A stretch of 63,879 bases of DNA, counting the filler, from Octopus bimaculoides (Eukaryota): NCBI RefSeq assembly GCF_001194135.2. It is 6 parts of 5 records of this genome, joined end to end, with 100 filler letters (N's around TTAATTAATTAA, not from the genome) between each part and the next. Parts side by side here need not be neighbours in the genome. Positions count along the whole stretch, not along the records: positions 49,074 to 61,447 come from NC_068982.1; 5 more parts are not named here. One strand, 5' to 3'. Position 1 is the first letter of the stretch, and each line of letters opens with the position of its first letter. This document shows positions 1-63,879 of this stretch, one piece after another. The notes under the pieces were generated by a model that was not told where the DNA came from, made no database searches, and saw nothing but the letters and a program-made list of their open reading frames with translations. The translations under genes and the position numbers were made by a program.

Positions 1-372
1 TATATGAAAGAAGGTTTATCAAAGAATATGTATATGTATTTTTCCATATATGTATTTTCATACACTGTTTTTAACATTTTCATCTTATTATCAGAGAATG
101 TGTGATAATCAGTATGTAACACTACAAAGTTCATACACACACACATATACACACATATACACACACACATCAATATTTGATTTTTTGTTCATTTATAATG
201 TAAGCAATTTTAGATAATGTATTACTCAGTATCTTCATAGAGTACAAATTTATTATTCTCATACAGGAATAATTGTTGACAGTGACTTCAAAGTTTTGGG
301 TTGTTTTCTACAGTAGCCTAGAGCTGACCAAGGCTTTGTGAATGGATTTGGTAGGCAGAAGCTGATAGAAGC

Positions 373-412
<40 letters not shown>

Positions 413-664
413 CTATGTTTGTTCACCACCACTGCTTGACAACTGCTATTGGTGTGTTTCTGTCCCTTTGACTTAGCTGTTTGACAATAGGGAATAAGTA
501 ACAGGCATATTTTTAAGAAAATAAGTCCTGGGCTCAATTCATTCAACTAAAAATTCTTGAAGGTAGTGCCCCAGCATGGCCAGTCTTATGACTGAACCAA
601 GTAAAATACGAAAGATATATGAATGCATTGTGGATAAATATTTCTGTAGTTCAAAAGGACTTAC

Positions 665-747
665 GAGAACATGTATCATTGAAGTCAAGACATGTGGCAG
701 GGATTATATGATTTCCAGGTATTATGGAGTGTTGTATCTTGAAACAA
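665..747 (-). CDS. TNFR-like exon
   Basis: ctttctcctttttcag|TTGTTTC...TGTTCTC|gtaagt; CFKIQHSIIPGNHIIPATCLDFNDTCS. Confidence 0.85.
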
Positions 748-3700
748 CTGAAAAAGGAGAAAGGACAGATCATAAATTGGACAATACATTTATGCCAATG
801 TTTAACAATGATATATTGAAAGGAATTAGGTGTTTAGAGTGTCATTATAACAGAGCAGTGGGCAGCCCTGGGACCTAGCACCAAAGCTAAGCTGACCATA
901 ATAGAGGGCTTTAGAAGACCCGTCAAGCCAAGTGAAATTGTGGCCGATGCCAGTGTCATGTGACTGGCACCTGTGGAATGTAAAATGCATTGTTTGGACA
1001 CTGAGTCTCTTAGAGGCAGTGACAGGTGACCGAGACCTTTGGCAATATATTGTGCTTGAGAAGACCTATCAAACCAAGTGAGATCATAGTTGTGGCTGAT
1101 GCTGGTCCCATGTAACTGGCATGTAAAATGCACCCACAACACTCTTGGAGTGGTTGGCATTAGGAAGGGCATCCATTCCAAATCAGATTAGAACCTGGTG
1201 CAGCTTCCTGGTTCACCTGTTTTCAGTCAAAGCGTCCAACCCATGCCAGGGTGGAAAATGGAATATAAATGATGATTAGGTAATGAGTGTCTTCCATACA
1301 TACCAAATGACCAACCCACCTCAGTTTGGCACTTTGATAACATAATACTCTATACCTACAGAGTGAAATAGATACTGCTATGTATTGTAATCTGTATTGG
1401 TTTGTTTATGTTCCTGTAACTTAGCAGTTTGGCAAAAGAGACTGACTGAATAAATTCCAGACTTTAAGAAACAATACAAAAACATAAGTACTGGGGTCAG
1501 TTTGCTCAACTAAACCCTTCAAGACAGTGCCCTAGCTGGGGCTGTAATCCAATGACAAATGAATAAAGATACATAAAGAATCAAAACAGATAAAGCTGGC
1601 TTACTCGAAATGTTTAATACAGTAACCATGTCCAATCCAGTATTTGTAATGGTCGTCTGCACAAGTCTCGCATCTACCTGTAAGAAACAAATGGGCGAAT
1701 GGAAAAAGAAAATGAATCACATATTTATATATCATCATCATCATCATCGTTGTTATTATCATTACCACCACCACCATTATCACCATTGTTGTTGCTGCTG
1801 TTGTCCTTGTCATCAATGTTGCCCTTCCTTGTGGCCCTTCTTTTTGCCCTACGTTGTGACCCCTACTTTGTTGCCCTTCCTTGTTGCCCTTCCTTGTTGC
1901 CAAACACCCTTTCTCCTTCCGGTCGAGGCTAACTTTTATCTCCTCCATGGCTAGACATGCATCCATGGGAGATTGGAAATGAAATGACCTTGCTTGTATG
2001 ACAGTGACACTTGTTTACAACTATTTCATGATGTCAAGATGATGGTGGTGACGATTGTACTGGTGCGAGTGATGATGGTGGTAGTGGTGGTGATAGTAGT
2101 GATGAGGATGATGACAGTGGTGGTGATGATGATGACAATGGTGATGGGATCAACTTCCAAGGAAATTCAGCTGCTGTTAGTTATTTCCATACCTCAGAAG
2201 AAGAGAAGCACTTATTAATCTGTGAATGAATAATTAAATAAGTAAATTAATGAATCATGTGACCTGCCTCGAAAGTTTAATTCCAGTCCTGGCTGACATC
2301 CGTGATCAATTTTTTGACAGGACTTTTTGTCCTCTGTTACTATGTAACCAGCATGAAAGGCACACTGACACTCGACTTCAGAGGTTCGAAAGAAACCTAA
2401 AGAATGAGAGAAAGAAAAAGGGTGAATGAGAGAGATAAGGAGAATGGTGAGTGTAGCTTGTCAAGTGTGGGCTTGTCGAGTGTCACTTGTTGAGCGTACC
2501 TTGGTGAGTTTCTCTTACTTCCTTTTCTACTTTCAACACATTTTATTTTTTTGCACCTTTTGTTCAATCTTTCCGTCTGTCCCCTCTCTGTTTCCAGACC
2601 TACTGGACTTTTTCCATTGTGTTACCCATACATTTGTCTCCCTTTAGAGCCTTCTTCTGTTTACGAAATATATATCTAGTACGTTTATTGTTTTCTTTGT
2701 ATATTCACATTTATGTATTGTGTTTATTTTCATCAATGTCACCACCATTTGCCCAATATTTCCAGCAGCTTCTCGCTGTTTACACCACAAAAAATAAACA
2801 ATATTATCATTATAGATGTGACACTGTTAGGATTTTGTGGACAATAACTGACGAGGAATTAGCACAGCTGTGTCTTGTGAGTGAATCTTCTGTTTGTTCC
2901 TTTGTCATGTTTCCGTTTAATTTGTGAAACTTAAGACGCATAAAAAGGTAAAATATTCACCACTTAAAAGTGGATGTTACGCGAGAACACATGAATACTG
3001 CAATATTTACATACCATCAAACAGTAATTTTCTTGAACAGAAAGGGATATTGTAATAGAAATGATATTTACCTGTGAGGCAGTCGTTTTTATAGCATTTT
3101 TTAACATCAGATGATGACGTGATGAATGGGTTTTCAGTCTCAGGGGGACAAGGCAAACACTCGTCACAGTTATCATTCAGCTCACACGTTTTCACATAAG
3201 AACCTAGAAAAATCCAAGAGTAGAAAATTCAGTAACTCATATTAGTCACAGCTATTTCAGCTATGCATATTGATGAAATTGAACCATGAGCACAATACAA
3301 ATGCATATGCGAAATAGCTGTAAGCCCATAATGAATAAATAAATGTAACACTGTAAATGTGCAGAAAACAACTTCTGCCACATTCCAGGGAGAAAAACTA
3401 GACATAGTTGATAGCTTCCATTACCTAGGTTACCAAGTCAGTAGTGGGGGAGGGTGCGCTGAAAGTGTAGCTGCTAGAATAAGAATAGCCTGGGCAAAGT
3501 TCAGAGAGCTCTTACTTCTGCTGGTGACAAAGGGTCTCTCTCTCAGAGTAAAAGGCAGACTGTATTGACACATGTGTATGAACAGCAGTGAAACATGGGC
3601 CGTGACTGCTGAGGATATGTGTAAGCTCGAAAGGAATGAAGCCAGTATGTTCCGATGGATGAGTAATGCTAGTGTGCATACTCGACACCTTGAGAGAAAA

Positions 3701-4878
3701 GTTGAACCTAAGAAAAATCAGTTGTGGCGTGCAAGAGAGACGATTGCACTGGTATGGTCACGTGGCAAGAATGGATGAGGATAGTTGTGTGAAAAAGTAC
3801 CACACCCTAGCGGTTGAGGGAACCTGTGGAAGAGGCAGGCCCAGGAAGACCTGGTATGAGGTGGTGAAGCACGACCTCCGAACATTAGGCCTTACCGAGG
3901 CAATGACTTCTGACTGAGACCTTTGGAAATATGCTGTGCATGAGAAGACCTGGCAAGCCAAGTGAGACCAAAATCTAAGGCCCAGCCCGTTATTTCTGTT
4001 TATTTTATGTATCACTCTGAAACCATGGATTTACAAATTTGAGGGCAATGGACTCCAACTTTGACTTTCAACTTTGAATTACCTGGAGTACAATAGCGAT
4101 CACAAGACTTTTTAGTCAGTGTTTTAAAGGCAGTGGCGTGCAGGGAGAATGCAAGGCTGCATAAGTATGTGTGTCTGTGTATTTTACTTATGTTTTGTTT
4201 AAATTCTTTGGCACCTTCAGAACCTGAAGTCCTCCTTTTACATCCTAGAGAGACAAAACACCACAACCCTGGCCAAGTATATATGGTCGTGAAAGAAAGT
4301 GCCATGGAATAGAGTATAAAGTGGAGGATATTAGAGAAATGTAAAGCATACTTCAGTAGCAGCAGGAAATGCAGATTATGCTTGGCTGAGAAACAAACTC
4401 TTGGCACCCACACATCTATCTCAACAAGAGAAGTGAGATTTATAATCCTTGCCTACATGAAAGGAAATACATCCTATCATATCTATGTGTGCTGTCGTGA
4501 CTATAACTGCCAGTTCCCCAGCTTCAGCCGTCCCACCACAAAATACCTAAGAATCTGTCAAAGAGTTTGACCAGAACAGGCACACACTTGCCCTAATACA
4601 GCAGACATCTACCATTTGAGTAGATTAGGTGGACAAGAAATAAGAGAAACTGAGTCTGTATGTGTCCTGGGAGACATTGGTTCAATTCCATTCATTCATT
4701 AAATATCTGATTGTTTTGTTTGTCAAAGGTCGTTCACTGCTTCTGGCAGCCTCCCCATAATTTTAGTAGCTCATAAAAATATACATTGTGTTTATTAAAT
4801 AATATTTATTTCTCACCATATGGAGTATGTTTTTGTTGATCTTACCATCACAGACCAGTACACTATACATATACATAC

Positions 4879-4925
<47 letters not shown>

Positions 4926-5588
4926 GAAATATTCAAACACTGAGATTTGAAGTTAGATGTCACTACTGTTCATATCATCTGTGGATAAATTCAAAATTTG
5001 ATGATATCACCAGTAGTAGCATTGGTGGAACGCAGTTATGATAGCTTTAAGGAGCTATGAAATATCGTAATGATGCTTAATGAGCATCTACCTGCTAGAA
5101 ATAAGAGCCAAGTCTTAAATAATCCACCGTAGCGCACCAATATAACAGAGAAAAGCAGTATGCAAGGAAAACAGGCAGAATAAAAACATTTAACAGCACA
5201 AATAAAAATACTATGCAATTACGGATATCCACAAACCAGGTTTCTGCTTTTGGTTATTCAACCTTGAGCTTCGTCAGTGTGGACCACCAGTTTAAATCCA
5301 TGACTGTTCACGTTAGTCTCTGACTGTGCAACTGGTTTTGTTTTGCGCCAAAATCAGAGCATATGGTGCGTAAAAATATTTAAATGAAATATTCAAACAC
5401 TGAGATTTGAAGTTAGATGTCACTACTGTTCATATCATCTGTGGATAAATTCAAAATTTGATGATATCACCAGTAGTAGCATTGGTGGAACGCAGTTATG
5501 ATAGCTTTAAGGAGCTATGAAATATCATAATGATGCTTAATGAGCATCTACCTGCTAGAAATAAGAGCCAAGTCTTAAATATATATAT

Positions 5589-5626
<38 letters not shown>

Positions 5627-8600
5627 AGAATGCACAAAGACCAAAAGACAAAGACATGTGGTGTAGAAAACAATTAGATGTATTAGTATAACGCTTGAGA
5701 AGTGAAAATGTCTTTAATGTTTCGAGCCCACACTCTTCCACAGAAAAGAACACAAATAAACAAGGAGAGAAAATAAAGAATGTGAAGTGGCTAGCGATCT
5801 ATCATTGTGGATGCCAGACAGAAGGGTCAGACAGGAAAGCTAGGGAGAAGGGGAGATAATGAAGTAGTGGTGATCCCAAAACAAAGGTGTGCATGCGTGT
5901 GTATAAGAGAGTATGTATGTGCATGTGGAAGAGGGATTGTGATCTTGATGCGTACATGTGTGTATGTGTAGGTGTGAAAATGTGGGGCTGGGAAGTGGTC
6001 AGTGCTGGTGTGTGCGTGGTGGTGTGTTGTGATGTGATGTGGTGTGGTATGATGGTGTTGGGAGGTAGGGGAGGTGATAGCGGGGAAAGCAAGGGTGGGA
6101 TTACAAGGAAGAGGTGACGATGAAGAGGGAAGAAGGTGGGTAGGAGTGAAGAGAAGAGAGAAGGAGTGAAGAGGAGAGAGAAGGAGGGAAGAGAAGAGAG
6201 AAGGAGGGAAGAGAAGAGAGAAGGAGGGAAGAGGAGAGAGAAGGAGGGAAGAGAAGAGAGAAGGAGGGAAGAGAAGAGAGAAGGAGTGAAGAGGAGAGAG
6301 AAGGAGGGAAGAGGAGAGAGAAGGAGGGAAGAGGAGAGAGAAGGAGGGAAGAGGAGAGAGGAGTGACGAGAAGAAGTAGGAGCTGGAGCAAGAGAGGAAA
6401 GGTAGGTGGGAGGAAGTAGGTTTGAGGGGGAGAGAGGTGAGGGGAGGTGAGGGGAGGTGGTTAGATGAAAAGGGGAGGAGAGTTGAGCCCATGTGGTGCA
6501 AAGGAGTGAAGAGAGAAGATTAATCCCTGTTCACGGCGCAGACGGGAGTCAGGATGGCCCCTGTGCAAGGACAATCTGAACACGGACAGGTGTTGCAAAG
6601 AGTGATCGGTAGAGAGGAAATGGAACAATACCGGGGTGTCATTGCTGAGTTGGATGTCTCGGAGGTGTTCCATGATGTCAGCGAAGCGGCGTTCCGTTTG
6701 TCCGATGTATAGAGAAGGGTAAAGAGAGTTGGAAATGCAGTAGNNNNNNNNNNNNNNNNNNNNNNNNNNNNNNNNNNNNNNNNNNNNNNNNNNNNNNNNN
6801 NNNNNNNNNNNNNNNNNNNNNNNNNNNNNNNNNNNNNNNNNNNNNNNNNNNNNNNNNNNNNNNNNNNNNNNNNNNNNNNNNNNNNNNNNNNNNNNNNNNN
6901 NNNNNNNNNNNNNNNNNNNNNNNNNNNNNNNNNNNNNNNNNNNNNNNNNNNNNNNNNNNNNNNNNNNNNNNNNNNNNNNNNNNNNNNNNNNNNNNNNNNN
7001 NNNNNNNTGGGAGCAGGGGAACGAGCGGAGTTGGAAGGTTGGGTTAGGGAAGAAGCTGTGGACCAAGAGGTCTTGTAGGTTATGGGCTTGTTTGAAGGAG
7101 GGGAGGGGTTAGTTAGGGAAGATGTGCAAAGTGGAGGGGTTAGACTGGAGTCGCTGGAAGGCTCAGAGAATGGTGCATTGGAGAGGTAGGGTGGTGGGGT
7201 GGTAGGTGAGGGGAAATTGAAGGCAGGGCGGGTTTGGGGGGAGAGAGCAGATGCACAGTCCATGGAAGGTGCTCTGGCAAGGGCGGTGTGGATAGTGATG
7301 AGGGGATATCCACACACACACACACATATATATATATCAATGAATGAACAATAGTATGCATAACATGTACTTATCTCTGAAATATTACCTGATGGACAGT
7401 GTAACACTGGCTTACAGCATTTGTCACCATGCTTTAACTGACCTTTAGGGCAATCAGATAACACTCTGCTGATCTAAATTGAAAGAGAAAATATTACGGA
7501 GGTTAGTGGAAGTCATTAACTAAGAAAGAATGGTGAAATGATTGACATGCACACAAACCAATGACTTACATGATGCGCGCGTGTGTGTGTGAATACAAGG
7601 GTTGGATGAAAATTCATAGGCTGTGAAGGACTGATGCAAGAGGTGTAAAATCATATATATGTCAATGTGTACATGCACACATACACATATATATATCAAC
7701 AACAATGATAATAATTCTTTTTATACATACATACAGCTTTACATGTATATATGTGCATGTTTACATATTGATAATTGTGTATGTATATGTGTATATACAT
7801 ATGCATGTATATATATTAATTTCACATATATTTTATTTTATATTATCTAAGTCTATGAGCTATATTTGGAATGCAGGACAATATAATGGATTTTATACAT
7901 AATTATTATGGATTACTGTAGAAGACTTATCAAGGGGGCATATATGGATTTCAAGACTCTCATACTAAAGTGTACTTACCAAAATCAAAAGCAGTAATTT
8001 TAAATTTATATTTCAAACAAACACCATTTTCCCCTATTACTTCATATTTTTAGAAAACTACCATTCGATAAATTATACAAATTGCACATTTTATATCTCT
8101 GACGAACAGAAGTGTTGTCTATAAATGCTTATCAATATAGGATTCCATTATAGGGACAACACTTCTGCGAAGCGATTATAAGATGCTTTAAAAACTTAAT
8201 TTGAAACTTTTAAACTGTCATATTTATTATTATATATTTATACTTATACATATTATATATATTTATATTTTTAATACAATAATTATTCTACACACATTTA
8301 TATCTTTCTGAAGAATCTTCTGATATTGATTTCCTGATATTATTAACAATATATTATATAATATATATAATCGCTCGTATTAAATGTACAAATGCTTTAA
8401 TAATATTAATACTTTGATACAATAGAGCACTCAATGTAAATTCAGTATATGACATTCTCGTTGAATATATTTAACTAAAGATATATATATATATAAATAA
8501 ATGGAGTTTAATGCAGGTGCTGTTCAAATTCTCTTACTTCCGACACGTTTCAAAGATATCCCTGGTATTATTCCAAAGGAATAAAATGATGTAAAACAAT

Positions 8601-10792
8601 GTACTCTTCTCTTCAGGGAAATGAAGGAATGAAACTCATCAATAAGACATTTTAACCGAAAATGATGGATATGTATAGTGATTAACTGAACGCTATTAAG
8701 TTTGTTTCCAAAAAAACGTTAGAGGATATAACGTCAAAGGTAGCCTATAGAAAGGGGAGGGGCAAAGGAAAGAAAAAACCAAATAAATATGTATGTTAAA
8801 TAAAACCATATAAACTTGTAAAAAGACATATTTAGTGAATGTGAAATGTAAGAAGAAATTTAATGTTTAAATTATATATAATGATAGATGTCACTTATAT
8901 GAACTAAAGGTGTGTTTCTGCCAATGTTTACATCAGTAGGGACACTCTATAACCGTGTTTACAAGGGGATTTTTAGAAAAAAGAATAAAAAATAGTTCAG
9001 AATTACAGAGAAGACAGAATTCTTTGCCTTTGTCATAAGGTATTGAGATTGAGAGAATCAACCAATCTAAATTAAATTGTTTATTGTGGTCTTTTAGATC
9101 CCAAATTAATTAACTAATTCCTGTACTGTTACGTTTATTCCTATACCTAAATGTAGAGTAATGATGAGAAATTCTTCCAGATAACTGAGAAGATGTGCTT
9201 CCAATATAAAAAAATACTTCATTACCAGAAGTAATTTTACACTGGTATATAGAATTTTTAATTTTAGAGTTAATTGACATAAACTTGTTAACAAGGGAAA
9301 ACTACACACATCTATTATATATATATATGTGTGTGTGTGTATCACATGTATATAGAGAAACTAATATTTGTTTTTTGTATAAGCACCAAAAGGTGTATAA
9401 AGATACAAATAAGTTGATAATTTATTTTCGAATGCGGAGACGCCATTAGAACAGCAGAAACATTTAAATTACTCTTACAAAGTGAAAAAAAAATATGTCA
9501 ACAAACAGCCATGGGACTTGAACCCATATCTGTCGAACATTCTGGCCAAGTGCTTTAGCATTAAGCTAAACTGGCCACTGCTACACTTTCACTAAACCAC
9601 CTCAAATGTGTGGTATTTGATGAATGATGGAGTTTTATGTTGCTGCCTTGTCTTGACGTAGGTTGATCTGGAACTCTTGACAGGAGGAAATCCAGTTTTG
9701 TTTTGAAGATGCCAATATCCATCCCATATCAGTCTCTTAAGCTTTCTGAGAGGATATTGAAGAGCTGTGGCCACTTGAAACCCAAACTGTTGCAGTATTT
9801 GGTCCTGTATTTTGATAGTAATTTGGGGGTTTTTGGTATTATCCAGTGGTGTCCAGTCGTGCTGTTTGTGTAACTTTCATTGCCAAAGTTTGGTACAAGC
9901 ACTTCTAGGATTTTCCAGATGTATATTGCTGCGTATCTTTCCTGCCTTTGTTCTAGGAATGAGAGTCTTAACTTTTTTTAGCTTCTACCTGTAGCTGATA
10001 TGTTTCATTGAGACAGTTGTCTTTATATAGTTTCACTGGATTGCTGTGCGTTCTGTCAATTTTACAGTGTAAGGTGACCACAGTTGGGAGCAGTAATTTA
10101 AATGGCTGAGGACAAGTGTCCTGCAGAGAACCATCATGGTTACCTGTTCTCTCGTTTTGAAGGTTCAAAGGACCCATCCAGCCAATGTCTAGAGGGTATC
10201 TGTGCAGCTGAGGTCATGTCTCAGAGGGCCTCTATGAGCAGCACTGGCCTCAAGACAGTCCCTAGTGGAACACCACTCATTACTTATGCTTCCTTGGAGT
10301 AGGTCCAGCTGGCCACCACTACATGACTTCTGTCTTTTAGAAAGTCATGTAACCATTCTCCAAGTTTTCCAACTATGCCAAGATTATGGCTTCAGGAGTT
10401 GTGAAAAAAGAATTTGTACGTAGTCTGTTTCTGGGAGCTATTCTATTGTATATCTGTCTAATCATTAAAACATTTATTTAATTATGAAAATAGAAAGAAA
10501 TTATACATTAATCCCAATTTTTGTAAGCAGTTGTATCCGTAAAAATTTTATTTGCACAGAGCAGAAATTGAAAGATATATGAAATGGATGTGCGTGTGTG
10601 TATGTGAGAGAGAAAGAGGGTGAGAAAGAGAAATAGAGTGAGTGAAGTTGTGTGTTATTGACTTACGTTGGCTGGCACGGCAAGTACAAAGCTTTTGAGG
10701 AAGCAGATGACTGAGGTGATTTGGAAGATGTGAAGAAATGCCGTCTTTTCAGTGGAGCACTTCTTTGTAGGCAACGTTTCTCGTTTTCCCTT
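665..10792 (-). CDS. TNF receptor superfamily-like gene, partial (signal peptide + cysteine-rich ectodomain); exons 10667-10792, 7389-7473, 3072-3203, 2268-2396, 1605-1677, 665-747
   Basis: Six AG/GT(GC)-bounded exons join in frame (phases 0,1,1,1,2): ...KTAFLHIFQITSVICFLKSFVLAVPAN|ISRVLSDCPKGQLKHGDKCCKPVLHCPS|GSYVKTCELNDNCDECLPCPPETENPFITSSSDVKKCYKNDCLT|GFFRTSEVECQCAFHAGYIVTEDKKSCQKIDHGCQPGLELNFR|GRCETCADDHYKYWIGHGYCIKHF|DCFKIQHSIIPGNHIIPATCLDFNDTCS. Cys spacing (CC..C.pG, C..H..C....pG......C) resembles TNFR CRDs from memory of the family. ATG and TM/cytoplasmic exons not seen. Confidence 0.8.
885..1278 (+). mobile_element. 3' UTR fragment of the same RTE family
   Basis: gagacctttgg...gagaagacc...caagtgagatc...taggaagggc...aaatgatgat, shared with 13040-13590. 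Confidence 0.7.
1605..1677 (-). CDS. TNFR-like exon
   Basis: tttgtttcttacag|GTAGATGC...TTTCGA|gtaagc; RCETCADDHYKYWIGHGYCIKHF. Confidence 0.85.
2268..2396 (-). CDS. TNFR-like exon with GC donor
   Basis: ctctcattctttag|GTTTCTTT...TTTCGAG|gcaggt; 129 nt; ECQCAFHAGY...SCQKIDHGCQPG. Confidence 0.8.
3072..3203 (-). CDS. TNFR-like exon
   Basis: ggatttttctag|GTTCTTAT...CTCACAG|gtaaat; 132 nt, phase 1-1. Confidence 0.85.
3335..3968 (+). mobile_element. RTE-clade LINE, degenerate 3' RT fragment
   Basis: Broken ORFs VDSFHYLG...ARIRIAWAKFREL, SETWAVT, RRLHWYGHVARM, GRGRPRKTW. Confidence 0.85.
4921..5580. repeat. 200-bp direct repeats (4921-5120 and 5381-5580) flanking a 260-bp insert
   Basis: Copies identical by eye except atatcGtaa vs atatcAtaa; each starts and ends with taaat. 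Confidence 0.9.
5228..5283 (-). ncRNA. Type I hammerhead ribozyme (minimal helix III, GUU triplet), sense in a TNFR-like intron
   Basis: Minus strand: TCCACA CTGACGA a GCT caa GGTT gaat AACC aaa AGC a GAAAC ctg GTT^ TGTGGA. Confidence 0.7.
5690..7330 (-). mobile_element. Penelope-like element 3' part (GIY-YIG endonuclease, GA-rich tract, terminal repeat), gapped
   Basis: YCIS..LYIGQTERRFAD..EHLRDI..PV..HF..HS..REQGLIFSL...P.GLN at 6461-6743; terminal region similar to 24820-25274. Confidence 0.75.
7389..7473 (-). CDS. TNFR-like exon (start of CRD1)
   Basis: ttctctttcaatttag|ATCAGC...CCATCAG|gtaata; ISRVLSDCPKGQLKHGDKCCKPVLHCPS. Confidence 0.8.
8095..8184 (+). ncRNA. Decayed hammerhead with long helix II
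   Basis: ATCT CTGACGA a CAGAAGTGTTGTC...GACAACACTTCTG c GAAGC GAT TAT A AGAT; GAAAC mutated and helix III disrupted. Confidence 0.55.
9590..10400 (-). mobile_element. CR1-like LINE RT, degenerate
   Basis: Minus strand reads GIVGKLGEWLHDFLKDRS...SGVPLGTVL.P with stops and frameshifts. Confidence 0.7.
10667..10792 (-). CDS. TNFR-like exon, signal-peptide-like
   Basis: catcag|AAGGGA...GCCAAC|gtaagt; 42 codons ending in hydrophobic FLHIFQITSVICFLKSFVLA; phase 0 fits the next exon; no ATG; the 5' boundary is next to an N gap. Confidence 0.55.
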
Positions 10793-11958
10793 CTGATGCA
10801 CAAATGTATANNNNNNNNNNNNNNNNNNNNNNNNNNNNNNNNNNNNNNNNNNNNNNNNNNNNNNNNNNNNNNNNNNNNNNNNNNNNNNNNNNNNNNNNNN
10901 NNNNNNNNNNNNNNNNNNNNNNNNNNNNNNNNNNNNNNNNNNNNNNNNNNNNNNNNNNNNNNNNNNNNNNNNNNNNNNNNNNNNNNNNNNNNNNNNNNNN
11001 NNNNNNNNNNNNNNNNNNNNNNNNNNNNNNNNNNNNNNNNNNNNNNNNNNNNNNNNNNNNNNNNNNNNNNNNNNNNNNNNNNNNNNNNNNNNNNNNNNNN
11101 NNNNNNNNNNNNNNNNNNNNNNNNNNNNNNNNNNNNNNNNNNNNNNNNNNNNNNNNNNNNNNNNNNNNNNNNNNNNNNNNNNNNNNNNNNNNNNNNNNNN
11201 NNNNNNNNNNNNNNNNNNNNNNNNNNNNNNNNNNNNNNNNNNNNNNNNNNNNNNNNNNNNNNNNNNNNNNNNNNNNNNNNNNNNNNNNNNNNNNNNNNNN
11301 NNNNNNNNNNNNNNNNNNNNNNNNNNNNNNNNNNNNNNNNNNNNNNNNNNNNNNNNNNNNNNNNNNNNNNNNNNNNNNNNNNNNNNNNNNNNNNNNNNNN
11401 NNNNNNNNNNNNNNNNNNNNNNNNNNNNNNNNNNNNNNNNNNNNNNNNNNNNNNNNNNNNNNNNNNNNNNNNNNNNNNNNNNNNNNNNNNNNNNNNNNNN
11501 NNNNNNNNNNNNNNNNNNNNNNNNNNNNNNNNNNNNNNNNNNNNNNNNNNNNNNNNNNNNNNNNNNNNNNNNNNNNNNNNNNNNNNNNNNNNNNNNNNNN
11601 NNNNNNNNNNNNNNNNNNNNNNNNNNNNNNNNNNNNNNNNNNNNNNNNNNNNNNNNNNNNNNNNNNNNNNNNNNNNNNNNNNNNNNNNNNNNNNNNNNNN
11701 NNNNNNNNNNNNNNNNNNNNNNNNNNNNNNTCTGTCAATCAATGGCCGGACAAGTGAACAAATTTTTTTAATATATGTTTTGGGGAAAGGGATCTTTTGA
11801 AGTGGGTGTCAAATGAAAAGAGACATGGACAGTTTTATGACTGAACTTCTTTTGAAGTTGGCATGAGACGGAAGAATTGATGTGCGTGCGTGTGTCTGTG
11901 TGTGTGTATGTTTGATGGGCTGTGCATGACAGAGAGAGTAATGTTTATAGTGTGTATA

Positions 11959-11993
<35 letters not shown>

Positions 11994-12121
11994 AAGAAAG
12001 AGAGAGAGAAAGGAAGAGAGAGAAAGAAAGGAAGAGAGAGAAAGAAAGAGAGAGATAATTGAAATTTTTTGCATTCAGTTTTTGTACTAAGTGAATGTGT
12101 GAGTGATTGACAAAGAAAAAC

Positions 12122-12155
<34 letters not shown>

Positions 12156-24819: not shown

Positions 24820-25274
24820 CAACAAACAGATGTATTAGTTTAACGCTCGGCAAGTGAAAACGTCTTTAACGTTTCGAGCCTAAGCTCTTCCACAGAAAGG
24901 AACACAGAAGGAAAGAAGGAGAGAAAAAAATGTGTGTAGCGGTTAGCGACCTATCATGGCGAATGCCGGACAGAGGGGTCACACAGGAGAGCTAGGAACA
25001 AGGGGAGATAATAATGTAGTGGTGATCCCAAAACGAAGGTGCGCGTGTGTGTGTAGAAGAGAGTATGTATGTGCGTGCGGAAGAGGGCTGGTGACCTTGA
25101 CATGTGCGTGTGTGTATGTGTAGGTGTGAAGTTGTGGGGCTGGGAAGTGGTCAGTGTTAGTGTGTGCGTGGTGGTGTGATGTGTTGTGCGGTATGGTGGT
25201 GTATGGCGTATGGTGTGTGGTGTGGTGTGATGGTGTTGAGAGGTGGGGGAGGCGAGAGTGGGGAAAGCAAGGGT
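24820..25274 (-). mobile_element. Second copy of the terminal region of the 5.7-7.3 kb Penelope-like family
   Basis: Colinear with 5680-6110 (gtattagt.taacgct...cacagaaa...gtggtgatcccaaaac...gtggggctgggaagtggtcagtg); ends at an N gap. Confidence 0.7.
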
Positions 25275-26422
25275 NNNNNNNNNNNNNNNNNNNNNNNNNN
25301 NNNNNNNNNNNNNNNNNNNNNNNNNNNNNNNNNNNNNNNNNNNNNNNNNNNNNNNNNNNNNNNNNNNNNNNNNNNNNNNNNNNNNNNNNNNNNNNNNNNN
25401 NNNNNNNNNNNNNNNNNNNNNNNNNNNNNNNNNNNNNNNNNNNNNNNNNNNNNNNNNNNNNNNNNNNNNNNNNNNNNNNNNNNNNNNNNNNNNNNNNNNN
25501 NNNNNNNNNNNNNNNNNNNNNNNNNNNNNNNNNNNNNNNNNNNNNNNNNNNNNNNNNNNNNNNNNNNNNNNNNNNNNNNNNNNNNNNNNNNNNNNNNNNN
25601 NNNNNNNNNNNNNNNNNNNNNNNNNNNNNNNNNNNNNNNNNNNNNNNNNNNNNNNNNNNNNNNNNNNNNNNNNNNNNNNNNNNNNNNNNNNNNNNNNNNN
25701 NNNNNNNNNNNNNNNNNNNNNNNNNNNNNNNNNNNNNNNNNNNNNNNNNNNNNNNNNNNNNNNNNNNNNNNNNNNNNNNNNNNNNNNNNNNNNNNNNNNN
25801 NNNNNNNNNNNNNNNNNNNNNNNNNNNNNNNNNNNNNNNNNNNNNNNNNNNNNNNNNNNNNNNNNNNNNNNNNNNNNNNNNNNNNNNNNNNNNNNNNNNN
25901 NNNNNNNNNNNNNNNNNNNNNNNNNNNNNNNNNNNNNNNNNNNNNNNNNNNNNNNNNNNNNNNNNNNNNNNNNNNNNNNNNNNNNNNNNNNNNNNNNNNN
26001 NNNNNNNNNNNNNNNNNNNNNNNNNNNNNNNNNNNNNNNNNNNNNNNNNNNNNNNNNNNNNNNNNNNNNNNNNNNNNNNNNNNNNNNNNNNNNNNNNNNN
26101 NNNNNNNNNNNNNNNNNNNNNNNNNNNNNNNNNNNNNNNNNNNNNNNNNNNNNNNNNNNNNNNNNNNNNNNNNNNNNNNNNNNNNNNNNNNNNNNNNNNN
26201 NNNNNNNNNNNNNNNNNNNNNNNNNNNNNNNNNNNNNNNAGCGTTGGCGATATGGGTGAATAGGAATTATCTAGCCGAAAGTTGTTCGATATACTTTTAC
26301 GCTCACATTTTCTTTTCCTTCTTTTTTTCTTTTACTCTACCCTGAAATCACAATCTCCTCTCTCATTATACATGCACGCGCTAACACACACACACACACA
26401 CACACACATTCTCTCTTTCTCT

Positions 26423-26461
<39 letters not shown>

Positions 26462-27149
26462 CTCATTTTCCTCTCCGATTCCACAGTCATCCTCAAGATG
26501 TCACATATTCTTGTATTCTTTTATTGTTTCATGCACTCAATGACCAGTAGCCATTCTGTGACATCAACTAACAGGTATCACTTGGTTATATCCCATCTCC
26601 TACTTTTTTGTCTTCTTGACGATGGACCACACACCGAAACGTTAAATTTTTTACTTTCCTTAAAACATAATACTATAATCTTTGTGTTCTTTTTCACTGA
26701 CTTTTTCTCCTGTTTTGTTTTTAGTTTTTCCTCGTTTTTATCGTTTTAACGATCAAATTTTTGCGTAAATCTAGTAATTTTGACGTGAAGATGTGCGGGT
26801 CAGTTACATCGGCCCAAGTCGACCCTGGCGGAATTTAAACTCAGAACGTAAAGAGTCGGAATTGAATATTTAATAATGATATAATAAGATATTTGAATTC
26901 CAAAATTATAAATTTGTAATTGGAAATTAAATGAAAGACAAAAACAAAAAGAAAAGCGGAATAATAACAGAGAGAAATTTACGAAATAAGAGCAGAGTAG
27001 AAAAAAGAGAAAGAAAAAAAAAACGACAGTTTCGCTTCTGGAAGAAAAAAATATGGAGACGCATTGCTTGAAGGAATATACGTTCATTTTCTGTAAATAT
27101 GAGTTTAAAATATTGACGATAATAAGGTTACTAACATAAGCTTTTTCTT

Positions 27150-27310
27150 CCTTTCCTTCTTCTTCTTCTTCTTCTTCTTCTTCTTCTAATTATTATTATC
27201 ATTATTATTATCATTATTATTATCTTTATAATAATTATTATTATTATTATTATCATTATTATCATCATCATCATCATCATCATTATTATCATTATTATGA
27301 TTATTATTAA

Positions 27311-27352
<42 letters not shown>

Positions 27353-27384
27353 NNNNNNNNNNTCATTATTATGATTATTATTAA

Positions 27385-27429
<45 letters not shown>

Positions 27430-27770
27430 GTATAGATATTCTTCACTTGATATTCTGCCCTCCGCCATTGTAATCGACGCTCTTTCCCTCCTCCTCCCGC
27501 TCTTCTTCCTCCTTCCGCCACCTTATACCCCTCATTCTCCTCCTCCTCCTCCTCATCATTAATCAACATATTTTCTTCTGCATACACATCTCTTTCGTCA
27601 TCAACAGCAACATTAGCATCATTATCATCTTCATCATCGTCACATGATAACCACCACCACCAACAACAACAACAACAGCAACAACAACACAAGCACCATC
27701 GCCACCAGCATTATCACTGTTACTACCAACATCATCAGCAGCAGCATCAACATTTTATTTTATTCTATAT

Positions 27771-27804
<34 letters not shown>

Positions 27805-27932
27805 CCATCATCATCACTATAACTGTATTTCTATTCTTTTTGTGTCGACAGAATTCGCTGCTGAATTTTTCCAGCCTCCATCGCCTCCTCATGACCACCA
27901 ACATCCCCACCATCATCACCACCTCCACCACC

Positions 27933-27993
<61 letters not shown>

Positions 27994-28002
27994 TTACTAC
28001 TA

Positions 28003-28037
<35 letters not shown>

Positions 28038-28176
28038 ACTGTTGCTGCTTCTGCCACAACAACAACAACTACTACTACTGCTGCTGCCACTACCGTTGCT
28101 ATTACTACTACTACTACTACTGTTACTACTGTTACTACTACTGCTGCTGCTGTTGCTGCTACTGTTTCTGCTGCTG

Positions 28177-28218
<42 letters not shown>

Positions 28219-28220
28219 AT
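27150..28220. repeat. Compound trinucleotide arrays (ATT, CAT, CAC, ACT, GCT)
   Basis: Directly visible. Confidence 0.95.
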
Positions 28221-29081
28221 GAGCAAACTAACTAGATACCCGTCAGGCCCCCAGTCGTCTCAGTGTTTCCTACACCTGAGTCAACTAATGTTCTCTCGAG
28301 CACCTTGCTATGTCGTCATTTTTAACTAGAAGCAAAAAAGAAAAAAAAACAACTAAAAATACAGCAACAACAGTAATAATAATATCATCAACAGCAGCAA
28401 AATGAATTTCCTGTTACACAAAGGAATTTGCCTCCTCGCTTTGTCAGCAAATATATAAACACAAAAGGTGTAGGATGGATTCGCTGCCTTGTGTTGTTTT
28501 TGTGGTTGCTTTTGTCCCTCATTATAATTGGTGCTTGTGGAGGCACATGGCTTGGTGGTTAGAGCAGCAGACTCGTTGTCTAGGAATCACGTGTTCGAAT
28601 CTCAGACGGGTCGATGAGTGTATTCATGAGCGAAACAGCCTAGGCTCCACGCGACTCCAGCAGAAGGTAATGGCGAACTTCTGCTGACTCTTTCGCCACA
28701 ACTTTTCTCTCACTCTTTCATCCTGCATCTAACACCTCACCTGCGACGGACCGGCGTCCCGTCCAGATGGGGAACTTATACGCCAACGAAACCGGGAAAC
28801 CGGCCCTTATGAGCCAAGCATGGCTCGAGAAGGAACAAACATAATTGGTGTTTGAATTATTATTATTATTATTGTTATTGTTGTTGTTATTGTTGTTTTT
28901 ATTATTATTTAAAACAGAAACACGTATCATAATTCAGATTCTCATGCAAGNNNNNNNNNNNNNNNNNNNNNNNNNNNNNNNNNNNNNNNNNNNNTTAATT
29001 AATTAANNNNNNNNNNNNNNNNNNNNNNNNNNNNNNNNNNNNNNNNNNNNGTGAAAATTACATAAATATATACAAAATTAT

Positions 29082-29233
29082 CCGCAAACTAGTTTCGAAA
29101 TTAACATTTTCTTACCGAAAATATCTGTTTCTCATTCGTGGGGGACAACTAGTATACGATTCTGAGAATTATATTTATTTAACGGTCCGTACTGATGAAA
29201 AACAGATATTTTCGGTAAGAAAATGTTAATTTC
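29082..29233. repeat. 39-bp inverted repeat built from two partial hammerheads
   Basis: Arms 29097-29135 and 29195-29233 differ at 1 of 39 positions; the right arm is preceded by ccgtaCTG and the left arm (minus strand) is followed by GAAAC TA GTT TGCGG. Confidence 0.75.
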
Positions 29234-29294
29234 TATTTGCCTTAATTTCTCTATCTGTGTGTTACTATTATTATTATTATTATTATTATTGTTG

Positions 29295-29367
<73 letters not shown>

Positions 29368-29868
29368 CATTGCTGTTTTCTATTGTATTTCAACACGTGT
29401 GTTTGTGTATTTGTATCTATGCGTGACAGTAGGTATACATTTTCATCTATCCGGGCGGATACTGTGGTTGCTCTCAATTATGTTCCAGGTTACGGCTAAC
29501 CGCATCGTCTAGCATTTAACGTCAATGACTACTATTAGTTGTCACTCATGCTGTAAACTCCTCCGATTGGTGATTCAGTGTTCACTTCATTAGATGATAA
29601 TATTATATGGTGTATATATTACCTACAATAATTATATAGGTAGAGAATATGGAGGAACCTAGCTGGTTGAAACACCCCGAACGAAGCTGCACAGAAAATT
29701 ATTCCCAGATGCATGTGTAACTACCCATAATCTGTGCAGTGGAAACACGTGTAGTTCACCATAACCATAAAAATATGCTGTATGACATAATGTAAGTTGA
29801 AAGGAAATAAAATTTTAGGATGTACCAGTTTCCATATTTTCTACCATCACAAATATTACACACACTCA

Positions 29869-29970
<102 letters not shown>

Positions 29971-31570
29971 GAGAGAGAGAGAGGGATGGAGAATGTATGT
30001 ATAAGTAATAGATAGAGAGGCTCTCTCTCATTCTTTACCGCACTCCCCCATACAGTATGTTCTGTAGCAGAAGATTTTGTACGAAGTATGAACATTATTA
30101 TTGTACGAAGTAAGAGCATATATTTCCCTTATATTGCGTGTCAAATATTTAATCTACCCATCAAATTCTTCCTCTTATAGACCCCATGTCTGAACAGCAA
30201 CTAATTCATAATTTATGTATTTCGTAACTTTTGTGAAAATATCTGTTAAATATGATCTACGTTTGTTTCTTATTAAATACGCACATATTTACACACAGAC
30301 ACAGACACAGACACACAGACACACACACGCACACACACACAAACACACATACACATATACATATGTATATATGTATATATATGTATATATATGTATATAT
30401 ATATACAAACACACATACACATATACATATATATATATGTATATATATGTATATATATNNNNNNNNNNNNNNNNNNNNNNNNNNNNNNNNNNNNNNNNNN
30501 NNNNNNNNNNNNNNNNNNNNNNNNNNNNNNNNNNNNNNNNNNTATATATATATATATATATATATATATCACATGGTTCAAATTTACAGAAAATAAAAGA
30601 CGAAGATAGGTGAGGAAACATCATCCAAGTGTATTAGTTTAACGCTTGGGAAGAATGGATACGTCTTTGACGTTTCGAACCAAGTCATCTTGACAGAAAG
30701 GGATAACAAAGGAAAAATGGAGAGCACAAGAAAGCGCAGCCCTCAGTTTTGGTCTACCAAATTCCCTCTCATGATATTAGTGGTCTGGGGTTGTAGTAGA
30801 AGAAACTTAAGACACTTGTCGAAGTTGCTAAGTGATGGGGCTGTAATCGAATCCATTTGGTTGTGAGGCGAAACTTTTAATCACACAGCCACGACTGCAT
30901 TTATGAAGACGTATTTTTTAAAAAAAAAACAAAGCAAACCATTAATTTTAGTTGAATTGGAAAATATAAAAACGAGAAATGGTGAAGTAAAGCAATGAAG
31001 TACAACTTGCAATATAAGCGAACAGACGACAAACACGAACAACGCGGTGTACTCAACAGACCAACAGACCAACAGACCAACAGAAATGAAATAACAGTAA
31101 ATAAAGGGTAATGAACTCCAAACCTAACACTAACAATAATAAGGTAAGAAATATGAGCGCAAGCATAAGTGAATACATGCACTAAGATAGAATATGCGAT
31201 ATAAGAAATGAAAGGAAAATGTTAAGAGAGGAAAATTATACCAATCAATGACGATCGATCTGTAAAATATCATATAACGGATAAAACTGTTCCCTAATCA
31301 AACAAGCTATTGATTACTGTTTTAGAAATGTTTAGAAAATAAATAAAATGAAACACAACTTCGAAGCAAACAATGTGCACCTACTTTAAAGTATTAGTAG
31401 TATTAGTAGTAGTAGTATTAGTAGTAGTAGTATTAGTAGTAGTAGTATTAGTAGTAGTAGTATTAGTAGTAGTAGTATTAGTAGTAGTAGTAAGCAACAA
31501 TAGTAGTAGTTGTTGTTGTTGCTGTAGCGGTAGCAGTGGCAGTAGCGGTAGTAGTAGCAGACTTTTACTA

Positions 31571-31625
<55 letters not shown>

Positions 31626-31629
31626 CAAT

Positions 31630-31850
31630 TAAGGCGGCGAGATGTCAGAATCATTAGTATACTGGGCGAAATGTTTAGCGGTATTTTGTCTGCCGCTACG
31701 TTCTCAGTTTAAATTCCGCCGAAACTGACTTTGCCTTTCATCCTTCGGGGTTGATAAATGAAGTATTAGTCAAGTACTGGGGTCAATATCTTTGACTATC
31801 CCCCTCCCCCAAAATTTCAGTCCTTGTGCCTTTAGTAGAAAGGATTATTA
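31630..31850 (+). mobile_element. tRNA-derived SINE family B (other copies: 26800-26870 -, 39061-39255 +, 45990-46190 -, 50272-50340 -, 50527-50740 +, 50760-50850 +, 51582-51778 +, 54655-54783 +, 55345-55560 +, 61930-62060 +)
   Basis: Repeated consensus ggcggcgagctggcagaa...gaaatgcttagcggtatttcgtc...gagttcaaattccgccgaggtcgactttgcctttcatcctttcggggtcgataaa...gcactggggtcgatgtaatcg. Confidence 0.85.
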
Positions 31851-32459
31851 TTATTATTGTTCAGTAGTTTTATTTTTATAACGTGCTTTCACTTCACTAC
31901 CGAGCGCACCTCTGTGTGCCTTGGGTATGTGCTGTGGTTTGCTGTGGTGCTCTTATGGTTACTGTATTGAAAGTGTTTAGCGTAGGATGTGTGCAGTGCC
32001 CAGTAGTGCAATTTTCTGTATGTTATATATATTTGTAAGTCCTGGTGTTTTTGTTATGTACTTGTCTGAATATTTTTTTATTATACCAAAGGCACCTACT
32101 ATGATANNNNNNNNNNNNNNNNNNNNNNNNNNNNNNNNNNNNNNNNNNNNNNNNNNNNNNNNNNNNNNNNNNNNNNNNNNNNNNNNNNNNNNNNNNNNNN
32201 NNNNNNNNNNNNNNNNNNNNNNNNNNNNNNNNNNNNNNNNNNNNNNNNNNNNNNNNNNNNNNNNNNNNNNNNNNNNNNNNNNNNNNNNNNNNNNNNNNNN
32301 NNNNNNNNNNNNNNNNNNNNNNNNNNNNNNNNNNNNNNNNNNNNNNNNNNNNNNNNNNNNNNNNNNNNNNNNNNNNNNNNNNNNNNNNNNNNNNNNNNNN
32401 NNNNNNNNNNNNNNNNNNNNNNNNNNNNNNNNNNNNNNNNNNNNNNNNNNNNNNNNNNN

Positions 32460-32496
<37 letters not shown>

Positions 32497-32639
32497 CATT
32501 GCTGTTTTCTATTATATTTCAACACGTGTGTTTGTTGTATTTGTATCTATGCGTGACAGTAGGTATACATTCTCATCTATGGTATTTCAAATTATTAACA
32601 GTCATTCTATTCTATTTCATATTTTATGGAAACCATTTG

Positions 32640-33330
32640 TCTGTCTGTCTCTCTCTTTCTCTGTCCCTGTATCTGTCTGTCTGTCTGTGTGTCTCTCACT
32701 CACTCACTCACTCACTCACTCACTCACTCACTCACCCACTCAAACTCTCTCTCTCACTCTCACTGTCTGTCTCTCTCTCTCTCACTCTCACTGTCTGTCT
32801 CTCTCTCTCTCACTCTCACTGTCTCTCTCTTTCTCACTGTCTCTCTCACTGTCTCTCTCACTGTCTCTCTCACTGTCTCTCTCTCTCACACTCTCTCTCA
32901 CACTCTCTATCTGTCTCTCTTACACACTCTCTCTCTCACTCTCTCTCTCACTCTCTCTCTCACTCTCTCTCTCACTCTCTCCCTCACTCTCTCTCTCACT
33001 CTCTCTCTCACTCTCTCTCTCACTCTCTCTCTCTCACTCTCTCTCTCACTCTCTCTCTCACTCTCTCTTTCTCACTCTCTCTCACACACACTGACTCACT
33101 CACTCTCTCTCTCTCTATCTCTCTGTCTCTCTCACTCACTCTCTGTCTCTCTCACTCACTCTCTGTCTCTCACTCTCTTTTTCTGTCTCTCTCTCTCTCT
33201 GTCTCTCTCTCACTCACTCACTTTCTCTCTCTGTCTCTCTTTCACTCTCTCTCCCTCACTCACGCACTCACTCACTCACTCACTCACTCACTCTCTCACT
33301 CTTTCTCTCTCTCCCTCCCTCTCTCTCTAC
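32640..33330. repeat. (CT)n/(CTCA)n compound array
   Basis: Directly visible. Confidence 0.95.
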
Positions 33331-34104
33331 TTCATCGTATGTTGGATTACCCCGATAATCAGCTACTTTGAATTTCGATGCATCTCATATTTTGACAATT
33401 TTCTTCGTTTCTTTATCGATGTTGCTATCTGTATTTCAGTTAATAGACATGGTTCATCATTTGTTGGTTAATCTATTCCTAACTTTTTATCTTTTACAAT
33501 GCTTCGTTATTCATTTCCTTATCTAACATTCCTTCTTTACAAGATGTTGCGAAATATTTTATTAACAGACGTTACAGCCTTTTGTTACATTGAGGCTGGG
33601 AGAAACTCTAAGTCTGCTTTATTTGTAATCTTTATTATTTATCTGGTATCAAATACGCTATTCGAACTATCTATATTCTCTCCTCACTATTCACTACATT
33701 CATTTAGATTTATTTATGTATTTCTATGAGATATTTTATGTTTTCTGACTTCTGTTTATCATCGTTTCTATGTATATAGAATTTTTCTGCTTTACATTGT
33801 ATGCATTGTTTTTTCGGTGCAAGTATTTGTAGCTCCAACTATAGAGTCTATCATTTTATCCCTTTATTGATTTCAACTACTGGACTGCAGCCATGCAAAA
33901 GTGCCACTTCTAGTATTTATTTCAGAGTAGCAGATACTCTGTCGATTTATGTTTATGGAATGGCTTAGTTCTGGAATCGTTGTTTTGATTTGTGACACGA
34001 TACCAAATTTTACATAAACTCACATAAGACGTACATACAATCACACACAAACAGACACACGCGCGTGCACACGCGTACGCCCATGCACACATACATACAA
34101 ACAC

Positions 34105-34161
<57 letters not shown>

Positions 34162-35314
34162 CACACACGCTCACACACACATATTCATATACATTCATGT
34201 ATGAATTCAATATAAACTTGATATAGTGAGGTACTTCAAAGTTTCACCAGACGAATTGCATAATAATATCAAAGCAATCCTATATGTTCAATGTATTCAA
34301 AGAATTGACATACGCAGTTTTTCAATTCAATTTCCACCTGCTATCTACAAGTCAGTTACTCTGTTCTAAAATTTTTCTTTGGTACCAGTAGCGCCAATTC
34401 CGAAGATTCACTATTTGTTGATATCACTTATTGCATTTAATATTGACGTCAAACGGGTTTTTACCAGGTCTAAACCTTATCTCCGAGTTCCCTTAGAACA
34501 CTCTACACTGCTTCATTGTTTGGATCTATTCCACTGTTTGAGAATAGCTTTATCGTAAGTTGCGATGCTCCTTTGTACCATAACCCTTCGATCATAGTTA
34601 ATCCATTCTATAAGTCTCAGAGGCCCTTCAGAAGGTCGTGCGAAATGTATCACTTCTCTATTGACTATGCTATAAAACAATTGCAGTGGATGTGTATGCA
34701 TTCAGTATACACTTGATATAGGGAGCTACTTCAAAGTTTCACCAGATGAATTGCATAATAATACTATGAAAGCAATTCTATACCCTTCTGTTTATTCTGC
34801 GTAATTGTTTTTCATTTTTGTATTTGGTTGGAAAATTCTTGATATATAATTGGGTGTTGAAGCAGCTTTTGTTGTATCTGTGGAGGGCCATTATGCCAAA
34901 ACAGACAGACCCACACATACACACACAATGGTTCTCTATCACTTTTTTTATTATCACTCAACTACTAAACCATTTAACCAATTAACTAATCATTCGGTCT
35001 ATCAATCAATCAAGCTAGGGCCCTTACCTGCCCATCAGAGAAAATAGTTATAACCCTATCAGGTTAGTAAACATACACTGGTATATATATGAGTTCTTGG
35101 TGTGCATCTTTGTGAGTATGTGTCTATATGCTTTGTATACACGTGTGTGAAGTATAATATGTTGGTAGATAAATTCCTGATTTCCTAGACTTATTGGAAT
35201 GGTTGATGAAGAGAATCCTAAAATAGTAACACTATCTCTTCCATTCCCCAAACAAATAAACTGACGACTTGAATGCCCTTTTACATGCACGCATATGCAC
35301 CAACATACACCAAT

Positions 35315-35386
<72 letters not shown>

Positions 35387-36288
35387 CATGCAGTCCATTC
35401 ATAAAGACAAAGACACCGACCATAGAATAAATAAATAAACATTTAAGTTCTCACACTTTCCACAGAATCTACATTATACACATACACGGGGACGCGCACG
35501 CACACATACGCACACACTCACAGAACTCACACCTTACGCACACATACACACATTCTTCCTTTCTCATATTTTCATTCACATCTCCATAATTATGAATGCA
35601 GAATCTGAAAAGTAGGAGAATTCGTCTCGTAGTAAAGGCGACAATTCCTTGATGAGACCACAAAAGCGATGATAGAACTCTGACAAAACTCGCTGATGGA
35701 TTGATTTGCTGGACAGTTAATCAGATAATTTAAATGCGTAAATGTACATCATACACCTACACTTTTAAAAGTGCAGTCTTTGCTGATACAAGTACAAGGA
35801 AGAATAAATGGTAAACTACATTTTGTTACCCTGTCTCCTAAGCGATTATTTTGATCAGGTTTTAGAATTAAAATAACAGAATATAGAGTTTTCTCAGAAG
35901 CAGAGCCGAATTCATGAAACGGTTTTGAACTTCCGAGTCTGAATCCATTATTCGAATAAGCTGTTCTATATAACTGTCAATTCATTGGTAGTTCCATAGC
36001 AAAGAAGTTAATATGTTTTTGCTTGTGTCTGAGACAGTATACTGCAGAATATAATTTTTTTTTTTTCCCCTTTCAATTACAAAATATTCTAGATTTAATT
36101 ATAAAGACTGCGGTTATAATGATTTCATCACTCGTATATACAACTATATCAATATATTTGAACATTATCAGTACAAGGCGTTTAGAAACTTCTTAAATAT
36201 ATTTCTATATTATTTTGTTATGAAGGAGTGAAGATTTTGGGAAAGACTGGAAATTTTTTTGTCATAGTTTGTTAGTTATGAAGAGAAG

Positions 36289-36379
<91 letters not shown>

Positions 36380-37871
36380 GCGGTAAAAGTGGTGAATGGT
36401 GGTTTCAAATAATTCTATGAGATAGACCTTAATCGATGACATCCAAAATATAACCATTTTAAATGCATTACAATATTAAGATGATGTTAAATAAAGTTTA
36501 AATTCTCACAGCTCCCATAACTTTGGTTCACTGCATCATGGAAGAAGATTAAGGTGAAATAAATACCCACGCCACCTATTTCTCATTTAATTAATTCTTT
36601 GGTGGGTGTTTTGTCCTTTTGTTCTTCGTCAACTCTGAAAAAGCAGATTTGCACAGTGTTCATACCATCTTAGACATGGCCTATTTAGAACTACATTATC
36701 CAAAGCGCACTGTCTTGTTTTAAGATAATAGAGTACGATTTGGGTTATTTTCAGCTGTTATTTCTAAGGGGTCAAGCAACCAATTATAGACTCTCTAAGG
36801 CCTGCATATATCCTTCTTGTTGTTTTACCCCAGGTCATCGCTTTTGGAGATCTATGATGAAAAAGGTTACCGCCACGAACACACCATTTTTTTTATTCTT
36901 CAAACATAAAACACAATATGACCTATTTTTAAGTCTGTAGAGTGTTTGCTCAAAACAGTCTGCTCCTCTAAACCATATATCTTTGCCAAAGAGAACAGCG
37001 ATGAGATATAATGTACGAATTTTCCGCCATTTTTTATCATTAAACTAGCATTTTTTCACCTCATAACTCCACAACTATCGGAACGAATGCAAACCTAATG
37101 TGTTCTAGTAGAGTTTTATTGTATGGTTGCATACATCAATATCTCAGTTAGTCTATGGTCTAAGTTCAAACTAACTCAGAATCGTCTTTGTTTTTCATTG
37201 ATTTCATGATCGATAAAATAAAGATACAACAATAATATACTTTGTAAATTTAATCAATATTTGTACGCTACAGCCGATTTAAACGATTACACAGAATAAA
37301 TAGCAGCCTCGTGGCTTGTTAACTATGCTGAGATAAATAGCAGCCTGGCAGCTTATTAACTATGATGAAAATTTTCCAAGTCACCCCGCCCGTTTCCTGC
37401 CGTGATTCTGTTACAAAATGAAAATGAACGATAGAGGAAAAGACGAGTTTTCTCCCTTTACTTCCTGACTTCCTTTAAAATAATATATGTTATCTTTCGT
37501 TCCATGGCGCTTGAAAAGTATGGAAATACATTTTAAATAACTGGCAACACAGTACACGATTGGAACAGTTAAATTTAGAAGTGCCATTAAGAGTTCTGCT
37601 AGATACTATATATATATAGTGTGTGTGTATCTGTGTGCATGAATATATGTATGGGTGTGCGCGCGTGTGTGAGTGTACATATATGTATGTATCTATATGT
37701 ACATACATTCATTCGTGCACGCATATATACATATATTGTGGTCGAACGGGTTAAATGTTACGAACCAAACAAACTTTATTGATTTTGGAAGACTCAATTA
37801 ATCTGAGCGATAAAACTGTTAAGACCAAAGATGAAACTAATTTTACTGGCAATTTCTGGACATAAACAGGC

Positions 37872-37913
<42 letters not shown>

Positions 37914-37960
37914 CATTATTTACTATCATATTCATCATCATTATTTTTATTATCATTGTT

Positions 37961-38010
<50 letters not shown>

Positions 38011-38024
38011 ATTCATCATCATCA

Positions 38025-38076
<52 letters not shown>

Positions 38077-39281
38077 CATTATTATTTGGCCGTTGAGTTT
38101 TATGCGCTTCTCTCTTCTGATGCTAACTTCAAAAGCAGTTATATTCAGTTATAATCTGCGCATGAACAATCAAAGCTGAACNNNNNNNNNNNNNNNNNNN
38201 NNNNNNNNNNNNNNNNNNNNNNNNNNNNNNNNNNNNNNNNNNNNNNNNNNNNNNNNNNNNNNNNNNNNNNNNNNNNNNNNNNNNNNNNNNNNNNNNNNNN
38301 NNNNNNNNNNNNNNNNNNNNNNNNNNNNNNNNNNNNNNNNNNNNNNNNNNNNNNNNNNNNNNNNNNNNNNNNNNNNNNNNNNNNNNNNNNNNNNNNNNNN
38401 NNNNNNNNNNNNNNNNNNNNNNNNNNNNNNNNNNNNNNNNNNNNNNNNNNNNNNNNNNNNNNNNNNNNNNNNNNNNNNNNNNNNNNNNNNNNNNNNNNNN
38501 NNNNNNNNNNNNNNNNNNNNNNNNNNNNNNNNNNNNNNNNNNNNNNNNNNNNNNNNNNNNNNNNNNNNNNNNNNNNNNNNNNNNNNNNNNNNNNNNNNNN
38601 NNNNNNNNNNNNNNNNNNNNNNNNNNNNNNNNNNNNNNNNNNNNNNNNNNNNNNNNNNNNNNNNNNNNNNNNNNNNNNNNNNNNNNNNNNNNNNNNNNNN
38701 NNNNNNNNNNNNNNNNNNNNNNNNNNNNNNNNNNNNNNNNNNNNNNNNNNNNNNNNNNNNNNNNNNNNNNNNNNNNNNNNNNNNNNNNNNNNNNNNNNNN
38801 NNNNNNNNNNNNNNNNNNNNNNNNNNNNNNNNNNNNNNNNNNNNNNNNNNNNNNNNNNNNNNNNNNNNNNNNNNNNNNNNNNNNNNNNNNNNNNNNNNNN
38901 NNNNNNNNNNNNNNNNNNNNNNNNNNNNNNNNNNNNNNNNNNNNNNNNNNNNNNNNNNNNNNNNNNNNNNNNNNNNNNNNNNNNNNNNNNNNNNNNNNNN
39001 NNNNNNNNNNNNNNNNNNNNNNNNNNNNNNNNNNNNNNNNNNNNNNNNNNNNNNNNNNNNATGCTTAGCGGTATTTCGTCTGCCGTTACATTCTGAGTTC
39101 AAATTCCACCGAGGTCGACTTTGTCTTTCATCCTTTCGGTGTCAATAAATTAAGTACCAGTTGCGCACTGGGGTCGATGTAATCAACTTAAACCTTTATC
39201 TGCCCTTGTTTGTCCCCTCTATGTTTAGCCCCTTGTGGACAATAAAGAAATACGAAACTGAAGGAATCCCGTCGTATATAT

Positions 39282-39313
<32 letters not shown>

Positions 39314-39509
39314 ATATGTTTGTTCCCAACATCATTTGACAATCGATGCTGGTGTGTTTACGTCAACGTAACTTAGCGGTTCGCCAAAAGACCCATAGAA
39401 TAAGTAGTAGGCTGACAAAGAATAAGTCCTGGGATCGATTTGCTCGAATAAAGGTGGTGCTCCAGCCTGGTCGCACTCAAATGACTGAAAAAAGTAAAAG
39501 AATAAAATT

Positions 39510-39900
39510 ATAAATATATATATTGTCTCCTAGAGAGAAGTGTGAATACTAGGACCAAAAATGAGGTTTATCAATGTAAGGTAACGACTAACACAGAGGT
39601 CTTGCATTACATAGGTTGCTCTTCATCGTAGGTCTCTAGGAGAATCTCTAATCATTACTCAACCTTTAGGGATAGGAATAAAAATAATAGTACCGGTCTT
39701 AGTAAGTTAATCTGGAAACTTAAGGACTGCAATAAACGATTCTCTTTAGAATGGTCAATACTGGCTACCTCAATACCCTACGACAAGAGTAAAGATTTTT
39801 GTCCTCTCTGTAACTTGGAGCTATTCCACATTCTGTTCTCCAAGAATAATTTAGTGAACCAGATAAGACAGAGAGCATAGAGATGCCAGCATTGGGGGAT
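39510..39900 (+). mobile_element. Penelope-like GIY-YIG endonuclease fossil
   Basis: EVYQCKVTT...YIGCSS...RISNHYSTF...STGLSKLIWKLK...LEWSILA...PY....CPLCNLE. Confidence 0.8.
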
Positions 39901-41976
39901 ACACACCTTTAGCTCGTTTCATTAATTCCATTCTTTTTACTAATTTTAGTTATTTTTTCACCAACTAACATACTCACTAGTTAACAGCCACTTTGTATTT
40001 ATTTTTATTAAACTTAGTCAATAAATCTCCTCCAGTTACCTCCATTTACCCATTTGGTCCATCCCTACAACTTTTCCTTATTGCTTGATGGTCCTCTTAA
40101 TTTTATTATTATTATTATTATTATTATTATCAACTCTTTTGTAGTTTTTTTTATCCATTAGATTTATAATTACACTTAAATATATTTTAGTTAATTATAA
40201 CTTTGTAATTTTTGTTTCTCACCTTTGTAACCAGCGACTCTGCATCGTACACACTGGAACATAACTTTAATATCAATTTTTCATTGACATCAATATCTCT
40301 TTTAATTTGTCCATCATACTGCTCCCACTACCTATCCACATAGGTTTTTTTCTATCATTAAAAAAATTTTGTATTGTTTATTCATTCATTTATTAATTTA
40401 CTTATTTCCTAATAGTAATAAATATTTTATTATAACATACCCATCTCCTTAATATTAATAATAATAATAACAACAGTAATAGTAATAATAACAAATATAT
40501 TTTTTATATTTATGATAATAATAATAACAACAATAAGAATAATAACATAATATTATCTAAAATAACAATTATATCTAACTCCAGCGCCAGTTGATCACAC
40601 TCTCTCCTTCTCTAGTTAGTACAGCAAGTTTAACCCCCGTAAAGTCATATACATAGAGTTTTAAGTATATTTACGTATATGCTATCGATTTTGTTATCGT
40701 AAGTATGTTTATAAAATAAATTCCATGCAGACTACCCTTGTTTCATCTCCCCCAAATCCTCCTAAATCCACGTTTAATTCATTTATTTCCTTATCTATAA
40801 GTATTTTTTAAAAGATATATCGATACTTGTACTTTATCTCAATATCCTATTCTTCTTTTACATTTACTTCTATTAATATACCTCTGTGCTACTAAGTAAT
40901 ATGTAAAGTAGCAAGTTTTTCCTGACGGGATATTATGTTTTAGTTTTAGTTAGACAAGTATCCCAATGTAACTTTAAATATGTATTACTAGACCCAATAT
41001 TCACTCCCGTTTACATTAATATACCTCTATGCAATATAGTAATATATAAGAAACACGTTTTTCTCTGGCGGGATATAGTATGTTAGTTTATCATGATTTA
41101 AAATATTATATCAAATAAGTATTTTGCATATACATTTACCTACGTTATATATTCTTATTATTTCATTACTTTATAGTTTTGTACCTTGTATTGCCATTTA
41201 TTTAGGTTAATTACCGTAAATTAATATGAAACAACATTAATGGTTACTTATATTTACAATCCATCTTTAATTTGCCTTCCTTATAAACGTTTATTTACGT
41301 AATCAGTCGTATAAAAAATTTACTCTTTACACAAATTCATTGAATCTTCTCCTTTCCTCCTTCCAATTGCAATAAATTTCTATTACCATTATTATTAGAT
41401 TTAAGAATTTTCTGCGGTTCATTATGTCTTCTTTTTAATTTAAACTCTTAGTATAGCGTTCATAGCATCTCTCCCTAAACAGCTCCCTGTAAACTAGCGT
41501 TCTTGTTGGTGGTCATTTAACTTAGCTATATATTGTTATTCCTCGTACGTAACCTTCGCATTAAGCACAAGTCTTGCATTTGTAATATGGTTCCCTGATG
41601 ATAAAATTATATTATAAACCAGCATCTCTTATTCCTTTGGAGTAGAGTCCATGTAATTTTTGCGCCCTTTTTAAAGCCTAGCCAGGCTCATGGGCCCGGT
41701 TTCCCAGTTTCTATGGCGTATGTGTCCCGCCCAGCTTGACTGGACGCCAGTCCATCGCAGCTTTACTCAAGAAGCAGGAAAAGAGAGTGAGAGAAAGTTG
41801 AGGCGAAAGAGTACAACAGGGGTCGCCACCACCCCCTGCCGGAGCCTTTAGGTGTTTTGCTCAATAAACACACACANNNNNNNNNNNNNNNNNNNNNNNN
41901 NNNNNNNNNNNNNNNNNNNNTTAATTAATTAANNNNNNNNNNNNNNNNNNNNNNNNNNNNNNNNNNNNNNNNNNNN

Positions 41977-42017
<41 letters not shown>

Positions 42018-43395
42018 CATATGTGTGTGTGTGTACATATATATATATATGGATACATATGGATGGATGGTTCTCCGTTGATTTAGAATACTCACCCACC
42101 ACTTACTCCTGTAAAGCTTTGTCGAAGATTATGTGCGTTGAATTGCTTATTTTCTAATAAACGTTATACCTATTAGTTACCATGACTCTGTTCCTTCATA
42201 AAACCCCCTGCTTACGTCAAAAAGCTGTTCTTTTCTCTTCTTATTCGGGACTTTCTCAAATGCATTATTACGCTAAGCTATGGCTTAGTAATGAGTAAGA
42301 ATGATTTTGTAATGTTCAATGTTTGTATTGGAAGGCAATTCCAACTGACTCGTGCAATTTTGCAATGTCCAAGTGTGTGAGTCTGCAGTATATTATTCTT
42401 CATACTGTTGAACAAGCTGAATGCTGATGCACTGGTGTCCAATTGCATTGGTCTTCCGTCTTCCTACCTGTTTAATTTTGACGTTGATAACTTCTAGGAG
42501 TTTTCTTGTATCTTTTACTTGTACGAGTCAATGTATCTTTTTACTTGTATGAGTCAATGAATCAATGTATCTTGTATCTTTTACTTTTATGAGTCAATGG
42601 AATGCGGCTATGTTGGTACATCGCTTTTAAAGGTTTTAGTTAAACAGTTCGACTCCACTACTAATATTTTTTTAAAATTCTGGTACTTATTGTATTGTCC
42701 TCTTTCAATGAACCGCTAGTTTACGAGGATGTAAACAAACTAATACCGGCTGTCAAACGATAGGGCGACAAACACACTCGTACATACACACATATACGTA
42801 CATACATACACACATTCATACATAAATATATATATATATACACATACATATATGCACATTGACATACAAACACATTTATATACATACGTACATACACATT
42901 TCCGTCTACCAAATCCATTTACAAGGCTATGATCGGTCCGGTTGGAGGCCCAACTTTCCGATTTCTTTTACAGGGCTTACAAAATATAAAAGACTGCTGC
43001 AATAAGTGTGTGAATCTGAGAGGGGAATATGTTGAATAAAATCATAATTAACTGATCCTCCTTTATTTTCTTTTAGCCGAATCCGGGAACTTTTCACTAT
43101 CCCCCGGACGCACTTTGCGTTTTAACTCCAATAATAGAATTTCATGTCCTGTATTCATAGCAATCTGGTCTTTTTCTGTAATTTCTTCGGAAAGCCGTTT
43201 TCGCAATATTTAACTCATTCTTTATTGTGTCAATGAAATCTGCTTTGAATTTATCTCAGTCTTACAATTGCGATGGTCAATTGTAGCTTATAAAGACAAA
43301 CGATTCTCGTGTTTTATCGTCCATAACTTTGTAATCATAAACATTCCATCACCGTCATAGTTTCGACAACATATTTCAAATTGTGATTACTCGTT

Positions 43396-43459
<64 letters not shown>

Positions 43460-43519
43460 TATCCTTACATATATATATATATATATCCTTATATATAGAG
43501 AGATTTATACATACATAAT

Positions 43520-43560
<41 letters not shown>

Positions 43561-43713
43561 CATACATATATATGTGCATATATATGTATATATATATATA
43601 TATTTATAAAATATATGCATATATGTATGTGTATAAACACATACACAAACGCACATATATATATACATGCATATATATGCATAAATATGTATATATGCAT
43701 ATATATGTATATA

Positions 43714-43753
<40 letters not shown>

Positions 43754-44414
43754 TATATATATGTATGCGTGTGAACACATACAAACGCATATATATATAT
43801 ATGCATATATATATGTGTATGTGTGTGTGTGTGTATGTGTATGTGTATTGAACATACACATATGTGCATGTATGTATGCATATAATACAGTACGATATAA
43901 CACTAAAAATAGCAATAACAGAAGCAATAACAACAACAACAACAAACACTTGGGACTTGAAAGTGTCACAGTTGCTGCCATTGTTGTTGTTGTTGTTATT
44001 TGTCGCTGCCACTGCTGCTGCTGCGGCCACCGCTGCTGGTGCTGCTGCGTGTATCGGAGGTCGATTAGCAGGCGAGCTGGGAGACAGACGGAAGGAGATG
44101 TATAGATAGGTGGATAGATAAAAGACAATGGAGAATACGTAAAGGCGGACATATTGAAGAGAGTTGTGTGGGAGTCGTGGGAGGTTAGGGAGAGCCAGGA
44201 GAAAGGGAGTGCGCGTGGGAGGAGGAAGGGGAGAAAGTGGGAGAGGGTGTGGGAAAAGAGAGGGAGAATGGAGGAACGGAGAGTTAGAGTATAAGGAAAG
44301 AGAGTTGTTTTAGAAGGAAAGTAAAATTAGAGACGAATAAAGAGAGAGAGANNNNNNNNNNAAGGACAGAGAAAGGGAGAGAAAGAGATTAAAGGCAAAA
44401 GGGTAATAAAAGAC

Positions 44415-44456
<42 letters not shown>

Positions 44457-44752
44457 GGGAAAGAAAGAAAGAAAGAAGGAAAGAAAGAAAGAAATAAGGA
44501 AAGAGAGTTGTTTTAGAAGGAAAGTAAAATTAGAGACGAATAAAGAGAGAGAGAAAGAGAGAAAGAGTGAAAGAAAGGTTAGGGACGATAGGGAAAAGGT
44601 GATTAAGAGAGAGGGAGAGAGAGAGAGGGAGAGAGAGAAAGAGCGAGAGGCTATTAAGGAGGTAATGGAAGAAAAGGAGAACAAGAGAAAGATAGAGAAC
44701 ATAAGGAAAGAGAAAGAGAGAGTAAGAGATTAAAGACAAAAGTGAAAGAAGA

Positions 44753-44799
<47 letters not shown>

Positions 44800-45284
44800 A
44801 AGAAAGAGAGATGTTTAGAAGGAAAGTAGAAGCAGAGACGAATAAAGAGAGAGAAAGATAGAAAGAGTGAAAGTGAGAGAAGTTAGGGACGATAGGGAGA
44901 AGGTGACTAAGAGAGAGAGAAGGAGAGAGAACAGAGAGAAAAACAGAGGGAGAGAGAACAATGCCAAAGGGAGCAAGGAAGAGACAAAAGCAAAGATAAA
45001 AAGGAGGTGGAGCAAGAAGAGGAGAAGGGAGAGATAGTGTATAAAGTGAAAGGGCTGCGATGGGAGAGGCGTGTTGTTTTTGTTTTTTGTTTCCCTTAAT
45101 ACCCTGTAAATTGATGCGGGAATACGAGGGTAGGGACGGCATCAATGTTGCTACTTCCTATTGCCGGATCTCTGGTATTAAGCCGGATCAACTTGTGTCA
45201 TTAGTTTACACGGAAACGTTAAGCCTTCTTGTAATTAAAGACATGTTTGACGGTTCTTGATAACCAAATGGTGTATAGATTCTC

Positions 45285-45488
45285 TGATGGTGGCGGCGGC
45301 GGTGGTGGTGGTGGTGGTAGCGGTCTTGTTGGTGGTGGTAGTCGTAGTGGTAGTGTTTGTGGTGATACTGGCAGTAGTGGTAATGGTGGTGGTGGTTGTA
45401 GTGACAGTAATAATAGTAGTAGGAGCAGTAGTAGTATTAGTAGTAGCGGTGGTGGTGGTGGTACTGCTGGTGGAGGCAGTAGTAGTAA

Positions 45489-45531
<43 letters not shown>

Positions 45532-45710
45532 AGTGCTACTGCTGGTCGTGGCAGTAGTAGTGGTAGTGGTCGTGCTGGTGGTGGCAGTAGAAGTAGTAAT
45601 AGTGGTGGTGGTGGTGGTGCTGGTGGTAGTTGTAGTAGCGGTGATGGTAATGGTGATGGTGGTGGAGGTGACAGTAATGGTGGTGGTGGTGGTCGTCGTG
45701 GTGCTAAGAG
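45285..45710. repeat. (GGT/AGT)n degenerate trinucleotide array
   Basis: Directly visible. Confidence 0.9.
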
Positions 45711-46222
45711 TGTAAACGGCAGTGGTCTTGTGAAAAATGGTGAAAAGTGGGGAGAGGTTATGGAGGATTTTTGGTGAGGTGAAAGAGAGAGAGTGACGGA
45801 TACAGAGAGAAAGAAAGAAAGAAAGAAAGAAGGAAAGAAAGAAAGAAGGACAGAAAGAAAGAAAGAATTGGAAAAAGAAGGGGCAAGAAGAAGAAGGATA
45901 GATATTTACTGAGAAAGCAGGGTGGGGAATGTTGCGAGGAATGGGAAGTGGCATTCACAGAATGGAGGAAGAAGGGACATATTCTTTCTTACCCTAAGCA
46001 TAAGACACGAAATTTTGGCGGAGAGGGGGGGGGCAGTCGAGTAAATCGACACCAGTACACAACCGGTACTTAATTTATCGACCACGAAACGATGAAAGGC
46101 AAATTCGACCTCGGCGGAATTTGAACTCAGAACATGAAGACAGACGAAATACCGCTAAGAATTTCTTCCGGCGTGCTAACGTTTCTGCCAGAGAAGGGAT
46201 ATACTGAATATATGAGCATGTT

Positions 46223-46261
<39 letters not shown>

Positions 46262-47113
46262 TTCAACGATATATGTATTCATCTTTACGTGCGTGTGTGT
46301 GTGTGTGTGTGTGTGCCAAAGTTAAAGAATTTCAAAGAAAAGCCTGGAAATAAGTGTAAGAAACGAGAGTCGAGTGAATGAAAGAATAACAGAATGAAAT
46401 AATGAATGAGTGGATTAATGTAATGAGATTTGAAAGAGAAACGAGAGAAAGCGAAAATGATAGAGATTGGCTGGCTGGCTGGTTTGGGTGGCAGGTTAGT
46501 TGACTGACTGGTTGCTGGTTGCGTTTACCGTACACATGTACAGTATATATGATAAATGTTATTTGTTTATATATATATATATATATATATGCACATATGT
46601 ATCTATCTATGTATGTGCGTGTGTATATTTGTATGTATAAATATTTTTATATATATTTATGCATACACTCACACACACACTCACGCATTACGCACACACA
46701 CATATACATATATATGCATATAATTCTTTTTTGGGAACTGCGAATCTCGAAGTAAATAACGCTCAGAATCTGCTTGTGGAAGTCGAACCCACAACTCCTA
46801 ACTATTACAATGTCATCGCGCTCTCCTTTCTGTCTATTTACCTTTGTGACGAATTTTGTCAATCGTTTTAAAACATCAAGATCCAGGAGATTGAAACGAT
46901 TGGTTTTCTGTTAGACTGGTGACGTCATTCCATCAAGGAAGGAACGCTGGTTGCCCTCTTTCAAATTTTGGATTTGAATTTCTATGATTTTGAATTTCTC
47001 TGTGTCACTTTTCATTTTGAACTCGACAAAGACAGGCAAGCTGTTGAAATAACGTACAAATAATAAAATATCTACTGCAATCGCGTCACGCTCTTCGTAT
47101 TGTTAATAACAAC

Positions 47114-47145
<32 letters not shown>

Positions 47146-47225
47146 TGATGATGATGGTGGTTTCTGTTTTGACCACAATGGATTTACAACAAAAAAAAAA
47201 CATTATGGAGGGCACAAAACAGGTG

Positions 47226-47260
<35 letters not shown>

Positions 47261-47742
47261 CACCACCATCACCATCATCACCCCNNNNNNNNNNNNNNNN
47301 NNNNNNNNNNNNNNNNNNNNNNNNNNNNNNNNNNNNNNNNNNNNNNNNNNNNNNNNNNNNNNNNNNNNNNNNNNNNNNNNNNNNNNNNNNNNNNNNNNNN
47401 NNNNNNNNNNNNNNNNNNNNNNNNNNNNNNNNNNNNNNNNNNNNNNNNNNNNNNNNNNNNNNNNNNNNNNNNNNNNNNNNNNNNNNNNNNNNNNNNNNNN
47501 NNNNNNNNNNNNNNNNNNNNNNNNNNNNNNNNNNNNNNNNNNNNNNNNNNNNNNNNNNNNNNNNNNNNNNNNNNNNNNNNNNNNNNNNNNNNNNNNNNNN
47601 NNNNNNNNNNNNNNNNNNNNNNNNNNNNNNNNNNNNNNNNNNNNNNNNNNNNNNNNNNNNNNNNNNNNNNNNNNNNNNNNNNNNNNNNNNNNNNNNNNNN
47701 NNNNNNNNNNNNNNNNNNNNNNNNNNNNNNNNNNNNNNNNNN

Positions 47743-47778
<36 letters not shown>

Positions 47779-48034
47779 ACGCACATGCGTACGTACATAC
47801 GTACATGCATACATATATGCGTACAAGCATGCACACATGCATATATACATTCATACATGCAAACACACGTGGATACATTCATGTATATATGGATGCATGC
47901 ACATATACATGTGTATAAATACTTTATATGTTTGTAGAATTATATATATATGTATGCATATATCTATGTATATGTATACATCTACATATACACACACACA
48001 TATATATATATACGAATATATATAGATGTGTGTT

Positions 48035-48085
<51 letters not shown>

Positions 48086-48449
48086 NNNNNNNNNNTATAT
48101 ATACATATATGTATGTAAGCATGTATATGGATATATATGTACATACATATACATACATACACACATACATACATGCATGCATAAATACATACATACATAC
48201 ATACATACATACATACATACACACACATATACACACATAAACATATATACAACACATGTCTCGGTATCTCCACTCGAGCCACCTCCACCATTACTAACAC
48301 CAGCGCCACCACTGCCAATATCCGCTCCGCTACCTCAGTCACATGACTTCCTACCATATATACTACCATCTATCTCAGCCAATTGAACTCTCATTATGAG
48401 CGTCTTTGCTGCAGCATCTTTTGTAACATCATCTTTGCAACCCTCCATC

Positions 48450-48720
48450 ATCCAGCATCCATCTTGGATAGATCATGAGGCGGTGATGCTGGTTGTGGCA
48501 GTGGTGTTGGTGGTGGTAGCAGAGGGAGGGGAGAGATAGGGGAGGTACAGCTCCCCCTTCCGTCGGACGCCATATTGCCGACAAGATAACGGTCTAAAAA
48601 GGGAGAAAAAGGGCTACAGCGGTCAGCCATCTTAATTTTTGCTGCTGCCATTTTTCCTTGTTTTGTATTTCTTTTCTCTGTTCCGTCATTAAAGTTCACA
48701 AAAGCTAAACGGTTTTTCCA
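48450..48720. promoter_or_regulatory. Promoter-like island with four YY1-like CCATNTT motifs
   Basis: ccatctt (~48459), cgccatatt (~48569), gccatctt (~48627), gccatttt (~48647), all in one orientation; motif match only. Confidence 0.35.
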
Positions 48721-50459
48721 TTCTCTTATCTTAAATTGGTCCTCCGCAACATCCTCTCCTCCACACCACACACACATACACGCTCACACACATACACATA
48801 TACACACACACATTTATTTCCTACACAAATAATCATATCCTTTATTTTTTCCTTTTCTTCTATCATATCGTATTTGCTGCTCCCCTTTCCTTCTTCCTTT
48901 CTTTCTTTCTCCCTTTTCTTCTGTCTATCTCTGTTACTATTTAATCCCACCTCTCTCTCTCTCTCTCTCTCTCNNNNNNNNNNNNNNNNNNNNNNNNNNN
49001 NNNNNNNNNNNNNNNNNTTAATTAATTAANNNNNNNNNNNNNNNNNNNNNNNNNNNNNNNNNNNNNNNNNNNNCTTTTGTTTTGGGTAACCATCAATTTT
49101 ACCAGGGGACAACTGAAAAATTGTTGCACTACAGTATAGAGACGAGCGTGGCCTAAAGATTAGGGAGTTGCTCATACGATCGCAAGAACGTGGTTTCCAT
49201 CCCCGGACCGCAAGTTGTGTCTATTTAACTAAAGAAACTATTCTTTCGAATAACGAACAATTTTCTAGCGCACAGCTGAAAGACTCTTGCTGCTGCACTG
49301 CAGTAGGTGAAGGCGCATGGCAATGTGGTTAAGGTATTGCACTCACGACTGCAAGATCGTCGTTTGGATTCCCGGACCGAGTGGTGCGTTGTGTTCTTGA
49401 GCAAAACACTTTATTTCACGTTGCTTCAGTCCACTCAGCTGTAAATGAGTAACTCTGTGACAGATCGGCGTCCTGTTCAAAAGAAATGTTCTGATCTCGG
49501 CCACTTATACGCCATGGAAACCGGGTAACCGGCCCAATGAGTTGTAGCACTCAAAATAGTAATGTTCAGGAGACTTGCTACGACTGCAGCAAATATTCCA
49601 CAACAGACAAGAAAGAAGGGGGAAAGGCTTTTAAAAACATCTCTTAAAGTAACTGGTCTTCCACTTCGTTCTCTGGAAGAGATCAAACAGGTCATTGTCT
49701 GAAGGTTCTATCACCTAAGATAACAGCCATTGAAACGCCAGCTGTTAAATACATATGCACAATATCATTTTTTAGAGTGTTAGGCGCTGCAAATACACTG
49801 CAGCCCAGACAAATAAGTTCAAGGACAGTTTTTATTTTCCCACACATCTATTAGACAGCTGAATACAGATATCTAGTGGTGATGTTACTAATATATGTAT
49901 AAGGATGTTTGCATGTGTCGATGTAATTCGTGTTATTGTAATGATATATAATTGCATCGTATGCATTTGATGCATTACTTACTGTCCCTGCATTGTCATT
50001 GTGCTATAATGTGTCACGATACTCAAAAAAAAAAAAAAAAANNNNNNNNNNNNNNNNNNNNNNNNNNNNNNNNNNNNNNNNNNNNNNNNNNNNNNNNNNN
50101 NNNNNNNNNNNNNNNNNNNNNNNNNNNNNNNNNNNNNNNNNNNNNNNNNNNNNNNNNNNNNNNNNNNNNNNNNNNNNNNNNNNNNNNNNNNNNNNNNNNN
50201 NNNNNNNNNNNNNNNNNNNNNNNNNNNNNNNNNNNNNNNNNNNNNNNACACCGATTCCATTACTGAACTAATACTTATTTCCTCGACTCCGAAAGGATAA
50301 AAGGCAAATTCGACCCCGGCGGCTAAGTTGCGGGAACACAAACAAACTGACACGTGTCCTTTCGGGGTCGATGAAATAAGTATCAGTTGAGTACTGGGGT
50401 CGATGTAATCGACTATCCCCCACCCCCAAATTTCGGGCCCTGTGCTTATAGTAGAAAAG

Positions 50460-50522
<63 letters not shown>

Positions 50523-51966
50523 TCTAAGGCGGCGCGCGGGCAGATTCGTCAGCACGCCGGACGAAATGCTTAGCGGCATTTCGTCCGTCTATACATTCTG
50601 CGTTCAGATTTCGCCGAGGTCAACTTTGCCTTTCATCCTCTCGGAATCGATAAAATAAATACCAGTACAGCACCGGGATCGATGTAATCGTCTTACCCAC
50701 TCTCCTGAAACTGCCGGCCTTGTACCAAAATTTGAAACCAATATCAATATGATCGAAAAGGCAGCAGGCTGGTAGAATCATTTGCACGCCGGCAAATGCT
50801 TAGCGGCGTTACGCCCGTCTTTGCGTTCTAAGTTCAAATTCTGCCGAAAGGATTATCATTATTTTCGCTGCTGTTACTTTGTTTTATAGAGCAGTTGCAA
50901 GTCTCACTCTTTCTCTCTCTCTCTCCCTCTCTCTCTCCACTTGCTCTCTCCTCTCTCTCGCCCTTCTCTTGCCCCCTCTCTTTCTCTCTCACACACACAC
51001 ACGTGCGATGGGCATGCACCCAGTTTATGTTCACCAAATTCCCTCACAAGGCATTCGTTGACCTCTGGGTGAGAGTGGGTGAAAGTAATCTTGGCCTACA
51101 TTGCAAATTTCCCTTGAAAGCCTCGTTAATGTTGGTTGTTTTACTCTAAGTATTATTTATGATTTGTAATGAGAACAGAATCTGAGAACTAGGATTCTGT
51201 TAAATTTGTAATATCTTCGATTCTGAAAGAGTATTAAGTGAGTCAGATATTCTCAGGTTGACAGTATTTTTCTTAGGATGTTTGCAATACTCACGAGAAG
51301 AATTTTTTTGTTGCTTTGATACTTTTAGTTTTCCTAGTATTTGGCTGTAGTGTTTAAGAGCGCCATTTGATATTGTCAGATCATGTGATTTCCACATTCC
51401 TTGGCCTTTTCAATGGTAGACGTCCGGTTAGACAGCAGTCAAATTCCCAAGTCAGTGATATATAGAATCTTAGTTTCTATTCAGGCACTGGTGTCGCAAA
51501 TAACCAGTGGGCTTATTAAAAAATAGCTATCAGCGACAGAAGCAGTATTAATACTAAAAGAATATATTTTGTCTCCCACCAGGGCGGCGAGCTGGCAAAA
51601 TGCTTTGCAGCATTTCGTCCGTCGCTACTTTCTAAGTACAAATTCGGCCGAGGTAGACTTTGCCTTTCATCCTTTCGGGGTTGATAAAGTAAGGACCAAT
51701 TGAGCACTGGGGTCGATGTAATCGGCTAACTCTCTCCACTGAAATTGCTGGCCTTGTGCCAAAATTTGAAATCAATGTTTATCTCCCACTAAAAGTGGAT
51801 GTTGTGTTAGAACACAGAATACTGCGTTATTTACCTTGAGTGAATCTCTCATATGGAAATGTGGAAGTTTTGAGCTTATGAATTATTAAAAAAAAAAAAA
51901 AGAATATGATGATAAATTGTACTAAACTGAACTGAATTGAATTTCAGAGTACCAACTTCTACTAAG

Positions 51967-52207
51967 ATGGATTTTGTTGACACCAGTGCAACACCAGTAG
52001 TTCGAGACGGTTTGGTAAATGATATCATGTCACAACTGTATGGAATGGAAGTAGTCAACTTCACTGAAATGGAAAGTTACATCGATCGAAATTATTTGGT
52101 TAATGTGAAGAAAACACACAGAAATCCGTACATTAAGGAGGTGAAACCTCATGGTTATGTGTTGAAAATCTTCAACGGAGAAGAATCAAAGGACGAAGAT
52201 TATTTTG
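51967..52207 (+). CDS. HYKK: HYKK-like coding exon 1
   Basis: Acceptor atttcag| at 51947, ATG at 51967, donor TTTTG|gtacag. Confidence 0.88.
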
Positions 52208-52443
52208 GTACAGATCTTCTGTTTTTTTTATCTTTTAGTTGTTTCAGTTATTGAACTGCGGTCATACTGGGGCACAGCCTTCAACCCAAGTAATACGAAC
52301 CCAAAACTTTACAAATTTATGATTCTGGTACTTGTTCTATCGGTCTCCTCTTTTGCCGAACCGCTAAATTACGGGACATAAACAAACCAACACTGGTTGT
52401 CAAGTGGTGGGGAAGACAAACACGAACACAAAGACAAGTGCGT

Positions 52444-52519
<76 letters not shown>

Positions 52520-53822
52520 ATACATTTAATATATCAAATTAAACTTACAACATAATTATCACTGTAAAGTTCATGGGCTGATTATGAAGGAGTGATGCTA
52601 GAGTTATGAAATCTTACGTGCATTAATTCCAACCCTTTTTATTAATAACATTGTTTCTTGAGGTAAACTGACATCTGACTGGTTAAAGAAAACTTCAAAA
52701 TTAACTGGTCTCTTAAAAATGGACAAAATTTGGCTTCGTGGTGGTATTAAGTACTTGCAAAAACAAAAAGAATGCGTTTAGTCCTCAAGGACGTTCATGC
52801 TGACATCGTTGCTATATTAAGAGATGACGCACCAGCTTTAGCAACTGTACAAAAGTGGACAGCTGAATTTAGGAGAGGAAGGGAGAGTCTTGAAGATGAT
52901 CAAGGTCTAGACATCCTGTAACTACCACCGCCAAGGAAAACATTGACCGTGTTCACCGCATAGTAATGGATGACAGGCGACTGACTATAAATCGAATAGT
53001 CAATGCAATTAGCATATCCCATGAATGAGTTGAGAATATTCTGCACAATGAACTTGGTATGACGAAAGTTTCTGCTCGGTGGGTGCCACGTCTTCTGACT
53101 TCTGAGCAAAAGTGCACCAGGATAATCACATCACGGGAAAATCAGGCATTGTTTGGAGCAGATCCAGCTGGTTTTCTTGAAAGTTCCCTAAGCCAGGATG
53201 AGTGTTGGCTTCATCACTTTGAGCGAGAGACAAGGAGACAATCTATGCAGTGGAAACACCCCTCCTCACCGACTCCAATGAAGACCAAGATCGTTTCATC
53301 TACTGGGAGGGTGATGGCCTCAGTTGTTTGGGGGTGAGGATGCAAAAGGCATTGTATTTATTGACTATCTTCAAAAGGGCCACAACATCAATGGAAAGTA
53401 CTATGCCAACTTGCTGAGGCAGTTATGAAAGGTTATCAAGACCAACTGTCCAGGAAAATTGACAAAAGGGGTCTTGTTTCATCAGGACAATGCTCCAACA
53501 CGTAAGTCCTTGGTTTCAGTATCTGCTGTGCGTGACTGTGATTTTGAATTGGTCAATCACCCTCCCTATTCTCCCGATTTGGCCTCATCTGACTATCGTC
53601 TGTTCCCCAACATGAAAAAAACATTTATCTGGAAACCAGTGTCGCAGTGATGATGACATCATATCTGTTGTTGATGAATTTTTTCACGAACAGCATGAAA
53701 GCCGCTTCAGCAATGGGATCCAAGCACGGCAACACTGATGGGAGAAGTGAGTGGACTAAAAGATGGGACTATGTTGAAAAATTAACTTCATACCATGAGA
53801 GTGAACTTTTCAGCCGACCCCT

Positions 53823-53908
<86 letters not shown>

Positions 53909-54054
53909 TGTGTTTGTGTCGTAAGAAGCTTGCTTCCTAACCCCTTAGTTCCGGGTTCAGCCCCACTGCACGGCACCTTGGGTAAATATCTTCTACTACG
54001 ATCTACCAAAGCCTTGTGAGTGGATCTGGTTGACAGAAGCTGAAAGAACCACGT

Positions 54055-54099
<45 letters not shown>

Positions 54100-54459
54100 G
54101 GGTGTCTGTGTCTGTATTTGTTGCCCCATCACAGCTTGACAATCGGTGTTAGTGTGTTTACGTTCCCGGAACCTAGTGGTTCGGCAAAAGAACCGATAAA
54201 ATAAGTACTATGCTTAAAAAATAAGTTCTGGTGTTGATTTGTTCAACTAAAATCCTTCAAGGCGATGCTCTAGCATGGCCGCAGTCAAATGGCTGAAACC
54301 AATAAAAGAATAAAAGAATAAAAGAATAAAAGATATGTGTATACACACACACACACTTATATATATATACACAGATACATATGTTAATATCTTATGAACA
54401 TTATATGTTTCAACTCAGTGAACTGTTTAGAATTTCTTCCTCACGTTCCATTCCTGACA

Positions 54460-54509
<50 letters not shown>

Positions 54510-54518
54510 GCGCGCACG

Positions 54519-54565
<47 letters not shown>

Positions 54566-56135
54566 ACACATGCACGCACACACGCACGCTCGCACTCACG
54601 AATACAAAATGCTCATAACATAATGAGATAATATTTATATTTTGTCTTTATTCCCCCGAGGTCGGATTTGCCTTTCATCCTTCATGGTCGATGAAAATAA
54701 GTACCAGCTGAGTACTGGGGACGATGTAATCGATTTACTTCCTCCCCTAATAATGCTGTCCTTGTACCAAAATTTGAAACCAGCATCCACTCTATCTTGC
54801 GATGAAATATTATTTTACAGTTGAACTAAATATGTTAGAAGTATATTAATATGATATGAATATTAAATACGTTTCTCCCCCACCCACAACCATGAAGGCG
54901 CATGGCTCAGTGATTAGAACGTCGAGTTTACGATCGCGTGGTTGTGAGTTCGAATCCCGGACGGGCTGTGTGTTGTGTTCTCGAACAAGTCACTTTATTT
55001 CACGTTGCTCCAGTTCACTCAGCTGTAGAAATGAGTTGCGATGTTACAGGTGCCAAGCTGTATCGGCCCCTTTTTGCCTTTCCTTTGGATAACACAGGTG
55101 GCATGGAGAGGGGAGACCGGTATGCATGGGCGACTGCTGGTCTTCCATAAACAACCTTGCCCGGACTTGTGCCTCGGAGGGTGACTTTCTAGGTGCAATC
55201 CCATGGTCAGCCATGACCGAAAGAGGGTCTCAGCAGTCTCTCACCCCCCCAAATATTGAACATTTTGCTAAAACGTAATAGGTACTGTGTATATAATTTA
55301 TAAGTTTACTACACTTTTATAGTTATCAACGTGTCAAATAAATAAGGCGCAGTGTTGAGAGAATCGTTAGCACGCCGGGCAAAATGCTTAGCAGCACTTC
55401 GACAGTCTTTACGTTCGGAGTTCAGATTACAGAGAGGTCCACTTTTTGCCTTTCGTCCTTTCAGGGTCGATAAAATAAGTACTATTTGAGCACTGGGGTC
55501 GATGCAACCGATTTACCCATCTCCTAAAATTGCTGGCCTTGTGTCAAAATTTGAAAACAATAAATTGCTTCTATGACCTTTACTGAAATAGAAAGATTTT
55601 AAAGGCTTTGATGAATATAAACTAAGTAAGTAATTAGTTAGAATTTATGGGCTGGAGTTGAGTTCCAAAGAAAACATGCACGAGGCTGACACAAAGAAAA
55701 CAGCACGAAGCTGCCACAACTAAATTATATGTTCTATGGTGTGAGACATTGTCTTAAACTGATTCTATGCACATCTTGTTTTTGACAGATGCATGTTATT
55801 TTGTGGTTGACTATCTTCGAGAATATAATATTCCTGTTCCGGAAAGAATACAAAGAATTGATGGTAAATTCCAGAATAGAGAAAGATTATATAATGGTAA
55901 ATTTCTTTCTTTCTTTCTTTTTTAATATTGTACGTTTATAAGGTAAGTCACTGGTGAATCTCAACCTGTGGAATTTGCTGGTACCTTGCTTGATTTCGGC
56001 GCTTGGTCTATTTCTTCAGAGGGAAAAGCTGTAAGAGTTTTCTGTACGTTCAATAATGTAACGTTTGGACCTTCGCATGGCTTGCTTTAAAATCCTCTTT
56101 TCTTGAACTTTTTATAGAGACAGATCCCAGAGTGG

Positions 56136-56181
<46 letters not shown>

Positions 56182-59100
56182 AAGATGATGGGGGACAAAG
56201 AGACAGAAAGACTGAATAAAGGAAAGTGAAAATTAATAATGGGTGTGTGCTTGAAAGAAAGATAGAGACACAGACAAGGTTTGTTCGCAATTGTTTTTGT
56301 TTCGATGCTGGAAATGAAGCCAGAGATCTGAGTTCTAAACTGAAAAGTGAATCAACAGAAAGATAAACAAGAAATTCCTTTGTTTTTTAAACTTGTGAAA
56401 ATACTATTTGCTTTTTAGGTTGGTAGAATTAGTAGAGACTTGATACAACTTGGATTCTTTGTGTCGTATTGTTCTGGTTTCAAATTTCTGGAATATCGAC
56501 TTGAGATTTTTCTTTCTCGTGGCTCGATATAATAAATATCAATAAATTAATTAGAGCGAATTAATTAGTTATACATTCACCTTAACCTCTCCATTTAACA
56601 CACAAATGATTTCATTATGTAATCTCGACTGAGACTACACTATGTAATCATTTGGTCAGTCTGAAAATTCATAGACAAGCCAAGTGGTTAAGAAGTTCTC
56701 TTCGTAAATGACGAGTTCCCGTGTTCGATGCCACTGCACTACATCTTGGACAAATGTCTTTTATCATAGCTTCGGTTCACCACAAACCTTGTGAGTGAAA
56801 CTGGGTAGACGGAAACTGTATAGAAGCCCATTGAATCAGTTGTACCTTTAATTCAAAGACTGAGCCTTGTAACATGCTGTGTCATACCGAATCTGTCTGA
56901 TGATTATATCAAGGGTACAAGTGTTTGTAGAATAGTCAACTACTTCACATGCTAATGCAAAGTTTTTCATTTGATCGAACAACTGAATATTTATCGTCGA
57001 AATTGACGGAGGTCCATTTCCTTTATATGTGAATGTGTACATGCATACGGGAAATTTGTATGTATGTTTAGCTGTGTTGATATGCGCATGTGCGTTTTGA
57101 AGAACTGTTATTTTCTATGTATTTATGGATAAACATGAAGAACTGTTATTTTTTATGTATTTATGGATAAACATGAAGTTTTTTAATGTTTTAGATACGG
57201 ACGACTCCGATTCAGAAAAGAATTGTCATATGATTATTCTCTTGACCTTCGTTCCTGGAGTAATTTTAAGTTCAGTACCTCTGGTTCCATCTCTGTTATA
57301 TAATGTTGGAAAGCTACTTGGTCGTATGAGTAAGTTATTACAGGTGAGTAAAATTCTATTTCTCAGAGATGCACATTTCCCTGAAAGTTTCTTCGTGGTC
57401 TGTCAGCTTACTTGAAACTGTAATCAACTATCCACGCCACCATCTTAAAAAAAGGAATACTACCCTGCTATAGTCTGTATTCCAGCTTCACTCAGTCAGG
57501 TAGTATATGCACGTCACGTCCTGTATTGAAGACTTATTTCACAATATATTCGAAAGTAATCGTTCTTAGTGACTTTAATACTTATGTTTTCTCCACTCCT
57601 TCCATGCCCACGCTACTATAATAGAAACCGGATATTTTACAATTCCGAACGCTCTGAAACTGTTAATATCATAACCTACTGGCATTTCTGATCGATATAT
57701 ATTCCCCTCGAACACTTTTGATCTTCAAGCTTAGCCTTCATCAAACTATCGTCGTCACTGCACCTATCAAATCGTTTACCCAACGAATTCTGCCCACACC
57801 GAGCCTTATAGCATTTCAAGCAAGCTAACTGGTTAATTTCTCAGCAAACACGAATATCCAATTTAGAATAGAGATTATGTGTTGCTGCTAGTTTCTTCTT
57901 TTATTAATCTACTGTACGATCCTGCTTATTGAAAACTTGTGGCCGGAAATTCTGAGAAACTATTTTATGCTGTTAGTAATCTTTATTGCTGAAGGCTGTA
58001 TTTCTGTAGAGATGTTCTGTGGAGATCATGCTTGAGATATAACTGTTCACTGACAACCTGCCTATATTAGGCTTTTGATCACGTGAGAAATGAAGTTCAG
58101 TTATAGCTGTTAAAGAAACATTCATCAATTACTCTATATTTCCACTTCTTTCAGTAGTGAATTGTAACTTCCTATACACGTATTTAAAAAACGATTTTAC
58201 AGGATTTTTGATAGGATACAAAATCTCCACTGTTCAACCAAAAGATTTGTTTTGTAACAACCAAGTATGCTATAACTCTTTTAGAAAAGAGCAAGTATCT
58301 CAAACCAAATTTTTTGTCTACTACAATATATCTGTCATGTAACTAGATATATTTCTCTTTCTTTTATTGCAGAATTTCTCTCATCCGTTTTTCCAAAATA
58401 GACCTCAAGTTATTTGGAATCTGGAGAAACTACCTATACTGACTAAATACCTAGAGTTTATCGAAATTGAAAACGATCGAATGCTAGTCGAAGAGGTCAT
58501 TGAAACTTTCAAAAAGGAAATTCTTCCAAATATCTCAAAATATCAGAAAGGTAACTTCCAAGTTGAAACTCTAACAATATCAAAAACTGACTCTCTAAAA
58601 TGCCTCTATAATTAAAAATTTGATTTCGACTTATTAAAAAATTAGGGTATTTTCCCAAATCATAATAGAAATACCTTCTTGTGGATGCTCTTCTTGTTCT
58701 CAGTAAAGAATATGGGAGATGCGAGTCGACTGCATACGGAAGCATTTCAAAGATTACTTGAATGTTTGTATGTTGGAGTGAGAACGTTAGAGGCAATGGA
58801 AGCATTTTTCGGGTATCACTGGATACAGAGAATTTTTTAACAAAAATCGAATTCCACTTGAAGAAGAAGCGTGGAAGCAGTGTGTTATAAAAGACAGTAG
58901 CTCCTTGCCTGAAAAAATGTAACTAAGGACTAAGACTAGGGTGAAAAGTGATAGGCGTCTGTTTCAGGAAATGCAGAAGGGTATTCAATGTTCTTTCAAA
59001 AGAGCAACTAAGTCCTGACAGATGAGCATGGTAATGCGTTCTCTTCTGATCGAAATACCTGGCTGGTCTTCAATACCAAAGGTGAGGTGAGACAAGCCAA

Positions 59101-59902
59101 GTTAGTGCACCACACCTGGTCATTAGTTCATGCTCCAAAATAGACATAGCACAATATAAGGGTGAAAGCAAGAGGAATCAGTGACATTGATTCGTTATCA
59201 CCTTTGTGACGCAATGCAGCCACCATCAACTACATCTCGAGCATGGCTGAAAATTTCAACTCGTTTTTTCAGGACCAGAAGCCGACTGAACCGAACGTCT
59301 CTGCAAGATAGTTAGGTTCCTCAACTGGTCCTTGGAGTCCTTCTCTATCACAGAATGCCATCTATGCCATGTATATTTATATTTAATTTCTTTTGTTTTA
59401 ATATTCTGTACCATGTGTACTTGCATTTAATTTTGACCTTGATTTTTTTGTACTCCAAAGTACCCAGATACTTGTAGCCATCCACTTCAACATCCTTAAT
59501 TCTCTCGCTGTATATAGAACAGCCATATTAATGAGGCGAGAAGCATTACTTTTCAGTATAGTTACTACTTTCATCTCTTATAGAGATTTTGTAACTAACT
59601 GCTTTGCTTGTTGCAAGATCAGTGACTGATTGTCGCTTGATTTTCTATATATTGTCACCTGGAACAAATTCTTGCTGTCTCTAGCGGCCGAGTGTTCACC
59701 ACTGACGATAGGCACAGATAGCCTGAAACTGTTCGGTCTGGTGATCCCGTCGTATGCTAGAAGACGGTAGGTGTTCGCTCCCCTGCTTGCAATATATACC
59801 AGGTGCAGATTGCATCGATAACCAGCCGGATGAGGCTCTTCCTGGGGTGAAAAACGGTGTAACGCCGAACAGCCGTATTGATGTGGCGATAAACATTACT
59901 TC

Positions 59903-59945
<43 letters not shown>

Positions 59946-60552
59946 TGGAATTGTGTGTTACTCAACGATTTAATCCCAGCATTGGTCTGTATTTCATTTC
60001 AATCGGACAATTTTTCACATTTATAACGTTGCAGGTCATACCCATGGTGACTACAGTCATATGAATATCATAGTTAGAAAGAAACATGAGGAAGTCGAGT
60101 CACTGCATTGCAACGAAAAACTTTGTTCGGTGAACATTAATGATACGGCTGGAAAAATACCTTCGTCACCGTACGGCGTGTCTGGTATTATCGATTTTGG
60201 TCACACAAGATACTCGTACATAGTTCATGATGTTGCAATTTCTATTGCTTACATCTCACTGGAGAGCAAAATCATTGATTCATTAGATGTTGGTGGTCAC
60301 ATTTTAGCTGGTTACTTTTCGGAGATCAAATTGAATTCAGAGGAACTTGACGCTTTACCTGTTTTGATATGTGGTCGCCTTGCTAAGTCATTGACTATTG
60401 GAAGGTACGTATATCAACAAGATACTACAAACTTGTATCCACTGAGAACTTCTGCTCAAGGTTGGCCATTGATTCGTAAAATCTGGAAGACACCAAAAGA
60501 AGTCCTTTTGAAGAGATGGAATGAGATTATAAGCTCATATGGTGAAAATTAA
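51967..60552 (+). CDS. HYKK: Hydroxylysine kinase-like (aminoglycoside-phosphotransferase fold), 5 coding exons, 1194 nt, 397 aa
   Basis: Exons 51967-52207, 55789-55896, 57195-57343, 58373-58550, 60035-60552 join in frame through GT-AG introns. Motifs [56 protein letters not shown] and GW match HYKK/AGPHD1 in order (from memory of the family). Confidence 0.92.
52565..53826 (+). mobile_element. Mariner (Tc1/mariner) transposon fossil in HYKK intron 1
   Basis: [22 protein letters not shown] and [13 protein letters not shown] motifs with stops and frameshifts; right end gtgaacttttcagccgacccctcata followed by TA; left end partly lost. Confidence 0.9.
53925..54320 (+). mobile_element. SINE family A copy in HYKK intron 1
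   Basis: Same consensus; inner (TATC)n; (ATAAAAGA)n tail. Confidence 0.85.
54895..55235 (+). mobile_element. tRNA-derived SINE family C (related copies at 28545-28850 + and 49315-49545 +)
   Basis: ggcgcatggctcagtg..tagaacgtcg...gagttcgaatcccgg...cactttatttcacgttgctccagt.cactcagctgta. Confidence 0.8.
55789..55896 (+). CDS. HYKK: HYKK-like coding exon 2
   Basis: tttgacag|ATGCATGT...TATAATG|gtaaat; [27 protein letters not shown]. Confidence 0.88.
57195..57343 (+). CDS. HYKK: HYKK-like coding exon 3
   Basis: gttttag|ATACGG...TTACAG|gtgagt; [11 protein letters not shown]...[11 protein letters not shown]. Confidence 0.9.
58373..58550 (+). CDS. HYKK: HYKK-like coding exon 4
   Basis: ttttattgcag|AATTTC...CAGAAAG|gtaact; NFSHP...[14 protein letters not shown]. 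Confidence 0.9.
59696..59744 (+). ncRNA. Type I hammerhead ribozyme with complete core, sense in HYKK intron 4
   Basis: TCACCA CTGACGA T AGGC acagata GCCT GAAAC tgttcg GTC^ TGGTGA: helix I 6 bp, helix II 4 bp, short helix III, GUC triplet; helix I extends to 59675-59767. Confidence 0.85.
60035..60552 (+). CDS. HYKK: HYKK-like coding exon 5 (catalytic loop, DFG, stop)
   Basis: gttgcag|GTCATACCCATGGTGAC; [10 protein letters not shown]...GIIDFGH...TAA. Confidence 0.92.
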
Positions 60553-60761
60553 CGAGAATATATGAAGTAAAATGAAAAGGAACGATTGGATATATAGCTT
60601 TTGTTCTCGCGTTTTTTATATACGTCTAACACAGAATTACACGTATGTAAAGGTTCACTTGCATATACCTACCTACCTACCTACCTACCAACCTACCTAC
60701 CTACCTACCTACCTACCTACCTACCTACCTACATACATACATACATACACACATACATACA

Positions 60762-60792
<31 letters not shown>

Positions 60793-61547
60793 GTAGCAGG
60801 AATATTTAGCGATCGAATTTGGATTACTATTTCCGATGAAAAAAAAAAACACACATTAAAACCTAAAAAAACCTCAGCTAAAGAATACGATTGCAATTCG
60901 CGAAGATGATACCAACGTCATAAAAAAATCTGATAATTCAAGTCTTCGTGTGGATCGGGATGTAACAACAATTTCATCTTCGGCGCATATTTTTTTTTTT
61001 TGCCTACACCACCACTATATATTAAGCATATTTTAGCTACTAACAGAGGAGAATACACGCAGACAGCAGACGGTTATCATCAGACAATATCAGAACCAGC
61101 AGCTGTCCTGAGCGCTGTCGCAACACAAAATCAATGGACGGCGGCAACAGCACCACACAATGATCAGCTAACATCAAGAAACTCTCGACAGCGGTTATTA
61201 TCATACCTAGTCCAAGAACAATTAGTTTCAAACTATCTTGATGTTTGTCGTTCGTAGTAACGACAAAAATTTTGCTTGCAATAAAAATAAATATTCTTTT
61301 ATCAAAAATTTTAAACAAGTTTCTTTGTTTATCGTCACGCTCACATACATACACGTACGTACACACATACATACATACATACATACATATGTATATAATG
61401 ATTTGTGATAGAAAAGAGAAACTGTGTACAGTTATGGGAGTTTGCTGNNNNNNNNNNNNNNNNNNNNNNNNNNNNNNNNNNNNNNNNNNNNTTAATTAAT
61501 TAANNNNNNNNNNNNNNNNNNNNNNNNNNNNNNNNNNNNNNNNNNNN

Positions 61548-61578
<31 letters not shown>

Positions 61579-63129
61579 GTATATTTATACAGAACTGCGT
61601 CTGTCTATAGGGCTGTATTACTTGACATTCAATGTAGTCCGTCTATGCATATTTATGATTCCTTTTCAAGCGGTCGTGTGAAACGCTAGACCGCTTTTAA
61701 CCTGGACAGTAACTTGTGTTAATAAAAGTAATATTACAGCAAGACGGAGACAGTATAACCACAACAAAAGCAACAACCACAACATGGTGGTCAACTGGTT
61801 GAAACCTATGAGCGTCTGTCTAAATGCCTTGCCGCCGAAATTATCCTACCTTGCTGCTTTCTTATTTCAAATCCAGCTGAAGTCTGGTTTTCCTTTCATC
61901 TTTCCAAAGCCTATAAAATAAAGTGCCTGTCTAGAGTAATTGGTTAATGAAATTGTTTGAAAGTTGAATGAAATGCTTTGTAGTATTTGTTCCGACTCTT
62001 TACGTTTTGAGTTCAAATCCAACCAATGACAGATTTGCCTTTCGTTTTTCCGATGTCTATAAATTTATGAGCAATATCATGCAGAATAAGATACCGACTC
62101 CCTGGAAAAAAATGCGAACGCGTCAGTCAGGAGATTAAAGTACTTTATTCAAATATTAAAATACTCCAAGGAGACATCAACTAAAGAAGTTATAAGCCTA
62201 CGGGGCACGCCAATTCGGGCATAGTGAAGAGGCGTATTGAGCCACAAAACTGAGCACTATAAAAATGTATAATGGAACAGAAGGCTAGGATGTACAAGAG
62301 AAAATAATCACCCTAAGCTTAGTCAACCATAACCGACAATATGCACAGTGACCCATTCAGAACTGCTAGCAAATAGGCTTGACCAGTTCCCTTATCACTG
62401 GCTGAAGCAACAGACTAGTAACCAGGAATATAAGGGAACCCATTGGAAGTTAAAAGAGAAAAAGTGCTTTAATCCCAAACGAAAAATAGCAGAGCCCGCA
62501 AAAGTGTGACTTGTAAATCCATTCGAACAAGATACAAGACATGTATCTTCTCCTAATGTTATTACAAGGAAGATAATCGTTTCTACACAATATATGGCGG
62601 AAATAGAAGTCTAAGTTTGAAATTAAGAAAAGATTATAAGGAAAAAGATGTATAGAATTCACATAGCTATTTATTGGTTACTTATTACGAAGTTCTGAAA
62701 ATTACTAAGCAGTGGTCATCATGTATAGCACTTTTTCATTCATTTATAAAATCGTCAGCATGATATAACTTGCGATTTTTTAATTAAATATTTTGTAAAG
62801 TGAGACATTTCAATACTGATGGAAAATAATTACGTTCTGCGAAAGATTCCTGGAATGCGTGGGATTTTTTCGTGATAGAATGTTAGTAGTTTAGCAATCG
62901 AGAGAGAAAAAAAAATTGCATCCGGTTACACTTGGAGAACAACAATATATTATCAAAGGAACAAAACTGATTCTTGCGAGAGTAGTGAATGATTAACCGA
63001 TCGATCATAGAAGCGATTAAAAAAAACTGAAGCAAACAACAGCATGGATTCAATTGACTCCCAAAAGATATTTTAAAGCATTCCACACTCATGGCTACTA
63101 ACAACGATTCATATAAACAAATCTCTTCG

Positions 63130-63560
63130 AATAATAATGAAATGCATCTGTCATGCCATGACAAAAATGAAAAACTACCATATCATTACAAAACAAAGCG
63201 GAGACAATTCAAACAAACTATGCACTCATAAGGAGAGGTATCTTCTAAAAGAACTAATTGTTCTCGCTATCCTTTTGCCTAGCACTGACCACCATTAGCA
63301 AAAGTGTGGAACGAAACTCTGTGGAGGAGTAAAGATGCAATGAACAAACTATAACCTATATTCTCCAGAAGTCTTAAAGATATGTACAAGGGAAAGAAAA
63401 TATCGAGCTGGAAAGCCTGCTAAAATTGCTCAAAAATTCCAGCCAAGAGATAAGAATGACTAAAATTAAACAAATGTGCCAAAGCTACAATAAGAAGCAA
63501 ATTCACTAGAACTGGGATTATTAAAGTAGACATAGATACGGAAATTAGATAATTAAAACA
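63130..63560 (+). mobile_element. R4/R2-like LINE RT fragment, heavily degenerate
   Basis: Reads approximately RRGIF....S..FCLAL and ...KCAKATI; motifs partly broken. Confidence 0.5.
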
Positions 63561-63594
63561 GAACCCCTCCAACACATTAATAATGCATACCTGC

Positions 63595-63626
<32 letters not shown>

Positions 63627-63829
63627 AAATCTCTGAACGAGGTGTTAACAGTAACTGCACGATAAAGTGAAGTATATTTGCCATTTAAATGTGGCTGACC
63701 CCTAACGGTGGATGTTACTGTTGCTTTTAGCCCCAGGAGAACATCTCCTCCAGCTGGCTTATCGACACATATCTGTGTCCTGTCTATTTTTGCCAAGGGA
63801 AGTTATCCTTCCCATCTTGATCTGCGATA

Positions 63830-63874
63830 CGTACGGACCCGAGTTTCAGGGTTATTTCCCTTCTTCAGCGTACG
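63830..63874 (-). ncRNA. Type I hammerhead ribozyme with complete core
   Basis: Minus strand: CGTACG CTGAAGA AGGG aaataa CCCT GAAAC tcgg GTC^ CGTACG. Confidence 0.82.
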
Positions 63875-63879
63875 ATAAT

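What the first reader, a model, noticed from the sequence alone, without database searches (positions are those of the whole stretch)
59675..59767. Apparently intact hammerhead ribozyme, sense-oriented in the last intron of HYKK
Seen: the core (CUGACGA, GAAAC, GUC^ at 59738) and helices I (TCACCA/TGGTGA), II (AGGC/GCCT) and III are all present, with one extra U between A9 and helix II. Helix I extends through internal loops (CTAGC/GCTAG, CTGTCT/AGACGG). The site is 296 nt upstream of the exon 5 acceptor, on the transcribed strand. Established: extended helix I/loop II contacts mark fast natural type I HHRs, and intronic HHRs occur in animals. Inference: the HYKK pre-mRNA may self-cleave here, competing with splicing or releasing a defined intronic RNA.
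Basis: partly seen in the sequence, partly recalled or inferred. Interest (0 to 1): 0.8.

Follow-up and report, generated by a model that had tools for sequence, protein, structure and literature searches.

The report
Transposon-borne hammerhead ribozyme motif in intron
The sequence really does contain a hammerhead self-cleaving-ribozyme motif of the classic animal type, but it looks like the cargo of an old 350-bp mobile element that landed in this intron, not a device of the host gene, so it is a fairly ordinary new example of a known kind.

Summary
The motif is present exactly as described, on the + strand at 59696-59744. All core bases are there: CUGACGA, GAAA, and GUC with cleavage after C59738. 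Helix I has 6 bp, helix II 4 bp and helix III 3 bp. A descriptor scan found no other site in the 12.4-kb piece and only 1 relaxed hit in 400 Mb of random sequence.

The unpaired positions resemble the Schistosoma Sm1/N79 hammerhead (GU.. and UCC.. flanking the 6-bp helix I; loop 2 CA(G)AUA). A covariance model built from that ribozyme picks this site as top hit (14.3 bits, rough E 0.03).

It is not fully canonical. It has a U between A9 and 10.1, A10.1-U11.1 instead of G-C, and no Rfam hammerhead hit even at E<=10.

The motif caps a long hairpin inside a 350-bp unit (59517-59866). A 35-nt repeat of the unit's start follows (30/35 identical) and abuts (TG)21. This fits a solitary, old, retrozyme-like or Penelope-like insertion.

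A single cleavage site 296 nt from the acceptor, with no conservation data, gives no support for regulation of the host gene. Activity is untested. No related sequences could be retrieved.

The parts
59517..59901 (+). Whole inserted element: a 350-bp unit (59517-59866) plus a 35-nt repeat of its own start
   Evidence: Searches show the direct repeat. One search gives a fold z-score of -4.5 for 59517-59901. One search gives GC 45% against 39% for the piece.
59517..59551 (+). Direct repeat, copy 1 (GAACAGCCATATTAATGAGGCGAGAAGCATTACTT)
   Evidence: 30/35 identical to 59867-59901; local score 45 against a shuffle maximum of 29.
59867..59901 (+). Direct repeat, copy 2. It is either a terminal redundancy ('tail') or a long target-site duplication, and it lies 4 nt before (TG)21.
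59646..59799 (+). Long imperfect hairpin with the hammerhead at its tip (a rod-like fold)
   Evidence: the MFE and the hammerhead-constrained folds of 59640-59800 share the same outer stem.
59689..59695 (+). CGA stem (pairs with UCG 59750-52), then the 5' side of the helix I internal loop, GUGU (59692-95)
   Evidence: The N79 ribozyme has GUAC at the same place (PMC12550524).
59696..59701 (+). Helix I, 5' strand, UCACCA (positions 2.6-2.1)
59702..59708 (+). Core C3 U4 G5 A6 C7 G8 A9
59709..59709 (+). Extra unpaired U between A9 and 10.1
   Evidence: Infernal treats it as an insertion. An unpaired base here is conserved in Penelope-element hammerheads and occurs in some canonical ones (PMC4209133; PMC1636495).
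59710..59724 (+). Helix II, AGGC/GCCU (A10.1-U11.1), with loop 2 ACAGAUA (59714-20)
   Evidence: Loop 2 matches CAAAUA of Sm1/N79 at 5 of 6 positions, plus one extra A.
59725..59727 (+). Core G12 A13 A14
59728..59737 (+). Helix III, ACU/GGU (A15.1-U16.1, C-G, U.G), capped by GUUC
   Evidence: Two base pairs plus a tetraloop is described as typical of invertebrate type-I hammerheads (PMC7229834).
59738..59738 (+). C17; predicted cleavage between 59738 and 59739
   Evidence: Cleavage itself is inferred, not shown.
59739..59749 (+). Helix I, 3' strand, UGGUGA (59739-44), then the 3' side of the internal loop, UCCCG (59745-49)
   Evidence: N79 has UCCA at the same place.
59906..59947 (+). (TG)21 microsatellite flanking the element
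   Evidence: Penelope-like elements show an insertion bias for microsatellites (PMC8557442).
60035..60552 (+). Downstream terminal coding exon. The AG acceptor is at 60033-34 and the stop codon at 60550-52. It has an APH-type kinase C-terminus.
   Evidence: Pfam APH, E 0.0011, below cutoff; homoserine kinase 2ppq, E 0.07.

Best explanation
The segment 59517-59901 is a solitary, old insertion of a small non-autonomous retroelement of the hammerhead-bearing kind. It resembles the metazoan non-LTR retrozymes, Schistosoma Sm-alpha, and derivatives of the Penelope-like-element flanking repeat (pLTR). It carries one type-I hammerhead of canonical animal architecture, and it happens to lie in sense orientation in the last intron of an APH-family kinase gene.

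In the parent element, tandem copies would be transcribed and cut after C17 by the ribozyme. The ~350-nt monomers would be ligated into highly self-paired circular RNA and copied back into DNA.

At this locus there is only one ribozyme, so at most a single cut of the pre-mRNA intron at 59738/59739 can occur. That cut would give a 2',3'-cyclic phosphate end and a 5'-OH end.

The catalytic core is complete. However, the U bulge after A9, the A10.1-U11.1 pair, the 3-bp helix III and a competing local fold make weak or no monomeric activity about as likely as good activity.

No host function is implied.

Shown: the motif, its non-random nature, its resemblance to Sm1/N79, the repeat structure and the strand. 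Inferred: the mobile-element origin, the family assignment, and any cleavage.
For: - Motif and helices are present.
- It is the only descriptor hit in the piece, against 1 relaxed and 0 strict hits in 400 Mb of random sequence.
- A covariance model built from N79 plus the crystallised Schistosoma hammerhead ranks 59689-59752(+) first, over the full model length: 14.3 bits, rough E 0.034, next hit 6.8 bits.
- Features not in the descriptor match Sm1/N79 (sequence from PMC12550524): helix I of exactly 6 bp, helix II of 4 bp, GU.. and UCC.. in the internal loop, and CA(A/G)AUA in loop 2. The rough joint chance of these is about 1e-6.
- An unpaired base between 9 and 10.1 is a conserved trait of Penelope-element hammerheads and occurs in some canonical ones (PMC4209133). 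In CChMVd an extra A there only moderately lowers the rate (PMC1636495).
- A 35-nt direct repeat with 350-bp spacing lies next to (TG)21.
- Penelope-like elements often carry a 30-40-bp tail and favour microsatellites (PMC8557442).
- Unit size, a 2-bp-plus-tetraloop helix III and strong self-pairing fit invertebrate retrozymes (PMC7229834; fold z -4.5).
- Penelope elements are abundant in coleoid cephalopods.
- The intron also holds other transposon debris.
- The two repeat copies differ at 5/35 positions, so the insertion is old. At that divergence an intact 13-base core is expected about a third of the time without any selection (inference).
Against: - No second copy of the unit or of the ribozyme exists in the 12.4-kb piece, so repetitiveness in the genome is not shown.
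- No RT or GIY-YIG remnant lies within 2.3 kb upstream.
- No Rfam hammerhead hit appears even at E<=10.
- My own model gives only 14 bits.
- G10.1-C11.1, which is highly conserved in both canonical and Penelope-type hammerheads, is A-U here.
- The architecture is canonical, not the 'minimal' form typical of Penelope elements, so the family assignment is a hybrid.
- The 35-nt repeat could be a long target-site duplication instead of a terminal redundancy.
- No relatives were found in any searchable collection.
Confidence: 0.65

Rival explanations
1. One reading: an active, fast intronic hammerhead that cuts the host pre-mRNA co-transcriptionally and thereby regulates last-intron splicing or yields a defined intronic RNA. 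This would be an exapted ribozyme like the amniote RECK/CTCL hammerheads or the CPEB3 ribozyme.
For: - The motif is in sense orientation and the core is complete.
- The 6-bp helix I plus internal loop and the 4-bp helix II resemble the Sm1 tertiary-contact design.
- Domesticated intronic hammerheads exist in amniotes (PMC6155905).
- The CPEB3 ribozyme modulates its host mRNA (PMC10919898).
- An N79 cassette in a long Drosophila intron knocks down the spliced RNA (PMC12550524).
Against: - Only one cleavage site exists, so no RNA can be excised.
- The site is 296 nt from the acceptor, which leaves seconds before the 3' splice site is made. The CPEB3 ribozyme sits 9.9 kb upstream, matching its 2-3 min half-life.
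- Introns cut by slower hammerheads splice normally (exon tethering; PMC2995048).
- N79 in a ~500-bp intron gave no knockdown in mammalian cells.
- The insertion hallmarks and 14% divergence between the flanking repeats suggest neutral decay.
- The bulged U, the A-U at 10.1-11.1 and a competing fold 5.4 kcal/mol more stable argue against a fast ribozyme.
- No conservation data are available.
Confidence: 0.06
2. A chance hammerhead-like motif in a self-complementary transposon hairpin, with no hammerhead ancestry and no activity.
For: - No Rfam hammerhead match at gathering score or at E<=10.
- My own model scores only 14.3 bits with a rough E-value.
- There is a core-adjacent insertion and a non-consensus 10.1-11.1 pair.
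- Long hairpins that supply a 'helix I' for free are common in repeats.
- A whole genome of several Gb is expected to hold a few chance descriptor hits (extrapolated).
- Exact 22-24-base hammerhead-like patterns do occur by chance in bacterial genes.
Against: - About 6e-5 descriptor hits are expected for this piece.
- The unpaired loop positions, which the descriptor does not use, match Sm1/N79 at 10 of 13 compared positions.
- Helix lengths are exactly the canonical 6/4/2-3 bp.
- The 'defect' (a base between 9 and 10.1) is itself a known natural hammerhead trait.
Confidence: 0.07
3. A fragment related to a flavivirus-like 3' stem-loop (the CACAG-loop replication element), that is, an endogenous viral element instead of a ribozyme.
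For: The only Rfam signals over the motif are Flavi_NKV_CRE (15.9 bits, E 1.6), Flavi_CRE (14.3 bits, E 2.7) and Flavi_TBFV_CRE (14.1 bits, E 5.3). They are driven by AGGCACAGAUAGCCUGAAA and the flanking CACCA/UGGUG stem.
Against: - The scores are far below the gathering thresholds (42-60.5 bits) and the E-values exceed 1, even for a 121-nt search.
- The three models are related, so they are not independent evidence.
- No viral protein domain appears in any frame of 57400-59960.
- No match was found in the viral contig collection.
- The hammerhead reading explains more of the sequence (CUGANGA, GAAA, GUC, helix III).
Confidence: 0.01

Closest known systems
Schistosoma mansoni Sm-alpha / Sm1 hammerhead (and its engineered derivative N79)
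   Same: - Type-I topology.
- Helix I of 6 bp followed by an asymmetric internal loop (5' GU.., 3' UCC..).
- Helix II of 4 bp.
- Loop 2 ending CA(A/G)AUA.
- GAAAC ... GUC.
- Carried by a ~335-350-bp non-autonomous retroelement.
   Different: - U inserted after A9.
- A10.1-U11.1 instead of G-C.
- One extra A and an A-to-G change in loop 2.
- GUGU/UCCCG instead of GUAC/UCCA in the internal loop.
- Helix sequences differ throughout.
- Activity is untested.
Metazoan non-LTR retrozymes (Cervera & de la Pena 2020, PMC7229834)
   Same: - Canonical type-I hammerhead with a 2-bp-plus-tetraloop helix III.
- Unit of about 350 bp.
- Highly self-paired RNA.
- Found in molluscs among many phyla.
   Different: - Retrozymes are defined by tandem arrays (dimers to multimers). 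Here there are only 1.1 units with one ribozyme.
- GC of 45% is at the upper edge of the reported range.
- Copy number and circular RNA are unknown.
Penelope-like element pLTR hammerheads (Cervera & de la Pena 2014, PMC4209133)
   Same: [quoted passage not shown]
- Mostly found as single dispersed motifs from truncated elements.
- 30-40-bp terminal extension and microsatellite targets are typical of these elements (PMC8557442).
- Penelope elements are abundant in coleoid cephalopods.
   Different: - Penelope hammerheads are 'minimal': helix II of 6-8 bp, short helix I, little or no helix III, no loop-loop contacts, and a conserved G10.1-C11.1.
- Here the architecture is canonical.
- No RT/GIY-YIG reading frame is nearby.
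Amniote intronic hammerheads HH9/HH10 (RECK, CTCL, DTNB) and the intronic CPEB3 ribozyme
   Same: A sense-strand self-cleaving motif inside an intron of a protein-coding gene. The amniote hammerheads are also Sm-alpha-like type-I motifs thought to derive from retroelements.
   Different: - Those are conserved across whole vertebrate classes. No conservation is known here.
- This locus still carries the insertion hallmarks of the mobile element.
- The site is much closer to the acceptor than in CPEB3 (296 nt against 9.9 kb).

Membership tests
Hammerhead ribozyme, type I | Invariant core: C3 U4 G5 A6 N7 G8 A9, G12 A13 A14, A15.1-U16.1, H17 | tested here: met
   CUGACGA 59702-08, GAA 59725-27, A59728-U59737, C59738.
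Hammerhead ribozyme, type I | Three helices around the core, with helix I open and helices II and III closed by loops | tested here: met
   Helix I 6 bp, helix II 4 bp, helix III 3 bp. The hammerhead-constrained fold is -28.9 kcal/mol against an MFE of -34.3 kcal/mol.
Hammerhead ribozyme, type I | A9 directly followed by the G10.1-C11.1 pair | tested here: not met
   U59709 is inserted and the pair is A59710-U59724. Natural exceptions to the first point are documented. G10.1-C11.1 is 'quasi-conserved'.
Hammerhead ribozyme, type I | Loop 2 / helix I internal-loop nucleotides that make the tertiary contact | tested here: inconclusive
   10 of 13 compared unpaired positions match Sm1/N79. Which contacts survive cannot be judged from sequence.
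Hammerhead ribozyme, type I | Match to the curated covariance models (Rfam Hammerhead_1 and clan) | tested here: not met
   No hammerhead family listed at gathering score or at E<=10 on 601 nt and 121 nt. My own Sm1-based model gives 14.3 bits, rough E 0.034, top hit.
Hammerhead ribozyme, type I | Mg2+-dependent self-cleavage 3' of position 17 | not testable with these tools
   Needs in vitro transcription and a cleavage assay.
Metazoan non-LTR retrozyme | Tandem repeats (at least a dimer) of a 150-450-bp unit, each with a type-I hammerhead | tested here: not met
   One 350-bp unit plus 35 nt of a second; one hammerhead; no other copy in the piece.
Metazoan non-LTR retrozyme | Unit RNA highly self-paired; low GC | tested here: met
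   Fold z -4.5. GC is 45%, at the edge of the reported <45% (PMC7229834).
Metazoan non-LTR retrozyme | Many genomic copies; expressed as circular RNA | not testable with these tools
   No genome or transcriptome of the source organism is reachable.
Penelope-like element (pLTR) | Adjacent reading frame with RT and GIY-YIG endonuclease | tested here: not met
   Six-frame Pfam scan of 57400-59960 gave no family at E<=1. No long ORFs.
Penelope-like element (pLTR) | Hammerhead with an unpaired base at the 5' end of helix II | tested here: met
   U59709 (PMC4209133).
Penelope-like element (pLTR) | Minimal hammerhead architecture (long helix II, short helix I, no helix III or loop contacts) | tested here: not met
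   The architecture is canonical 6/4/3 bp.
Penelope-like element (pLTR) | 30-40-bp terminal extension; insertion at a microsatellite | tested here: inconclusive
   A 35-nt repeat lies at the element end, 4 nt from (TG)21. It could equally be a long target-site duplication.
Domesticated intronic hammerhead (HH9/HH10-like) | Conservation at the orthologous intron position across species | not testable with these tools
   No orthologous loci were retrievable.
Flavivirus 3' CRE (Rfam RF00185, RF03538, RF03540) | Score at or above the family gathering threshold | tested here: not met
   14.1-15.9 bits against thresholds of 42-60.5; E 1.6-5.3.

The most novel reading that the evidence does not exclude
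The hammerhead has been exapted. On this reading it is conserved in the last intron of the orthologous gene across coleoid cephalopods, and it self-cleaves fast enough to compete with terminal-intron splicing and 3'-end formation. It would be an invertebrate counterpart of the amniote RECK/CTCL hammerheads and the CPEB3 ribozyme.

A milder novel reading is also open. The motif may document a cephalopod retrozyme family whose ribozyme combines canonical architecture with the Penelope-type bulge. That would be a link in the proposed descent of animal retrozymes from Penelope-like elements (bioRxiv 10.64898/2026.07.22.740005).
Probability: 0.04. Interest if true: 0.65.

Novelty: new member of a known kind. 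Interest (0 to 1): 0.25.

Why it matters
If the reading is right, this adds a cephalopod locus to the long list of animal genomes carrying retroelement-borne type-I hammerheads. In the searchable literature no paper describes a cephalopod hammerhead. Only 4 papers hold both terms; of the two listed, one (on Penelope-like elements) does not describe one and the other (on twister ribozymes) was not opened.

The locus also shows a ribozyme with canonical Sm-alpha-like architecture plus the unpaired base typical of Penelope-element hammerheads. That bears modestly on the idea that retrozymes descend from Penelope-like elements.

It would matter more only if the motif proved active and conserved in the orthologous intron. 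It would then be a rare invertebrate case of a ribozyme acting on a host pre-mRNA. As it stands it is a useful annotation and a caution: curated covariance models miss natural hammerheads that have a core-adjacent insertion.

Tried and rejected
- Rfam at gathering score and at E<=10 on 12.4 kb, 601 nt and 121 nt gave no hammerhead family. It gave only sub-threshold flavivirus CRE, CRISPR-repeat and low-complexity miRNA hits.
- Orthologous or related loci could not be obtained. The exon 5 peptide found no homolog at E<=1e-10 in the 5.8-billion protein set (the threshold I set was strict, but a cephalopod ortholog would have passed it). The exact-ORF look-up found nothing.
- Collection scans:
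  - The family-specific pattern gave 0 hits in metagenome contigs and 0 in viral contigs.
  - The generic Sm-alpha-like pattern gave 3 hits in metagenome contigs, all chance matches inside bacterial coding sequence with no helices, and 0 hits in viral contigs.
  - The bacterial/archaeal genome scan gave 1 hit, at the 3' end of a Dehalococcoidia ligA gene. It has no helix I or III and is a chance match.
- Penelope RT/endonuclease or viral ORF remnants next to the element: none.
- Further copies of the unit in the piece, on either strand, by sensitive local alignment: none beyond the 35-nt repeat.
- tRNA-like SINE heads: none.
- Plain MAFFT alignment of the motif to N79 misaligned because of the indels. 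I replaced it with a structure-aware model.
- An alternative register that would restore G10.1-C11.1 needs two bulged bases plus an extra U before G12. I rejected it as less parsimonious.

Full report
**Observation**

The + strand at 59675-59767 reads CUGUCUCUAGCGGCCGAGUGU-UCACCA-CUGACGA-U-AGGC-ACAGAUA-GCCU-GAA-ACU-GUUC-GGU-C-UGGUGA-UCCCGUCGUAUGCUAGAAGACGG. In hammerhead numbering:

| Element | Sequence | Coordinates |
|---|---|---|
| Helix I, 5' strand | UCACCA | 59696-701 |
| Helix I, 3' strand | UGGUGA | 59739-744 |
| Core C3-A9 | CUGACGA | 59702-708 |
| Extra U | U | 59709 |
| Helix II | AGGC/GCCU | 59710-13 / 59721-24 |
| Loop 2 | ACAGAUA | 59714-20 |
| G12 A13 A14 | GAA | 59725-27 |
| Helix III | ACU/GGU | 59728-30 / 59735-37 |
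| Loop 3 | GUUC | 59731-34 |
| C17 | C | 59738 |

It extends further to a ~150-nt hairpin spanning 59646-59799. The cleavage site is 296 nt before the AG at 60033-34.

**Is it more than chance?**

I wrote a descriptor requiring CUGANGA, 0-1 extra base, helix II >=4 bp, GAAA, helix III >=2 bp, U16.1, H17 and helix I >=5 bp, with G-U pairs allowed.

- It hits only this site on both strands of the 12.4-kb piece.
- It gave 1 hit in 200 Mb of i.i.d. sequence of the same composition, and none with this candidate's helix lengths.
- It gave 0 hits in 200 Mb of first-order Markov sequence.
- The expectation for the piece is therefore about 6e-5.

Positions the descriptor does not use also resemble a proven ribozyme. 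The N79 cassette, derived from Schistosoma Sm1, is printed in PMC12550524. It reads GCAG-GUAC-AUCCAG-CUGAUGA-GUCC-CAAAUA-GGAC-GAA-AC...GU-C-CUGGAU-UCCA-CUGC. The window has CGA-GUGU-UCACCA-CUGACGA-u-AGGC-aCAGAUA-GCCU-GAA-ACU..GGU-C-UGGUGA-UCCCG-UCG.

- Both have a 6-bp helix I and a 4-bp helix II.
- Both internal-loop strands start the same way (5' GU.., 3' UCC..).
- Both have a loop 2 ending CA(A/G)AUA.

Given the base composition, the joint chance of those three loop matches is roughly 1e-6. This is a post hoc estimate.

**Covariance models**

Rfam gives no hammerhead hit at gathering score. It also gives none at E<=10 when only 601 nt or 121 nt are searched.

To see whether the miss reflects the insertion or the absence of a hammerhead, I built a model from two sequences. 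One was N79. The other was the two strands of the crystallised Schistosoma hammerhead. I recalled the second from memory. Its lengths (43 + 20 nt) and all shared positions agree with N79.

With filters off, the top hit in the piece is 59689-59752(+). It aligns over the full model length at 14.3 bits, E 0.034 (rough calibration). The next hit scores 6.8 bits. Infernal places U59709 and A59714 as insertions and aligns the loops as above. The motif is therefore recognisably Sm1-like but diverged. A score this low, even against its closest relative, explains the Rfam miss.

**Deviations from consensus**

- **Extra base after A9.** The literature shows an unpaired base at this spot is not fatal. 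[quoted passage not shown] In the CChMVd (+) hammerhead an extra A there causes only a moderate rate decrease (PMC1636495).
- **A10.1-U11.1.** This replaces the quasi-invariant G-C pair.
- **Short helix III.** It has 3 bp including a terminal U.G. Two base pairs plus a tetraloop is described as typical of invertebrate type-I hammerheads (PMC7229834).
- **Competing fold.** GACGAUAG pairs with CUGUU..GUC in a local fold 5.4 kcal/mol more stable than the hammerhead fold in the nearest-neighbour model (-34.3 against -28.9 kcal/mol). Tertiary contacts are not modelled.

My estimate that the isolated RNA shows detectable self-cleavage is about 0.45.

**Context**

- A 35-nt direct repeat sits at 59517-51 and 59867-901. 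It is 30/35 identical, with local score 45 against a shuffle maximum of 29.
- The repeat defines a 350-bp unit followed by a repeat of the unit's own first 35 nt. The second copy ends 4 nt before a (TG)21 microsatellite.
- The unit plus its terminal repeat (59517-59901) folds far better than shuffles (z -4.5). The unit has 45% GC against 39% for the piece.
- There is no other copy of the unit in the piece on either strand.
- There are no ORFs of note, and no Pfam domain in any frame of 57400-59960.

Several published features match:

- Animal type-I hammerheads live mainly in ~150-450-bp non-LTR retrozyme repeats whose RNAs are highly self-paired circles (PMC7229834).
- They also occur in the flanking repeats of Penelope-like elements, where most motifs are single and dispersed (PMC4209133).
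- Penelope insertions often carry a 30-40-bp terminal extension and favour microsatellites (PMC8557442).
- Penelope elements are abundant in coleoid cephalopods.

Whether the 35-nt repeat is a terminal redundancy or a long target-site duplication, it marks the segment as an insertion. The 14% divergence between the two copies indicates an old insertion. At that divergence per pair (about 8% per copy), a 13-base core stays untouched about one time in three with no selection (inference). An intact core is therefore not evidence of function.

**Host gene and consequences**

The downstream ORF on the + strand (60035-60552, stop at 60550-52) carries an HGD...N / IDFG kinase motif. It hits Pfam APH weakly (E 0.0011, below cutoff) and homoserine kinase 2ppq weakly. 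This is consistent with the C-terminal exon of an APH-family kinase such as HYKK, so the sense orientation is credible. The gene name and the cephalopod origin could not be verified.

Several points argue against an effect on the host transcript:

- With one ribozyme there can be one cut, not an excised RNA.
- Introns cut by a hammerhead were spliced as efficiently as intact ones (exon tethering). Only a fast ribozyme abolished splicing (PMC2995048).
- N79 knocked down RNA from a 17.5-kb Drosophila intron but not from a ~500-bp mammalian one.
- The CPEB3 ribozyme sits 9.9 kb upstream of the next exon, matching its 2-3 min half-life.
- Here only 296 nt separate the site from the acceptor. The ribozyme would need to be very fast to matter, and its deviations argue against that.

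**Comparative data**

None could be obtained. The protein database holds no ortholog of the exon, and the exact ORF is not on record. Pattern scans of metagenome, viral and prokaryotic genome collections returned nothing or chance matches in bacterial genes. Genomic copy number, family consensus and orthologous-intron conservation therefore remain untested.

**Rivals**

| Reading | Confidence | Main point |
|---|---|---|
| Exapted regulatory ribozyme | 0.06 | Not excluded, but unsupported |
| Pure chance motif | 0.07 | Disfavoured by the statistics and the loop matches |
| Flavivirus-like 3' stem-loop | 0.01 | Rests on three related sub-threshold Rfam hits (14-16 bits, E>1), with no viral coding remnant nearby |

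**Verdict**

This is a real hammerhead-lineage motif of canonical animal type I. It most likely arrived on a solitary, old, retrozyme-like or Penelope-related insertion. Its activity is uncertain, and there is no evidence of a host role. It is a new member of a known kind, of modest interest.

Noticed in passing
window 59673-59758 (+): The only Rfam signals over the motif are sub-threshold matches to three flavivirus 3' replication-element models (14.1-15.9 bits, E 1.6-5.3). AGGCACAGAUAGCCUGAAA resembles the CACAG-loop hairpin of the flaviviral 3' stem-loop. I judged it coincidental.
   Followed up: partly
window ~52840-53640 (+): A decayed mariner/Tc1-type transposase with frameshifts and stops. 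It matches Pfam Transposase_1 (E 1.3e-7) and HTH_Tnp_Tc3_2 (E 7e-4). A (CA)n run lies on either side, at 52445-52524 and 53832-53905.
   Followed up: partly
window 50356-50847, 51598-51776, 54606-54784, 55343-55562; inverted pair 50248-50320 / 51647-51719: Several copies (61-80% identical) of a ~100-180-bp interspersed repeat, in both orientations. It is probably a SINE-like family. No tRNA-like head was detected.
   Followed up: no
window 49308-49443 and 54893-55027: Another two-copy repeat. A 60-nt core is 88% identical and a 24-nt stretch upstream is 83% identical, with spacing of about 5.58 kb (families D9 and D10).
   Followed up: no
window 50042-50247: A run of 206 N inside the piece, following an A17 run. 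It looks like an assembly gap within the intron.
   Followed up: no
window 57098-57193: A 38-bp unit repeated 2.5 times in tandem; the first two copies are 97% identical.
   Followed up: no
window 60666-60788 and 61343-61389: (TACC)n/(TACA)n microsatellites lie downstream of the stop codon. They produce sub-threshold mir-297 and mir-4012 Rfam hits, which are low-complexity artefacts.
   Followed up: no
L004 83-110 (-), Dehalococcoidia MAG contig CAIMUM010000223.1: An exact match to a 24-base hammerhead-like pattern (CTGAAGA-C-AGGC-TCAAATA-GCCT-GAAAC) straddles the stop codon of a ligA-like gene. It has no helix I or III. The random expectation was about 0.01, so the match is an odd coincidence, possibly a small terminator-like hairpin.
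   Followed up: partly
window 59654-59662 and 59800-59806: CACCUGG and CCAGGUG are perfectly complementary. They offer an alternative outer pairing to the one in the MFE fold, so the rod around the ribozyme may have more than one register.
   Followed up: no
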